Notes: generated by a model not told the origin, from the sequence alone. A stretch of 64,000 bases of DNA from Desulfosudaceae bacterium (GCA_963674745.2 CAXXDV010000003.1:1248001-1312000), one strand, 5' to 3'. Shown: positions 1-64,000, numbered from the stretch's first letter. Program-made: numbers and translations.

Positions 1-1689
1 GAGAAGACCCTGGATCTGCTGATAAACGAAGCCGTCGCTTTTGCCAAAGGGGTGGTCGATCCCCTTCAGGAACTGGGTGAAACCGAAGGCGTGATTTTTG
101 ATAACGGCCGGGTATCCTGCCCCCGGGCCTTCCGTGAGGCGTTTAAGAAATACGGTCAAGACGGCTGGACCGCGGCTGCCCGGGACCCGGTCTGGGGCGG
201 CGGCGGGTTTCCCACCATGATGCGCATCGTGGTTAACGATATTATGTACGGCGCCTGCCAGGCTTTTAACATGGCCCCCAGCCTGACCCACGGCGCGGCC
301 CATTTGATCGAAAGTTTCGGCACCGATGAACTGAAAAAAATGTTTGTTCCCCGGATGTACGACGGTACCTGGTCCGGCACCATGGCCCTGACCGAACCTG
401 ACGCGGGTTCCAACCTGGCCGACATTCAAACCACGGCCGCCCCTCTTGAAAACGGACGGTTCAAAATCAAAGGCACTAAAATATTTATCTCCTGGGGCGA
501 TCACGATCTGGCCGAAAACATTGTCCACCTTGTCCTGGCCCGTATTGTGGGCGCTCCTGAAGGCGTTAAGGGAATATCTCTTTTTATCGTGCCCAAATAC
601 AAGATCAACCCGGACGGATCGGTCGGGGATCCCAACGATGTGCTTTGCGGCGGGGTGGAGAAAAAGCTGGGCCTGCATGGGTCGCCAACCTGTGTGTTAA
701 ACTTCGGTACCGGTGACAATTGTGACGCCTGGTTGTGCGGGGAAGAAAACCGCGGCCTGGCCCATATGTTTCAGATGATGAACCAGGCCCGGATCAACAC
801 CGGTGTTTCGGGCATGGCTATCGCGGCGACGGCTTATCAGAACGCCCTGGCGTATGCCAAAGAACGCGTTCAGGGGCGTGATATCGCCGGTCGGAAAAAA
901 GGCGGGGTGCCCATCATCGATCATCCGGACGTTCGTCGCATGCTGTTGTGGATGAAAGCGGTTACCGAGGGCATGCGTTCTTTAACCTATACCGCGGCTT
1001 TCTGGGCCGACCTGGCCGCGCAACTTCCGGACCGGAGCCGGCGGGAACATTATCGTGATCTGATCGAGTTTATTACCCCCGTTGTCAAGGCCTATTGTTC
1101 GGAAAAAGGCTTCCGGGTATGCGAAATCGCCATGCAGTGCCTGGGCGGTTATGGCTACAGCCGGGAATATCCCATCGAACAATACCTGAGGGACGTCAAG
1201 GTACTGTCCCTCTATGAGGGCACCAACGGCATTCAGTCCCTGGATCTCATGGGCCGCAAAATGGCCATGAAAGACGGGGCACTTTTGAACGGCTTTAAAG
1301 ACGAGGTAATGGAATTCTGTCAAATCCATGCCGGTCATTCCGTCCTGGGTGAACAAATCAATGCCCTGGGCCGGGCCGTTGATCAGGTCTGCGGCATGGC
1401 CGTGAAAATGCGTGATCTCCAGAAAACCGATCCGTTGCAATGGGCCTCATATACTTATCCCGCCCTGATGTGCCTGGGTGAAATAACCGTTGTCTGGCGC
1501 CTGCTGGACATGGCTGTGGCGGCTCATAAGAAAATTCAATCGGGCCGGGGGCCGGAAGATTTTTTCAAAGGCAAAATTCTTCAGGCCACCTGGTATGCCG
1601 ATACCGTTTTGCCGTTCTGCATTACCGAGATGACCGGTTGTCTGCGGGAAGGCAGGGAAATCGTTGATATGCCAATATCTGCATTTTAA
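1..1689 (+). CDS. Acyl-CoA dehydrogenase (long, DmdC/FadE-like); 5' end lies outside the window
   Basis: Frame is open from base 1 (EKTLDLLINEAVAFAKGVVD...); motifs MALTEPDAGS, IKGTKIFIS, CLGGYGY, LYEGTNGIQ. Confidence 0.9.
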   Translation, partial: EKTLDLLINEAVAFAKGVVDPLQELGETEGVIFDNGRVSCPRAFREAFKKYGQDGWTAAARDPVWGGGGFPTMMRIVVNDIMYGACQAFNMAPSLTHGAAHLIESFGTDELKKMFVPRMYDGTWSGTMALTEPDAGSNLADIQTTAAPLENGRFKIKGTKIFISWGDHDLAENIVHLVLARIVGAPEGVKGISLFIVPKYKINPDGSVGDPNDVLCGGVEKKLGLHGSPTCVLNFGTGDNCDAWLCGEENRGLAHMFQMMNQARINTGVSGMAIAATAYQNALAYAKERVQGRDIAGRKKGGVPIIDHPDVRRMLLWMKAVTEGMRSLTYTAAFWADLAAQLPDRSRREHYRDLIEFITPVVKAYCSEKGFRVCEIAMQCLGGYGYSREYPIEQYLRDVKVLSLYEGTNGIQSLDLMGRKMAMKDGALLNGFKDEVMEFCQIHAGHSVLGEQINALGRAVDQVCGMAVKMRDLQKTDPLQWASYTYPALMCLGEITVVWRLLDMAVAAHKKIQSGRGPEDFFKGKILQATWYADTVLPFCITEMTGCLREGREIVDMPISAF

Positions 1690-1760
1690 AGATGCTTTTT
1701 ATTCTGATAAGATGGAAGTAGTCTAAGGGCAGAATTTTGTAAGGTGAATGGCTTATGGGA

Positions 1761-1907
1761 GGGATCAAGGGTTCAAGGATTCAAGGGGTCAAGGAACGAC
1801 TATGAATAAAGTACTGTTGAACACCAATTGATTTAATAATATATTTTTTAACAGATTTTTGAACCCTCGAACCCTCGAATCCTCGAATCCTCGAATCCTT
1901 GAACCCT
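1761..1907. repeat. Two inverted arrays of degenerate 8-mers (GGRTTCAA-like x4; TYGAAYCC x6) flanking an AT-rich spacer
   Basis: 1761-1794 gggatcaa gggttcaa ggattcaa ggggtcaa; 1859-1907 ttgaaccc tcgaaccc tcgaatcc x3 ttgaaccc, the reverse-complement units. Confidence 0.85.
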
Positions 1908-1960
1908 GCGCGTCAAAAAAGTTCGGGAAAAATTTAACAGTTATCATAAACGGAGGAGTT

Positions 1961-3124
1961 ATGGATTTCGGCCTGTCAAGAGAAATGACCATGCTGCGGG
2001 ACGCTGTCCGCCGGTTTGCCAACAAGAAAATCGCGCCGCATGTGGACGAGTGGGATAAAAATCATTATCTGCCCCATGAAGAGGCCTTAAAACCCATGGG
2101 CGAGCTGGGCTTTTTCGGCTCGGTTATTCCTGAGGAATACGGGGGCGATGACATGGGCTTTCTGGCCGCGGCCATCATTACCGAGGAGATCGCCCGGGTG
2201 TCCAGTTCTTTGCGGGTGCAGGTCAACCTTCAGGGCCTGGGTACGGCCTATCCTATTTTCCGTTACGGCACGGAAGCAGCTAAAAAAAAGTATATCCCCA
2301 AACTGTGCACGGCCGAATATCTGGGTGGATTTTCCATTACCGAGCCCAACGCCGGTTCGGATGTAATGTCCATTGAAACGACAGCCGAGGACAAAGGCGA
2401 TCATTTTGTTATAAACGGTTCGAAGACATGGATATCAAACGCCAACCAGTCCGATGTAATCGTCTGCTATGCTTATACGGACAAGGAAAAAAGGGGTAAG
2501 GGCCTGTCGGCCTTTATCCTGGAGCCGAAGAATTTTGACGGTATTTCCACCACCGACCTTGATAAACTGGGTTCTTTTTCATCGCCTACCGGCGAGCTTT
2601 TTTTCAACAACGTCATCGTGCCCCGGGAAAACCTGCTGGGCGAACCCGGAGACGGCGCCCGCATTGTGTTCAGTTCCTTAAACCAGACCCGGCTGTCGGC
2701 CGCGGCCGGCGCTGTGGGTACGGCCCAGGCCTGCCTGGATATTGCCACGCAATACTGTAATCAGCGGGAACAGTTCGGGCAGCCCATCGGCAAATACCAG
2801 ATGAATCAGGATCTCATCGCGCAGATGACCGTGGACGTGGAAGCGGCCCGCCTGCTGGTGTATAAGTCAGCCTGGCAGAAGGATCAGGGTATGCTCAACA
2901 ATGGCATGGAAGTGGCCCAGGCCAAGTATTTTGCCGGGGAAGCGGCCATGAAGTGCGCCAATTATGCCATGCGCATCATGGGTGCCTATGGTTATTCCAC
3001 GGAATACCCTTTGGCGCGGTTTTATCGTGATATTCCGACTTACATTATTGTTGAGGGGTCGGCCAATATCTGCAAACAGATTATTGCCATGGACAAACTG
3101 GGGTATCGAAAAGCGAACCGGTAG
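1961..3124 (+). CDS. acd: Glutaryl-CoA dehydrogenase, non-decarboxylating (glutaconyl-CoA-forming) type
   Basis: GGAGGA RBS before ATG 1961 (MDFGLSREM); resembles Desulfococcus multivorans Acd end to end as recalled (SLNQTRLSAAAG, KCANYAMRIMGAYGYSTEYP, VEGSANICK, C-terminal RKANR). Confidence 0.85.
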   Translation: MDFGLSREMTMLRDAVRRFANKKIAPHVDEWDKNHYLPHEEALKPMGELGFFGSVIPEEYGGDDMGFLAAAIITEEIARVSSSLRVQVNLQGLGTAYPIFRYGTEAAKKKYIPKLCTAEYLGGFSITEPNAGSDVMSIETTAEDKGDHFVINGSKTWISNANQSDVIVCYAYTDKEKRGKGLSAFILEPKNFDGISTTDLDKLGSFSSPTGELFFNNVIVPRENLLGEPGDGARIVFSSLNQTRLSAAAGAVGTAQACLDIATQYCNQREQFGQPIGKYQMNQDLIAQMTVDVEAARLLVYKSAWQKDQGMLNNGMEVAQAKYFAGEAAMKCANYAMRIMGAYGYSTEYPLARFYRDIPTYIIVEGSANICKQIIAMDKLGYRKANR

Positions 3125-3140
3125 GCGTTTCGCTTGCATA

Positions 3141-3380
3141 CGTACTTTTCTTTGGCGCAAAGAAAAATACCAAAAGAAACATTGCCCGGCAGCTTGGCCT
3201 TCGGCTTCCCTCGCGCAGTCGTTTTTTTCGGCGCGGACAGGAACTCGCGCAGTCTCGGTTGTGTAGGGGCAACCCCCTGTGGTTGCCCATCAGCTGGGCG
3301 GCCACAGGGGGCCGCCCCTACAGCATTTGTCCGCGTCTTCCGAAAAAACCGCCCGCGCTCGGCTGCGCTGCAACGGGCGG
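3141..3380. repeat. Structured intergenic hairpin element with a GTAG-REP doublet at its centre
   Basis: tacttttctttg/caaagaaaa hairpin; arms gtttttttcgg-cgcggaca and tgtccgcg-ccgaaaaaac flank the REP pair. Confidence 0.55.
3262..3322. repeat. Inverted pair of GTAG-type REP palindromes
   Basis: GTAGGGGCAACCCCCTGTGGTTGCCC (3263-3288) and GGGCGGCCACAGGGGGCCGCCCCTAC (3296-3321). Confidence 0.8.
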
Positions 3381-3581
3381 GGCCGTGCGGGAAATGTGAT
3401 GTCAATCTGAATATGTTTATAACCACGCCATTTCAGGGCATGGAAAACTAAAATGTATCCGCGTCCGGCTGTTTTCCCACCAGCGAAAATTCGTCGACTC
3501 TTCCCGAAGAGGTCGAAGCCAGGGTTCGCGCCTGGGTGGATAAAACCTACGGCAGGTGAGAAGGGCGTCATTTCAGGCCGC

Positions 3582-5768
3582 TTAATACAGTGTTTCTACG
3601 CTCCAATAGGTATCGTTTACCGGTGGAAATTTCTTCTTGTACTGAAGTTCCATTCGGACCTGCTTATCAAGACGCTGGGGAATGCCAAACCGGATGATGC
3701 CGTCTTTGGTCTTCCATTCCGTGATGCGGGCGAATTTTCCGGTGTTCAGGTCATTGATAAAGTCAGGAGAAAATTCTCCCTGGTCATAGGTGTCTGTGGG
3801 CGGTCCCAGCCGCTTGAGGATGGCCGCCTGCACGCGCCCGAAGGTCTGCGCCACGGTCTGCTGGTTACCCACGTTATCGAAATCGATCACCAGGACGGTG
3901 CCGTTGACGATGGTTTCATCGGTGAGGAGCCCGAAACGCTGGCGTTCATCTATTTCGTCAAGAATATGCGCTTCATAAACGACAAGCCCCGGCTGCATTA
4001 TTCCGCCGGTCAGCCCCTGTGTATCCAGTTGCCGCATCACAGTGGCAAGATCCTCGCCGATAATTTTGGAGGGCATCAGCGCCGGCTGCTGCGGGGATGC
4101 GGCTTCTTCCTGTCGGGTGAATAAGGGGCGGAAAACGCTGGCGACGGTTTTACCCGCGGGCTTCTCGAAATGGAATGTGTAGAAGGCGCCCACCCGGTAT
4201 GCCTCTGTTGCGTCGGCACTGGTCGGATCCCTGTCGGTATAATCCATTTCCAGCCCAAGTGTGTGAGCGCCGTAGACAAGCCGGTAATTCGCCGACAGGG
4301 TGTTGATAAAATCATCCCGGGTTCCCGCGGCATATGCTTTTTTCAGCAGGAGATTGTAATTAAGCCCGAAATAATGATGCTCACGCGCCAGTTGCAGCCC
4401 CAATGAACCGCCATACACATCGCCATCGGTCTGATTCCCCTGGAGGTGCTGGAAGACGAGCCCCGGCGTGATGCTGCCCTTGAAGGAAGCAAGGGCGATC
4501 GCATGGGCGCCGCTGAGGCTGACCTCGATCGTGTGCTGGGAGCGGCTATTGGCAACGGCATAGTTTTCAAGCCTTCGGCCGATCAGCGCGAGCCGGGTGG
4601 CCCAGGAACGGACGGGCATACCCAGGCTGAGGTTTAAAGACTGGATGTCGGTGTCGATGGTTTTATCATGATCTTCTGTCGTCTGGCAGAAGGCGTCGAA
4701 GTTGGTGGTCAGGGCCGGATGGAAAAAGCCGAGGGGACCGGTAAGCGCCACGCCGGCGACATTTGTTTCCGTTGGATTGCCGGAGCTGACGCCATCGGTG
4801 AAGCGCTGGAGACGTCCCCTGAGGTTAAGCCCCTGGGTAAACCGCCATGCCCCGTGTGCTTCGCAGGCCTCATAATCCTGGTTGACCAGGGCGCCCTTCG
4901 GCTTGTAGTTTTTGCCGTAGTTCTCGTACCGGAGACGGTAGGTGAAGGGTGTCCCGGTCTTTCCCCGGAGCTGCCCGAAATACCCCATGCCCGAAGCATT
5001 TTCTTTTACCGTGTTGTCCATAAAGTCGATGTAATCGCCGGTGAAAAAATTGACTTCCCCCTCAACCGTCATTTCCTGTTTTCCGAGGGCCCATTTTTTT
5101 TCACCGGTTACGCCGGTCGTTATCTGATTGCGCGTAGAATACTCGTTGCTCTCGTCACGGGCACTGTGATTATGAACGATATTGACGGCGTAGTTTCCCC
5201 AGCGGGGGTGTTCCATAAGCCACGAAGCACCGCTGAACAGGTTGTCCCGGGGGGTATAGTCTTTATAATCGTCCGCGCCCGCGCCGGAAAAGAGCAGAAA
5301 AGAGTTTTTTCCGTCCATGGACGCGAAGGTGGGCTGAAATTCAAGCTGGATGCCTTTCAAGGAACGCTGGATGGTTCGGGTGCTTATAAACGAGAAAGTG
5401 TCGCCGAGCTGGTTTCTAAAGGGGACTCCTCTGTCGCCCTTTTCCCAGGTCAGGTTACATCTTTCCAGGACAAAGCCGGTGTAACGGCTGCGGTAGCCGG
5501 AGTCATTATAGAGAAGATCGGCCCGGCCCTGGATAAACTCGTAAGGCGAGTAGCGCCTGGAAAATCCGGTCGCCAGTTCATTATAGAACTGGCCGCCGGT
5601 ATCCTGGTAAGGGCTTCCGGAAGGGTTTCCCCAGTAATCGTAATGTTCATATCTGGCGGTATTGTCAACCGTGATGGACCAGTCCTGGAGCCACTGCGTC
5701 TCCTGCGCGCGGGCATAAGCCGGCAGAAGAACCCCCGCGATAATGATGAGTATGAGGATTCGTTTCAT
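3582..5768 (-). CDS. Hypothetical exported protein; probable outer-membrane beta-barrel with a C-terminal soluble domain
   Basis: 728 aa; signal peptide ending AYARA|QE; alternating aromatic/hydrophobic strands; internal beta-signal-like YRVGAFYTFHF followed by about 190 aa. Confidence 0.65.
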   Translation of the reverse strand: MKRILILIIIAGVLLPAYARAQETQWLQDWSITVDNTARYEHYDYWGNPSGSPYQDTGGQFYNELATGFSRRYSPYEFIQGRADLLYNDSGYRSRYTGFVLERCNLTWEKGDRGVPFRNQLGDTFSFISTRTIQRSLKGIQLEFQPTFASMDGKNSFLLFSGAGADDYKDYTPRDNLFSGASWLMEHPRWGNYAVNIVHNHSARDESNEYSTRNQITTGVTGEKKWALGKQEMTVEGEVNFFTGDYIDFMDNTVKENASGMGYFGQLRGKTGTPFTYRLRYENYGKNYKPKGALVNQDYEACEAHGAWRFTQGLNLRGRLQRFTDGVSSGNPTETNVAGVALTGPLGFFHPALTTNFDAFCQTTEDHDKTIDTDIQSLNLSLGMPVRSWATRLALIGRRLENYAVANSRSQHTIEVSLSGAHAIALASFKGSITPGLVFQHLQGNQTDGDVYGGSLGLQLAREHHYFGLNYNLLLKKAYAAGTRDDFINTLSANYRLVYGAHTLGLEMDYTDRDPTSADATEAYRVGAFYTFHFEKPAGKTVASVFRPLFTRQEEAASPQQPALMPSKIIGEDLATVMRQLDTQGLTGGIMQPGLVVYEAHILDEIDERQRFGLLTDETIVNGTVLVIDFDNVGNQQTVAQTFGRVQAAILKRLGPPTDTYDQGEFSPDFINDLNTGKFARITEWKTKDGIIRFGIPQRLDKQVRMELQYKKKFPPVNDTYWSVETLY

Positions 5769-6271
5769 TGAAAAACCTTCTGGGTGATTTTGATGATGTA
5801 TTCCTGCTCCCCGGGCCTGCGCTGGAAGCCGTTTTCAGGATCATTATATTCAACCTGTGTCCGGGCGATGACCGATACCCTGCTGATGAGTTGTGCCCCC
5901 TGATCGTCCTCCTTGATCTCTTGCGCCAGGACTCTATAGCTCCCGATGGATAGCAGCCGGAGTTGCGCATCAACCGGCGCGTAGGCGTTCATCGAATCCA
6001 TCAGCCGATCCTTGTCTTGCAAGGTGGCGGCGAAGTTTTGGGACATATCGGGGGTGTTCCACGACCGGGCAATCTCCTGCATGGTTTCCTCAATCACCCG
6101 GCGGTCAAGCGGGATGATTTTTTTTACCGGCCTGGCCCCTTCAGCAAGAGGGGTATCCGCCAGGACAGGGGTAGCAATGGGCTGGATGATACGGAACTCC
6201 TGGGCCTGAACGGGAACAGTAAAAAAACTGATCGCCAGAAGGATGAATGCACCAGTCAACCTGAATAACAT
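5765..6271 (-). CDS. Hypothetical exported protein
   Basis: 168 aa; GGAGG upstream; signal peptide ending VPVQA|QE; ATGA overlap with the next gene. Confidence 0.75.
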   Translation of the reverse strand: MLFRLTGAFILLAISFFTVPVQAQEFRIIQPIATPVLADTPLAEGARPVKKIIPLDRRVIEETMQEIARSWNTPDMSQNFAATLQDKDRLMDSMNAYAPVDAQLRLLSIGSYRVLAQEIKEDDQGAQLISRVSVIARTQVEYNDPENGFQRRPGEQEYIIKITQKVFQ

Positions 6272-6324
6272 GGGGAGAAACCTCCATAACTGTTTTTTGA
6301 ATCGTTAACTGAAACAATTCGGCA

Positions 6325-7356
6325 TCATTGCCATTTAACGCTGGTTACCTGAAAGATATAAGGCGGTCCGCTGCTCAACATGAACGTGACGGACATCATA
6401 CTCCCTCCTTTTAGGAAAGAAGCAGTGACCGCCGAATTATAAGCGGCTTGACCGCTTGAGCCACTCCAGCCACTTGAAGAGTCAGCGACCCCAAAATAAA
6501 AGATTCCTGTGCCTGAATTACTGATGTAAACCGAGGCGCCGGCGGAGCTTGTAGACAGACGGCAGGACTTGTTTTCCGGGTCCGCCACAATAAAAGCCAT
6601 CCCACCGGAGGAGAGAGCAATCGAGCTGCCGGTACAATTATCACTGCTGCTGGGTGGTGGCGTCGGTTCCGGCGCTGGCGGCTCCGGCTCCGGTGCGGGT
6701 GGTGTCGGTTCCGGTGGTGGCGTCGGTTCCGGCGCTGGCGGCTCCGGCTCCGGTGCGGGTGGTGTCGGTTCCGGCGTCGGCGACGGTGGTTTATTATCGT
6801 CGTTGCCGGAAGCAGGCAAGAAAGCCTTTTGTACTTGGTCCCAAGAGAAGGGATTTGTCCCTGTCTCTCCGTCTTTCAACGCTGACCAGGCGGTTATAAC
6901 CTGTTCAATCTCTATGTCTACGACCGGCGGTTCGTTCCCGAGGCCGGGTGTTTCGACCTGGATAACTTTAGGCCCGCCGGGAAGCTGCCCGCCGGGTGGT
7001 TGTGCGGGAGGCTGCGGCGGTAGTAGTGGTGGCGGCTGCGGCGGCGCCCCGGGGGGGGCAGGGGGCTGGGGGGCGCCCGGTTTTTTACCCCCGCCAAGAT
7101 CGCAGAAGAGGTCGTATTGCTGTTGCAGCGCGTCCGTACCGGCCTTATAGTTTGCAACCTTGCGGTTGACAAAGTTGGCCGGGGTTTCGATCGGCTTGTT
7201 TTTATTTTCAGCCGGATCGGCAGACAGCGTCGCCGGTATGATGGAGAATATCAACCACAGGATTGCGGCCGCGTAGAAATGTATCGTTTTATGCGACAGG
7301 CCGTGATTGGTGTATTTTTGTTTTTTCAGGATCATCGTTATTCTCCTATAACTCAA
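6325..7356 (-). CDS. Hypothetical exported Pro-rich protein with a small C-terminal beta-rich domain
   Basis: 343 aa; hydrophobic N-terminus ending ATLSA|DP; PQPP and PEPTPP linkers; overlaps the stop codon of the upstream gene. Confidence 0.75.
   Translation of the reverse strand: MSYRRITMILKKQKYTNHGLSHKTIHFYAAAILWLIFSIIPATLSADPAENKNKPIETPANFVNRKVANYKAGTDALQQQYDLFCDLGGGKKPGAPQPPAPPGAPPQPPPLLPPQPPAQPPGGQLPGGPKVIQVETPGLGNEPPVVDIEIEQVITAWSALKDGETGTNPFSWDQVQKAFLPASGNDDNKPPSPTPEPTPPAPEPEPPAPEPTPPPEPTPPAPEPEPPAPEPTPPPSSSDNCTGSSIALSSGGMAFIVADPENKSCRLSTSSAGASVYISNSGTGIFYFGVADSSSGWSGSSGQAAYNSAVTASFLKGGSMMSVTFMLSSGPPYIFQVTSVKWQ
6653..6774. repeat. Perfect 60-bp tandem duplication encoding PEPTPPAPEPEPPAPEPTPP
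   Basis: 6653-6714 is identical to 6713-6774. Confidence 0.9.
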
Positions 7357-10300
7357 GCCGCCATCCGCGTGGATTGCTCGGTTAAGGGATTAAAAGGTGA
7401 CAGGGAGCTCTGAGGCCCAATGACAGGTATGGCAGGGATGACGGGTGTCTGGCCGGCGCCGCTCATGACGGAACCGCTTTGAATCTGAGCGGGTGTGGCG
7501 GATGACAGATTGTTAATCTGTTGCTGTAGATCAGCGGCGCTGTTGCCGAGTTGACTGGATGCGGCATTGACCGCGGCCGCTGTTTCGTCCACCGTGCTTT
7601 GCAGTTTTTTTACAGCGTCGGTGGCCATGGCCTGGGCCTTGCGGGTGCCATTGACAATGTTATCCCATTTATTCGGATCGGTCAGAAACGTCTTGAGCAG
7701 ATCCGGGTCGATATGCTTGGCGATATTGGTGTCACCCATCGTGAACCCTGTCCCGAGGAATTTTTCGGCAAACTGGGCGAGTTCGGGACCGACCTCGTTC
7801 GCCAGAAGCATGGCTTTATAGGCCGGGTCCACCGTTTCCGTAATCAGGCTTTTGTCCAGCAGTGCGTTCATTAATCTTCTGGCCTCTTCCGGACTGACCT
7901 TGGCGATGCTGCCGCCTTCCACGGCAACATAACGGAAGCTGCCATCAGGCAGGGTTTCCTTGATCAGGTTGCCGGAATGCGCGTCACCGAACACGACGCC
8001 TTTCTTGGCGGCATTGTTGTAAAATTCCAGGGCCTCGATCTGTTCCTGGCGTGTCAGCACCCGCCCTGTCCCGGCACGGCTGTCCAGGATGTCCTGGAGG
8101 GTCTGCTGGTTGGCGGCGAATTTGTCCTTTATGATGACGTTGGATCCGGCTTCCTTTGCCGGTATATGGGGAATATCAGCCTCCCGGAGGGTTTTTAACC
8201 CCGCCACTTCATCATCGAACCTGAATTTTTCGGTAAACACCTTGGCCACCCTGTCATCACCGACATCAATGACTTTGCCGGCAATACCCTTGCCGAGGAC
8301 TTCTCCGTTTTTGAGTTGTTCTCGCAGTGCCGGGGTCAGATCCAGGTCCGTCGGCGGCGGCGGCGCCTTGCTCAATTCATCCAGTTGCGCCGCCCTGTTC
8401 CTGACGGCCTCGTCGAGTTTGTCGGAGAGCTGCTTGACGGCCTGCTGATTGGCGGCCACGGCCTCATCAAAGGCACCGCCGGTTTTTTGCAGCGCCTCCC
8501 GGGCGGCGGCCAGGGCATCATCCACCTGCTGGCCTGCGATCTGCCCGCTTTGCCGGGCCGCTTCCAGCCGGGCAATATCGGCTTCCAGCAGGGCCCGCTG
8601 CTGAATGGCATTGGCGGTAGCCACGGCCGTTTTCTGCGAGGTCACAATTTGTCTGCCGATATCATCAATGTATGCCTGAAGCTTGGCCAATGGTTTTGTC
8701 CCAGCAGCGGCTTTAGCCCCATTCAGAGCGGTGCCCGAGGTGGCAATGGTCAGGATGATGTTGTTCATGGCCTTGCCGGCCTCGTCCATTTTTCCCCAGA
8801 GCTCATTGATGCGATTGGCGATTTCAATGGCCTTGACATTGTCTTGTGTGGAACCGCCCAAGCGAAGCTGTTCGTCCATGAGAGACTCAATCTCCTTGAG
8901 TACGTCGGTTTTGGAATGAACGAGTTTGGCGACATCCTCTCCCAGGGCTTCAAAGATGGCCGGTACCAGGTTGCCGGGATTCAGCACGTTCGCTATGGCG
9001 TCCATTTTCGCCATCACCTCGTGCAGCGGCTGGTTAACGACACCGTCATATACGCCGCCGGCGATACCGCCGACAACGGAACTGTAGCGGTCAGCGAGAG
9101 TGACGCCGGCCGTTGCCAGGCTGTCGGCAACGGAATTGCCGGCGGCGATGCTCTCAAGGACCGAATCAAGGCCGGTGGGTTGCAGCAGCCACAGGCACCA
9201 GGATCCGGACCAGTTGAGCCAGGAGCCGTTTTCCACTTCAAAGGCCAGTCGGGCTGCTTCGGCCAGGGCTTCGGCGGTTTTGCGGTCCTGCTCCACCTGT
9301 CTGATGCCGTCGATTTTCAGGCGCAGCGGCAAGATCTGGTGTAAGGGGGCGGGGATGGTAATATTATCGATCGGGATCTGTTCCTTTTTCGGTTCGGGCA
9401 GTTTCAGGCTCATGCCCGGAAGCGCCCAGGCCGCCCCCCGATCCTGCCGGCCGTCGGCAAAGGTAATTGTGTAATCCATACTGGTGGTCGGTCCCATTCC
9501 CAGGCAGTGCTCAAATTTTCCGGAGGCGAACATGTCGGCCAGGGCGGTCTGCCCCTGACCGAGCGTTTCCCGGATTTTTAAAAGCGCGTTAAAGCCGTCA
9601 TCGAGTTGCCGGTTGCGTTCGGCAAGCTTTTCCTTTATCGCAGGCAGACCGGCTTCGAGCCGGCGCCGGGCATCGGCGTGTTCATTATATATACGTTTCT
9701 GATCCGCCCGTAATTGATTCAGCAGGGCCACACGTTTCTGATCAAAAACAGCCGCGGTCGGGGCGATGCCATGACCGAGGGACAACGGGATACCCGTTTC
9801 TCCCATGCGATAGCTGTCATATCTTTGCTGATCCGCCGCGGACATGACCAGATCGTTGACCATGGCGGTCTGGACCAGCCTGGCATAATCCTGGCTGAGT
9901 TTTATGATCGGGGCCGAATCATAGAAGTCCTTGATATCCTGCAGGGCAGCCTGCCAGAGATCGGCGTAGGCGGACTGCTGATCAAAATACTGCTGGGGTA
10001 TTTCCAGGATGCGGTTCATGAGGCCGACAGGGGCGTCACAGGGAATCTGGATCTGCTTTTCGCGGGCCTGAATCTGCTGCAACAGATCGCCACAATCTTC
10101 GCTGATGCGGACCGGCACATCCGGGGTGTCTCTGGGTGCGTTCTGTTGGACGATCTCTTCCGGAGCGGGCTGTTGCACAATAACAATTTCATTCTGATCG
10201 TTGAGCCGGGCCATGCCTTTCTGCTGAAAGGAAGCCGCTTCGATGCAGACGGTTTTATCCGGATGGCTGGCGGCCGCAGCGTCCGCTTCTGCGGCGCTGA

Positions 10301-11471
10301 CAACAATTTCACAATTCTTTTTCTTTTGCCCTTCAAAGGTTTTTGTTTCAGGCTCGGCCGGCTTGTACTTCCCTTTTCCGCATTCAAAAAGCGTGATTGA
10401 AGCAAGACCGGGACGGACCGGCATCTGCTGAATGCCTTTGGCCTGATCTTTTTCGGCCAGGTGAGCCTCCAGTTCGTAGCGGCCGGGGCTGGTGGGATCG
10501 TCGGTGCCGCTGCCCCAGTAACCGGTATCAAAGGTAAAGGTTTCTCCACCATGCTGGACGGCCACGACTTTCATGCCGGATTTGCCCTCGAATCTTATCA
10601 AACGCCAGGTGGCCTCACGGTATGGTTCCGGGTCGTCAAGGGATTTCAGCATTTGATTCATGCTGGCTTCAAAGCGGACAACGCCCCGCTGGATGAGGCT
10701 TTTGAAAGTATATTTCGGATATGCCGGCACAAAACCCGCGCCATGGTCGTATTTCGGCAGCCCGGTGCAATCCAGGGAAACACCGGTGCCATGGTAGGGG
10801 GGGACGCCCTCAATAAGAATCCGGCCGATGATCTGTTTTCCGGTACGGTCCAGGGCGGGATCTTTGACGGTGACCACGATGGATTTGGGAGAAAGGCTGA
10901 ATACCGTCGGTCCTACGGGCAGAACTGAGAGGCGATAATAGGCTTCCTGGCTGAAACTGATCCGTCCGCCCGTATGCTGGGGATAATCCGCATGTTTTTC
11001 CCAGCGATTGTCTTTGTCATTCCATTTTTCCACATACAGGCGGTAGGCGCCGGTCATGCGGACATCCTTGTCGTCCTGTTCGACATAGCCGCCCATGACG
11101 TACCCGTTGACGTCATGGATCATGGCCTGCTTGACATGGCCGTATCGTGCCCAGGGGCCGAAATCAATCGGTACATTAACCGAGACATCACCGGGGGATT
11201 TCAGGTGAAATGAAAGAATTCCGCTGGCCCTGCCGTCCTTGCTTTTCTGCTTTGTCCGTTCATTATTGATCGGAACCGGAGAACCGAACCCTTTGGATGC
11301 CGCGGTGGTGTCCGGCTGATCGCCGACGGAAGAAACATCCGCTCCGCCGAAAAGGTTGCCGAATACATCCTGTGCCTGAATGATTGTCGGAGAAACCATT
11401 ATGCAGAGGACCAGCTGGGCGAAAAAGTATTTCATCAACAGGTGATTTTTTTTGGGGAAAACAGCGGACAT
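7353..11471 (-). CDS. Large exported protein with coiled-coil regions and a C-proximal protein-kinase-like domain
   Basis: 1372 aa; GAGGAG RBS; signal ending TIIQA|QD; LGKGIAGKV, RVAKVF, DDEVAGL, GVVFGDAHSGNL, YVAVEGG in kinase-fold order. Confidence 0.65.
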   Translation of the reverse strand: MSAVFPKKNHLLMKYFFAQLVLCIMVSPTIIQAQDVFGNLFGGADVSSVGDQPDTTAASKGFGSPVPINNERTKQKSKDGRASGILSFHLKSPGDVSVNVPIDFGPWARYGHVKQAMIHDVNGYVMGGYVEQDDKDVRMTGAYRLYVEKWNDKDNRWEKHADYPQHTGGRISFSQEAYYRLSVLPVGPTVFSLSPKSIVVTVKDPALDRTGKQIIGRILIEGVPPYHGTGVSLDCTGLPKYDHGAGFVPAYPKYTFKSLIQRGVVRFEASMNQMLKSLDDPEPYREATWRLIRFEGKSGMKVVAVQHGGETFTFDTGYWGSGTDDPTSPGRYELEAHLAEKDQAKGIQQMPVRPGLASITLFECGKGKYKPAEPETKTFEGQKKKNCEIVVSAAEADAAAASHPDKTVCIEAASFQQKGMARLNDQNEIVIVQQPAPEEIVQQNAPRDTPDVPVRISEDCGDLLQQIQAREKQIQIPCDAPVGLMNRILEIPQQYFDQQSAYADLWQAALQDIKDFYDSAPIIKLSQDYARLVQTAMVNDLVMSAADQQRYDSYRMGETGIPLSLGHGIAPTAAVFDQKRVALLNQLRADQKRIYNEHADARRRLEAGLPAIKEKLAERNRQLDDGFNALLKIRETLGQGQTALADMFASGKFEHCLGMGPTTSMDYTITFADGRQDRGAAWALPGMSLKLPEPKKEQIPIDNITIPAPLHQILPLRLKIDGIRQVEQDRKTAEALAEAARLAFEVENGSWLNWSGSWCLWLLQPTGLDSVLESIAAGNSVADSLATAGVTLADRYSSVVGGIAGGVYDGVVNQPLHEVMAKMDAIANVLNPGNLVPAIFEALGEDVAKLVHSKTDVLKEIESLMDEQLRLGGSTQDNVKAIEIANRINELWGKMDEAGKAMNNIILTIATSGTALNGAKAAAGTKPLAKLQAYIDDIGRQIVTSQKTAVATANAIQQRALLEADIARLEAARQSGQIAGQQVDDALAAAREALQKTGGAFDEAVAANQQAVKQLSDKLDEAVRNRAAQLDELSKAPPPPTDLDLTPALREQLKNGEVLGKGIAGKVIDVGDDRVAKVFTEKFRFDDEVAGLKTLREADIPHIPAKEAGSNVIIKDKFAANQQTLQDILDSRAGTGRVLTRQEQIEALEFYNNAAKKGVVFGDAHSGNLIKETLPDGSFRYVAVEGGSIAKVSPEEARRLMNALLDKSLITETVDPAYKAMLLANEVGPELAQFAEKFLGTGFTMGDTNIAKHIDPDLLKTFLTDPNKWDNIVNGTRKAQAMATDAVKKLQSTVDETAAAVNAASSQLGNSAADLQQQINNLSSATPAQIQSGSVMSGAGQTPVIPAIPVIGPQSSLSPFNPLTEQSTRMAA

Positions 11472-11808
11472 TTCCTGACTCCTCGGTTATGTTCAAAAAC
11501 GGTACAATACCCCTTCCGGCGACGACGGATACAGGAAAGTCAGTCTTACGCCGACAGCTTTGATATGACCGGGATATCGTCTCCCCCGGTTTTTGCTACA
11601 AGCATTTTATAAAAATCAGGGATTGAAGAAATAAAGAGTATAGATGTACTCCAGTATGTCAATATTTTTTTTAATATCAGGCGTTTTTCGGTCTGTGACA
11701 TGGACCGGCTCCGTAATTTGTTTTATCATTATAAGGTTTTACGTTAGTATTGTGTATTAAAGAAAATATGAATATCAGGTTAACACGAAAACATTAAGGC
11801 AGTTGATG

Positions 11809-12012
11809 ATGGAGTGTCGGCAGGAGAATAATCTGGAGCATTGCAACTGTACCTACGAACCCTGTTCTCGCAAGGGCATCTGTTGCGAGTGTATCCGCTT
11901 TCATCTTAAAATGAGAGAATTGCCGGCCTGCTGTTTTCCGGATGACGCGGAAAGAACGTTTGACCGGTCGTTTGAATATTTCGCCAGGCTGGTGGCCCAG
12001 GGAAAAGCGTAG
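11809..12012 (+). CDS. Small Cys-rich conserved protein (DUF6485-like)
   Basis: [32 protein letters not shown]...DRSFEYF pattern. Confidence 0.75.
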
Positions 12013-12181
12013 CTTCGCATAGCCGCGATCGTGTATGTGTGGCTCCGGAATCGCGGTGATGAAATTTTTGTTTTGACGATTGATTTCCATCCTTGACATC
12101 ACCGGGCGCGATGATTAATTATCTCCAGAAAATAAAAAGGCCCGCTGGGGGGCACCACATCCTCGGGCCATATCTGTCATT

Positions 12182-12660
12182 TCAATCAATACTGAGCGTG
12201 TTCGCCGCTACCGGGAAGGAATGCCGGCTGTCGGTGGTCAGCTTGAAGCGCGTGGGCGTTTTTGCCTTCAAACCCATTTGGCGCATTATCCGTCGCACTT
12301 TGTAGCGGCCGATTTGATGCCCTTCATCATTTAGCTGCTTCACCATTCTGCGGAGACCGTAACTGGCCCTGGACATATCAAATATTTCCTTGATTCGGTT
12401 TCTTAATGCGGTTTCTTCAGGCCGATTTCATCGGTACTGTATTGGTCAAGATACTCGTAAAAACCGCTCCGGCTGACCCGCATGACCGCACACAGGACGG
12501 TTACGGGATAGGTCTCCATTTGCTGCCGAATAAAATCAATTCTTACTTTGATTCGTTCGCAAAGAAGGCCGTCGCTTTTTTTAAGATTTCATGCGCCATT
12601 AAAAGGCGTTGGTTTTCTTTTCTCAGTCTTTTATTCTCTGCCTCAAGATCCCGGTCGGTT
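12182..12660 (-). mobile_element. IS3-family transposase remnant (OrfA end and OrfB start; disrupted)
   Basis: Minus strand reads LEAENKRLRKENQRLLMAHEILKKATAFFANESK* with an A7G slippery site (T7 at 12576-12582), then YPVTVLCAVMRVSRSGFY and ASYGLRRM...YKVRRIMRQMGL...TTDSRH; no DDE domain. Confidence 0.85.
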
Positions 12661-12850
12661 CCGGATGGATTTTCATTCGATCCAGGAGATATTGAGCATT
12701 TTAATATAATGGGAAGGAATCCGATCCGGGAGAAACATTTTTATGTAGAGATTTCGAGAAGAACAAATCTCAACCAACCTCAGTCTTAATGCTTTTATAA
12801 TTAATATAATTTTCGGAATTCACTCTATCCCGGAGGGATTAGGTCGTATA

Positions 12851-12871
12851 GCCGGTGGTTTCAACCACCGT
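12851..12871. repeat. Short REP-like palindrome
   Basis: gccggtggtttcaaccaccgt hairpin in intergenic DNA. Confidence 0.45.
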
Positions 12872-13028
12872 TAAGATAAACCCTGCAAAATGAGACCTGA
12901 AGGGGCGGCGTTTACCATGAAAAGCAGGTGTCTACGTTCTTGATAAGAAGCCTGTCTTTATGATAATGTCACAAAACAACTGAAGCAACATCCTCTAATT
13001 TACTTGATTTGCGATAAAAGGAAAAACA

Positions 13029-14882
13029 ATGCCTTTTAATGCTAAAACATTTGTTCGGGATTACGCCGGTTTTGTCAATTTCCGGAGCATGATCAATATG
13101 CTGATCGGTTTGCCCACCCGGGCCAAACGGCCTTTTATCATTTTTGAAGATACAACCTATACTTACGGTCAGGTTTTTGAGCAGTCCCGCCGGTATGCCG
13201 CTTTTTTTGAAAAACGGCGGCAGCAACTGGTTGAAAAGGGCGTGCTGGCGCCTGATCAACGGCTGAAGATCGCCATTTATCAGGACAATTCACCGGAATA
13301 CCTTTTTGCCTCTTTTGGCGCCGGTTTGAGCAATGCCATTCTTTTTGCCGTTAATACCGGTTTCCGCGGGCACATCCTGGCCAGCGTCATTAACCAGGCC
13401 GATGTCCGTCTGCTTTTGACCAATGACGAGTCGCTGGATTATGTGAGCAAGGTGCTGGCGGATATCCCCAACATCAGCAAGGAAGACCTGTTGCTTCTGG
13501 GGCCGCCGGCCGATAATGCCCTTGATTACAACTATCTGATGAATGTCATGGAACAGTCGGCACAACAGACCGTGAAACCAAATCGGAAATCCCTGCCGCC
13601 CATAGACAATACCAGCCCGGTGCTGGTTATTTACACTTCCGGCACCACCGGCCTGCCCAAAGGCGTTCCCTGCACCCATTTGAAAATGGTCGGTGCCGGG
13701 GCCATGGTCCAGGCAACCGTTCGTCTGGGAAAACATGACCGGGGGTATATCAGCATGCCCCTGTTTCACTCCAATGCCTGGTATGTGGGCGTACTGCCGC
13801 TGATGTTCAGCGGTGCAAGCCTGGTGCTCAAAAAGCGGTTCAGCGCCAGTGCCTTTGAGGCAGACATCCTGACCCATGGTGTGACCTACATGAATTACGT
13901 GGGCCAGCCCCTGCATTACATCATTACCGCCCTGGAAAAGAAATACGGCAGCGGTGAAGCGGTGACAACAGCCCTGGCAGAAAACCCTGATAACCGTTTC
14001 AGGATCGCCTATGGCAACGGCGCGCCGGTTATTGATAGGCGCAAAATAAAACAGTACCTGGGTATGGATCATGTATTCGAAATCTATGGTTCCACCGAGG
14101 CGGTCATTACCACGGCCAACAAACCCGGCGATCCCGAAGACAGCGTCGGCCGGGTACCCAAATCGGTGGTTATCCTCGATGAAGAAGGGCGACCCTGCGA
14201 ACCCGGGCAGGTGGATGAATGCGGCCGCCTGCTCAACTACGACCGGGCGGTCGGTGAGATCTGCAAGAAGGTGGATCGAAACAATCTGAGATTTGACGGT
14301 TATTTTGACAACGAAAAAGATACCGGCAAGAAATTCCGTGACGGGTACTACCACTCCGGTGATCTGGGGCACGTCCGTCTGGTGAACGGTAAGCGTTATC
14401 TTTTCTTTAACGGTCGCACAGACGACTGGATCCGCAAGGACGGGGAAAATTTCTCAGCGGAAAACGTAGTGGCGTTCGCGCAGAAAATACCCGGTGTACG
14501 CCTGGCCGTTGCTTACGGCGTCCCCTGTGAGGTTTCAGACGAGAAAGTGATGATCGCCGTGCAACTGTCGGACGGCGCTGATTTTGATCCCAACCAGACC
14601 TTTGACTGGTTGACGTGCCAGCAGAATGACTGCGGCATGGATCCCAAATGGATGCCCGACTACATCCGGGTGGTGGAGGCCTTTACCCTGACCAACACCC
14701 AGAAGATCCTGGTCAGGCCGTTCAAAAAGCAGCATTTTAATATCGACCGACATCCGGATATGACCGTGTATTTCCGGCAGCGGGGCGATACCTGCTTTCA
14801 TTTACTGACACCCGACGCCTTTGCCGATATTAAACAAAGCTTTGAAGAAACCGGTCGCCAGGAGCTGCTCGAACGGGCCTGA
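13029..14882 (+). CDS. AMP-binding acyl-CoA synthetase (FadD17/FATP-like)
   Basis: YTSGTTGLPKG, PLFHSNA, YMNYVGQPL, YGSTE, YHSGDLG, GRTDDWIRKDGENFS. Confidence 0.85.
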   Translation: MPFNAKTFVRDYAGFVNFRSMINMLIGLPTRAKRPFIIFEDTTYTYGQVFEQSRRYAAFFEKRRQQLVEKGVLAPDQRLKIAIYQDNSPEYLFASFGAGLSNAILFAVNTGFRGHILASVINQADVRLLLTNDESLDYVSKVLADIPNISKEDLLLLGPPADNALDYNYLMNVMEQSAQQTVKPNRKSLPPIDNTSPVLVIYTSGTTGLPKGVPCTHLKMVGAGAMVQATVRLGKHDRGYISMPLFHSNAWYVGVLPLMFSGASLVLKKRFSASAFEADILTHGVTYMNYVGQPLHYIITALEKKYGSGEAVTTALAENPDNRFRIAYGNGAPVIDRRKIKQYLGMDHVFEIYGSTEAVITTANKPGDPEDSVGRVPKSVVILDEEGRPCEPGQVDECGRLLNYDRAVGEICKKVDRNNLRFDGYFDNEKDTGKKFRDGYYHSGDLGHVRLVNGKRYLFFNGRTDDWIRKDGENFSAENVVAFAQKIPGVRLAVAYGVPCEVSDEKVMIAVQLSDGADFDPNQTFDWLTCQQNDCGMDPKWMPDYIRVVEAFTLTNTQKILVRPFKKQHFNIDRHPDMTVYFRQRGDTCFHLLTPDAFADIKQSFEETGRQELLERA

Positions 14883-14901
14883 AATTTATGGAGGTTTAAA
14901 A

Positions 14902-16149
14902 TTGGAACCTGTCGTTATCACGAGTGCTGTTCGGACACCTGTCGGCCGCTATCTGGGGGGGCTGAAAACCATCGAAGCATACGAATTGGGGGCGCTGGTT
15001 ATAGATGAAGCCGTCAAACGCATCAACATCGACCCGGCCCGGGTGGATGAAGTGGTTCTGGGGCAGGCCTACCAGAGTGGTGAATATGTCAATATCGCCC
15101 GCATGTCTCTGCTGACGGCCGGGTGGCCGGATACGATCCCCGGCATTACCCTGGATCGGCGCTGCTGTACCGGGCTTGATGTCATCCGCTACGCCGCCAT
15201 GCTGATTCAGACCGGCCAGGCCGAAATCGTTGTGGCCGGAGGCGTGGAAAGCATGAGCAACGGTGAGTTTTATATTCCCGGAAAGGTCAAGTGGGGCATC
15301 GGAGGAGAAAAGGGCATGCCCCGGGGGCACGGCGATCTTTCCCTGTGGGGCATCGTGCTTTATGACCGGCTTCAGCGCGGCCGGGTCATGTCCCAACCCG
15401 AAGTGCGCTATGGTGTTCTGCCGTCCATGATGTCCTGGGCCGAGACGGCCGCCGAAGAAGAGGGGATCAGCCGCGAGGAATGCGACCAGTGGGCCCTGGA
15501 AAGCCATCAAAAAGCCTGCGCGGCCATGGCCGACGGAAAATTCGATGATGAAATCGTTCCGGTCAGCGTGCCACAGGCCAAGGGCGATCCAATTATTGTG
15601 GATAAGGACGAGAACCCCCGGACCGATACCACCCTGGAAAAACTGGCCCGGTTGAAACCTGTGCTGGGCGGGGTGTGTACGGCCGGCAATTCCTCTTCTG
15701 AAAACGACGGTGCCGCGGCCGTGGTGCTCATGTCGGCTAAAAAGGCGGCTGAACTCGGCCTGGCGCCTTATGCCGTCGTCAAATCCGTTGCCGTGGCCGG
15801 GTGTGATCCCCGCAAAACATACAAAACCGTTCCGGCCGCCGTTACCAAAGCCCTGGATATGGCCGGGACGACCATTGCCGATATGGACCTGATTGAAATC
15901 CAGGAGGCGTTTGCCGCCCAGGTCCTGGCCGATCTCAAGGACATGGACGTTGGACCGGATGATTACCACAAGGTCAACGTTAATGGATCCGGCATTTCCC
16001 TGGGCCATCCCATTGCCGCCACCGGCGTCCGGGTACTGGTAAGCCTGGTTCATGAGATGAAACGGCGCAATGTCCGTCATGCCGTCGAATGCATTTGCGG
16101 CGGCGGCGGACTGGGTATTGCCGCCGTGTTGGAACGACGAGAATCATAA
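14902..16149 (+). CDS. Thiolase (acetyl-CoA C-acyltransferase)
   Basis: GGAGG then TTG start; RTPVG, DRRCCTGL, AGGVESMS, IQEAFAAQ, NGSGISLGHPIAATG, CGGGGLG. Confidence 0.9.
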   Translation: MEPVVITSAVRTPVGRYLGGLKTIEAYELGALVIDEAVKRINIDPARVDEVVLGQAYQSGEYVNIARMSLLTAGWPDTIPGITLDRRCCTGLDVIRYAAMLIQTGQAEIVVAGGVESMSNGEFYIPGKVKWGIGGEKGMPRGHGDLSLWGIVLYDRLQRGRVMSQPEVRYGVLPSMMSWAETAAEEEGISREECDQWALESHQKACAAMADGKFDDEIVPVSVPQAKGDPIIVDKDENPRTDTTLEKLARLKPVLGGVCTAGNSSSENDGAAAVVLMSAKKAAELGLAPYAVVKSVAVAGCDPRKTYKTVPAAVTKALDMAGTTIADMDLIEIQEAFAAQVLADLKDMDVGPDDYHKVNVNGSGISLGHPIAATGVRVLVSLVHEMKRRNVRHAVECICGGGGLGIAAVLERRES

Positions 16150-16158
16150 GGAGGTTTC

Positions 16159-17226
16159 ATGTCCAAAGTCCTGATCCATCCGGCCACCTATGACAATGTG
16201 CGCCCGGCCGTAGACCGGGCCTTTTCCCTCTTTCCCATGAATTTTTCCGGCAAAAAAGTCCTGATCAAACCCAATGTTCTCAGGGCCTCGGAAGCAGGGG
16301 AGGGGATCGTCACCCATCCGGCCGTGCTGGCGGCGGTGGTGGACAAGGTCGAATCCATGAAACCGGCCGCCATCATCGTTGGGGACAACCCCGGTGTGCA
16401 CAGTTATGGTGCCAACGAGGAAAGCTTCCGCAAAACCGGGCTAATGGAAGCGGCCCGGGAATATTATGTCAATATCGGAGACGACTCAGTTAAAATGGAC
16501 TTTAACCCGGATTTTATGCCGGCGGTCAGCATATCCCGGGCGGCGGTTGAAGCCGATATTATCATCAGTGTGCCCAAATTCAAGACCCATGGCCTGACCG
16601 TTTTAACCGGCGCCGTTAAAAACAGCTACGGCCTGCTGCCCGGCGCTCAGAAAGCCAAGCTTCACCGTCTGGCCGGCAGCCCGGCCCGTTTTCATGAACT
16701 TGTCGTTGATGTGTTCAGGCTGCGGGTGCCCGACCTGTTTATCATGGACGCCGTGGTGGGAATGGAGGGCAACGGCCCGGCCTCACCGGACCTGTTTGAT
16801 ATCGGCCTGATCCTGGCCGCCGACAATGCCGTGGCCATGGATGCCGTGGCGGCCTTTATGATGGGCTGTGAGCCCGGCCGCCTGCGGTTCCTGCAGAAAG
16901 CAAAGGCGGCGGGACTGGGCGATTATGATCTTGATACAATCGAGATCATCGGCGAACTGAACAAACTGGACAATTTCAAACTGCCGCCCTTAAGCGGGGA
17001 CGCCATCATATCCAACAAAGACATTCAAAACCGGCTTGAAAGCCGGACCCTTCTGCGGCCCCAGGCCGATCCGGACCTGTGCACGGCCTGCGGAACCTGC
17101 ATCGAGCAGTGCCCGGTCTCGGCCCTGTCCATGCCCGACGATTTGCCGGTCGTGGACGCGGACACCTGCATCACCTGCTTCTGCTGCCAGGAAGTCTGCC
17201 CGGAAAAGGCCATGGAACTGAAATAA
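16159..17226 (+). CDS. DUF362-domain protein with a C-terminal 2x[4Fe-4S] ferredoxin domain
   Basis: AGGAGG RBS; VLIKPN, THPAV, PKFKTH, GAVKNSYG, GMEGNGP; CTACGTCIEQCP and CITCFCCQEVCP. Confidence 0.9.
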   Translation: MSKVLIHPATYDNVRPAVDRAFSLFPMNFSGKKVLIKPNVLRASEAGEGIVTHPAVLAAVVDKVESMKPAAIIVGDNPGVHSYGANEESFRKTGLMEAAREYYVNIGDDSVKMDFNPDFMPAVSISRAAVEADIIISVPKFKTHGLTVLTGAVKNSYGLLPGAQKAKLHRLAGSPARFHELVVDVFRLRVPDLFIMDAVVGMEGNGPASPDLFDIGLILAADNAVAMDAVAAFMMGCEPGRLRFLQKAKAAGLGDYDLDTIEIIGELNKLDNFKLPPLSGDAIISNKDIQNRLESRTLLRPQADPDLCTACGTCIEQCPVSALSMPDDLPVVDADTCITCFCCQEVCPEKAMELK

Positions 17227-17245
17227 GTGCCGATCCTTTTGTTTT

Positions 17246-18445
17246 TTAAAAGCAGAACATACCGTTTTCGTAAATGACTCTTTTTTTACCATCTTTCAAA
17301 ACAGCGGTGACGCATTTTTTTTCCGTGTTGATGATATCCCAGTGGATGGCGGACTGGTTGAATCCCAGCCTTTTCTTGCGGGCGGCGGTCAGTTCGGCCG
17401 GGTTGCCGCTGAAGGTGTCCGAGTAGGAAGCGCCCAGGGCGATATGACAGTTGCCCTGACGGCCGCCGAAGTTTTCATCAAACAGGGTATTGGCCATAAA
17501 CCGGTCGATTTTTGAAAAGCGCTTATCGGTCAATGAAAACTCTCCCAGTTGGGCAGCCCCGGGGTCCGTGGCCAGCAGCTTGCGGGTGAATTGCTGGCCT
17601 CCGGCGGCCGTAATTTTTACGGCCCGGCCGGCTTTGAATTCAATTTTCAGGTTTTTGACCATGTTGCCGTCCCGGAATGAAGGCATATCCGCGAAATAGA
17701 CGCCCTTGGTACCACGCCAGTCCGGCGAAAGAAATATTTCAAAGCTCGGGATATTGTGTCCCGAAATACCGACCCATTGCCTTTCTTCGCCGGGCGTAAT
17801 TTCAACATCCGTATGTTTTGATTCGATTCTGAGGGTTTTGATTTTCAGGCTGTTCAACCATTTTTTAATGTCCCGGGCTTTGATGAAAATGCTTTTCCAG
17901 TGGTCCACCGGTGATGTCTTGTCCAGAAAGCAGGCACTGACGATCTGCCGGGCATATTCTTTCTGGGACATGCGGGCGTGTCGGGCCAGGGCAGCCGTGG
18001 GAAACATACCCAGGGTCCAGGAGAATTCACCGCTGTCTTCACGGCGTTCGAGGATGTCCCGAAACGGCTTTCGGGACATGGCCACCCGGCCGATTCTGGC
18101 AGGATCGACACCGCTTAAGTGCGTCAGTGATTCGGGCGCGATGACGGCAATCGAGCCGTTTAAATTCTTGATCAGTTCTTTTTCTCCCGGCGCTTGAAAA
18201 ACCAGCTGGTCGCTGTTGGACAGTTCGTAAAACCCTTTTTCCGCGTTCGGGGTATAACCGGCCCGGAGAATCGGGTGATGACCGGCTGCCAACAGTTTTT
18301 CAAAAAGAACCTCCGCCAGCCGGACGGCTTTTAAGTTATAACGGACAAGCACGATGTCGTTTTTATTGAATTTCTTTTTTCGGGCGGTTGTCAGACCCCA
18401 TAAAAGCACGTCTGCATACCGGTCCAGTTGTTTTTCCGTCAGCAT
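17246..18445 (-). CDS. Aminopeptidase, M29 family
   Basis: LDRYADVL, NIPSFEIF, LGEFSL, TLFDEN, HIALG, SAIHWD. Confidence 0.9.
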   Translation of the reverse strand: MLTEKQLDRYADVLLWGLTTARKKKFNKNDIVLVRYNLKAVRLAEVLFEKLLAAGHHPILRAGYTPNAEKGFYELSNSDQLVFQAPGEKELIKNLNGSIAVIAPESLTHLSGVDPARIGRVAMSRKPFRDILERREDSGEFSWTLGMFPTAALARHARMSQKEYARQIVSACFLDKTSPVDHWKSIFIKARDIKKWLNSLKIKTLRIESKHTDVEITPGEERQWVGISGHNIPSFEIFLSPDWRGTKGVYFADMPSFRDGNMVKNLKIEFKAGRAVKITAAGGQQFTRKLLATDPGAAQLGEFSLTDKRFSKIDRFMANTLFDENFGGRQGNCHIALGASYSDTFSGNPAELTAARKKRLGFNQSAIHWDIINTEKKCVTAVLKDGKKRVIYENGMFCF

Positions 18446-18607
18446 ATTTTCGGCCTCCTTTGCAAGGTTGCGGAACTGTTTTATTTGACAAGAGGGCTAT
18501 AACGTCATAATTTATAATATTAATATGTTTAACAAAAAATATCTTACCAGAATTTGTGATCTTGTCCAGTATATCGATGCTGTGTTTGAACCGATAAGGA
18601 GAATAAA

Positions 18608-19144
18608 ATGAGAAAAACAAGGGTTTTTTTTGTTCTGCCGCTTGCGCTGCTTTTAATACCGGTTGCGGGATGCGGCCCGTCCGGCTCTGAAAATGAAATA
18701 GAAAACCTGAATTATCGGATTAAACGCCTTGAAACCCGTGTGGCTGCTCTTGAACTCAACAACGATACCTTGAACGAGCTTGATACAAAGGTTAAACGGA
18801 TATCGGAAGAAAATGAACGGCGGCATACGGCCTTGATCCTGCAGGTCAGCAAACTGGAAAGAATGGTCCAATCCCCTCCGCCGGTGGTCAGCACCACGCC
18901 CACGGTGAAAAAGACGCAACCGCTTTCCCGTCCGGCAACCCCGGTAAAGGAAAACAAACCGGAAACACCCAAAGCACCGGCTGTTAAACAGCCCCCGAAC
19001 ACCGTGCTGTATCATACGGTTGGGAAAGGGGATACGCTATACAGCATCAGCCGGCAATATGGTTTGAAACCAAGTGAATTGAAAAGATTAAACGGACTTG
19101 ACTCCAATATTATTTCAATGGGGCAGCAGCTTCGCGTCAGGTAA
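18608..19144 (+). CDS. LysM-domain lipoprotein
   Basis: Lipobox VAGC, coiled coil, Pro-rich linker, HTVGKGDTLYSISRQYG...LNGL...GQQLRV. Confidence 0.9.
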   Translation: MRKTRVFFVLPLALLLIPVAGCGPSGSENEIENLNYRIKRLETRVAALELNNDTLNELDTKVKRISEENERRHTALILQVSKLERMVQSPPPVVSTTPTVKKTQPLSRPATPVKENKPETPKAPAVKQPPNTVLYHTVGKGDTLYSISRQYGLKPSELKRLNGLDSNIISMGQQLRVR

Positions 19145-19154
19145 CAGGCGCCGC

Positions 19155-20159
19155 CTATTTTGACTGAAGCCAGTGGGATAAGTTGTCCAGGCCCTGCCTG
19201 ATGGTGAATTTCGGACGATAGCCGAGTTCATGCCGGGCGGCGGAGATGTCAAACCAGTGCGCGGTGGCCAGTTCTTTGGCCACAAATCGGGTCATGGGCG
19301 GCTCTTTTTTTATCCCGGCCAGCTTATATATCCCTTCCAGCGCAGCACCTACCGACCAGACCACGCCGGCCGGCATGGTGCGGGTGACCGGCGGCAGTCC
19401 CCCGGCTTCCAGGATACCATTGATCATGTCCCACATGGGAATGGGCTCTTCCTGGCTGATAAAGTAAATCCGGCCGGAAAGGGACGGCTCCTCGGCCAGC
19501 CTGTCTCCGGCAAGGACATGGGCTGAGGCCGCGTCATCAATGTAAATGGTGTCGACCAGGTTTTTCCGTTTACCGATTTTAACCAGCTTTTTCGCCCGCG
19601 CCAGAACCCGGGGTACCAGGTGAGGGTCGCCCGGTCCCCAGATCAGATGGGGCCGCAGGATAATGGCGTTGATTTCACCGGCCCGGGCCGCGGCGACAAC
19701 CATCTGTTCGGCCATAGCCTTGGTTTTGGTATAATGCGTGGGAAATGATTCCGGGTAGGGGTATGACTCATCCACGCCTTCCATGTCGGTGCCGTCAAAG
19801 ATGACACTGGGTGAGCTGGTGTGAACCAGCACCGGTATCTGGTGGTGCTTGCAGGCGGTGATAATATTTTCCGTGCCCATCACATTGGGACGGTAGTATT
19901 CCTGATAGCGCCCCCACACGCCCGGTTTTGCGGCGGTATGGAAAATCATGTCCATCCCCTGACTGGCCCGTATGACGACGTTTGGATCGCTGATATCCCC
20001 TTGAATCTGCCGGACGTCAAGGGCTTCAAGTTGACCGTAGCTGTTTCTGGCCAGGCTGGTGACCCGGTCGCCCCTTAACGCCAGCCGGCGGACGATGGCT
20101 GTACCCAGAAAACCGCCTCCGCCGGTGACAAGGATTTTTTTGGGTTTTGTCGTGGTCAT
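19155..20159 (-). CDS. oleD: 2-alkyl-3-oxoalkanoate reductase (3-beta-HSD/epimerase family)
   Basis: VTGGGGFLG, HTAAKPGVWG, TSSPSV, YTKTK, RPHLIWGPGD; last gene of the ole cluster. Confidence 0.85.
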   Translation of the reverse strand: MTTTKPKKILVTGGGGFLGTAIVRRLALRGDRVTSLARNSYGQLEALDVRQIQGDISDPNVVIRASQGMDMIFHTAAKPGVWGRYQEYYRPNVMGTENIITACKHHQIPVLVHTSSPSVIFDGTDMEGVDESYPYPESFPTHYTKTKAMAEQMVVAAARAGEINAIILRPHLIWGPGDPHLVPRVLARAKKLVKIGKRKNLVDTIYIDDAASAHVLAGDRLAEEPSLSGRIYFISQEEPIPMWDMINGILEAGGLPPVTRTMPAGVVWSVGAALEGIYKLAGIKKEPPMTRFVAKELATAHWFDISAARHELGYRPKFTIRQGLDNLSHWLQSK

Positions 20160-21829
20160 TCGGTTTTAATTTTCCCTTCAGCCCAGAGGGCCAGTTTCTC
20201 TCTGAAAATTTTCGAGTTGTGCCGGATGTCAACCGGGAAATTATCATGGAACAGGATATGCGAAATGGATTTCGTCAGGGGTTGGCTTTCGGCCAGCCCC
20301 AGCAGTTCGTTGGCCAGTTCTTTTTTATTAATGCGTTTGTCTTTTATGCTTTCAATGCAGATAACCGGCGTCTGCTTGCCCGGTTTACCGATACCGACCA
20401 GGGCGCTACGGGCGACATCCGGATGCCGGTTGAAAATCGCCTCACAGGGAACGGTAAAAAGGGTTTTCCCGGGTGTGACGACCCGGTGACTTTTACGGCC
20501 GCAGAACCAGAACCGGCCATGGTGATCCATCCAGGCCAGGTCTCCCATGCGATGCCAGAAGCCGTTATCGTCCTTGATTTTAGCCAGGGCATTATCAAGG
20601 CGGCGGTTATAGTAAGACGCTGTTACGTGAGCGCCTTTGACAACGATTTCCCCGGGTTCGCCCTGGGGTACGAGCAGGTCCTCGGACCATTCCTCGATAG
20701 GGGCGTCCGTAATTTTTATCAGCTGAACCGATACGTTTGACAACACCCGCCCGACGCAGTTGCCGAATCCCTGCTCGGTCATTTTGGCGGTTTCCGAGAG
20801 GATTTCACGGCTGCCGATGGAAATGATGGGCACCGCCTCTGAAGCACCGTAAGGGGTGTGGATTTCCGCATCTTCGGAAAGCGCGTGAGAGAATTGTTCT
20901 ATGTTTGACGGATGCACCGGTGCTCCCGCGGATACCACCCGTCGCAAAGGCGGCAATTTAATGCTTTTGCGATGACAGTAGCCCCCGACGCGGTTTAATA
21001 AAGCGGGCGAGGCGAACATGTTGGTCACCCCGTGATTCATGATAGCTTCGATAATTTTTTCGGGATTGACAAAAGCCGGTTTGGTCGGGTCCATGTCCGG
21101 GATGACGGCGGTCATGCCCAGGGCCGGATCAAAGAGGGCGAACAGCGGAAAGGTGGGCAGGTCGACTTCATCGCTGCCGATCTGAAAATGGTCCTGGATC
21201 TGCTGGATCTGGGCGTCAAAATTGCCGTGGGTATAAATCACACCTTTGGCCGGTCCGGTGCTGCCGGTGGTAAACAGGATAGCGGCGGTTTCATCACGGC
21301 CGGTGTTGGCCATGGAATATTTTTCTTTCCCCTTCAAACGAACATCTTTAAGTGTCGGACCGCCCCAGAACCAGCGCCGGCCCACCGTGATACAGGTCTC
21401 GACGGTTTTAAACGCTTTGGGATGGGTGACCCTTAGTGCGTGCGCCAGGGGGATGCCGATAAACGCCCGGGGCTGGCTTTCGGCAAGACAGCTCAACATA
21501 CGCTTGAGTCCCATGCCGGGATCAACCACCACCGGCACGATGCCCGCCTTGAACAGTCCGAAGACCAGGGAAAAAAAATCAAGGCAGGGTTTGACCATGA
21601 GGATGGTGCGGGTTCCACGCCTGATGCCGAATTGCTGGAGCCCGGACGCGATTCTGTCTGAATCGGCGTCGAGCTGGGCAAAGGTGAATTGGGCATAGGT
21701 GATCCGTCCGTAAGGATCTTTCCCCACCGGCGCGATGACGGCCTTTTTGTAAGGGAATGCCGCGGCCATCTGTTTCAGGCGTGCTGCAATATTAACGGTC
21801 GATGCGTTCTCTGATGATGTTTGTGGCAT
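20156..21829 (-). CDS. oleC: Olefin beta-lactone synthetase (AMP-binding)
   Basis: VDPGMG, FTTGSTGPAKGV, DLPTFPLFALF, TPYGASE, WHRMGD, CGRKSHRV, FPVDIRHNSKIFREKL. Confidence 0.9.
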   Translation of the reverse strand: MPQTSSENASTVNIAARLKQMAAAFPYKKAVIAPVGKDPYGRITYAQFTFAQLDADSDRIASGLQQFGIRRGTRTILMVKPCLDFFSLVFGLFKAGIVPVVVDPGMGLKRMLSCLAESQPRAFIGIPLAHALRVTHPKAFKTVETCITVGRRWFWGGPTLKDVRLKGKEKYSMANTGRDETAAILFTTGSTGPAKGVIYTHGNFDAQIQQIQDHFQIGSDEVDLPTFPLFALFDPALGMTAVIPDMDPTKPAFVNPEKIIEAIMNHGVTNMFASPALLNRVGGYCHRKSIKLPPLRRVVSAGAPVHPSNIEQFSHALSEDAEIHTPYGASEAVPIISIGSREILSETAKMTEQGFGNCVGRVLSNVSVQLIKITDAPIEEWSEDLLVPQGEPGEIVVKGAHVTASYYNRRLDNALAKIKDDNGFWHRMGDLAWMDHHGRFWFCGRKSHRVVTPGKTLFTVPCEAIFNRHPDVARSALVGIGKPGKQTPVICIESIKDKRINKKELANELLGLAESQPLTKSISHILFHDNFPVDIRHNSKIFREKLALWAEGKIKTE

Positions 21830-21853
21830 CGTTATGGTCCTGTTCGCCTGCTG

Positions 21854-22756
21854 TCAGTCTGTTTTTTTTAGAAACGCGTCAATTATTTCCGGAACTTTTT
21901 GCGGTTCATCCTCAAGAAGGTAATGACCGGCCTGCTCAAATAGATGGCTTTCGGCCTCCGGAAACCTGCGTCGCCACTCGTCAAAATAGGTGTCGTCAAA
22001 TACAAAGTCATGCTTTCCCCAGCAGATGAGCATGGGCAGGCCCTCAAGCATATGCAGGTTTTCATCCAGAAACCGTCCCAGGGTGTAACTGGGGTCGCTT
22101 TCTTTAACGGCAATATCCTGGACAAACTTTAAGGTGGCAATCCGGTTGGCCCAGCTGTTGTATGGCGCGATTAGGCCTTTTTTAACATCCCGGGGAAGCT
22201 TTTTGTAGGGCGCCATGATCAAGGCCGCCCGGCAGAACAGGTTGGCGCCCAGAATACCGGGAACGGCCAGGGGGGTCAGGTAGCGCAGCAACCAGAGCCT
22301 CAAGGGCAGGGCCTTGCCGGCCGGTTTGAGAAAGGCGGCCGTGTTGGTAATCACGACTCGTTTGAGCATGTCCCGGTTCCTGAGGGCGAACGTACATCCG
22401 ATAAATCCGCCCCAGTCATGAACGATAAGGGTAAGGTTGTCTTTGATATCCAGCTGCCGGACCAGTTCTTCTACGTCACTGACCCGGTTTTCCAGGCGGT
22501 ATCCGTAATCCCTGGCCGGCGGCTTATCGGAAAGGCCGCAGCCGATATGATCCGGACAGATGACACGATAACGCGGCGATAGTTTTTTGATTAATTCCCG
22601 GTAGTAAAAAGACCAGGTGGGGTTACCGTGCAGCATCAGCACGGGCTCGCCCCGGCCCTCGTCAAGATAGTGATATTTAAGACCGTTAATGTCCGCATAG
22701 TGGGATTTAAACGGGTAAAGGTGCGCAAAGGCGCTTATATCGACGGTTCCGGTCAT
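21854..22756 (-). CDS. oleB: Beta-lactone decarboxylase (haloalkane-dehalogenase-like alpha/beta hydrolase)
   Basis: HGNPTWSFYYR, PDHIGCGLSDKP, HDWGG, WGKHDFVF, AGHYLLED; TAATG coupling to oleA. Confidence 0.88.
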   Translation of the reverse strand: MTGTVDISAFAHLYPFKSHYADINGLKYHYLDEGRGEPVLMLHGNPTWSFYYRELIKKLSPRYRVICPDHIGCGLSDKPPARDYGYRLENRVSDVEELVRQLDIKDNLTLIVHDWGGFIGCTFALRNRDMLKRVVITNTAAFLKPAGKALPLRLWLLRYLTPLAVPGILGANLFCRAALIMAPYKKLPRDVKKGLIAPYNSWANRIATLKFVQDIAVKESDPSYTLGRFLDENLHMLEGLPMLICWGKHDFVFDDTYFDEWRRRFPEAESHLFEQAGHYLLEDEPQKVPEIIDAFLKKTD

Positions 22757-23805
22757 TACCATTCCACTCCCAGCATCAGGCAGTTCAAGCCGCTGCCGAT
22801 ACCCAGAAAACCCACCAGGTCGCCGGGCTGGAGAAATTCCCGTTCATCGGCAATGGCGGCGGTAACGGGCAGTGAGACCGTTCCCATGTTGGCAAAATAT
22901 TGATAGGTGGGGAAATCTTTTTCAGGGGCAACGCCGATCGCTTTTAAGATGGCGCGCTGGTTGGCTTCGCCGACCTGGTGACAGATGACCTTGTCCGGTT
23001 TATCATCCCCGAAACCGAGTTCCTTTTTGAAGGCGGCAAACGTCTCCTGGCCGAGCTTGACACCGTTTTTCAGGACACCTACCGAATCGGTTTCCATTTT
23101 GTAGGGCGCGCTGGACGGCACGCCGGTGTCCGGCCCCCAGATACAGAGCCGGTGGTGTTCCACGGCGTTTTTAACAACGCCGCCGAGAAGGCGGTGGCGC
23201 CGGTAATCGGCCTCGGGTATGGCTTCGCCGGTCATGATAACGGCCACCGCGCCGGAACCGCCGGTCAACACGGCCATGGATCTTTTAAAGGATTCCATGT
23301 CGCATTCGGCATTCATGCGGTCAATGGTCAGGTCCACGATCTGGCGGGCCGATTCACAGGAGACCACCATGCCGGCTTTTATCTGGCCCAGTTCGATGGC
23401 ATTGGCTACTTCGATCATGCCGCTGACAACACCCAGACAGGCATTGGAAATATCACAAACTTTGGCGTCGGCGTTCAGGCCCAGGCCGCTGGCCACGGAA
23501 CAGGCCGTGGCCGGCTCCATATTGTCCCGGCAGACCCCGCAGTAAACCAGCATGCCCAGGTCATCCGGCGTAACAGCGGAATTGGCCAGGGCTTTTTTAC
23601 CGGCTTTGATGGTTCCGGTATACATGGGTTCGCCGGGATCCCAGAAGCGACGTTCCTGAATACCGGTCAACGCCTGTAACTGGCCCTGACGCAAATTTAA
23701 TCGCTGATAAATCGGGGCAAGTCTTTCTTCGAGTTCAGCTGAACTGATGACGTTCGGAGCAAGTTCGTAGCCAAAGGCATCTATAAAAACATGTTGATAA
23801 CGCAT
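22756..23805 (-). CDS. oleA: Acyl-CoA condensing enzyme (FabH/thiolase fold)
   Basis: LTGIQERRFW, GVCRDNMEPATA, DISNACLG, ICHQVG, NMGTVSLP, LGIGSGLNCLMLGVEW. Confidence 0.9.
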   Translation of the reverse strand: MRYQHVFIDAFGYELAPNVISSAELEERLAPIYQRLNLRQGQLQALTGIQERRFWDPGEPMYTGTIKAGKKALANSAVTPDDLGMLVYCGVCRDNMEPATACSVASGLGLNADAKVCDISNACLGVVSGMIEVANAIELGQIKAGMVVSCESARQIVDLTIDRMNAECDMESFKRSMAVLTGGSGAVAVIMTGEAIPEADYRRHRLLGGVVKNAVEHHRLCIWGPDTGVPSSAPYKMETDSVGVLKNGVKLGQETFAAFKKELGFGDDKPDKVICHQVGEANQRAILKAIGVAPEKDFPTYQYFANMGTVSLPVTAAIADEREFLQPGDLVGFLGIGSGLNCLMLGVEW

Positions 23806-23910
23806 TTTTTTGAATGGTTCCCCGTGATTGTCTATCGACTGTGAATATTTGCCAACGCTATAATTTAAGGCCTTTGACTGTCAAGAGTTTTCATCGGTCC
23901 GGAACCTGTC

Positions 23911-24906
23911 TCAGTTGCTGTCATTTGCATCCCGTTTTGATCCGGACATCCGGTCCAGGGCCAGTACCAGGATAACACCGATCACCGCCAGCAGAACGGC
24001 CAGCATAAACGCGGAACTGAAATCAGGCGGCAGTATATTCTGTTCTTTCAAGACATGGGGCTCACCGCGGATGATAATACTCTCCAGCGTCTCCTTCCAG
24101 GGCCAGATTTTGCGCAAAGATCCGGCCATCAGACCGGTTAAAAAGGCCAGGGTGGCGTTGTGCCATCTATCCAGCAACCATTTTAAAAAGCGGGAAAAGC
24201 AGAGGATGCCGGCCGCTGTACCGGCGCAATAAACGAATATAATGATCATGTTGGCCGGTAGAAACGGGTTTTTTAAAGTGGCCGTTAGAAATTCGTATTT
24301 GCCGAGAATCAGCAGAATAAAGGCACCGCTTAAGCCGGGCAGCAGCATGGCACAGATGGCGATAAATCCGGCCAGAAAGAGGAACCACAGTTCTTCCGGG
24401 GTGGATACCGGAATCAGGCCCACGACCAGCCAGGCAACCGCGCTTCCGGCAATAAAGGAAAGCGTAGCCGAAGTGTTCCAGGGGCGTACCTTTTTGCCCA
24501 CCATCAGGATAGACGCGACAATCAGCCCGAAAAACAGGCTCCAGGTATAAACCGGATGGTTGTTGATCAGGTAATTCATCAGCCTGGCCAGGCTGATAAT
24601 GGCTGTTCCGATGCCGATAAACAGAAAAAAAAGAAAACGTATGTGGACCATGGCCAGCGCGCCTTTTATATCACCTGTCAGCAATCGTTTTAAGGCCGCT
24701 GTATTGATTGATTTTATGGCCGCCAGAAGATCTTCATAAATACCGGTGATCAGGGCGATGGTGCCGCCGGAAACACCGGGAACAACATCGGCGCTGCCCA
24801 TACACAGCCCTTTTATGGATAAAAAGGCCGAATCTTTTATCGTGTCAGGACCGGGGCTGTTCTGGACGGCCTGTTTCCATGTCATGGGAGAGGTCTGTTT
24901 GTTCAT
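23911..24906 (-). CDS. DUF368 membrane protein (undecaprenyl-phosphate translocase family)
   Basis: MGSADVVPGVSGGTIALITGIYE, AMLLPGLSGAFILLILGKY, GSLRKIWPW. Confidence 0.88.
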   Translation of the reverse strand: MNKQTSPMTWKQAVQNSPGPDTIKDSAFLSIKGLCMGSADVVPGVSGGTIALITGIYEDLLAAIKSINTAALKRLLTGDIKGALAMVHIRFLFFLFIGIGTAIISLARLMNYLINNHPVYTWSLFFGLIVASILMVGKKVRPWNTSATLSFIAGSAVAWLVVGLIPVSTPEELWFLFLAGFIAICAMLLPGLSGAFILLILGKYEFLTATLKNPFLPANMIIIFVYCAGTAAGILCFSRFLKWLLDRWHNATLAFLTGLMAGSLRKIWPWKETLESIIIRGEPHVLKEQNILPPDFSSAFMLAVLLAVIGVILVLALDRMSGSKRDANDSN

Positions 24907-24947
24907 TATTCTTCCTGAAATTGCTGCCCGCGGGCATGGTTATGTGA

Positions 24948-26045
24948 TTATGAGGCTGTCTCCGGGGCGGGAGAGGGATCGGGCTGATTTTTTTCTTTAA
25001 TGTGCTTAAACCAGGTTTTCAGAACAGCGTGAACCAGGGTTGCCAGCGGGATGGCAAAAAACAGGCCCCACATTCCCCAGAAACCGCCGAAAACCAGGAT
25101 GGCCACGATAATGGCCACGGGATGGAGGTCCACCACCTCGGACAGCAGCAGCGGGGCGAGCAGGTTTCCGTCCAGAGCCTGGAGGATGCCGTAGGCGATC
25201 ATGATCCAGATAAAGTCGGAGGTGACGCCCCACTGGAAGAAGCCGATCAGGGCAACCGGGAAGAACATCAGGGTGGCGCCGATATACGGGGCCAGAACCG
25301 AAAGACCCACGGCCATGGATACCAGCAGGGCGAATTTTAAGCCCAGGATACTAAACAGGATATAGCTGGCTACCCAGACAATGGCAATTTCCCAGATTTT
25401 CCCCCTGACATAATTGGCCACCTGCACATTGGCCTCCTGCCATACTTCGGCTGCCAGGCGGGTGTTATCCGGCAGAAAAGCCTTTAGCCAGGACAGGATC
25501 TTGATTTTGTCTTTCAAAAAGAAAAAAACCATCAGGGGAACCAGGATAAGGTAAATGACAATGGTCATGATGCTTCGTACCGAGGCAATTGAGATTGAAA
25601 GTATGTGCTGACCCAGCCGGGTGATTTCCGATTTCAGAAAAATGATGAAATCGGTTATTTGAGATTCTGAGATCAGTTCCGGATATCGTTCGGGCATCTG
25701 CATCAATTCTTTCTGGCCATTGGCAACCAGGGCCGGCAGTTCCTGGATCATCTGGGCCACCTGCTTTGACAGCAACGGCAGAAAAACGATGATGACAGAC
25801 AGCAGGCCCAGAACAAATAAAGAGAAAATCACCGGCATGGCGATTTTTCGAGGAATCCGGATCTTTACCAGAAGGCCTACCAACCCTTCAAGAAGGTAGG
25901 CAATGACAACGGCGGCAAAAACAGGTGCCAGCACATCGCCGAAAAAGATGATCAGCAGAAATCCGCAGATCAGCAGCATCAGCAGAATGACAATCTGCGG
26001 GTCGGAAAGATGTTGTTTGTACCAGTCTTTAAATTGTTGAATCAT
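24948..26045 (-). CDS. AI-2E/PerM family transporter
   Basis: Multi-TM; NYVRGKIWE, APYIGA, LDGNLLAP, LHPVAII, GLFFAIPLA. Confidence 0.9.
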   Translation of the reverse strand: MIQQFKDWYKQHLSDPQIVILLMLLICGFLLIIFFGDVLAPVFAAVVIAYLLEGLVGLLVKIRIPRKIAMPVIFSLFVLGLLSVIIVFLPLLSKQVAQMIQELPALVANGQKELMQMPERYPELISESQITDFIIFLKSEITRLGQHILSISIASVRSIMTIVIYLILVPLMVFFFLKDKIKILSWLKAFLPDNTRLAAEVWQEANVQVANYVRGKIWEIAIVWVASYILFSILGLKFALLVSMAVGLSVLAPYIGATLMFFPVALIGFFQWGVTSDFIWIMIAYGILQALDGNLLAPLLLSEVVDLHPVAIIVAILVFGGFWGMWGLFFAIPLATLVHAVLKTWFKHIKEKNQPDPSPAPETAS

Positions 26046-26133
26046 GCCTGTAATGGATTCTAATGTTCAAGTTAAGGGTGAACCGGTTATCCCATCTTTT
26101 ATATTAAATCCCATGTCGATTGTCCAGATGTGA

Positions 26134-26310
26134 ATATAGGGCACCTCTAAAAATTGTCTTTTGGCCCGATCTCGGCGTTGTGCTCAAATTTTAATCCTCG
26201 AAATACGCCAATCAGGGCACGGCACGCCGTGCCCCTACAATATTATTGCGGTTAAATTTTCGCACGCCTTGATCTCGAACTAAAAGACAATTTTTAGAGA
26301 TACCCTATAT
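26134..26310. mobile_element. MITE-like element with 29-bp terminal inverted repeats and an inserted GTAG-REP
   Basis: atatagggcacctctaaaaattgtctttt / aaaagacaatttttagagataccctatat (2 mismatches); nested internal stems; REP gggcacggcacgccgtgcccctac at 26215-26238. Confidence 0.8.
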
Positions 26311-26316
26311 TTTGTT

Positions 26317-28143
26317 TTACCTGTTTTGTTCTGAAGCCTTGTCTCGCTCAAGTATGGTTAAAAATTGCCGGTATTGCGTATTGCCCGGGTCAAAGACAAG
26401 GGCCTGGCCAACATGGTAAACAGCTTCATCAATTTTATCCGCCTGGTTGAGCACCAGCGCCAGTCGGAAATGAAGGCCGGGTGACCGGGTATTGATCCGC
26501 AGCGCCTGTTTGAAATACCTGATGGCCCGGGCAAGGTCGCCTCTATTGGCTTCCAGAACCGCCAGATTTTCATAGGCCGTGTCGTAGTTCGGGTTTATCG
26601 CCACGGCCTGCCGATAGTGATAAAGTGCGGCAGCCGTGTTACCGGTTTTTTGATACAATGCGCCGAGGTTGTTGTGCAGCCGGGCATCGTTTGGCTGTTT
26701 TTTCAGGGCCTTTTTTAAAAACGAAATGGCCTTTTCAATGTCGCCTGCCTTAAGCCATGTGTTGGCCAGATTGATAAGGGATTTGATATGATCCGGTTTG
26801 ATGGCCAGGGCTTTTTCAAAATACCCGATGGCTGTATCCCAGTCGCCTTCTGAAACCAGGGCCTGGGCCAGGTAGTTATATGCCTCGTAATTGTTTTTAG
26901 TGACGTTTGCCGAATGGAACATGAGGGTAACGGAATTTTTCCAGCGGCCGGCCTGTTGCCAGGACAAGAAGGCCAGAATCATGATGATTAAAACAGCACC
27001 GGTTTTAATCGGCAGCTTTGGAATGGGGCGCTTCTGCAATATGGCGTCTATCCCCCAGCAGATTGCTATCAGAAGGCCGATCATGGGCAGGTATACATAA
27101 TGGTCGGCCCTGGCCTGGGTGCCGACCTGGGCGATTCCGGAAAGCGGGAACAACATGCCGGCAAACCACAACCAGCCGGTGATGAGAAAGGGGGCTCGAT
27201 ACATGACGCGTAATGAAAACAGCGTGATAGAAATCAGGATCAGGAGGGCGCCGCTGATCTTCCAGGCCGGAAAACTTTCCGGGAAAGGATAATAAACCGC
27301 CAGGTTGACCGGCAACAGGATCTGCCGGATAAATTTCACATAAGTAAGAAAAGCATTCATCAGGCGTTCGTCAAAAGGGTAGCGTTCGATGCCGGGAGAT
27401 GATGAAATATCATGGGACAGCAGGACAATGAAAACAAGCACGGCCATGATACCGAAAAAAGGAAATTTTTCCCATATGGCCGACCGTATTTTTTTAATGC
27501 TGAGCCGGGGACGAGAATCATTGCCGCCGGTTTCCCTGAGCCGGTCGAGCGGCCAGTAATCAAGCAGAATCAATAAAAAGGGCAGGCCCGGAAACATGGG
27601 CAGGGCAAAAAGACTGGCCGTATAACAGAAAAGCGTGGCCGCGTACCAGCCGCTGGAGCGACGGGCGGCATAAAAGCTGTAGGCATAAATCGTCAACAGG
27701 CAGAAAAAGACGCACAACAGCACCCTGATACCGACCAGCCAGGCGACGGCCTCCACGTTGACGGGGTGGACCGCGAAAAGGGCCGCGACCAGGGCACTTT
27801 TCCACAGGGCTCCGGTCAATTGGAAGAGCAGCAGAAAGAGAATGATGGCGTTGACCGCGTGGACAAAGGCCGCGACGGTATGGTAGGGGCCGAAATTGGT
27901 GTCGAACAGCTCCATCTCAATGCCGATAAACAGGTAGGTGAAAGGCATCCAGATACCGGCCACCAGGTTGGTCATGGCTTCTTTAAAGACCGGGATCGAA
28001 TAGGCATTGTGAATATACGGGTTGGTGGTGATGTAAAAATCATCGGCATTGATCTGATCATGGGCGCCGATTTGCCAGTAAACACAGAGCGTCAGGATGA
28101 TAAGAAACAGGCAGATGAATATTTTAAGCGCAGATGTCTTCAA
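26317..28143 (-). CDS. Multi-TM protein with C-terminal TPR repeats (TMTC-like, putative GT-C glycosyltransferase)
   Basis: DDFYITTNP, LFAVHPVNVEAVAW, LLDYWPL, ADHYVYLP, W-K-N-S, followed by several TPR motifs. Confidence 0.8.
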   Translation of the reverse strand: MKTSALKIFICLFLIILTLCVYWQIGAHDQINADDFYITTNPYIHNAYSIPVFKEAMTNLVAGIWMPFTYLFIGIEMELFDTNFGPYHTVAAFVHAVNAIILFLLLFQLTGALWKSALVAALFAVHPVNVEAVAWLVGIRVLLCVFFCLLTIYAYSFYAARRSSGWYAATLFCYTASLFALPMFPGLPFLLILLDYWPLDRLRETGGNDSRPRLSIKKIRSAIWEKFPFFGIMAVLVFIVLLSHDISSSPGIERYPFDERLMNAFLTYVKFIRQILLPVNLAVYYPFPESFPAWKISGALLILISITLFSLRVMYRAPFLITGWLWFAGMLFPLSGIAQVGTQARADHYVYLPMIGLLIAICWGIDAILQKRPIPKLPIKTGAVLIIMILAFLSWQQAGRWKNSVTLMFHSANVTKNNYEAYNYLAQALVSEGDWDTAIGYFEKALAIKPDHIKSLINLANTWLKAGDIEKAISFLKKALKKQPNDARLHNNLGALYQKTGNTAAALYHYRQAVAINPNYDTAYENLAVLEANRGDLARAIRYFKQALRINTRSPGLHFRLALVLNQADKIDEAVYHVGQALVFDPGNTQYRQFLTILERDKASEQNR

Positions 28144-28254
28144 CCCGGTGTCCGTCAGTAAAGTTATCTATAAGAATAATGAGCTGTTTTTAATGGGTAT
28201 TTTAAATAACAAAAATGCGGAATGAAGTCAAAGGTTTTAGGCTTTAGATATAAG

Positions 28255-28320
28255 CATATCGAGGATTGCAATTTGAGCACAACGTCGATATCGGGCTAAA
28301 CGGCATTTTTCAGGTACCAT
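28255..28320 (-). mobile_element. Partial (left-arm) copy of the 26134 MITE-like element
   Basis: Reverse complement ggtacctgaaaaatgccgtttagcccgatatcgacgttgtgctcaaattgcaatcctcgatat aligns by eye with 26140-26205. Confidence 0.7.
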
Positions 28321-28410
28321 TATATAATATTTACAAGAACACCATATATCATTTATTTATAAAATATAATAAACTGACGGTGTCTATTGAAAAGGAGCCC
28401 TGACAGCGCC

Positions 28411-28641
28411 ATGTTAATGGTCAAAATTATTGGTTTTTATGCTTTACTGGTCGTTTTTATTGTTGTCTCCTGGTTTTGGCACCGGCTGTGGTTCAAAGAC
28501 AATGTACCGGAACGATTGCGGAATACGGAAAACCAGGATGTGAAACAAGGCGCGAATACCGCCGCCAGGGTGGGAACGGTTGTGCTTGTTCTAACCGTAT
28601 TGATTGGCATATACCTGATCATATATGCATTACTGGCATAG
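28411..28641 (+). CDS. Small two-TM hypothetical membrane protein
   Basis: AAAGGAG upstream; two hydrophobic helices. Confidence 0.6.
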   Translation: MLMVKIIGFYALLVVFIVVSWFWHRLWFKDNVPERLRNTENQDVKQGANTAARVGTVVLVLTVLIGIYLIIYALLA

Positions 28642-28677
28642 CCCGATGGCTTTAAAGAGGGTTTTTTGGGAAAAAAT

Positions 28678-29955
28678 ATGAGTGATATCGCTTTTGGATT
28701 ATATAATTTTGGCTGGCACCTGGTGCTGCCGATCCTGAAAACCCATCCCCGTCTCAAAGACGGATTTGCGGCACGGATGTTCATTGATCAACCGGCGAAA
28801 CCGGCGGATCTCTGGATACAGGCGGCATCGGCCGGAGAGGCCTACCTGGCAGCCGGCCTGATTAAATCCCTTCCATCGGACCCAAAGGCGCGTATCCTGG
28901 TCACCACCAACACCCGCCAGGGTATGGAAATTCTGCAAAAAGCCGTCACGGATCCGGTTGTTCGATCGTCACACCCGGACATCATGCTGACTTTTTTTCC
29001 GTTTGATCAGCCCAAAATTATGAATGCGGCTGTCCGGCGGATTCAACCGAAAGTGATGGTGCTTCTGGAAAGTGAATTGTGGCCCGGTTTATTGTCCGCC
29101 CTGCGCCGGCACGATTGCCGAATCCTGATCATTAACGGTCGCATGACACCCAAGAGTGTCAAAGGATACCGGCTGCTTTCGGGGCTCTGGAAAAAACTGG
29201 CACCGGATCATGTTCTGGCCATTTCCAGGCAGGATGCCGATCGGTTTGCCGCCGTATTCGGGCAGGACAGGGTAGGGGTCATGCCCAATATCAAATTTGA
29301 TGGTGTCGACACAGGCGATGGCTTTGAAGAAAGTGCCGGCCGGGTTCAATCGCTGGTGCCTGAGAATTCGGATTTTCTGGTTTTCGGCTCCGTCCGGCAG
29401 GAAGAAGAGTCTGATATCCTGAAAATGATCGAGCAGATCCACACCCGCTTTCCGGATCTTGTGATCGGCCTGTTCCCGCGCCATATGCACCGTTTAAAGG
29501 CATGGCAGCAGAACCTGGAAAAACAAGGAAGGAAATGGGCCTTTCGAAGCGCCCTGGTCGATGCCCCGGCCGGTCCCGGGTCGGTTGTGCTATGGGACAC
29601 ATTCGGCGAGCTGAATGCGGCCTATTCTGCCGCCAAAGCCGTGTTTGTCGGCGGCAGCCTGGCGCCCCTGGGCGGGCAGAATTTTCTGGAGCCTTTGATC
29701 AACGGTGTTGTTCCGGTGATCGGACCTTCCTGGGAGAATTTCTTCTGGATCGGTCAGGAGGTGTTTTCGGCCGACCTGGTGCATAAGACCCCGGACTGGC
29801 AGCAGGCCGCTGCGGAACTGATCCGGTTGCTCGAAAATCCTCTACCACGTGATGAAGTTCAGAACAAAGCGGCGGCATATGTCCGCAATCGCCAGGGGGG
29901 AACGAAACAGGCCTGTGAACTGGTTCTTCAGGCCCTTGAGGGGAAGCTTCCATAG
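28678..29955 (+). CDS. waaA: 3-deoxy-D-manno-octulosonic acid (Kdo) transferase
   Basis: WIQAASAGE, FPFD, ESELWP, INGRM, NIKFD, FPRH, DTFGEL, FVGGSL, GGQNFLEP. Confidence 0.92.
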   Translation: MSDIAFGLYNFGWHLVLPILKTHPRLKDGFAARMFIDQPAKPADLWIQAASAGEAYLAAGLIKSLPSDPKARILVTTNTRQGMEILQKAVTDPVVRSSHPDIMLTFFPFDQPKIMNAAVRRIQPKVMVLLESELWPGLLSALRRHDCRILIINGRMTPKSVKGYRLLSGLWKKLAPDHVLAISRQDADRFAAVFGQDRVGVMPNIKFDGVDTGDGFEESAGRVQSLVPENSDFLVFGSVRQEEESDILKMIEQIHTRFPDLVIGLFPRHMHRLKAWQQNLEKQGRKWAFRSALVDAPAGPGSVVLWDTFGELNAAYSAAKAVFVGGSLAPLGGQNFLEPLINGVVPVIGPSWENFFWIGQEVFSADLVHKTPDWQQAAAELIRLLENPLPRDEVQNKAAAYVRNRQGGTKQACELVLQALEGKLP

Positions 29956-29975
29956 GCGACCGGCAGCGTTAAATA

Positions 29976-30008
29976 TAAAAAGGGCTCAGAAAATGCTCTG
30001 AGCCCTTT
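29976..30008. terminator. Bidirectional intrinsic terminator between convergent genes
   Basis: aaagggctcaga-aaatgc-tctgagcccttt perfect stem with A/T tails. Confidence 0.8.
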
Positions 30009-30043
30009 AATGCTTGTGGTTAAAACCGTTCTAAGGTTCCGGC

Positions 30044-30463
30044 TTATTGCTTTCCCGAAAATTTTGTGTCGACGGTTGGCGGCGCACCTGCCGTAACGCC
30101 CTGGAGGCCGACAGAAGATTTTGGATGTGTTTCACAGGAGGTGGGATAATGCCCATAATATTTTGTTGATCGCATCCAGTATTCCCATTTTATCCCGGTT
30201 GCATTCAAAGCGGTTCCGTAGACATCGGCACATTTTTTCCGGGCCTCCCGGTAATACAGCATGCAGTCACCATAGGCGGGATCGTAAGCGGCTTCGATGC
30301 TGATCACTCCGGTTTTCTGGCCGCTGGCGCAGGCGATGCAGGTTACGTCTATCAAGCCCAGGTCCTTACAGCTATCTTCTGAAGGCCCGCCTCCGGCAAA
30401 ACACAGGCCTGACAGGGCAAATACCGATAACAAAACTATGGCGCCAATCAATATTCTTTTCAT
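30044..30463 (-). CDS. Small exported Cys-rich protein with predicted mature N-terminus GGG (candidate glycine-acylated substrate)
   Basis: AGGAG RBS; MKRILIGAIVLLSVFALSGLCFA|GGGPSEDSC...; six Cys in the mature part. Confidence 0.75.
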   Translation of the reverse strand: MKRILIGAIVLLSVFALSGLCFAGGGPSEDSCKDLGLIDVTCIACASGQKTGVISIEAAYDPAYGDCMLYYREARKKCADVYGTALNATGIKWEYWMRSTKYYGHYPTSCETHPKSSVGLQGVTAGAPPTVDTKFSGKQ

Positions 30464-30688
30464 GTTACACTCCTTTCCAGGTTAGATTTGAAGTCATAGG
30501 GGATGACAACCGGGCCGGCCGATTTTTATGTTTACAATTTATAAAGAGTTGTTTTTTCAATTTTTATTAATTAACAAAGACATATCTGTTTGTCAATATT
30601 TTCGGTTTCCCGGTAACGGTTGAAACAGGCATAATACTGATCAAAAAAACCATCATTCACGGAATGTCCTGTAATAACTGAAATAATA

Positions 30689-30717
30689 TTGACGCACAAG
30701 ACCGGGCTTGTTATGAT
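30689..30717 (+). promoter_or_regulatory. Sigma70-type promoter
   Basis: TTGACG-17 bp-TATGAT with an extended -10 TG, 44 bp upstream of ATG 30761. Confidence 0.6.
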
Positions 30718-30760
30718 TACAGCATCAAATGACGATATGTCCTTAAACCGGGAGGGGGCC

Positions 30761-31246
30761 ATGAAAAGCACTTCTTTTAGGCGGGTATTCTTTGCTGTTT
30801 TGCTAACCTTTATTTTTGCCGGCCTGGTGTTAAACCGTGCTGAGGTTCAAGCCGGTGGAGGCGGCACAACGGTGAGGGTTTACATTAAAGTGTCCAGGGA
30901 CTGGCTGAACTACGGGCATATCAAGGTCAAAAAAGTAAAACTGAATTGGCAATCTTCGGGCGGCATGCACAATATATTCACAAGCACCGATGCAAACTTC
31001 AACACAGACGATTTTGAAGCCGGTTTTGTGCGTTATACAGATGTCAGTGCGACATTTTACTCCGGAAGATACAGGGATTTCGGAATTAGCGGCAGTGCCG
31101 AATACCCGTATGAGTGTACGATTGAGTATGATGTCATCACCTATAATGCCGATAAACAGGCGGTGGTTAAAACATGTTGCCTGACCAGGTCTGCCACAAT
31201 AAGCAGTGGAACCGATTTTACCTTCGAATGGCCCAACAAAATGTAA
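30761..31246 (+). CDS. Small exported protein with predicted mature N-terminus GGGG (candidate glycine-acylated substrate)
   Basis: GGAGGGGG RBS; MKSTSFRRVFFAVLLTFIFAGLVLNRAEVQA|GGGGTTVRV...; beta-rich; first gene of the exporter cluster. Confidence 0.75.
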   Translation: MKSTSFRRVFFAVLLTFIFAGLVLNRAEVQAGGGGTTVRVYIKVSRDWLNYGHIKVKKVKLNWQSSGGMHNIFTSTDANFNTDDFEAGFVRYTDVSATFYSGRYRDFGISGSAEYPYECTIEYDVITYNADKQAVVKTCCLTRSATISSGTDFTFEWPNKM

Positions 31247-31279
31247 AGAACATCAGCGGGGTCGGACCACGTCAACCAC

Positions 31280-32968
31280 ATGGTTATCAATAATAATCAT
31301 TCAAGAAAATATTGTTTTTTCTCTTTAGCCTCCCTTGAGGGGATTAAAAAAAATCACTTTTCTTTCCGGTACGCAGCCCTGTTGTTGATTTTTCTCCTGT
31401 TCTTCTGTCTCACCTTTCCCCTTTCCGTATTTTCTGATGAAGTCGAAACTGAACCCCTAGAGAACGTTCTGGAGATGAGCCTGGCCGAAGCCGTTTCACT
31501 GGCACTCAGGTCCAACCGGTCGGTCCAAATGGCTTACCTGGACCGGGTTGTTCAAAAGTTTGCGCTTAAGGTCGCCGAAGACAAGTTCCGGCCGGACGTG
31601 GATGTCGCCGCCGGCATCAGTCGAACCGACACATCCGATGAAACCTCACAATCCCTGGAACGGACTGAAACAGACAGTCTAAGCGATCAGTTTTCCGGGT
31701 CTGTAAGCGTTTCAGAAACGATCCCCACCGGCGGCATGTTCGCGTTTGTCTGGACACCCACAAAAAGCGATTACGAGACGGATGATTTTCAGACCGGTTT
31801 CGGCTCAACCCGGCGGGCGTCCGACGATTACACTTCATCATGGCGTATCAGTTTCACCCAACCGCTCCTTAAAGGCGGGGGGATTGACGTCAACACCGCC
31901 TCGGTGTCGCAGGCCCGGTTGATGGAGAAAAGCAATATCCTTTCCCTCAAGGCCACGCTTATCAGCACGGTAACTTCGGTGATCACCGCCTACCGCGCTT
32001 TTCAACTGTCCCGGGATCAGGTCGAGATAAGTAAGGCTTCCCTGGAAAGAGCCAGGAAGCTGGTGGAAATCAACAAGCTCCTGATCGATTCCGGCCGGAT
32101 GCCGTCGGTGGAGCTGGTGCAGAGTGAGGCCGAGGTCGCCAGCAGAGAGTTCGCTTATGAGGGGGCCTTGAACAATTTTGACAGGGCCAGGCTGGCACTT
32201 GTAAAAGTACTGGATATCCCCAAACATACCCGATTTGTCCTGGCCGGTGAAGGCGACCTTCGACGTATTGTGCCTGATCTTGATACCTGTGCCGGCACTG
32301 CTTTTGAAAACAGGCCGGATTATCTTCAGGCCCTTTTAAACCTGGAAAGCACGAAGATTAATGTGAACCTGGCAGAAAACAACCGGCTCTGGGATTTAAG
32401 CTTTAATGCCGCCTACGGTGAATCCGACAGCCGAACCGATCACCATACTGACGCTCTGTCCAGCCCGCGGTTGAAGGGTGTGGGCCAGGAGTGGAACGCC
32501 GGATTGAACCTCAGCGTTCCTGTGTGGGGTGATCTTTCCCGAAAACAGGCCGTACTCAGTGCCGAAACGAGCCTGAAAAAGACCCGTATCAGTCTGAAGG
32601 AGCTGAAGGATAACGTCGAAACAGAAGTCCTGGATGCGATCAGAGACGTTAAAACCAAGCTGAAACAGGTTGACCTGGCCAGGCTCAGCAGGGATTTGAC
32701 GGAACAAAAGCTCGTGATAGAGGACGCCAAGCTCAAAGCCGGACGCTCTACCAACTTTCAGCTGGTCAGCTTTCAGAACGATCTGGTCAATGCCCAGAAC
32801 GCGGAATTGAGCGCCATTACTGACTATAGAAACGCGCTGACGTCTCTGGATCAGGTTTTGGGCACAACCCTTGACACGTGGAGGATATACTACAAGGATG
32901 ATAACGGGAACGTGTTTTCAGGACCAGAACACTCGGAAAATGTCATGAAGATTTCAGACGGGCGATGA
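31280..32968 (+). CDS. TolC-family outer-membrane channel (AatA-like)
   Basis: MSLAEAVSLALRSN, SFTQPLLKG, AFENRPDY, LNLSVPVWG, KLKAGRSTNFQLVSFQNDL; start codon uncertain. Confidence 0.88.
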   Translation: MVINNNHSRKYCFFSLASLEGIKKNHFSFRYAALLLIFLLFFCLTFPLSVFSDEVETEPLENVLEMSLAEAVSLALRSNRSVQMAYLDRVVQKFALKVAEDKFRPDVDVAAGISRTDTSDETSQSLERTETDSLSDQFSGSVSVSETIPTGGMFAFVWTPTKSDYETDDFQTGFGSTRRASDDYTSSWRISFTQPLLKGGGIDVNTASVSQARLMEKSNILSLKATLISTVTSVITAYRAFQLSRDQVEISKASLERARKLVEINKLLIDSGRMPSVELVQSEAEVASREFAYEGALNNFDRARLALVKVLDIPKHTRFVLAGEGDLRRIVPDLDTCAGTAFENRPDYLQALLNLESTKINVNLAENNRLWDLSFNAAYGESDSRTDHHTDALSSPRLKGVGQEWNAGLNLSVPVWGDLSRKQAVLSAETSLKKTRISLKELKDNVETEVLDAIRDVKTKLKQVDLARLSRDLTEQKLVIEDAKLKAGRSTNFQLVSFQNDLVNAQNAELSAITDYRNALTSLDQVLGTTLDTWRIYYKDDNGNVFSGPEHSENVMKISDGR

Positions 32969-35046
32969 TGATGAACACGAAAAACAAGTCAAACGGTAAC
33001 GACAGGATCATCGAGTCATATGAACGGCTTATTCATATAGCCCTGTCCCTCTCCAGGGAGAAGGACGCCGATCATTTGTTGGAGATGATTCTGGATGAGG
33101 CCCGGGCGATTTGCCGGGCGGATGCCGGTACGATTTATACCCTTGATGCAGATGAACGTTGTCTGTGGTTCGCTTTTATGCAGAATGATAAATTGAACAT
33201 CAGGACCCGCGGGGAGGACGCGGCCGACGAATACCCCCGGATTCCGCTTTACTCCGGCAGTAAGCCCAACCATGTCAATGTATCGTCCTATGTCGCCCTG
33301 ACCGGCGAAACAGTCAATATCCAGGATGTTTATAAAGATAAAAGTTTCGACTTTGAAGGGCCCAAGACATTTGACAAGCAGACCGGTTACCGGACCAGCG
33401 CCATGCTGGTCATTCCCATGAAGAATCATCTGGATGAGACGGTCGGTGTGCTTCAGCTTATCAATGCCAATGACGAACACAGCGGTACGTTCACCGCTTT
33501 TTCCGAACACGATGCGAAAATTGTTTCCGCTCTGGCCTCCCTTGCCGCCGTAGCGCTCACCAAAACCCGGCTAATCGATCAGCTGTACCGGGAATTGGAT
33601 AAAACGAGAAAACTTAAAGAGAATGTGGATGACCTCAACCGTCAGATTAAGTCGGCCTTTCTGGATGTGGAAGAATCCAACAAGGAAATGGCCGCTGCCC
33701 TGAAAAAGGTCAAGGTGACCCGGATCGTAAGTGTGGCGGTCATTATTTTTTTCCTCCTGGCCGGAGGCGGTTTTTACGTTTATCAGAAAACGGCCCTTAA
33801 GCGGAAGATGCCTTCCCGCTCAGCCGCTGCCGGTATTGCTGGCAGAGACGCCACCAGTGCCTATATCGTCACGCCGCAACCGATTTCCTCCAGTGTTTCG
33901 CTTGTGGGTAAGTTGGAACCCTTAAAGCAGATCAGCATTGTCAGTCCTTTTACCGGAAAAGTCGCGGAGAAATTTTTTGAGTATGGTCAGAACGTGGACA
34001 AGGGGCAACTGCTTGTGAAAATGGATACCGAAGAACTTAACGCCCGGATCCGGGAGGCAACGGCCAAGCACATCAAGACCAGCCAGCAGCTTCAGAATAT
34101 CCGAAACTGGAATCAAAGCACCGATGTCACCCAGGCCAAACGTTCTCTTTCCAGGTCAAAACACGCCAGGGACACCGCCGCCAGAAAGCTTGATGAAGCG
34201 AAAGTCCTTTTTGACAAAGGCATCATATCCCGTGCCGAATACGAGTCCGCTGACGAATCCTTGCGGAACGCCTTTCTGGAGTTGGCTTCCGCTGAGGATA
34301 ACCTGGCAGCGGTTCTGGAAAAGGGAAGTGCCGATAATGTCCGGGTGGCCGAGTTCGAGTTTGAAAACGCCAGTGTCGAGTTGAACAAGCTCCAGGAGCA
34401 ACTGGATATGGCTGAGGTGCGGTCGCCGGTAACAGGGATTATTCTGTTGCCAAGGGCGCTCGGCACAGAAATAAAGAGAGTTGCCAGGGGCGTTTCCGTA
34501 AACCAGGGCGAACTGCTGGTATCGGTCGGTGATCTGGAGGGCTATTCGGTAAAATGTCAGGTGGACGAAGTAGACATCGGCAAGATAAAGATCGGCCAAT
34601 CGGTGACGGTCAGTGGTGATGCCTTTCCTGACCTTTTCCTGGCAGGAAAGATCAGTCACGTCTCGTCCCAGGCGGGTTCTTCAGATGGGTTTTCTTCCAT
34701 ACCCATGTTCGATGTCATCGTGACGATCGATTCGTTGTGCCCGGAGGAGGCTGAACGACTTCGGCTGGGCATGAGCTGCAATCTTCAGGTGCAGGTTTAT
34801 AAAAACCCCCGGGCCTTGATGGTGCCGATCCATATGGTGCGTACGGATGGCGCCGAACCCCGGGTCTATGTCCGGATAAAAAAGACCGGTGAAATTAAAA
34901 TGGTTCCGGTCAAGGTCGGTATTACCACCATGGATTCGGTGGAAGTCAAGAGTGGTTTAAAGGCGGGTGATACGGTGGTAATATCCGCTGATACGGCCGG
35001 TAAAACGGGTCGCGATCAATACAACGTTGATTACCTGGGGTGGTGA
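32965..35046 (+). CDS. MacA/HlyD-type periplasmic adaptor fused to an N-terminal GAF domain
   Basis: GAF (ADAGTIY, VALTGETVNIQDVY, FDKQTGYRT, VGVLQLINA), coiled coil, one TM, then SPFTGKV..GQNVDKGQLL, VRSPVTG, VDEVDIGKIKIGQ, VEVKSGLKAGD. Confidence 0.88.
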   Translation: MMMNTKNKSNGNDRIIESYERLIHIALSLSREKDADHLLEMILDEARAICRADAGTIYTLDADERCLWFAFMQNDKLNIRTRGEDAADEYPRIPLYSGSKPNHVNVSSYVALTGETVNIQDVYKDKSFDFEGPKTFDKQTGYRTSAMLVIPMKNHLDETVGVLQLINANDEHSGTFTAFSEHDAKIVSALASLAAVALTKTRLIDQLYRELDKTRKLKENVDDLNRQIKSAFLDVEESNKEMAAALKKVKVTRIVSVAVIIFFLLAGGGFYVYQKTALKRKMPSRSAAAGIAGRDATSAYIVTPQPISSSVSLVGKLEPLKQISIVSPFTGKVAEKFFEYGQNVDKGQLLVKMDTEELNARIREATAKHIKTSQQLQNIRNWNQSTDVTQAKRSLSRSKHARDTAARKLDEAKVLFDKGIISRAEYESADESLRNAFLELASAEDNLAAVLEKGSADNVRVAEFEFENASVELNKLQEQLDMAEVRSPVTGIILLPRALGTEIKRVARGVSVNQGELLVSVGDLEGYSVKCQVDEVDIGKIKIGQSVTVSGDAFPDLFLAGKISHVSSQAGSSDGFSSIPMFDVIVTIDSLCPEEAERLRLGMSCNLQVQVYKNPRALMVPIHMVRTDGAEPRVYVRIKKTGEIKMVPVKVGITTMDSVEVKSGLKAGDTVVISADTAGKTGRDQYNVDYLGW

Positions 35047-35051
35047 GAAAA

Positions 35052-35744
35052 ATGGCCGCAAAGCTTCTCAAGCTTAATCAGATCCGTAAGTCCTACCGGC
35101 TGGGCCCGGTAGAGATGGAAATCCTCAAAGGAGTGGACCTGGATGTGGCGACGGGCGCGCTTCTTTCTATAATGGGTTCTTCCGGGAGCGGCAAATCGAC
35201 CCTGATGAACATTATGGGTTTTCTGGATACACCGGACAGCGGGTCCTACTTTCTGGAAGAAAGAGATGTCTCAGACCTTGATGACGAAGCGCTTTCTGAT
35301 ATCAGAAACGAGCGAATCGGTTTTGTGTTTCAGCAGTTCAACCTCCTCCATCGGCTTTCCGCCGTGGACAATGTGTCTTTGCCCCTGGTGTACCGGGGGG
35401 TAACGGAAAAGGAGCGCCGACATCGATCTCTGGAAATTCTGGAAAAGGTGGGCGTGTCCGACAGGGCGCATCACCGTCCCGGTGAACTTTCCGGCGGCCA
35501 GCAGCAACGGGTCGCCATTGCCAGGGCCATTGTGGGCAAGCCCTCCATTATTCTGGCCGACGAGCCCACAGGTGCTCTGGATACCAGGGTGGGCCAGGAG
35601 ATAATGGACCTTTTTATCAGGCTTAACCGGGAAGAGGGCATTACCATCGTGATTATTACCCATGACCCGAAAGTGGCCGCCCAGTGCGATATGATGGTTC
35701 GCATGGATGACGGTATAATCCATCCGCTGACGGAGGCCGTATGA
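35052..35744 (+). CDS. ABC transporter ATP-binding protein (MacB/LolD type)
   Basis: GSSGSGKST, IGFVFQQFNLL, LSGGQQQRVAIARA, ILADEPTGALD, ITHD. Confidence 0.95.
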   Translation: MAAKLLKLNQIRKSYRLGPVEMEILKGVDLDVATGALLSIMGSSGSGKSTLMNIMGFLDTPDSGSYFLEERDVSDLDDEALSDIRNERIGFVFQQFNLLHRLSAVDNVSLPLVYRGVTEKERRHRSLEILEKVGVSDRAHHRPGELSGGQQQRVAIARAIVGKPSIILADEPTGALDTRVGQEIMDLFIRLNREEGITIVIITHDPKVAAQCDMMVRMDDGIIHPLTEAV

Positions 35745-36931
35745 TCCTGAGCACCAATGTCAAAGAGGCTGTTCAGAGCCTATGGAGCGCCAAGCAGCGC
35801 AGTCTTCTGGCCCTGATCGGTATTCTGGTCGGTATCGGCTCGGTTATTGCCATGGTTTCGGTGGGCACCATCGTTCAGCGGGAGGCTTTGAGGCAGTTCA
35901 AGGAGATGGGCACCGATATCCTGTCTATAACCAAAGCGTCCGGGAAAGAGGGGGCGAGGGGGCGAGACAGCGGGATAAGTCTCGATATTGCACTGGGAAT
36001 TCCGGAATACTGTTCACAGATCGAAATGGTGGCGCCTTATGCCTCTGTCTTCGGCACGTTAAAGTACCGGGGGCAGAAAATCGACACCCCGGCGCTGGGC
36101 GTGACCAGTTCTTTTTTGGATATCAACAAGCTGAAGCTGTTACAGGGGAGGTTTGTTTCCGACCTGGATCATTTCATGTATTTCTGCGTGGCCGGTGCCG
36201 GTGTTCAGCAGAAGCTGGCGGAGCTGGGTGTGGGGGAGATTGTCGGAACCAGCATCATATATATGGAAAAACAGTTTACCATTATGGGCACCATCGCCTA
36301 TGCACCGCCCACCAATATGCGACCTTATGAAGTGAGCGCGGGTATCATGATTCCCCTGTCCACTTCGCGCCGTCTGGGGCAGAATGAGGGCATCCGTTCA
36401 ATTCTGGCCCGGATGGTGCCCGATGGGGATCACCTTGTGGCAACTGATGAAATTCGCAGGTATTTTGAGACACAGGCCGAAGGCATGAGCGTGCGTGTTC
36501 AGAGCGCCGAAGAACTTATAGCGCAGATGCAGAAGCAGATGCAGATGTTTACCCTGCTTCTGGGGGTCATCGGCTCCATTTCTTTGATTGTGGGCGGCGT
36601 CGGGGTTATGAACGTCATGCTCGTTTCCGTCACCGAGCGCAGAAAGGAAATCGGTATTCGCAGGGCCCTGGGCGCGAGGCGAAAGGACATCCAGGGCCAG
36701 TTTTTGGTGGAGTCAATTTTTTTATGCCTGACCGGAGGCGTCCTGGGCGTTGCCCTGGGGTTAGCCGTGTCGTTCGCCATTGCCCGCTTTTCCAACTGGC
36801 AGTTTTTTATTTCCCACATGGCGGTAGTCCTGGGTGTGTTGGTGTCAGCGGCGGTCGGCCTCTTTTTCGGTTATTATCCGGCCCGGCAAGCTGCCAGAAT
36901 GAACCCCATTGATGCGCTCAGGACGGAATAA
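35741..36931 (+). CDS. ABC transporter permease (MacB/FtsX type)
   Basis: RSLLALIGILVGIGSVIAM, ISLIVGGVGVMNVMLVSVTERRKEIGIRRALGA, PARQAARMNPIDALR. Confidence 0.95.
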   Translation: MILSTNVKEAVQSLWSAKQRSLLALIGILVGIGSVIAMVSVGTIVQREALRQFKEMGTDILSITKASGKEGARGRDSGISLDIALGIPEYCSQIEMVAPYASVFGTLKYRGQKIDTPALGVTSSFLDINKLKLLQGRFVSDLDHFMYFCVAGAGVQQKLAELGVGEIVGTSIIYMEKQFTIMGTIAYAPPTNMRPYEVSAGIMIPLSTSRRLGQNEGIRSILARMVPDGDHLVATDEIRRYFETQAEGMSVRVQSAEELIAQMQKQMQMFTLLLGVIGSISLIVGGVGVMNVMLVSVTERRKEIGIRRALGARRKDIQGQFLVESIFLCLTGGVLGVALGLAVSFAIARFSNWQFFISHMAVVLGVLVSAAVGLFFGYYPARQAARMNPIDALRTE

Positions 36932-36942
36932 AACAACCTGCC

Positions 36943-38487
36943 ATGATTATCCGATTTCTGTTCATTCTTGTTTCGGCCGGTCTTTTCGCCCTGTGTTTTC
37001 CTGATGGTCCGCTGCCCCTGGCCGCTTTTGTCTGCCTGGTGCCCTTCGCCCTCTCCCTTGAAGGTGCCACCGCAAAATCCGGTTTGATAATGGGGTTATT
37101 GTACGGGTTTTGTATCTGGATGATCGCGGCCTGGTGGATGGCCAATGGCTTTTATTATTATGTCAGACTTCCCTGGGGTGCGGCCTGGTTCTGGACAGCA
37201 TTAATCTGCCTGATTTCGTCTCTGCCCTACATGATTTTCGGCCTGTTAAGCGGTCTGTGCGGGTGGATGAAGACCCCTTACGGCCGTTTTAAAGCGGCTG
37301 TGGCGTTGACGGTTCTTCTTTCCTGGTACCCGATCGCTTTTCCGGGAAATTACGCCCATTCGCTCTATGCCCATCCCCTGCTCATCCAGTTGGTCGATCT
37401 GGGCGGCATACCGCTTTTGTTGCTGGCCATGAATCTGATTAATTTTTTTATCGCCGGCACTCTTTTAGACCGGGCCACCCCGCGCGGTCCTGTCAAAAAC
37501 ATTCTGATGGCGATGATTACGCTGGCACTGGTGATTATCTACGGAAATTCGCGGTTGAGCCGGTTTCATGCAGACATGGCTGACGCCGACGGGGACCGGC
37601 GGGTGAAGATCGTTTCCGTTCAACCCAACCTTTCGCTCAAGCGGGCAGGGGTGCCTCAGGTCTTCGGTAACGCTGAAAAAGCAAAAGACACGGCGTCTGT
37701 TTTGACGCTATCGGAAGAAGCGATAACCCTTTTCCCGGACGCACAGGCTGTCGTGTGGCCTGAGCTGCCGGACGGCATTTCCTGTAATCCTGATAATGGA
37801 ATCTGGCGAAAGGTTCGTGATCTGGCCTCAAAATCAGGCATCCCGTTTATCGTTAATTGCTATGAATATAACCCGGCTGTTCGAGGTGATTACAATATTG
37901 CCCGGTTAATATCCGGGGCCGGAGAAACAGGCCCCGGATACCGGAAGCGGATTCTTCTGCCTTTTGGCGAGTATCTGCCCGGAGAACGGCATCTGCCCTG
38001 GCTGCGACGGCTTTTCCCACGGTCTCTTTACTATATCCCGGGTGATGATGGCGTTACCCTCCTGCCCCTTGGCGGAAAGCATCAGGCAATTCCCACCCTG
38101 TGCTATGAAGTGCTGTTCCCCGGCCTGGTGCGGGATTTTGTTCTTCAAGGCGGCGATGTGATCATCAACCTGGTCGATGATGTCTGGTTTGGGGAGAGCG
38201 ACGCATCGGCCATCCACATGGCCCTGGCCGTATTTCGGGCGGCGGAATACCGGTTACCGCTGGTCAGGGTGACCAATTCAGGAAATGGCGTGTTTGTCCA
38301 GCCTACAGGAGAAATCGTCGATGGATCGAGAACACCGGTGTTCCAGCCCCGGCTGACCGCTTTTCCTTTGTTCGTGCCCCCGGATCGATCCCTTTACGCG
38401 GCCTGCGGGAATACTTTTCTGATATTTCTAACGGTGTTGTTGGGGGTAGAAGTGGTTTGTTATCGGATCATTTCTTGTCCTTTTTAA
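36943..38487 (+). CDS. Apolipoprotein N-acyltransferase homolog (Lnt/AatD-like)
   Basis: N-terminal TMs; VQPN; nitrilase triad VVWPE, YRKRILLPFGEY, LCYE; DDVWFG; RAAEYRLPLVRVTNSG. Confidence 0.88.
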   Translation: MIIRFLFILVSAGLFALCFPDGPLPLAAFVCLVPFALSLEGATAKSGLIMGLLYGFCIWMIAAWWMANGFYYYVRLPWGAAWFWTALICLISSLPYMIFGLLSGLCGWMKTPYGRFKAAVALTVLLSWYPIAFPGNYAHSLYAHPLLIQLVDLGGIPLLLLAMNLINFFIAGTLLDRATPRGPVKNILMAMITLALVIIYGNSRLSRFHADMADADGDRRVKIVSVQPNLSLKRAGVPQVFGNAEKAKDTASVLTLSEEAITLFPDAQAVVWPELPDGISCNPDNGIWRKVRDLASKSGIPFIVNCYEYNPAVRGDYNIARLISGAGETGPGYRKRILLPFGEYLPGERHLPWLRRLFPRSLYYIPGDDGVTLLPLGGKHQAIPTLCYEVLFPGLVRDFVLQGGDVIINLVDDVWFGESDASAIHMALAVFRAAEYRLPLVRVTNSGNGVFVQPTGEIVDGSRTPVFQPRLTAFPLFVPPDRSLYAACGNTFLIFLTVLLGVEVVCYRIISCPF

Positions 38488-38593
38488 GGTGTTGGTCGTT
38501 TCCCTTTCGGGCATAAAGGTTTACGATTACCCACAAGAAAAATATATTCAATATGGAGCCATAATTTCAGAATCCTTTCCGGGATAATGGAGA

Positions 38594-40201
38594 ATGCTTA
38601 TCTTTTCATCAAGATTCAATAGCTTCTTTTTTTTTATTCTATTATTTATTGCAGTAAGAACTGCGTTCGCTTCACAGCAAATTCAAATCGTTCCTGATTC
38701 TGCTTCGAATAAGATAGAAAACAAGGCAACATTTGAACGCACAGCCCTCAAAACAGAAAAAGGGCTGCTGATGTGGGATTATGAAAAGATTCCCGTTCCT
38801 GACAATAAAGCTATTGATTTGCTGGGCTTTCATTATCTTCACCAGGTGAACAGGTGGCTTTTTCTGGGTTTTGGCGCCCATGCCCCCCTGGTCGATGGAG
38901 ATTATGGCGGCTTTATGGCAGCAGATGCCACAATACATGCGCAACGAAAAATATTCGGGAATTCATTTGTCGATGCCGGCGTCTCCATGGGCGGGGGCGG
39001 CGGTGGCTCCAGTATAAACCAGAGCAGAGAATTATCCGGAAAGGGCGGTTATATAAAAAGTTACGCAGGGTTGGGGTACGATTTTCGCCTTTTCTCATTA
39101 GGCGTAAACTATGCGCACTTTAAATTCATGAATTCCTCTATCAAGCACTCACAATTCAATTTTTTTATCCAAAAACCAATTTCATTTTCGATCAGTCCAT
39201 ATGCGAATTCAGGAAAACAGAACGCATTTGATGTTAGCCTTTCAGGATCCAAAGAAACGATACTGACACTTGAATTTAATAATATATTTCAAATTAAACC
39301 GGAAGGCTCGAATACCAGAACGATTAATACGTTTTCCCTGCAATTTTCACGGTTCCTGAATAACAATCATTATTTTTTTCTTGGAGCGGATGTCGGCTAT
39401 AACGGCCTTCCACTGTATAATCAATTATTCGGTGGTATCGGGTATAAGCATACAATCTCTTCCCGCGTTAATCTACATGGCCAGATCGGTGTCGGCTCCG
39501 GCGGGTATTCGCCGGATATAATCGATACCGGCCCCGGACTGCTTGTTTATCCAAAATGTTCGGTTGAATACTTATTGAATAATCATATTGGATTATCTTT
39601 GTCGGGTGGCTATTTGTTAGCGCCGGAAGGTTCCTCTAGAAATTTTACCCTGGGCGCTGCCATGAATTACCACCTTTCGACAACAGATCGTATCCCTGAT
39701 AAATCCAGCCCAGAGAAGCGTCTGGTATTTCGGGGATTTCGTTTCAATGTGTTCCATCAAACTGAGTTTAATGTCAAATTAGGAGATATGGATCACGACA
39801 ACATCAATTTTTTATCATTTCAACTTGATAATCTTGTGCATGATAACTGGTATATACCCGTTCAGGTCAGTGTCGCGTATAATGATTTTTTCGGGTATCC
39901 CGGGTATGGCGAAATGTTAACCGGATTCGGTTTGCAGAATAAATACGCATCAACAAATCGTTTCCAGTACTTTTGCCAGGTTTTGATTGGCGTTAATGTC
40001 CATAGTGTATTGTTAAAACCTTCGATGGGGATAAATTACAGCTTGAGTGATCATTTTGCGCTCTATGCCCAGGTCGGAAAGACCATATCACTTTATAAAT
40101 TAGACCTGTACAATAATTTTGACCAGTATAACGAACGATTGAATACCAGCTTTATCGGAATCGGGTTGACCTATCGTTTTTCGGTACTGGACATCCTGTA
40201 A
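38594..40201 (+). CDS. Hypothetical exported, probable outer-membrane beta-barrel protein
   Basis: Signal ending TAFA|SQ; Gly/aromatic-rich strands, repeated YGGF/YPGY and GGGGG/GSGG loops, near-terminal LTYRF; AT-rich DNA. Confidence 0.65.
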   Translation: MLIFSSRFNSFFFFILLFIAVRTAFASQQIQIVPDSASNKIENKATFERTALKTEKGLLMWDYEKIPVPDNKAIDLLGFHYLHQVNRWLFLGFGAHAPLVDGDYGGFMAADATIHAQRKIFGNSFVDAGVSMGGGGGGSSINQSRELSGKGGYIKSYAGLGYDFRLFSLGVNYAHFKFMNSSIKHSQFNFFIQKPISFSISPYANSGKQNAFDVSLSGSKETILTLEFNNIFQIKPEGSNTRTINTFSLQFSRFLNNNHYFFLGADVGYNGLPLYNQLFGGIGYKHTISSRVNLHGQIGVGSGGYSPDIIDTGPGLLVYPKCSVEYLLNNHIGLSLSGGYLLAPEGSSRNFTLGAAMNYHLSTTDRIPDKSSPEKRLVFRGFRFNVFHQTEFNVKLGDMDHDNINFLSFQLDNLVHDNWYIPVQVSVAYNDFFGYPGYGEMLTGFGLQNKYASTNRFQYFCQVLIGVNVHSVLLKPSMGINYSLSDHFALYAQVGKTISLYKLDLYNNFDQYNERLNTSFIGIGLTYRFSVLDIL

Positions 40202-40248
40202 GAATAAAAAAGGAGGCGAGAATTATTCTCAACCTCCTGATTTTATTA

Positions 40249-40326
<78 letters not shown>

Positions 40327-40348
40327 GAATTGAAACAGGGTCTTTCTA

Positions 40349-40424
40349 TGGTGGGCGGAACAGGGCTTGAACCTGTGACCCTCGGCTTGTAAGGCCGATG
40401 CTCTCCCAACTGAGCTACCCGCCC
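40349..40424 (-). tRNA. tRNA-Val(TAC)
   Basis: GGGCGGGTAGCTCAGTTGGGAGAGCATCGGCCT-TAC-AAGCCGAGGGTCACAGGTTCAAGCCCTGTTCCGCCCACCA. Confidence 0.97.
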
Positions 40425-40472
40425 CGTTCAAACGCCAATACCATTTGATGACACCCGCGTTTAAAGTCTCTC

Positions 40473-40501
40473 TATCTACCAACCCGGATGGATAATGTCA
40501 A
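40473..40501 (-). promoter_or_regulatory. Probable sigma70 promoter of the tRNA-Val/Asp pair
   Basis: TTGACA-17 bp-TAGATA on the minus strand about 50 bp upstream of tRNA-Val. Confidence 0.5.
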
Positions 40502-40535
40502 GGCAAAAAAAGCATTCCCGATCCATTTTTTTTGC

Positions 40536-42911
40536 CTACTGCTGCATGTCGGAAGAGGGTTTTAAGGCCTGTGACAGGATATCGTCCATATGATCGATCA
40601 GAACAATATCAAGTTGCCTGGCAATGGATCCGGGAATCTCCTCGAGGTCTTTTTCACACTCCCTGGGAATGATGATTTTCTGAATTCCGCTGCGATGGGC
40701 CGCCAGGATTTTATCCCGGATGCCGCCTACGGGAAGCACACGGCCCCGCAGTGTGATCTCACCGGTCATGGCCAGGTTTCTGTCAACCGGTTTCCGGGTC
40801 AGTGCGGAAACCAGGGAGGTACACATGGAAACGCCGGCGGACGGCCCGTCTTTAGGAATGGCGCCTTCGGGAACATGAATGTGAATATCCAGGGTTTCAT
40901 AGAATTTGTTGTCAATGTGCAACTGTTCCGAACGGGATCTGACGTAGCTTAAAGCCGCCTGGGCAGACTCCTGCATGACTTCTCCCAGCTTTCCGGTAAT
41001 GGTCAGCTTGCCCTTTCCAGGCATGATGGCAGTTTCAATGTTGATCAGTTCGCCACCGACTTCGGTCCAGGCCAGGCCTGTGACCAGCCCCACCTGGTCG
41101 TTCTCTTCGATCTGGCCGTGCCGGAACTTGGGCGGACCGAGGTAGCCGTGGATGGACGCGGTGGTCACCCGATATGGCTTTGGGGTGTCACTGGTAGAAA
41201 TATCCCGGGCGATTTTCCGGAAAATGGTGGAAATTTCCCGTTCAAGGCTGCGGACGCCGGCTTCCCGTGTGTATCTTTGAATAATTTCATAAACCGCATT
41301 TTTTGAAAACGTAATATCATACTCGTCGACGCCGTTTGCCTTGAGTTGTTTCGGAATCAGGAAGGTGGTGGCGATGTTGTATTTTTCATACTCCGTGTAA
41401 CCCGGCAGCCGGATAATTTCCATCCTGTCCTGAAGGGGCAGGGGGATACTCTGCAAGGTGTTGGCGGTAGTAATAAAAAGAATCTGCGAAAGATCGTAGT
41501 CCACATCCAGGTAATGGTCATTAAAGGCATAATTCTGTTCGGGGTCGAGCACTTCCAGCAGGGCTGCCGACGGATCACCACGGAAATCCATGCTCATTTT
41601 ATCGACTTCATCAAGGCAGAAAACAGGATTGTTGACATTCGACTTTTTAAGGGCCTGAATGATTTTTCCCGGCATGGAACCGATATACGTTCTGCGGTGC
41701 CCGCGGATTTCAGCCTCGTCTCTGACACCACCCAGCGAAATGCGGATGAATTTTCTGCCCGTAGCCCGGGCTACGGATTTTGCCAGAGAGGTCTTGCCGA
41801 CACCCGGCGGTCCGACCAGGCAGAGGATAGGGCCTTTAAGTTTTTTAACAAGTGACTGTACGGCCAGATATTCCAGGATGCGTTCTTTAGGCTTCTTCAG
41901 GCCATAATGATCTTCGTCCAGGATGGATTCGGCCAGGTTGATATCGTTTCTGACTTTACTGACGTTTTTCCAGGGCAGGCTGATCAGCCAGTCGATGTAA
42001 TTCCTGATAACCGTTGCTTCAGCCGACATGGGGGTCGTGTTTTTGAGCTTTTTTAACTCTTCTTTGACCTTTTTTTTGCCCTCGGCAGACATCTTTTTGC
42101 GTTTGATCTGTTTTTCCAGCTGGGCCAGGTCATCACCGGAACCGTCTTCGCTTTCCATCTCTTTTTTGATGGCCCGCATCTGCTCATTGAGGTAATAATT
42201 TTTCTGGCTTTTCTCCATCTGATCTTTAACGCGTTTTTTAATCCGCCGTTCAACCTCGGTAATTTCTACTTCCGAATTGATTATTCCGGCCAGTTCGGGC
42301 AGGCGTTTGCGCAGATTTACCGTCTCCAGCAGCTTCTGTTTGAGTTCTATTTTCAACGGCATGTGGGCGGTAATGGTATCCGCCAGGCGGGAAGGTTCCG
42401 TAATCGAATTGATATGGGTAATGATTTCCTGGGAAATAATTTTTTTATTGCTTAGCGTATAGGCGCCAAAGCTCTCCAGCACCGTACGGACGAGCGCTTC
42501 GGCTTCTGTGCGCGGGAGCCTGTCGTCAACTATTTCCTCGGTGTTTACGAAAAAGAAATCGTTACCGGGAAGGAATTCATCTATCTTTCCGCGAGCGTCT
42601 CCTTCTACCAGCGCTTTTACTGTACCGTCGGAAAGGCGCAGCATCTGGAGCACCCGACCGATGGTACCGTATATCCTGATATCCTTTTCTACCGGATTAT
42701 CGATATCCGGCCGGGTCTGGGTCGCCAGAAAAATTTCCTTGTCACCTTCCATGGCGGCGGACAGGGCATTGATCGATTTTTTCCGGCCGATAAAAAGGGG
42801 CACCTGCATGTGTGGGAAGACGACGATGTCTCTTAACGGCAAAAGCGGCAAAGAGCGGATAGTCGGCTGCATGATTTCGTTTTGTTTAAATATATTGGGT
42901 ATATGTATCAT
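40536..42911 (-). CDS. lon: Lon protease (endopeptidase La)
   Basis: [45 protein letters not shown]; start could be 42911 or 42872. Confidence 0.96.
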
Positions 42912-42984
42912 GGTGACTGAAAAAAATAGTTCCTGCCGGATAAACACAGGTTTTTGGCGTTAATGAATGGCCGTCAGCACGAAT

Positions 42985-44238
42985 TTAAGCCTGCTTCTGT
43001 TTATCTTCCTGTTCCAGCAACAGAATCGGTTCTTCCGTGTTTTTTATTACCTCTTCATTGATGACGCACTCTTTAATACCTTCCTGGGAAGGAAGATCAT
43101 ACATGATGTTCAGCATGCATCGTTCGATAATCGAGCGCAGTCCACGGGCACCGGATTTACGTTGCATGGCTTTTTCCGCAATGGCAGACAGGGCGCTGTC
43201 GGTAAATCGCAGATTGACGCCTTCAATTTCGAACAGTTTTTGAAATTGTTTAACCAGGGCATTCTTGGGCTCGGTCAGAATTTTAATCAAAGAGGGCTGG
43301 CTCAGTTCGTCAAGCGTACTGATAATCGGTAATCGACCCAGAAACTCGGGTATCAGGCCGAAGTGAATCAGATCTTCAGACTCTACCTGATTAAGAATTT
43401 CCCCCAGGTTTCTTTCTGCTTTGGGCAGCACCTTGCTGCCGAAACCAATGGTCCGTTCCCTGAGACGTCGTTCAATGATTTTATCCAGACCCGTAAACGT
43501 ACCGCCACAGATAAACAGGATGTTGGTGGTGTCCACTTTTACAAAATCCTGCTGTGGGTGCTTGCGGCCGCCTTTGGGCGGAACACTGGCGGTGGTACCC
43601 TCCAGTATTTTCAACAGCGCCTGTTGAACGCCTTCGCCGGAGACATCCCGGGTGATGGACGGGTTGTCCGAACGCTGTGCTATTTTGTCTATTTCATCCA
43701 CGTAGACAATGCCGCGCTCGGCTTTTTCCACATCATAATCCGCGTTCTGAAGCAGGTTCAGGATGATGTTTTCTACGTCTTCGCCCACGTAACCGGCTTC
43801 CGTCAGGGCGGTGGCATCGGCTATGGTAAAAGGCACATTGAGGAACCTGGCCATTGTCTGGGCCAGAAGGGTTTTACCGCAACCGGTCGGTCCGATAAGC
43901 AGGATATTGCTTTTCTGGATCTCAACGTCATCGGTCGTGATGGCTGAGTCAAGCCTCTTGTAGTGGTTGTAAACAGCCACGGAAAGCACTTTTTTGGCAT
44001 GATCCTGCTCGATCACATAATCATCGAGCAACGTCTTGATCTCTTTGGGTGCCAGCAGTTTTTGCGGACCGGTGGCGGTCTCTTTTTCATATTCTTCAGC
44101 AATAATCTCGCCACAAAGATTAATGCATTCGTCACAGATATAAACGGACGGTCCGGCGATCAGCTTTCTGACTTCTTTCTGGGTTTTCCCGCAAAATGAG
44201 CAGACAAGTTTATCATTACCTTCATCATGTCGATTCAT
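42985..44238 (-). CDS. clpX: ATP-dependent Clp protease ATP-binding subunit
   Basis: CSFCGK...CDECINLC zinc finger, [38 protein letters not shown]. Confidence 0.98.
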
Positions 44239-44240
44239 TT

Positions 44241-44867
44241 TTATTTTTTCTCCTTCTGATCGGGGTTATCCAGCTTCTCAAGATCGCTGCGATCGGTGAT
44301 GACATGATCAATGATGCCGTAATCTTTGGCTTCCATGCCGGACATGAAAAAATCCCGATCCGTGTCTACCTGGATTTTTTCCAGGTCCTGACCGGTGTGG
44401 TGGGCCAGAATATGATTCAGCGTGTCTTTCATTTTCAGGATTTCTTTTGCTTGAATGGCAATATCCGAAGCCTGTCCCTGAACGCCACCCATGGGCTGGT
44501 GGATCATTATTCTGGCGTTGGGTAACGAGAACCGTTTGCCTTTATTACCGGCGGCCAGGAGGAAAGCCCCCATGCTGGCGGCTTGCCCGATACAGACCGT
44601 GGCGATGTCGGGTTTGATGTACTGCATGGTATCATAAATGGCCAGACCGGCGGAGACCTTTCCACCGGGTGAATTGATATAAAAATTAATATCCTTGTCC
44701 GGGTCTTCAGATTCGAGAAAAAGCAACTGGGCAATCAGCAGATTGGCTGTTTCATCATCAATCGCACTGCCGATAAAGATAATCCTATCTTTGAGCAGCC
44801 GCGAATAAATATCAAAAGCACGTTCTCCTCTGCTGCTCTGCTCGATGACCATGGGAATTAAAGGCAC
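44241..44867 (-). CDS. clpP: ATP-dependent Clp protease proteolytic subunit
   Basis: [41 protein letters not shown]. Confidence 0.98.
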
Positions 44868-44907
44868 TGGTTAAACCTCCATTTTAAATATATTTATTAT
44901 ACTATTT

Positions 44908-46230
44908 TTAGTCGGTTTTGTCATCTTCGGATTTTTCCGGAATAACTTCTTCGATATTGCCGTTATCCATCATCAGGGTCATGGCCTTTTTTTCCAGAAG
45001 AGAGTATTTGAGCATGTCCTGGTACTGGGGATTGGTCTGATAATACTGTTTTACCATATCCGCCGGTTGCTTCAATGTTTCGGCGACCCCCTCAAAACCC
45101 GCTTCCATTTCTTCATCGTTGATATCCAGTTTTTCCTGTTCAATGATTTTATTTAACAGGATATGCCGTTTGGCCTGTTTCTCCGCTGTATCACGATATT
45201 TTACGTTCAAAGATTCGCGGGTTTGCCCCGTACTTTCAAGAGACATGTTATAGGCCTGATAGGTCCTTTCAATTTCCTCCATGATGTTGTCCAGCTCAAA
45301 TTTAATCATGGTTTCCGGGGCTTCAAAGGGATATTTTGAAAGAAGTGCCTCAAACACCTGTTCGTGCAGTTCCTGCTCACTACGTTTATCATAACCCGAT
45401 TGAAGATGTGCCGTAATCGCTTCTTTGAGTTCGTCCAGAGATTGATAAGGCCCGGCGGATTTAGCCAGTTCGTCATCCAGGGCGGGCAGGATTTCCTCTT
45501 TTAAAGAGGTGAGGGTAACATTAAAGTGAATGGTTTTGCCGGCTAACCCTGAGTCCGCGTAATCATCGGGAAAATCGACATCAAATTCTTTTGTGTCCCC
45601 GACGGACATGCCGACCATCTGGTCGTCAAAACTTTTTGATATGCTTCCCGCGCCGATTTTCAACCGGTAGTCTTCACGTTCAGGGAACCCGTCGAACGGT
45701 TCGCCGTCCAGGGACCCTGAAAAGTTGATAAATGCGATATCGTCAACAGCGGCCGGCCTTGGGGTTGCCGGGTCTTCCTGGCTGGCCATGTTATTGCGCA
45801 GCATGGTCAACTGGCCGTCAATTTCTCCATCGCTGCATTTATACATATTCTTCTTAAGATTCAGTCCCTTAAAGTCAATATCCGGAAGTTCTGGTTTAAC
45901 TTCCACGATGGCGTCATATGTGAAAGGCTGCTCTTCTGCGAGTTCCGAAGAATTGATCACCGGTTCTCCAACCACGTTCAGTTGTTTTTCCATGACGGCA
46001 TCCGGCAGTGAGGTCTGAATTAACTGGTAAGCAACATCAGCATGTACTTTGTCCTTAAACATGCGTTTTAAAACCGACAAGGGGGCTTTTCCCGGGCGAA
46101 ACCCTTTTACCTTGGCTGTTTTCTTTAATTGCTGGTAGGTGTCACCAAGTTCCTTGTTGACCTTTTCGACAGGGATTTCAATGTGAAGTGTTTTTTTGAT
46201 GCTGCTTTCATCTTTAACGGTTATCTGCAT
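44908..46230 (-). CDS. tig: Trigger factor
   Basis: VKGFRPGKAP ribosome-binding motif, FKBP domain (FPDDYA..LAGK); upstream of clpP-clpX-lon. Confidence 0.96.
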   Translation of the reverse strand: MQITVKDESSIKKTLHIEIPVEKVNKELGDTYQQLKKTAKVKGFRPGKAPLSVLKRMFKDKVHADVAYQLIQTSLPDAVMEKQLNVVGEPVINSSELAEEQPFTYDAIVEVKPELPDIDFKGLNLKKNMYKCSDGEIDGQLTMLRNNMASQEDPATPRPAAVDDIAFINFSGSLDGEPFDGFPEREDYRLKIGAGSISKSFDDQMVGMSVGDTKEFDVDFPDDYADSGLAGKTIHFNVTLTSLKEEILPALDDELAKSAGPYQSLDELKEAITAHLQSGYDKRSEQELHEQVFEALLSKYPFEAPETMIKFELDNIMEEIERTYQAYNMSLESTGQTRESLNVKYRDTAEKQAKRHILLNKIIEQEKLDINDEEMEAGFEGVAETLKQPADMVKQYYQTNPQYQDMLKYSLLEKKAMTLMMDNGNIEEVIPEKSEDDKTD

Positions 46231-46302
46231 TCTCTGATACTTTCTCCTTGGGTTCTAAAATTCTGTTAAAATTACCGGTCAGTTCATAGTGAACGACAAA
46301 AG

Positions 46303-46389
46303 TGGTGCGAGAGGGGAGACTTGAACTCCCACTCTGTCTCCAGAGCTGGATCCTAAGTCCAGTGCGTCTACCAATTCCGCCACTCTCGC
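46303..46389 (-). tRNA. tRNA-Leu(TAG)
   Basis: GCGAGAGTGGCGGAATTGGTAGACGCACTGGACT-TAG-GATCCAG, long variable arm, GTTCAAGTCTCCCCTCTCGCACCA. Confidence 0.96.
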
Positions 46390-46590
46390 CTGAGACAGCA
46401 TTCGTCCGTGAGTGCTTTTTTGCCCGGATTTACGATTTTATTCAAATCGAAAAAAGGTTAATGCAATCATTGCATCTGTCTGGTATTATCATCATTTAGA
46501 CTGATAAAGTAAGGCCTGATTGCGCTAAAGTCAACACGTAAATCTGTCCGGCGAAAGCGGGCGTAAAAATAATAGATTAACATTCAGAAG

Positions 46591-47307
46591 GTGACCTGGC
46601 AATTGAACAGACGATGGCTCATTTTTATAACAGTTGCCGTGCAAATATTTGTCGTCCGGGTGAGTTTTGCGTCCGGCCTTCGAACCATTGTCATTGATCC
46701 GGGACATGGCGGATATGACAGTGGTGCCAAAGGCCCTGAAGGGACCACTGAAAAAGATGTTACCCTGGCCCTGGCGCGCCTGATCGCATCTCAAATGGAG
46801 GGCAGGTACCGGGTGTTGCTGACCCGGACCGGTGATTATCAGATAAAAACGGCGGACAGGGTCGCCAAGGCCAATCATGACCATGCCGATTTGTTTCTCA
46901 GCATACATGTCGGTGGTGGATTTTCTATTAAAAACAATACAATAACGGTTTACTGGCCTGGCGGTGAGTCTGGTTCGGATCAAAAGCCCAAAGCCTATAC
47001 CATAACGGATTTTTCTGGTGAATATCCGGCCGTCGTCTGGGGTGAAGCCCAACAAGATCATCATCGCTTAAGCAAGGCTTTTGCGGAAATACTGGGGCAG
47101 GAATGCCGGAACGTATTCGGTAAATGCAGCCGGGTTAAAAGCGGTCAAATAAATGTGCTTGAAGGGGCGGACATGCCGGCTGCAATGATCGAAATCGGAT
47201 GCATGGTTAATCCGTCCTGGGAAAAGCAGTTCAGAGACCCTGATCGAATGGTGATCATGTCCGATATGATCACCAGCGCCATTGAACGGTTTTTCCGGTC
47301 CGAGTGA
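46591..47307 (+). CDS. N-acetylmuramoyl-L-alanine amidase (Amidase_3)
   Basis: IVIDPGHGG, EKDVTL, LLTRTGD, FLSIH, MIEIG. Confidence 0.88.
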   Translation: MTWQLNRRWLIFITVAVQIFVVRVSFASGLRTIVIDPGHGGYDSGAKGPEGTTEKDVTLALARLIASQMEGRYRVLLTRTGDYQIKTADRVAKANHDHADLFLSIHVGGGFSIKNNTITVYWPGGESGSDQKPKAYTITDFSGEYPAVVWGEAQQDHHRLSKAFAEILGQECRNVFGKCSRVKSGQINVLEGADMPAAMIEIGCMVNPSWEKQFRDPDRMVIMSDMITSAIERFFRSE

Positions 47308-47376
47308 AATCTTCAGGCTTGCATTTCAATCCCCCGTGTGTTAGAGACATTTTGCTGTATAATTACCCCACTTTCT

Positions 47377-47453
<77 letters not shown>

Positions 47454-47467
47454 AAAAACAAAATAAA

Positions 47468-47505
47468 TAAAGCAGGTTGTGAAATACACAATCTGCTTTT
47501 TTTTT
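47468..47505 (+). terminator. Intrinsic terminator after tRNA-Pro
   Basis: aaagcaggttgtg-aaata-cacaatctgcttt followed by a T-run. Confidence 0.8.
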
Positions 47506-48044
47506 GTACCAAAATGTCATTTTTGCTTTTTGTGACCCCTATGTGACCCCCACTTAATTCCTTTTCAAAAGAATACTTTTTATAATTACTTGATATTATT
47601 GATGGTATATATTTCTGGAAAACAAGGAACAAGAAAACAAATAGTTATAAATAAGTTATGATTCTAGACGGTTATAGGTCTCCTCGTTGTACGGCTGCCT
47701 GCTGCTTGAGCAGGGGTGCGCACGGAAATGTGCGCTGATTAAGAATAAATAAGAAAGGAATAGGAAGTCACTTTAATAGCCGTATAATAATGCCGGTGGC
47801 GCATTAACATTTTCTGAGTATTTTTCTCAGCCCCCACAGAGGCGCTTTTTTCTGGATTGTCGCAGACCGGATAATGGACTTGGAGGGATATTAAGAGCAT
47901 GAAGGGGAAATTGTGCATATATGATATAAAATCACTGCCGTCCTTTATGATGAATTTATTATCATTGAGAACTTTCCACATTGCGAAATTGATTTTGACA
48001 AACGCTTTTCAAAACTTAGCGCTTGTTACGATTATTTATTCAAC

Positions 48045-48923
48045 ATGATTTGGCCAAACGGTTTTGCGTGTTCAAAATGCGGACACAGCGAGTATTGGGT
48101 GAGCTCCAAACATCTTTACATTTGCAAACGCTGTGAGCATCATCACTCGCTGAACGCCGGCACGATTATGGACAGCACCAAAAAGCCGATCACTTATTGG
48201 TTTAAGGCCATGTGGTGGTTTACAACTAGAAAGTCAGGCATCAACGCTGTAAGCCTCCAAAATTTATTAGGGTTCGGTAGTTACAGCACCGCCTGGATTT
48301 GGCTCCAGAAATTGAGGCGCTGCACCATTCGTAACGGCCGAGAGAAGTTGTCTGGACGCGTTGAGGTTGATGAATTTTTCGTCGGCGGCCAGAAGCCCGG
48401 CAAAAAGGGCCGTGGCGCTGAAGGGAAGATGGTTGTAGCCATTGCCGTTGAACGAGATGACAAGAAGAAAAAGATCGGCCGTTGCCCTCTGCAAGTCCTA
48501 TTGGACTGTTCGGAGGATTCATTGAAAACTTTCATTGAAACAAATATCGAACCCGGCAGTAAAATAACGACTGATTCCTGGGCCAGTTACCATTTTATTG
48601 ACAAAGAACACTACAAACACGAGCAAATAAATCAATCCAAGACCAGCAGTAGCAACAAAGCGCTGTACGGCGTCCACATAATAATTTCTTTGATTAAACG
48701 ACTTATCACGGGAACATACCAAGGACGGTTTGAGCCCAAATATATTCAAAACTATCTGGATGAATATGTGTTCCGCTTTAATCGTCGTAAATCAGCATCA
48801 ATAGGCAAAAAGTTTATGCGTATCGTCCAGCAGGCTGTTAAAACGCCAAAAATTATAGGGAAAAATATCCTGTGGGATATGGATCCAATTTCCGAATATT
48901 ATCTACTTGGGCTTTTCAGATAA
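48045..48923 (+). mobile_element. IS1595-family transposase
   Basis: WPNGFACSKC...CKRC zinc ribbon, VEVDEFFVGG, TTDSWASY, QNYLDEYVFRFNRR; frame stays open upstream to about 47925 without an ATG, so the native start may be lost. Confidence 0.88.
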
Positions 48924-49065
48924 CCGTATTTAGTAAAATAACGTTGGGATTTTATCATAAGTATTTATTTATTCATGCCAATGTCTCAAGCCGGAAATTA
49001 TTACGGGGGGCGAAATGGGACGCCCTGTTGGTGCCAGGTTACAGCGACTGGCTCTGTGGAGGGAT

Positions 49066-49281
49066 CTAAACTGCAACCGGGGTAAGGGTGAAAACGTGGG
49101 CAAGCCGACCAGCAGCTTTTACGTCTCCTCTACGCAAAGCGTCGCGAACATCATCAAGCTTCATGGCATCATCAATGGATAGATAAGGCGACCAGCCTTC
49201 ATCAGTATCAATCAGTTCAATGTTAACTTTGGCTACATATTGCCCTTCATGAACAAGTTTTGTGTGACGCCTCTTCCTCAT
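49066..49281 (-). CDS. Small hypothetical protein, putative partner/antitoxin of the DUF4258 gene
   Basis: 71 aa; ATGA overlap with the upstream DUF4258 gene; [24 protein letters not shown]. Confidence 0.65.
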
Positions 49282-49601
49282 AGCTTTCTCCTCTTAAAAT
49301 CATTTGACCACTTATCCGGATCTGGCCTATAGGCAGTGACTAAAACAGCAGGGGATGAGGCTCCCATCGGTATCCCCCGTACCACATGGATCGGGTTCCC
49401 CTGGTTGTCGTTCTGCAACACCAAAACACATGGTCCTTTTGAATATTCCGGATAATCTTCAACGACCACAGCCGTAACAATATTGGCTATTATATCTTTC
49501 GCAAAAATATCATCTTCTGCAAGTTCATCGTAGCCATGGTCTGATATCATCACATTTTTTTGCTCGACCAGCTCAAGAATTTTTTGAAATGTTTTGCTCA
49601 T
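49278..49601 (-). CDS. DUF4258-domain protein (putative RNase toxin)
   Basis: [38 protein letters not shown]. Confidence 0.8.
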
Positions 49602-49604
49602 GTT

Positions 49605-50489
49605 TTATTTTAACCCCTTTGATTGTATTCGGCAAAAGAATATTTTTAAAAACATGGTTTTGATTATGCAGGAAAATTTTTCAAATGATGCGGCTTTTTG
49701 TAACGGCAGCGCGATCAGGTTGCCTAGACCGCCTTTAGGCATGGTGTCCTGGCTGGGAAACAACCTGTCATATGATTTGAACTGGATTTCATGCCTTTTA
49801 CCCATGGCACAGGTGAGCAGGGCAGAACCAAACTTGCGCGCCAACACAGCTGATACATGATTTTCAAAGAAAAACCAGATATGACCGCCTTGACCGGATC
49901 GCGACCGTTCCACAGCAAGGGGAATATTGAACTCGTTGCAGACGTTTCTGACAACAGAGATATCTTTTTGCCAGTCAGCTTCGTCAAAATCCATTGCCAG
50001 AAAGCAGCACGTTTCATCCGGTAGCATTGGATAAATTCCAACAACGATATTCCCTCTTAAATGGTCCTCAATGATGTCTTCGTTCAAAGGGGCATACGCT
50101 TTATGATCACATTTGGTACATGGTATTCTGGGCTTACCGCAAAGGCCCTCCTGCCATTGATTCAAGCAAACAGGCGAATAGCCTGATGCTCCTTTCTTTT
50201 TATTCTCCCACCGCTTTGCATATACATCTTCGCGGCCTCTAAAAAGAGACATGAACAGACGGATCTTGGAAATAGAATCCGAAGTGCTGTCCACGCCTGA
50301 AAAACGATTGCTTCCAGTTGGTTCATTATCGAATATCGTTGCTTCTATTTTTGTTGCTGAGGCAGGATTTCGGGCTAACGCAGGTTCCGTTTGGCCGAGT
50401 TGGGCTTTCAGTTGGTCGTTTTCTTTTGTTAATCGACTAACTTCGTCTAGCAGGGATTTGTATTTTTCAAGCAGTGTCTTATAATTCAT
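49605..50489 (-). pseudogene. Truncated AEP (TOTE-type) primase-domain protein; the usually fused helicase is missing
   Basis: LFRGREDVYAKRW, GYSPVC, GIYPML, FLAMDFD, ERSRSGQGGHIWFFF, YDRLFPSQD, GNLIALPLQ, then unrelated sequence. Confidence 0.7.
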
Positions 50490-50633
50490 CGTTGAACCCA
50501 TGATGTTCTGAACAATTTGTAAATATAACATATTTTTGTGATATTGTCCGTTAAAAGAATTTTGGATTCTTTTCAATTTGTGCTAAGATAAACATTATCA
50601 GCATTTTTTATAATCCGATGATAAGGTGGCAGC

Positions 50634-51015
50634 GTGAAACCGTTGAGTATGATGAAGAGGGGACGTATCCAGGATCTTGATCGTTCCTTTGATATTCAAT
50701 TCTGGCAGCAGCAGGAGCCTAAGGTCCGCTTTAACGCCGCCTGGGAGTTGATAGTTCACGCCGGGCGGGTGAAAGGATACAGCGAACTGTTGAAAACTTT
50801 CAACGACAATAACGTTCAATATCTGGTTATCGGCGGGTATGCCCTGATTCAATACGCTGAACCGCGATATACAAAAGATCTCGATTTGTGGATCAGCACC
50901 ACGCCGGAGAACGCCACTGCCGTTTTTAATTCGCTCAAACAGTTCGGCGCACCGCTGGATGATTTGACGTCGAAAGATTTTGCCGAGGATGGTTTTTTTT
51001 ATCAAATGGGCATCA
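50634..51015 (+). pseudogene. Fused remnant of a small partner gene and a truncated nucleotidyltransferase (DUF6036-like)
   Basis: DRSFDIQFWQQQ..RFNAAWEL joined to YLVIGGYA..PRYTKDLDLW; similarity ends at FFYQMG, next to the convergent gene's stop. Confidence 0.6.
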
Positions 51016-54000
51016 TTACCCGGATGCGACTTTCCCTTTTTGCCTCTGTCCGGGATCGCCGGCCTGACGCGGATAGGTCAGGTAGGGAATGATCTTGGAA
51101 TTCTTGAAGCTGCCGGTCCCGTCATAGGTGATGGTGACAACGGGTATGCCGGTTCTCTCCTCGATGGTTTGGGACATGGCCTGGGTAACGATGGAGGGAC
51201 AGCAGAAGGCGGGGTTGGTCTGCACGAACAGGGCCAGGTTGGGATAGTATTTCTTGATGTAATGGATCTTTAAAATGTTGTCCATGGACTCGCCGGTGTG
51301 TTCCAGGCCCATATGGTATCCAGCCAGTATCTTGTCCGGTGCGTCCGTGTAATCATGTTCCGGTTCCTGGATCACCCGCTCAAAATGGCGGTAGTACTTT
51401 CTTTCCATCCATTGCACCGCCGATATAATCGTTTTTGATGAAAAGGCATGCCAGTATTTTCCCTCCCGGAACCATTTGCGGACATACGGACCCGCGATCA
51501 TTCGCCCGTAAGTGCTGTAGGGCGTGGTGATGACTTCGCCACCGTTTTTTTCAATAAAGCGGATCAGGTTCTGGTTGATGAACCGGTTGTCGCGTACATA
51601 CAGGTCTCCGAAGATAGCCACCTGGGGCCTTTGTTCCCGGCGGATGTCAATCGCTTTGAACAGGGTGGTAACAGTCGCGGCCGCGTCATCCCTGTCCCGC
51701 AGGCCCAGAAATGCGTCAGTACAAATTCGAACGCTTTCGGTTAATGCCCGGTCCGTAGCCCCGGCTTCACATTCGTAGGGCCGGATCCGACAGGCCATTT
51801 TCCGCAGCATGCCCCCGAACATGAAGGCAAAGTAGGCGTTCATCGAGATCCGGTGAGAAATATCGCTCAAGGTGATGTCGCCGTTATACACGCTCGCTTT
51901 TTCCATGCCGTTGCCCAGGCCGTTCACCAGCCGCTTGATATGGTAGGGATACAGCTTGAGGTTGCAGGCAATTTCACCGCTGGCCATCCACAGCACCGAC
52001 TGGGCCGGATCCAGGTTGTGGTGCTCGACGTAATCGGCAAATTCCTGGGCGATGATGTTCAGCGGGATACACTGGCCGGTGTTGTGCCGCAGGCTTTTCC
52101 GCACGCTGGCTTCGGTCTCTTTCAGCAGCCGGGCATCGTATCCTTCGCGTTGGAAGGCGGCCACCAGCAGCCGGCAGGTGATATCATCCCAGTTGGGCAT
52201 GACGATGGTTTTGCCGTCCAGGCTTCCGGCATGGGCCGGGTGCAAAGACCGGCACGAGGCCCGGGGAACCGGCGGTGCGACACTGTCGTTGTGGTTGCGA
52301 AAGGACCGCACGGCCGCCTCAATCCGGGTTTCATAGCCGACGCTGGAGCCGTGCTCATCAAGCTGCAGGATCAGGTAGGGCTTGTCGTGCAGGTCCATTA
52401 TATGTCTGAAATAATCCATCACAAAAGAATCCGGTGTGCACATGAACGAGGTCAGCAGCACCGGATAACACGACTCGGTCTGGGCGGCGATCACGGCGGC
52501 CGAAAGAATGGCCGAGGCATGTTCCCAGTGGATTTCATCCAGCAGGGGCCGGATGGTCTCAAGATCGGCGGTCCCGGGGTCGAGCATGTCCTGGTAAAAG
52601 ACCTTGATCCCCTGGGCGGCGAATATGTCCGGAATATTCTTGTTCATTTCCCGGGTCAGGACGGTATACGGCCGTCCCAGCAGCACCACGTGGATATCGT
52701 CGGATGGTTTGGGTGTCTTGCGGTATATGCTTTGCAGCCGGGCGCGTGTTTTTCGGCGATGCTCCATGGCGCTGTCATAGGCCTTGCTTACCTCCATGAA
52801 CCAGACGGTGTCCCGGCAGATGGATTTGAGCATCCGGTAAAGCTGCATTTTGGTGTGGAAATGGCTGTACAGGTAATTGACCAGCGGCATCAGCAGCCGG
52901 GATGCGTCGACCTGCCCGGCGATCATGGTGGCGGCGTACTGGGTGTAATAGCAGAACTGGCGGCGGGTGTGTTTGGCCTTGTCCCGGTTTTCAAAATACT
53001 GGGGCAGAAATACGTAATCGGCCTTTTCCAGCAGATGGTCGACATGACCGTGCAGGGCCGTGATCGGCGCGCAGAATTCAGCCCCGGCCAGTTGCTTGCC
53101 GGTTTTCACACCCTCGCGGAAGCGGTCGCTGACAATCGTGCGCAGGCCGAGCTGCCCGAAAAAATGTTGCCAGAAGGGCAGGTCGTCAACCAGGTGCAGG
53201 GCTGCCGGGATGCCGATGGTGGTCTTCCGAACCGGTGCTTTGTGCGGCAAATCCTGCTGCGCTTTTTCCCGGCTGGCTGCCAGGTCAAATCCGGAGGTGT
53301 TGTTGCGCACGAACCGCCGCGTTTCATAATCACGGCCGCACAAAAATCCAAAGGCCACGGTCTCTGTTCCCACCGTGGCGCAGGTGATCTTGCAGTGATT
53401 GGTACACAGGTCGCACACTTCGTTTCGGATCGGTATCTGTTGCCGATAAAGCGACAGCCCTCGAAATTTTGAAACAAAGTCTTCCCGGCCGCGAATCGTT
53501 TCGGCCAGGGTCAGGGCTGTGCCCAGAGCGCCGGTCAAATGACAGTACCGGGACACCTGGATGGGCCGGTTCAGGCGCTGTTCAAAGGCCGCCACCAGGG
53601 CGCTGTTTTTGGCCGTGGCCCCCTGGAAAAAAACGGTTTTACCGATCTGGCCTTCAATGGCTACCTTGGTCAGGTAATTTTCACGAACGGCATGCAGGCT
53701 GGCGGCCAGCATTTCATCCCGTGAATATCCGGCGCTCAAAAAGTGATTGATGTCCCGCTCCATGAAGACGGTGCAGCGGTCGCTGGTCATGGGCGACTTG
53801 CAGCCCCTGGTGCGGACAGGAAACTCGTCCAGAGGGCATTGCAGGCGTTTGGCCTGTTCCTCGATAAAGCTGCCGGTACCGGCCGCGCATACGGTGTTCA
53901 TGGCCGAGAAGGTCACGCGGCCGTTTTTCAAGGTGGTGAACTTGGCGTCCTGCCCCCCGATTTCAATGATGGTGTCCACCCCCGGGTCCAGTTCCACCGC

Positions 54001-55266
54001 CGCCCGGGCATGGGCGGTAATTTCATCCAGAATCAGGTCGGCTCCCAGGATACGGCCGACGAACTTGCGGCCCGACCCGGTTGTTCCGGCCCCGCAAATG
54101 GAAATATCAATTTTTTTGCGTCGACCCAGGTCTTCTGCGGCGGCCAGAACCGACTGCATCGCGTCCACCGGTCGCCCGGCCGTGCGGGTGTAAAAACCGG
54201 CCAGGACATCGCCGGTATCGTCAACCAACACCGCCTTGGTGCTGGTGGACCCGATGTCGATGCCGATAAACGCCTCCCATGCACCCGCGTCCTCACGCTC
54301 ATCATAAACGTCCACCTCGACCGCGCATCGCTTCTTATCATTATCCGGGAAAAACACATACCGTTCATGTGCTTTAAAATCCGGGTATCGGGAAAGGGAC
54401 AGTTCCAGCGGCGGGTAGGCATAGGCCTGTTCATTTTTGACAGGAACAACAATGTCCCCGGGGTTCCGTAAACAAACCCGTCCATCACCGGCGTCAGCCT
54501 CGTTTAAACGGTTTATGGCTGCGCCAAAGGCGCCGTACAGATGGGACCATCGGTCGACCACAATCTCCATCCCTGTCAGGGCGCTGATATGCCCGACTAC
54601 CGCGCGGTTGTGCGATACGCCGCCGCATAAAACAAGGGGGGGGAACGGCTGTTCATTTGAAAAAAGCGTATCCACAATATTGCGGGCCAGGCCATGGCAC
54701 AGGCCGTCGCATATGCTATCCAGGCAATAACCTTCCTGCTGAGCGTGAATCAGGTCGGTTTTGGCAAACACGGCGCAGCGGCTGGCAATACGGGGGATGT
54801 CGCCGGTATTTTTAAGGGCACGCGCGCACAGGTCTTCAATCCCGGCCAGGTTGAGGCGCCCGGCCTGCTGGTCAAGAAAGCTGCCCGTGCCGGCGGCACA
54901 CGATGTGTTGGACAGGTATTTACGGTAGTTTCCGGCTTTATCAAAGAGTATCAGGCCGAATTTTTCACCGCCCACAGAAAGAATGGCTCCGGCATCGGGG
55001 TGAAGTTCATGGCTGGCAGAGATAATGGACACCTGATCATCATACCGGAAAGCGGTCCGGATGATGCCCGGGGTTGATGATGTGACCCCGACAGCAGATA
55101 TTTTGGACAGATCAAGGCCTTCCAGCATCTCCCCGACGGTTTCAACGATATTGCCGCCATGGAAACGATAGTCTTTTTGAATAATGCGTTTTTCCGGGGA
55201 GATCACTATCAGCGCCGCGGCAACGGAGCCAACATCTATCCCCAGAATGTGTTCCTGAACCGCCAT
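51016..55266 (-). CDS. 2-hydroxyacyl-CoA dehydratase activator-like multidomain protein (two ASKHA ATPase domains plus a DUF2229-type region)
   Basis: GIDVGS and GIDIGSTSTK; two CAAGTGSF; RCAVF/RCTVF; EIGGQDAK; VLLGRPY; LDEH; NTGQCIP. Confidence 0.88.
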   Translation of the reverse strand: MAVQEHILGIDVGSVAAALIVISPEKRIIQKDYRFHGGNIVETVGEMLEGLDLSKISAVGVTSSTPGIIRTAFRYDDQVSIISASHELHPDAGAILSVGGEKFGLILFDKAGNYRKYLSNTSCAAGTGSFLDQQAGRLNLAGIEDLCARALKNTGDIPRIASRCAVFAKTDLIHAQQEGYCLDSICDGLCHGLARNIVDTLFSNEQPFPPLVLCGGVSHNRAVVGHISALTGMEIVVDRWSHLYGAFGAAINRLNEADAGDGRVCLRNPGDIVVPVKNEQAYAYPPLELSLSRYPDFKAHERYVFFPDNDKKRCAVEVDVYDEREDAGAWEAFIGIDIGSTSTKAVLVDDTGDVLAGFYTRTAGRPVDAMQSVLAAAEDLGRRKKIDISICGAGTTGSGRKFVGRILGADLILDEITAHARAAVELDPGVDTIIEIGGQDAKFTTLKNGRVTFSAMNTVCAAGTGSFIEEQAKRLQCPLDEFPVRTRGCKSPMTSDRCTVFMERDINHFLSAGYSRDEMLAASLHAVRENYLTKVAIEGQIGKTVFFQGATAKNSALVAAFEQRLNRPIQVSRYCHLTGALGTALTLAETIRGREDFVSKFRGLSLYRQQIPIRNEVCDLCTNHCKITCATVGTETVAFGFLCGRDYETRRFVRNNTSGFDLAASREKAQQDLPHKAPVRKTTIGIPAALHLVDDLPFWQHFFGQLGLRTIVSDRFREGVKTGKQLAGAEFCAPITALHGHVDHLLEKADYVFLPQYFENRDKAKHTRRQFCYYTQYAATMIAGQVDASRLLMPLVNYLYSHFHTKMQLYRMLKSICRDTVWFMEVSKAYDSAMEHRRKTRARLQSIYRKTPKPSDDIHVVLLGRPYTVLTREMNKNIPDIFAAQGIKVFYQDMLDPGTADLETIRPLLDEIHWEHASAILSAAVIAAQTESCYPVLLTSFMCTPDSFVMDYFRHIMDLHDKPYLILQLDEHGSSVGYETRIEAAVRSFRNHNDSVAPPVPRASCRSLHPAHAGSLDGKTIVMPNWDDITCRLLVAAFQREGYDARLLKETEASVRKSLRHNTGQCIPLNIIAQEFADYVEHHNLDPAQSVLWMASGEIACNLKLYPYHIKRLVNGLGNGMEKASVYNGDITLSDISHRISMNAYFAFMFGGMLRKMACRIRPYECEAGATDRALTESVRICTDAFLGLRDRDDAAATVTTLFKAIDIRREQRPQVAIFGDLYVRDNRFINQNLIRFIEKNGGEVITTPYSTYGRMIAGPYVRKWFREGKYWHAFSSKTIISAVQWMERKYYRHFERVIQEPEHDYTDAPDKILAGYHMGLEHTGESMDNILKIHYIKKYYPNLALFVQTNPAFCCPSIVTQAMSQTIEERTGIPVVTITYDGTGSFKNSKIIPYLTYPRQAGDPGQRQKGKVASG

Positions 55267-55786
55267 ATCCCCCCAACGCAAAGCTGCATTAAATATCAAT
55301 CAGTTAGACAGGTCGAAGACCCGCAGGATGTCATTGCACCCCAAGGTTTTACAAAACTTTTACAAATATACGCCCAATTATGCCATTGTCAAGTAAAGTC
55401 GGAATATTATGAATCGGAATGCCGCTCCCTTTGTCTACAACTCAAGGCCCATATTTTTTTTAAAAACAGCCTGTCCGGGGTTAGCACTTATAACGTTTAT
55501 GGTTGTCGACAACTATTCAATAACTTTCTACGCTTAATCATCAAATAATGTCGCAATGATCAGGTCGGCATGTTTTTGAATACCCTCCGGGGACAGTATC
55601 CTGCCCCCGCAAAGAGGTGAAAGGGCCATCGGCGCGGCTCCTGCGGCAACGATTAAAAAAAAGCTTTCATGATTATTTACTCTAATTCCAGATACATGGC
55701 AGATATGCTGATAAAATTCCGGATGATGAGACTTGCCAGAATCTTGGCGGCGAACGTCATCTAATGAGTGATTTCAGGGGATATAA

Positions 55787-56011
55787 ATGAATACGATAAC
55801 GATAGATTTTGAAAATTGTAACGGGTGCAGGAAATGTTACAATACCTGTTTTGTAAATGTTTTTTCCTGGGACAAGGCTAACAAGCAGCCAAAGGTCAGT
55901 CACCCGGAGGACTGTGTTCATTATGAACTGGCGCGCTGCAACGAAGCGGAGAGTATGGCGTTGTGTTCAAATTTCAATCCTCGAAATACGTCCATGTATT
56001 CCTCCGGTTAA
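55787..56011 (+). pseudogene. Truncated 4Fe-4S ferredoxin running into a MITE-like repeat
   Basis: IDFENCNGCRKCYNTC...PEDCVH then the second Cys motif is lost; the 3' part is repeat DNA. Confidence 0.65.
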
Positions 56012-56065
56012 AATTTTCGCACGCCTTGACCTCGAATCCAGATTCTGATTTTTAGAGATAACCTT
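55957..56065 (+). mobile_element. Copy of the 26134 MITE-like element lacking its left end and without the REP insert
   Basis: ggcgttgtgttcaaatttcaatcctcgaaatac...cggttaaaattttcgcacgccttgacctcgaa...atttttagagata matches 26174-26303. Confidence 0.8.
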
Positions 56066-56086
56066 AATATTCATGGGGTATGCACA

Positions 56087-56929
56087 ATGAAAAAAAACAA
56101 CTTTTTGCCTGATCTGACCGGTGATGAAAAGACAAAACCTTATGCCGGATATTATTACCGGCAGCCTGCAGCCGTTCCCGGGGATGTTCGAACTGCGCTT
56201 GAGGCCGGGCCGATTGATCTGTCCGATGCACTGCCATTTGAGAAAATAAACGATCTCCTCGAACCGGGTTACCATGCAAAGGAAAACGGATACTGTTTCA
56301 TGCCGGACGGGAGCTGTTACGTGGCCGTTTTGACCCGGATGCCCGGCGTCACCGGCGATATGCTGGATTGGTGGTTCTCATGGCATGCCCAGGAGGATCT
56401 CAGGTATAAGATCTGGTATCCCGGCTCTCATGCGGGAACCGGTGTGAATGATCCCGAGCGCTTGAAAAACAAATCATTACCACTGCGCGAGCGTTATTGG
56501 CACACCACTCACTATCCGGTCGAAGACGTTGGTATCGGCCAGGAAAAGTTGTCCATTACATTCATCCCACCAAAAGAATTCGGTTTCGACACAGCACGTT
56601 TTAAAGCGGCCAATGTCAGTACCGCCATCTGCACCAGAGTCGGCTCAGAAAACAAAAAAGCAGACCATACGGATATGTGCCATTTCGTACGGAAGGTTGA
56701 GGGTGGGGTTGAGATGCGAAGCCGTTTCTGGATCGGCCGCAGGATTAAAGTCAGGATGTTTTCCGACAGATCCCGTGTTAATCGGCTCGCTAACACCAGA
56801 TTCATGAGAAAGATGGCCATTCCCCGAAATACACCCTATCAAATGTCACTCCACTGCGCGCAGGAATATAATAACCTCGCTCAAATTCTTCCTCATCTTT
56901 ACCGGGATTTCGGAGACGACTGTATTTGA
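56087..56929 (+). CDS. DAPG/phloretin hydrolase family (PhlG/Phy-like C-C hydrolase)
   Basis: ENGYC, MPGVTGDMLDWWFSWH, RYKIWYPGSH, HYPVEDVG, MCH, EMRSRFWIG, HCAQEYNNLAQILP. Confidence 0.85.
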   Translation: MKKNNFLPDLTGDEKTKPYAGYYYRQPAAVPGDVRTALEAGPIDLSDALPFEKINDLLEPGYHAKENGYCFMPDGSCYVAVLTRMPGVTGDMLDWWFSWHAQEDLRYKIWYPGSHAGTGVNDPERLKNKSLPLRERYWHTTHYPVEDVGIGQEKLSITFIPPKEFGFDTARFKAANVSTAICTRVGSENKKADHTDMCHFVRKVEGGVEMRSRFWIGRRIKVRMFSDRSRVNRLANTRFMRKMAIPRNTPYQMSLHCAQEYNNLAQILPHLYRDFGDDCI

Positions 56930-57096
56930 CTTGTTTTTATTGAATAAAACGGAGACAATACAAACGTTGTTTTTGCTTAAAAAAATATATTTTTGACGAT
57001 TTTTACGCTTTTTAAAAACCAGTCTGTCCTTGCTATCGAAAATCTTGCCTTACGTCCAGCCAAAATACCCATCAACACTGTGTTTCCGGAAGTATG

Positions 57097-57125
57097 TTGA
57101 CACACATTCCCGGCCTTGCTATAGT
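57097..57125 (+). promoter_or_regulatory. Sigma70 promoter
   Basis: TTGACA-17 bp-TATAGT with an extended -10 TG, 40 bp upstream of ATG 57165. Confidence 0.7.
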
Positions 57126-57164
57126 TCATGGCCATAAAAAAGAAATTTTCTATCCTTAAACTTT

Positions 57165-58640
57165 ATGCTGAATTCCAGAAAAATTATATTTTTTGGCACC
57201 CTTATTTTTCTTGCCTTTTCTTTTTGCTTAATTAGTAATCGTGCAGACCTCGATCTATGGCACAGGCTGGTTGTTGGTTGTCATTTCTTTAACAATGGAG
57301 AGATACTATATCAAGACATCTACTCTTATCTACCGGTAAAAAATATCTGGGTGGACCATGAATGGGGATCCGGTATTATTCTTTATGCCTTTTATCATTT
57401 TTTGGGGGAAAAATCACTTTTTCTATTAAAGTTTTTAATTTTATTCTCAACTTTACTTCTAATCTGGGCCCTTAACAAAAACAGATATCCGCAATTAAAT
57501 CATTATCGAATCATTTTCTATCTGATTGTCATGTATGGAATATTTTTCGGTCTTAAATCAACAATTAGGTGTCATGCTTTTACTTATTTGTTTTTCACCT
57601 TATGGATATATGTACTCGAAAAAATAAGAAACGGTGAATATTATCGATGGTTCTGGTTTTTCCCTTTAACAATGCTCTTCTGGTGTAACCTGCATGGCGG
57701 ATTTGTCTCCGGAATTGGGCTTATTGTTATCTACATTGTGGGTGAGTTCTTAAATAAAAAGTGCATTTATCCATATTTAAAAATTTTATTTTTTATCCTT
57801 TTAGTTACACTGATAAATCCATATGGTTTCAGTCTCTGGCATTTTATAATTGATGCTGTCTCAATACCTCGCAAATATATAGTTGAATGGGCGCCGATAT
57901 ATTTTTTTGGTCCTTTCTATTACCTCAGCTACAAAATTATTTTAATGCTCACAATAGCAGGTTTAATTAACAGTATTTTTATCCGTAAAAACAGAAACCT
58001 GGATAAAACCGGTATGCTTATCATAATAGTGACCTTATATTTGTCTTTAAAACATATTCGCCATACAACATTTTTTGTTATTGCGGCGTCTGTTTTCGGT
58101 TATGGATATTTTTTTGAATTAATAGATAGCTTCAAATCGAAAATCGCCATTTTTTTTAAGAAAAAAATATCTTCAAAAGTCTATGGTTTTTTGATTCTTT
58201 TTTATCATTCTGCGATTTATGCCCTTCTTATATTGTTTTGCATATCTTGCTTAATGACCCGTTCGTTTTCAATCGATTTGCAAATAGAGAACGGGCGTTT
58301 TCCCGTTAAAGCAACCAATTTCATATTACAGAAAAAACTCAGTGGTAACTTACTGTTACCCTTTGACTGGGGCAGTTATGCACTTTGGCATTTGTACCCT
58401 TATTGCAGGGTTTCAATTGATGGACGCTATGAAGAAGTCTATCCGGAAAGTACCTTTGAGGAAGTTTATTTTTTTTTCAATCATATATATAATTGGAAAC
58501 AGATTCTAAAAAAATACCATCATGATATTATCTTAATAGATAAAAAAGAATATTTCAGAACCTATTTATATTTGTATGATTCTTATGAATGGGAAAAAAT
58601 ATATGAAGATGAGTATGCAGCCGTTTTTCTTCCAGTGTGA
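57165..58640 (+). CDS. Polytopic membrane protein, putative GT-C-type glycosyltransferase
   Basis: DLDLWHRL..G, WVDHEWG, WCNLHGGF, INPYG, EWAP, WGSY, IDGRYEEVY; very AT-rich. Confidence 0.65.
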   Translation: MLNSRKIIFFGTLIFLAFSFCLISNRADLDLWHRLVVGCHFFNNGEILYQDIYSYLPVKNIWVDHEWGSGIILYAFYHFLGEKSLFLLKFLILFSTLLLIWALNKNRYPQLNHYRIIFYLIVMYGIFFGLKSTIRCHAFTYLFFTLWIYVLEKIRNGEYYRWFWFFPLTMLFWCNLHGGFVSGIGLIVIYIVGEFLNKKCIYPYLKILFFILLVTLINPYGFSLWHFIIDAVSIPRKYIVEWAPIYFFGPFYYLSYKIILMLTIAGLINSIFIRKNRNLDKTGMLIIIVTLYLSLKHIRHTTFFVIAASVFGYGYFFELIDSFKSKIAIFFKKKISSKVYGFLILFYHSAIYALLILFCISCLMTRSFSIDLQIENGRFPVKATNFILQKKLSGNLLLPFDWGSYALWHLYPYCRVSIDGRYEEVYPESTFEEVYFFFNHIYNWKQILKKYHHDIILIDKKEYFRTYLYLYDSYEWEKIYEDEYAAVFLPV

Positions 58641-58699
58641 CAGGAAATGATCGGCAGGGAAGGGCCGTACTGAATATTTCAAAAACAGGGATTGTTACC

Positions 58700-60964
58700 A
58701 TGCTCAAATGGAAAGATGACGCCGCTTTCATGGCGTCCCGATATATTAACCGGACCCATTGCCACGTTTTTCTCACGGGCCGGGCCGGCACCGGCAAGAC
58801 CACCTTTCTGCACGATATCCGACGCCATACCCATAAAAACACCATCGTGGCCGCACCCACGGGCATTGCCGCCATTAATGCCGAAGGCGTGACCCTGCAT
58901 TCCCTGTTTCAACTGCCGTTCGGCGCCTTTATTCCGGAAGATGCAATTTTCGGCGATCGTGCGCCCGCGTTTGAGATCAATACCCCCCGCACCTTGCACC
59001 GGCAACTTAAAATGAATGCCACCAAGCGCAAGATGCTGCAAAAGCTGGAGCTGCTGATCGTCGACGAGGTCAGCATGCTTCGGGCCGACCTGCTGGATGC
59101 CATAGATCATGTGTTACGCCGCATGCGCCGCCGACCTCAGCCCTTTGGCGGGGTCCAGGTTTTGTTCATCGGCGATCTGAACCAGCTGCCGCCGGTGATA
59201 AAAGATGCGGAATGGCAGATATTGAATCAATATTATGACACACTTTTCTTTTTCGGCGCCCGATCCCTTCAAGACAGACCGCCGGTCTATCTCGAGCTGG
59301 AGTATATCTACAGACAGACCGATCCGGTGTTTATCAATATTTTAAACCACGTTCGGGACGGGCAGGTCACGCAAGCGGATACCGAGCGTCTGAACCGCCA
59401 ACATCGCCCGGGCTTTACCCCTTCTGCAGGGGATGGGTATGTATTTCTCACCACCCACAACCGCAAGGCCGACCAAATCAACGGCGCTGAACTGGGGAAT
59501 CTGCCGGACCGGGAATATCATTACAAGGCCCTGGTGGAAGGCGTTTTTGACGAACACACCTATCCGGTAGATGCGGTTTTGACCCTGAAAAAAGGGGCCC
59601 AGGTCATGTTCATCAAAAATGATGTTTCCGGAGAAAGCCGGTTTTTCAACGGCAAAATAGGGACGGTGGATGAACTGCGAAAGGACGACATAAAGGTACG
59701 GTTTGATGACGACACCGAATCCGTATGGGTTGAACCCCACACCTGGGAGAACAAACGGTATACCCTGGATAAGACCACCAACGAGATCCAGGAAAAGGTG
59801 GTTGGCACGTTCGTCCATTTTCCTTTGAAACTGGCCTGGGCCATCACCATTCACAAGAGCCAGGGGCTAACTTTTGATCGTGCTGTAATTGACGTGTCCC
59901 GGGCATTTGCCGCCGGCCAGGTATATGTGGCCCTGTCCCGTCTGACCGCCCTGGACGGGCTTGTCCTGACCGACCCCTTTCGCTGGCAGGGCCATCGCCA
60001 GGATCCGGCGCTGGCATCCTTTGCCGCCCGGAAAAACACGACAAATGAATTAAAGAGCGGATTAAGCAATGCCGCTTCCGAATACCTGGGCCATGCCGCC
60101 AGGGATGCCTTTGATTTTTCCGGTCTCTGGGCCGCCATCCATCAACACATCCGCACCTATGATAAGGACGCAAACCGTTCACAAAAACAGCAGCACCTTC
60201 CCTGGGCCAGGACTCTCAAAGAAGATCTGGCGCCGGTCAGGACCGTTGCCGCTAAATTTATTAACCAGGTGGACGCCATTTTCCGTACCACCCCTCTGGA
60301 TGATGCCTTTCTGGCAGAGCGGGTTCAGGCGGCAGTGGATTATTTCGACCCCCTGTTGAAGGGCTTTTCCGATCGTATCGGCCAACATGCAGGCCGGATG
60401 AAGAAAACGGCGAAAGGGGTAAAAAAGTATTTACGGGAATTGGATGAACTTGAACTTCAGTTTTATGACTGTCGCCAGAAGATACACAAGGCTCTGGATC
60501 TGGTCCGGTCCTATCGCAGTGACCGTGAACTCACCCGCTCGGACATGGCAATTCCCGAGCACAGCGGCGCTGTTTCAGTTGTAAAAAGAGGACCTTCCAT
60601 CAAAACCGCGGGGAAGTCCGGCAAAAAAAAAGAAAAAATCGACACAAAGACCATTACCCTGCAATTGTTCGAGCAGGGAAAAACCATTGATGAAATCACG
60701 GCAGAGCGATCGCTGACCCGGCAAACCATTCAGGGCCATCTGGCCCACTGGATTGAAAACGGTACGATCCCCGTGAGCCGGCTGGTGACAGATGATGCCC
60801 TTGCCGACATCACTGCCGCCATCGACTATCTGCAGACATCCTATCTCAAACCCGTGTACGATTATTTTGACAAAAAATACGATTACAGCACGCTTCATTT
60901 TGCCGCCGCCCATCACCGGCGAATAGCCGGCCAGGCACCAGAGACCAAAGGGGGAGACGCTTGA
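58700..60964 (+). CDS. PIF1/RecD-like SF1B helicase with a C-terminal helix-turn-helix
   Basis: TGRAGTGKTT, APTGIAA, VDEVSM, GDLNQLPPV, YRQTD, AWAITIHKSQGLT, YVALSR; C-terminal GKTIDEITAERSLTRQTIQGHL. Confidence 0.9.
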   Translation: MLKWKDDAAFMASRYINRTHCHVFLTGRAGTGKTTFLHDIRRHTHKNTIVAAPTGIAAINAEGVTLHSLFQLPFGAFIPEDAIFGDRAPAFEINTPRTLHRQLKMNATKRKMLQKLELLIVDEVSMLRADLLDAIDHVLRRMRRRPQPFGGVQVLFIGDLNQLPPVIKDAEWQILNQYYDTLFFFGARSLQDRPPVYLELEYIYRQTDPVFINILNHVRDGQVTQADTERLNRQHRPGFTPSAGDGYVFLTTHNRKADQINGAELGNLPDREYHYKALVEGVFDEHTYPVDAVLTLKKGAQVMFIKNDVSGESRFFNGKIGTVDELRKDDIKVRFDDDTESVWVEPHTWENKRYTLDKTTNEIQEKVVGTFVHFPLKLAWAITIHKSQGLTFDRAVIDVSRAFAAGQVYVALSRLTALDGLVLTDPFRWQGHRQDPALASFAARKNTTNELKSGLSNAASEYLGHAARDAFDFSGLWAAIHQHIRTYDKDANRSQKQQHLPWARTLKEDLAPVRTVAAKFINQVDAIFRTTPLDDAFLAERVQAAVDYFDPLLKGFSDRIGQHAGRMKKTAKGVKKYLRELDELELQFYDCRQKIHKALDLVRSYRSDRELTRSDMAIPEHSGAVSVVKRGPSIKTAGKSGKKKEKIDTKTITLQLFEQGKTIDEITAERSLTRQTIQGHLAHWIENGTIPVSRLVTDDALADITAAIDYLQTSYLKPVYDYFDKKYDYSTLHFAAAHHRRIAGQAPETKGGDA

Positions 60965-61001
60965 AGCCTGTAATGGCCTATAATTTAAACAAAAAACAAA
61001 A

Positions 61002-61030
61002 TTGACAGGACCGGTCAGAAAAGGTATAAT
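61002..61030 (+). promoter_or_regulatory. Perfect-consensus sigma70 promoter with an A-rich UP element
   Basis: TTGACA-17 bp-TATAAT preceded by aaacaaaaaacaaaa. Confidence 0.8.
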
Positions 61031-61137
61031 TAAAAGAAATACCCCAAAACCCAATCTTTAAAGCATAATTGACTCTATCCATGAGCCTTACCGGGCTTAT
61101 CCAGGAGCAGGATGTCAGATAAGTTGAGCCGGCCATC

Positions 61138-64000
61138 ATGTCGATAGAACCGTTAGCATCGCTAATTTCCGGAACTGTTTTTAGTCTTATCTTACTGGGC
61201 CTGGTTGTCATCTTAAGTTTTGTGTCATGGTGGTTTATCCGGACCATGCTGATTGATCAGGTCACCGGCCGTGTTGAACAATACAATGCCGACCTGCATC
61301 AATGGGTGCTGCAAACAGACATCCTGAATTATCTGACGCTGTTTATTCCATTCATTCTCATCCGTATTTTAACGGCATTGTTTTCGATCGGTATGGGCGT
61401 TGTCGGCCCTTTGGTCGCGGCAGCAATGGACCTGCTGATGGTTCTGATTATTTTCACCATCATCTTTTCTCTGAACCGGTTACTGAAGGCACTTGGCATC
61501 AGCCGCCGCATAAAGAGCCAGGAAACACTCAAAGCCATTACCTTTTTCGGGCCCGGATTCGGATTGTTTCTGTCTCTTCTGTTAGGCCTCAAATGTTATT
61601 ACAATCTTTTGATGTTGCTTCCTGAACAATCCCCCGTGCTGAAACTGGTCTCGAGCGTTGCCTGTTGCATGGCTTTTTTGGCGATTATGATCTGGGTGCT
61701 TCGCGCAGAGGCAGCGGATCGGCTTGTTGCTTTCCGCCCGGCGCGACCATCGCGGTCCCCAAAACAGGAAGGCGACAAGCCAAACATCGGGAGCCATCGT
61801 ATCATGGATGCGGTTCTGTCTGAAGATACCGAGCTGCTGGGGCAGCTCTTTCAACAGGGAGCGGACGTTAACGCGATGACAGATAGCGGCAACATACCGC
61901 TGATCGAGGCCGTCAAGCACAATCTGATTGACATGGTTGCCCTGCTGCTGAAAAATGGTAGCCAGACAGAACTCCCGGATAAAGAGGGCTGGACAGCCCT
62001 GACCATGGCGGCCTGTAGCGGTGATATTAACAATGTCCGACAGTTGATTGGCAACGGAGCGGATGTAAACGCCCCGGATGGCCATGGATGGACGCCCTTT
62101 ACATGGGCGCTGCATAGCGGGCACAACGACGTCGAAAAACTGCTGATCGAAAAAGGCGCTCAAACCGACCGGAGTTATAGCTACAAATGGGCCCGGCTTC
62201 CGGACCGGGTAGCGATCCTGAACTTTCTTTTAAATCTTTACAAACTGCAAATCGGCGCCGGTCCGGACAGCGCCATGCGTTTTTTTCCTACAAGCTTTGA
62301 TGCCGATGCGTCGAACAATTCATATCGGCTGGAAATTAATATTGATGCGGATGCCGATCAGTGGTCATCCCGCATCATTTCTCTGAGCATGCTTGGAGAA
62401 GGGAGTGGCAGTAAAAGCCGTTGTTACAAAGTCATCTTTGATACTGCCTGGGTGGTAAAAATTCCGCCAAAGCCCATTACTCAATTTGAGGCATACAGCG
62501 ACGCGGTTAAGGCCGAAAGAATGACACTGGATCAGTTGTCCGATGATTTTATGTGCATTGCCCCCGGCATTGCAGATGTTTTGAAAAAGATCCCCGGGTT
62601 TAACCCGTCACAGGATATGGATTCGGCAGCCGCGGAAAAAATGGCCGTCGCATGGCTTACGGAAAACCCCGACTTTCAGAAATATTTAAAGATCGACAAC
62701 TGCTTTGCCTTTTTCATGGATATTTCCCGATACCTGTTTTTAGATCAATACCTCAAAAAACTCCACGCTCAGAAAATAACGGCTAAAATAAAGGCGGAAA
62801 TGGCCCGACAGCCTGCTCTCATTTCTAACCCCGGCGCCCTTGAAGCGACGTATGGCGAAAAAAACGGAGATATGTGCCATCATTTGCATGATTGCTGCCT
62901 CCAGTTTGAATCAGAAATGAGCCGATTGCTGAAAACGGACGAGACCGCTCCTCAGGTATCACCCCATGAACTGAAAACCTGGTTTGTGGCCCATGTCTTT
63001 AGACATTTATCAGATTTGAAACAGGTACTTTCCCCGGAACTGACAAAAAAAAGAACCGACTTGCTGCAATCATTGTCAAAAGAGTATGGCAACACCATGG
63101 ACATGTACCGAAAAATGGTTCTGAGTAGAATTGCTGCTAAAAACTTCAGGCATAGCGCCTCCCAGATGGCCGAAGTCATCCACGACCTGCTTTCATTGCT
63201 GGTAAAACTCCAGGAGCGGCGTATCAGCATGCGTGACTTAAAACCGGGCAACCTGTTCATTATCGACGAATCACCCGACAAATCATCGAAAACAGCTCTG
63301 GGAATTATCGATTTTGAAACGGCGATCCATCTCAATGATGAAGGCAAGCCCGGCAAGAACCCTTTTCTGGGTGGTACACCGTTTTACGCGACGCCCTCAC
63401 ATTTCTTCGATCATGAGACACTATATGATCTTTTAGGCGAAGTTGCGTCTGTTTATTATTATCAGGATTGGTACGCGGTTGTGGCAATAATTTACGAAAC
63501 TGTAACCGGTAAACTCCTTTTTATAGAAACTTCCCGCACCTTGATTAACGTCTTAAAAACCATTCAACGGAATGGGAAAGATACCGCCATGCGGACGGCG
63601 TACTTCAAATCAGAAAGTTTCAATTTCTGGCAAAGCGTGTGGCGGGAATTTGACGAGAAAACCACTGCCGAGGCTCACCGTTTAAAGAGGGTTATGGTGC
63701 CGCTGCCTGATGAGTTCCGAGAGTTACTTCTGGCCGGTTATCAAAAGCAGGAAAATGTTTGCCGGCAAAGAGTTGCCACCTTTATTTTGTCCGCAACACC
63801 CTTTAAAGATCAGCAGACCAATCAGAAATTGCTGGTATCACCGGCTAAGGCGATAAGAAAACGACTCGAAAACTGGAAAACCAACACCTGCGTTCCCCAG
63901 GTTAAGCCGGCCATGCGCAAAAAGATAATCGCCTTTTTTGACCGCCTGTCAATGTTGCAGCAACAGGCTGAAAAACTGGTCAAGCAATTTCAGCGCCTTG
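61138..64000 (+). CDS. Membrane protein with ankyrin repeats and a Ser/Thr kinase domain; runs off the window and is absent from the ORF track
   Basis: Manual frame +1 translation: about 5 hydrophobic helices; ankyrin repeats (GADVNA, GWTALTMAA, GWTPFTWA); LGEGSGS 62392, VVKIP 62452, MRDLKPGN 63229, IDFE, GGTPFYATP, QDWYA. Confidence 0.85.
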   Translation, partial: MSIEPLASLISGTVFSLILLGLVVILSFVSWWFIRTMLIDQVTGRVEQYNADLHQWVLQTDILNYLTLFIPFILIRILTALFSIGMGVVGPLVAAAMDLLMVLIIFTIIFSLNRLLKALGISRRIKSQETLKAITFFGPGFGLFLSLLLGLKCYYNLLMLLPEQSPVLKLVSSVACCMAFLAIMIWVLRAEAADRLVAFRPARPSRSPKQEGDKPNIGSHRIMDAVLSEDTELLGQLFQQGADVNAMTDSGNIPLIEAVKHNLIDMVALLLKNGSQTELPDKEGWTALTMAACSGDINNVRQLIGNGADVNAPDGHGWTPFTWALHSGHNDVEKLLIEKGAQTDRSYSYKWARLPDRVAILNFLLNLYKLQIGAGPDSAMRFFPTSFDADASNNSYRLEINIDADADQWSSRIISLSMLGEGSGSKSRCYKVIFDTAWVVKIPPKPITQFEAYSDAVKAERMTLDQLSDDFMCIAPGIADVLKKIPGFNPSQDMDSAAAEKMAVAWLTENPDFQKYLKIDNCFAFFMDISRYLFLDQYLKKLHAQKITAKIKAEMARQPALISNPGALEATYGEKNGDMCHHLHDCCLQFESEMSRLLKTDETAPQVSPHELKTWFVAHVFRHLSDLKQVLSPELTKKRTDLLQSLSKEYGNTMDMYRKMVLSRIAAKNFRHSASQMAEVIHDLLSLLVKLQERRISMRDLKPGNLFIIDESPDKSSKTALGIIDFETAIHLNDEGKPGKNPFLGGTPFYATPSHFFDHETLYDLLGEVASVYYYQDWYAVVAIIYETVTGKLLFIETSRTLINVLKTIQRNGKDTAMRTAYFKSESFNFWQSVWREFDEKTTAEAHRLKRVMVPLPDEFRELLLAGYQKQENVCRQRVATFILSATPFKDQQTNQKLLVSPAKAIRKRLENWKTNTCVPQVKPAMRKKIIAFFDRLSMLQQQAEKLVKQFQRL

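Follow-up and report, generated by a model that had tools for sequence, protein, structure and literature searches.

The window, a 64,000-nucleotide stretch of a Desulfosudaceae genome (GCA_963674745.2, CAXXDV010000003.1:1248001-1312000), carries between positions 30044 and 38487 two divergent small genes for proteins with Sec signals (cargo1 and cargo2) and the genes for a TolC-family channel, a periplasmic adaptor, an ABC ATPase, a permease and an Lnt homolog, here LntW. The host is an environmental bacterium of sediment or Desulfobacteraceae type, from a sulfate-reducer lineage. An initial annotation had proposed the cluster TolC - adaptor - MacB-type ATPase - MacB-type permease - Lnt, and each of these genes was recovered in place with the family match expected. 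The genes are tightly coupled: stop and start overlap by 4 nt (tolC/adaptor), 7 nt (adaptor/ATPase) and 4 nt (ATPase/permease), and lnt follows the permease gene after an 11-nt spacer. Upstream, 33 nt separate cargo2 from tolC, a gap in which no terminator-like site was found, and cargo2 is the predicted first gene of the operon. The divergent intergenic region (30464..30760) carries a TG-extended sigma-70-like site, TTGACG-17-TATGAT, at 30689-30717 (plus strand) and a GGAGGG ribosome-binding site before the ATG at 30761, both of them consensus matches only; at the other end of cargo1, an intrinsic-terminator-like hairpin (29979..30008, minus strand; 13-bp stem and T run) lies just 3' of the stop codon.

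The pump genes, all on the plus strand, encode every part of a MacAB-TolC-type exporter: a MacB-type ATPase, a permease with a periplasmic core, an HlyD-type adaptor and a TolC-type channel. The channel (31280..32968) has OEP domains (PF02321, 1.9e-47) and scores 102.8 bits with TIGR01844, below the cut-off of that model. The adaptor (32965..35046), of the HlyD/RND_mfp type, matches HlyD_3 (1.9e-11), HlyD_D23 and TIGR01730 (126.6 bits against a cut-off of 94.9; E 1e-36), and begins with a cytoplasmic GAF domain (PF01590, 4.4e-13) followed by one membrane span. The ATPase (35040..35744; ABC_tran, 6.7e-32) is of the MacB/LolD type, its best NCBIfam match being the N-terminal half of MacB (255 bits), then LolD (233 bits). 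The permease (35741..36931) combines the MacB periplasmic core domain (MacB_PCD, 5.7e-25) with an FtsX four-helix module (3.5e-22) and is matched by the C-terminal half of MacB at 194.8 bits versus 37.6 bits for lolCE. The two MacB halves are thus the best models for the ATPase and the permease, alongside an adaptor and a TolC protein of common types; nevertheless, all equivalog scores fall below the MacA and MacB cut-offs, and the pump is therefore a relative of MacAB rather than MacAB itself. It also differs from such exporters in that ATPase and permease are separate genes, in the GAF sensor of its adaptor and, in particular, in the coupled Lnt paralog. Homologous adaptor-ATPase-permease(-TolC) operons do exist in the phylum, with permeases 51-54% identical, but none of the 29 loci with the best listed permease matches in other genomes (401 genomes of the phylum searched) has an Lnt within 1.5 kb, six pumps of 51-54% permease identity being among them; nor was an Lnt found within 1.5 kb of a second copy of the pump in the host genome. 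Pumps of this type do not generally require an Lnt.

Both small genes encode signal peptides that end in Ala and are followed by GGG, as the initial annotation had claimed, the -3/-1 rule and sequence conservation being used to place the cleavage sites. Cargo1 (30044..30463, minus strand; 139 aa) begins MKRILIGAIVLLSVFALSGLCFA/GGGPSEDS, where the slash marks the predicted signal peptidase I site (CFA/GGGPSE), and has a mature part of about 116 aa, in which six Cys are conserved. Its homologs, seven clusters in the protein collection and one sequence from a second genome (L009), give eight aligned sequences in which the signal peptide varies and A/GGGP is invariant. Cleavage by signal peptidase II at the Cys of LSGLC, raised as a possible objection, is rejected: the residue before this Cys is Leu or Arg, and three of the eight homologs lack the Cys altogether, whereas all eight have A/GGGP. 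The cargo2 frame (plus strand) spans 30689-31246; its likely start, the ATG at 30761, gives a protein of 161 aa (30761..31246) with the predicted cleavage site NRAEVQA/GGGGTTVRV. Among its homologs (10 clusters), Gly occupies +1 in seven of nine full-length sequences and the other two read QA/SGG. Searches of Pfam and NCBIfam with cargo1 and cargo2 returned no match. The mature cargo2 is modelled by AF2 as a beta-sandwich (pLDDT 73.6) for which the PDB gave no match at E<=1e-3, the best being VIA with Z 6.9; the cargo1 model has a pLDDT of 62.7.

An N-terminal oligoglycine is not confined to these two proteins. A crude genome-wide scan showed GGG to be the commonest tripeptide after signal-peptide-like sites, above chance expectation (28 of 5847 candidate sites, about 5.5 being expected from the +1 Gly frequency), many of the 28 being overlapping sites within poly-Gly runs. 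A third GGG-starting family, GGGIN, is present in the host genome, in four scattered copies unlinked to the operon, and in the MAG that has an LntW ortholog, where two intact copies occur together with two broken ones that flank the operon; a search of 200 other genomes of the order and 400 of the phylum gave no real match, and both the operon and GGGIN are absent from a genome of the same genus (G129). GGG is found in 31 of 32 GGGIN proteins (the remaining one reads A/AGG), and the +2 and +3 Gly are among only seven invariant columns of an alignment with a mean identity of 35%. Gly1 itself is thus not strictly invariant over the three families (8/8, 7/9 and 31/32 for cargo1, cargo2 and GGGIN, after predicted cleavage).

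LntW (36943..38487, plus strand) is a full-length protein of 514 aa with the LNT_N and CN_hydrolase domains in the order of housekeeping Lnt (TIGR00546; PDB 5n6m, 5n6h, 5xhq), and it has solved Lnt chains among its matches (E 3e-15). The intact E-K-C triad attributed to it was confirmed by alignment to P. aeruginosa Lnt (5n6m), in WPE (E274), YRK (K335) and LCYE (C387), together with PFGEY (E343); E267, K335, E343, C387 and W415 are all kept in alignment, W415 being, like the triad and E343, shared with housekeeping Lnt. It is not the sole canonical copy, which would have undermined the proposal, nor a single copy in a conserved context: four lnt genes of the host genome pass the TIGR00546 cut-off of 132.9 bits (351.6, 310.1, 271.7 and 182.1 bits), LntW being the lowest and the most divergent (181.6 bits when the window proteins were searched). 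The best-scoring one adjoins prfB and is the housekeeping copy; in a tree it groups with lnt of genomes of the same genus and family, whereas LntW and its MAG ortholog branch outside the housekeeping group as a separate clade (100/100) with a long stem, and no LntW ortholog was found in G129. LntW departs from the ordinary enzymes at many of the 137 columns in which 13 or more of 15 housekeeping sequences share a residue, including K236, W237, G145, F146 and W148, so that the KW(237) motif and the GFPW(148) cavity motif are lost; its W237 loop is lengthened by five inserted residues. Of 24 aligned Lnt-family sequences, 19 have Trp237 and 20 have Trp148, the three other host copies carrying W237; both residues are absent from LntW, its ortholog, a sister paralog and AatD. 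Trp237 is reported to be essential only for the second step of the E. coli Lnt reaction, acyl transfer to the apolipoprotein (bioRxiv 10.1101/497412), and residues 143-148 are described as lining the substrate cavity (PMC5500890). The acceptor side of LntW thus appears remodelled, and LntW reads as a dedicated enzyme, additional to the housekeeping Lnt. The sister paralog (L046-L048) adjoins small signal-peptide proteins that lack a starting Gly.

Only one other species genome was found to have an LntW ortholog (L009; 65% identity), and it has the same five-gene operon. Its cargo1 and cargo2 orthologs (LSFA/GGGRP and DIQA/GGGKK) are both encoded downstream of the operon instead of upstream, so that the one independent cluster keeps both Gly-starting neighbours, contrary to an anticipated objection; cargo genes also lie next to the operon in L041. 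Pump, LntW and cargo are co-inherited.

This gene content recalls the Aat/Cex system of enteric pathogens, in which the permease AatP, the TolC-like AatA, the adaptor AatB, the ATPase AatC and the acyltransferase AatD/CexD serve the substrates Aap (dispersin) and CexE. The same five families are found in one operon, and substrate-like genes lie next to it or diverge from it, an arrangement seen in 18.4% and 4.8% of aat loci (PMC7943197). The putative substrates here, like those of Aat, are small proteins with Sec signals and no lipobox, and their predicted mature N-terminus, rich in Gly and Ser, starts with Gly: GGGPS and GGGGT here, GGSGW in Aap (NAFA/GGSGW) and GGGNS in CexE, whose N-terminus was sequenced and whose invariant Gly1 is reported to be required for acylation (PMC7943197). 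AatC and the window ATPase share 35% identity (E 3e-34). LntW has the four residues that AatD requires (E, K, the E343 equivalent and C) and, like AatD, lacks Trp237 and Trp148. Likeness of sequence, however, goes little further. In single pairwise comparisons, AatD matches LntW at E 8e-4 over 101 residues of the Cys region only, and AatP matches the window permease at E 4e-4 over 138 residues; AatD could not be placed on the Lnt tree, where its branch length is 10. Most Aat proteins fall below the Pfam thresholds of the families that the window proteins match strongly (FtsX and MacB_PCD, OEP, HlyD, ABC_tran and CN_hydrolase), AatA for instance matching PF02321 at 1.6e-6. AatD, reported to have six membrane spans (PMC13622617), has 404 aa and a CN_hydrolase match below threshold, whereas LntW has 514 aa and LNT_N and passes the lnt cut-off; the adaptor has 693 aa and a cytoplasmic GAF domain, AatB 273 aa and none. 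The cargo families, at least three, are unrelated to CexE and Aap, the latter compared at the N-terminal motif only. The host is environmental rather than an enteric pathogen, no AraC/XylS regulator is adjacent, and one account (PMC7478709) describes AatD as restricted to Enterobacterales. The 'complete Aat-type system' first proposed therefore holds as an architecture, by analogy; as a statement of descent from a common ancestor with AatD, AatP and CexE/Aap it was rejected, given the marginal E values (about 1e-3) and unrelated cargo. The window system is an analogue, not an Aat member, and was probably built from ordinary parts independently of Aat.

Since a TolC-type pump and an extra, remodelled Lnt lie beside GGG-starting secreted proteins, the operon probably lipidates and exports proteins in the manner of Aat, and we give a probability of about 0.6 to such a two-step pathway assembled from ordinary parts. 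From the sequences we infer its cleavage site, the acylation and its position at Gly1, and the export route. Sec would take cargo1 and cargo2 across the inner membrane, and probably the unlinked GGGIN proteins as well, and signal peptidase I would cleave after Ala to expose Gly-Gly-Gly at the N-terminus. Acylated at Gly1 by LntW, the protein would then be extracted from the outer leaflet of the inner membrane by the MacB-type ATPase and permease and, with the help of the adaptor and its fused GAF domain and of the TolC-like channel, would reach the cell surface or the medium. The cytoplasmic GAF domain may act as a gate for the pump.

Other explanations can be weighed against this pathway. The pump could carry out periplasmic peptides or small proteins that bear no acyl group, much as the enterotoxin STII is exported by MacAB-TolC in E. 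coli, with GGG as a flexible linker and the Lnt paralog acylating, for example, some Cys-lipoproteins or a lipid. The pump family may indeed export unacylated small proteins, because related pumps with 51-54% permease identity have no Lnt within 1.5 kb and, in the operon of one of them (L086), two small signal-peptide proteins that start with FCVYN, not Gly, precede the pump genes; moreover, LntW still scores above the curated lnt cut-off. Yet only 11 nt separate lnt from the permease gene, LntW, pump and both cargo genes have stayed together in the second genome despite rearrangement, and GGG begins precisely at the predicted N-terminus in three families of unrelated proteins, when linkers usually vary in length. 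LntW has also lost the W237 needed for canonical apolipoprotein acylation, and three W237-bearing copies are available for ordinary lipoproteins. We consider this explanation unlikely.

In other bacteria, lipids and siderophores leave the cell through pumps of the MacB/DevCA type, and the LntW product could likewise be a lipid or lipopeptide, for instance a modified phospholipid or a small molecule with an N-acyl group, expelled by the tripartite pump beside unrelated small proteins. Weak matches to the NCBIfam DevA, DevB and DevC models and the remodelled acceptor portal are in keeping with this. However, cargo2 leads the operon with nothing terminator-like before tolC, cargo genes adjoin it in both L009 and L041, broken GGGIN copies flank it in the MAG, and the cluster holds no biosynthetic genes for a small-molecule acceptor, which makes a lipid product very unlikely. 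Finally, the oligoglycine could be a handle for another enzyme such as a transpeptidase, sortases being known to use Gly(n) as nucleophile, and Lnt adjacency would be incidental. The genome does encode far more GGG-starting exported proteins than cargo1 and cargo2, but neither the window cluster nor that of L009 has a sortase-like gene in it or beside it, and the cargo genes stay linked to LntW and the pump; we regard such a handle as the most improbable of these alternatives.

The Aat-like lipidation and export pathway could have a broader meaning, which we advance tentatively and at somewhat less than even odds: oligoglycine exposed by signal peptidase I would be a general, Cys-independent 'lipobox' in this lineage, LntW acylating Gly1 of at least three unrelated families and a recruited MacAB-TolC-type pump bringing them to the surface. 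The predicted Gly1-acylated regulon would then comprise cargo1, cargo2 and the GGGIN proteins, about seven proteins in the host genome. If this is true, glycine lipoproteins and their export arose at least twice, or the fast-evolving enteric Aat system descends from an environmental MacB-Lnt operon of this kind.

Eight genes are flanked on one side by a Kdo-transferase gene (28666-29955) and on the other by a porin-like gene, two tRNAs and lon. The core is a tightly packed forward-strand operon. It encodes a channel of the TolC family (31280-32968) and an adaptor of 693 aa (32965-35046) that combines a GAF domain at its N-terminus, a single membrane span and an HlyD-type periplasmic part. Next come an ATPase of MacB/LolD type (35040-35744), a permease of MacB type that has a periplasmic core domain and an FtsX module (35741-36931), and a 514-aa Lnt homolog, LntW (36943-38487). 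From tolC to the permease gene, each gene runs into the next, with overlaps of 4, 7 and 4 nt, and a spacer of 11 nt precedes lnt. Upstream lie two small, divergent genes for putative exported cargo: a strong terminator-like hairpin (30008-29979, reverse strand) marks the end of cargo1 (30044-30463, reverse strand, 139 aa), and cargo2 (161 aa, forward strand, likely start ATG at 30761) is separated from tolC by 33 nt in which no terminator-like site was found. The 297-bp divergent region between them holds a TG-extended sigma-70-like site (30689-30717) and a GGAGGG ribosome-binding site. The initial annotation had described the genes in 30044-38487 correctly in every particular. Beyond the cluster, tRNA-Asp(GTC) and tRNA-Val(TAC) (40249-40424, reverse strand) precede lon-clpX-clpP-tig. 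In a same-genus genome that is 99% complete (G129), the upstream neighbours are syntenic and the operon is absent; since synteny reaches only as far as the Kdo-transferase gene, the cluster occupies a variable spot. Beginning 107 nt past lnt, a further gene (38594-40201, forward strand) encodes a protein of 535 aa that has a signal peptide, abounds in Gly, Ser, Asn and aromatics and matches no Pfam family; its 2-kb bin has a lower GC (0.446) and its nearest ESM Atlas clusters carry a porin-family name, which is a lead only. This gene is missing from the orthologous locus described below, so the protein is probably not part of the export system.

In both cargo proteins the N-terminus is basic and leads into a hydrophobic core; then come C-F-A↓G-G-G-P-S in cargo1 and V-Q-A↓G-G-G-G-T in cargo2 (arrows mark predicted cleavage), with small residues at -3 and -1. 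Signal peptidase I (SPI) requires small residues at these positions, and the cleavage sites given here are rule-based predictions. Homologs of cargo1 comprise 7 clusters in a collection of 5.8 billion proteins and one ortholog in a second genome; A-GGG-P is constant in 8/8 and the signal peptide varies. Cleavage by SPII at the Cys of LSGLC in cargo1, an outcome that the initial annotation had named as refuting, is rejected: this Cys is not in a lipobox, because the residue before it is Leu or Arg and the Cys itself is absent in 3/8 homologs. For cargo2 the collection holds 10 clusters, 9 of them full-length, with Gly at +1 (GGG or GGS) in 7/9 and QA↓SGG in 2/9. Neither protein matched Pfam or NCBIfam. 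Cargo2 is predicted to fold as a generic beta-sandwich (pLDDT 73.6) that has no match in the PDB (Foldseek, E<=1e-3); its best VIA-align Z of 6.9, to a fimbrial protein, is within the range common for unrelated folds, and the absence of dispersin among its structural matches is uninformative either way. The model of cargo1, which has six conserved Cys, is weaker (pLDDT 62.7), too poor for a structural search. A complex prediction of LntW with mature cargo2, run without controls, was uninformative (score 0.00 against a mark of 0.32).

The genome encodes four Lnt proteins over the curated cut-off (351.6, 310.1, 271.7 and 182.1 bits), and LntW is the lowest. The best-scoring lnt lies directly upstream of prfB (TIGR00020, 483.6 bits), a context that recurs in other genomes of the order, and in a maximum-likelihood tree of 24 sequences it clusters with lnt of same-genus and same-family genomes. 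The single ortholog of LntW groups with it in a 100/100 clade whose stem is long and whose sister is a paralog from another family of the order. The four copies, the prfB-linked gene and the tree position together rule out LntW as the housekeeping copy, so that the search for a second, housekeeping lnt, proposed from the sequence, ended beside prfB. In the phylogeny proposed alongside it, against both Lnt and AatD (the Lnt homolog of the E. coli Aat system), LntW stands apart from housekeeping Lnt, and AatD, with a branch length of 10, cannot be placed.

LntW retains E274, K335, E343, C387 and W415, the counterparts of E267, K335, E343, C387 and W415 in E. coli Lnt, and the first four correspond to residues that PMC7943197 shows to be required in AatD. 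The K236-W237 motif, with Trp in 19/24 aligned sequences, gives way in LntW to a 5-residue insertion with no Trp, and the Trp of the G-F-P-W148 motif (20/24) is also absent. Both Trp are lacking in LntW, its ortholog, the sister paralog and AatD; the comparison falls in an indel-containing loop, where HMMER and MAFFT both leave LntW without Trp. The second step, in which the apolipoprotein receives its acyl group from Cys387, is the only one for which W237 is reported to be essential (bioRxiv 10.1101/497412), and L143-W148 are described as lining the substrate cavity of Lnt (PMC5500890). We infer that LntW has probably kept its acyl-enzyme chemistry and changed on the acceptor side, in the same direction as AatD. 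The sister paralog (about 30% identity) also neighbours small signal-peptide genes, none of them Gly-starting (at two of its loci, L047 10840-11738, reverse strand, and L046 7399-7998, forward strand), which tells against a strict Aat reading. The two other lnt paralogs of this genome, C1:528913-530523(-) and C3:2389196-2390713(-) (310 and 271 bits), retain W237 and W148; two genes away from the latter is an alpha/beta-hydrolase with a signal peptide ending ...SMA↓GGSNPD.

A pattern scan over 185,579 species, each represented by a single genome, yielded one relative, in an uncultured Desulfobacteraceae MAG (locus L009, 65% identity), so the system is known from two species-level genomes only. 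The MAG operon has TolC, GAF-adaptor, ATPase, permease and Lnt as in the window, at 65-78% identity. The cargo genes, upstream in the window, are found there downstream and on the other strand: cargo1 and cargo2 have orthologs (LSFA↓GGGRP and DIQA↓GGGKK, respectively), and a third family is represented by a frameshifted gene (…SMA↓GGG…NWKVNVKNDTNYKC). Gly-starting neighbours, whose absence from homologous clusters would have told against the initial annotation, are thus both kept in one independent cluster. One 3-kb metagenome contig has an arrangement near-identical to that of the MAG and so is not independent evidence. An order-level search of 201 genomes gave only matches at about 30% identity, most beside prfB or without a pump, and among 302 plasmid records with Lnt-like matches (tblastn against 72,556 plasmids) none was recognisably AatD-like or like the operon. 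Lnt-like genes are frequent on Rhodobacteraceae plasmids (Pseudosulfitobacter 63 records, Phaeobacter 22, Sulfitobacter 14; for example NZ_CP010791.1 66135-66926), and the gene at the site of one match carries the annotation 'ABC transporter transmembrane-domain protein'.

Members of the third family, GGGIN, are about 150 aa long and begin with A↓GGGIN(Y/W/H)KV. Four intact copies, starting A↓GGGIN(Y/W/H)KVTV, lie outside the window, unlinked and scattered in unrelated contexts (C3:633495-633947(+), C3:1541041-1541493(+), C3:1578039-1578491(-) and C3:1599781-1600230(+)); they are 35-47% identical to one another, match no Pfam family and are candidate trans-encoded cargo. In the protein collection GGGIN forms 32 clusters, with a predicted N-terminus of GGG in 31 and AGG in 1, and in an alignment of 15 sequences (35% mean identity) Gly +2 and +3 are among just seven invariant columns. 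The MAG holds two intact copies and two broken ones, the latter on either side of its operon (L009 about 12445-12900, reverse strand, and G201:C78:13921-14193); a fragment of 55 residues similar to the LntW C-terminus also occurs there (L009 12856-13014, forward strand). Either duplication and decay at this locus or faulty assembly of the MAG accounts for these fragments. Searches of 200 other genomes from the order, with one spurious match at 4.8e-4, and of 400 from the phylum did not find GGGIN. The narrow distribution common to pump and LntW, cargo1, cargo2 and GGGIN fits a functional unit; it could instead reflect shared lineage-specific ancestry, since the carriers are two species-level genomes only. 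The genome-wide count of GGG-starting sites comes from a crude, over-calling scan, and a search of four related genomes found no homologs of two other GGG-starting proteins (L063, L077), which is uninformative. The C-termini of cargo1, cargo2, GGGIN proteins and Aap, an Aat substrate, share an aromatic residue and then, 2-4 residues on and 1-2 from the end, a Lys (…KFSGKQ, …EWPNKM, …GFRKN, …SWCKN; Aap …EWVK), which may be chance. Six large exported proteins (C1:1056744(-), C1:1913964(+), C3:1546837(+), C3:1643671(+), C3:2138096(+) and C3:2651278(-)) have a common N-terminus, ...LRY..LLA.V.LGL.SII(G/A)(T/S)GGGG..., with Gly runs of up to seven and no Cys lipobox, which may be another oligo-Gly sorting signal; of four scanned against Pfam, three have MopE-type metal-binding repeats (one also Lcl_C, one also an FGE-sulfatase domain) and one has no match.

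We put at about 0.6 the probability of the following pathway: cargo would cross the inner membrane by Sec, SPI cleavage would expose Gly-Gly-Gly, LntW would N-acylate Gly1 via a Cys387 thioester, the MacB-type ABC pair would extract the acylated cargo from the inner membrane, and the adaptor and TolC would carry it to the surface. A cytoplasmic gate may be formed by the GAF domain (32965-33600). Adaptors of this pump family have a cytoplasmic N-terminal sensor-type domain, and the N-terminal ~200 residues of the paralogous adaptor in this genome (C3:2095527-2097446) do not match the GAF part. The main alternative, which we consider unlikely, is that the small proteins are pumped out unmodified and LntW acts on another substrate. 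Related pumps do occur alone, which also tells against a strict Aat reading: across 401 genomes of the phylum, an Lnt lies within 1.5 kb at 0/29 of the best permease-match loci listed from other genomes, which include six pumps at 51-54% identity, and the second pump copy in this genome (C3:2095527-2099340) has none within that distance either. At one such locus (L086, G273:C34, permease 52% identical), two signal-peptide genes of ~117 aa (…HA↓FCVYN…, 3367-4108, reverse strand) lie directly upstream of ATPase-permease-TolC in the pump operon, which suggests a general role of the pump family in exporting small periplasmic proteins as such. Beside these loci stand the window and the MAG, where the pump, an Lnt and Gly-starting genes occur together. 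Export of a lipid or lipopeptide, which would leave the small proteins aside, is improbable, and an unrelated enzyme that uses the Gly as a handle even more so.

The proposed acylation pathway resembles Aat/Cex, the one known system for glycine-acylated lipoproteins and their export, which PMC7478709, PMC7943197 and PMC13622617 confine to Enterobacterales and tie to virulence. AatD is described there as restricted to Enterobacterales (PMC7478709), hosts among 826 accessions are given as enteric only (PMC7943197), and the 2026 account still concerns enteric pathogens (PMC13622617); a 2025 paper, where it touches on Aat, mentions it merely as a Pseudomonadota system (PMC12578637). Our full-text literature search (glycine acylation, Lnt, Aat) returned no further report beyond the enteric work. 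The sole strong pairwise similarity to the window is in the ATPase (AatC, 35% identical, E 3e-34). AatD (E 8e-4) and AatP, the permease (E 4e-4), are marginal, so, on the sequence evidence, the window system does not belong to the Aat family by descent. The Aat proteins match the same five Pfam families, mostly below threshold, and the Aat substrates start GGSGW (Aap) and GGGNS (CexE; sequence as quoted in PMC7943197), compared with the predicted GGGPS and GGGGT here. 'Complete Aat-type system', as the cluster had been called, therefore stands for the architecture of five families but not for descent; by analogy, this is the same kind of machine.

If this is true, a second glycine-acylation system would exist in a free-living anaerobe, made from ordinary MacB, TolC and Lnt parts that automated annotation would call 'apolipoprotein N-acyltransferase' and 'ABC transporter', missing the system. 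It could be sought by its signature: (i), an lnt paralog without W237/W148; (ii), a coupled MacB pump; and (iii), signal peptide-Ala↓GGG proteins. LntW, less diverged than AatD, would then be suited to studying how the Lnt fold switches acceptor from diacylglyceryl-Cys to Gly, and Cys-independent protein lipidation would be a more general bacterial solution.
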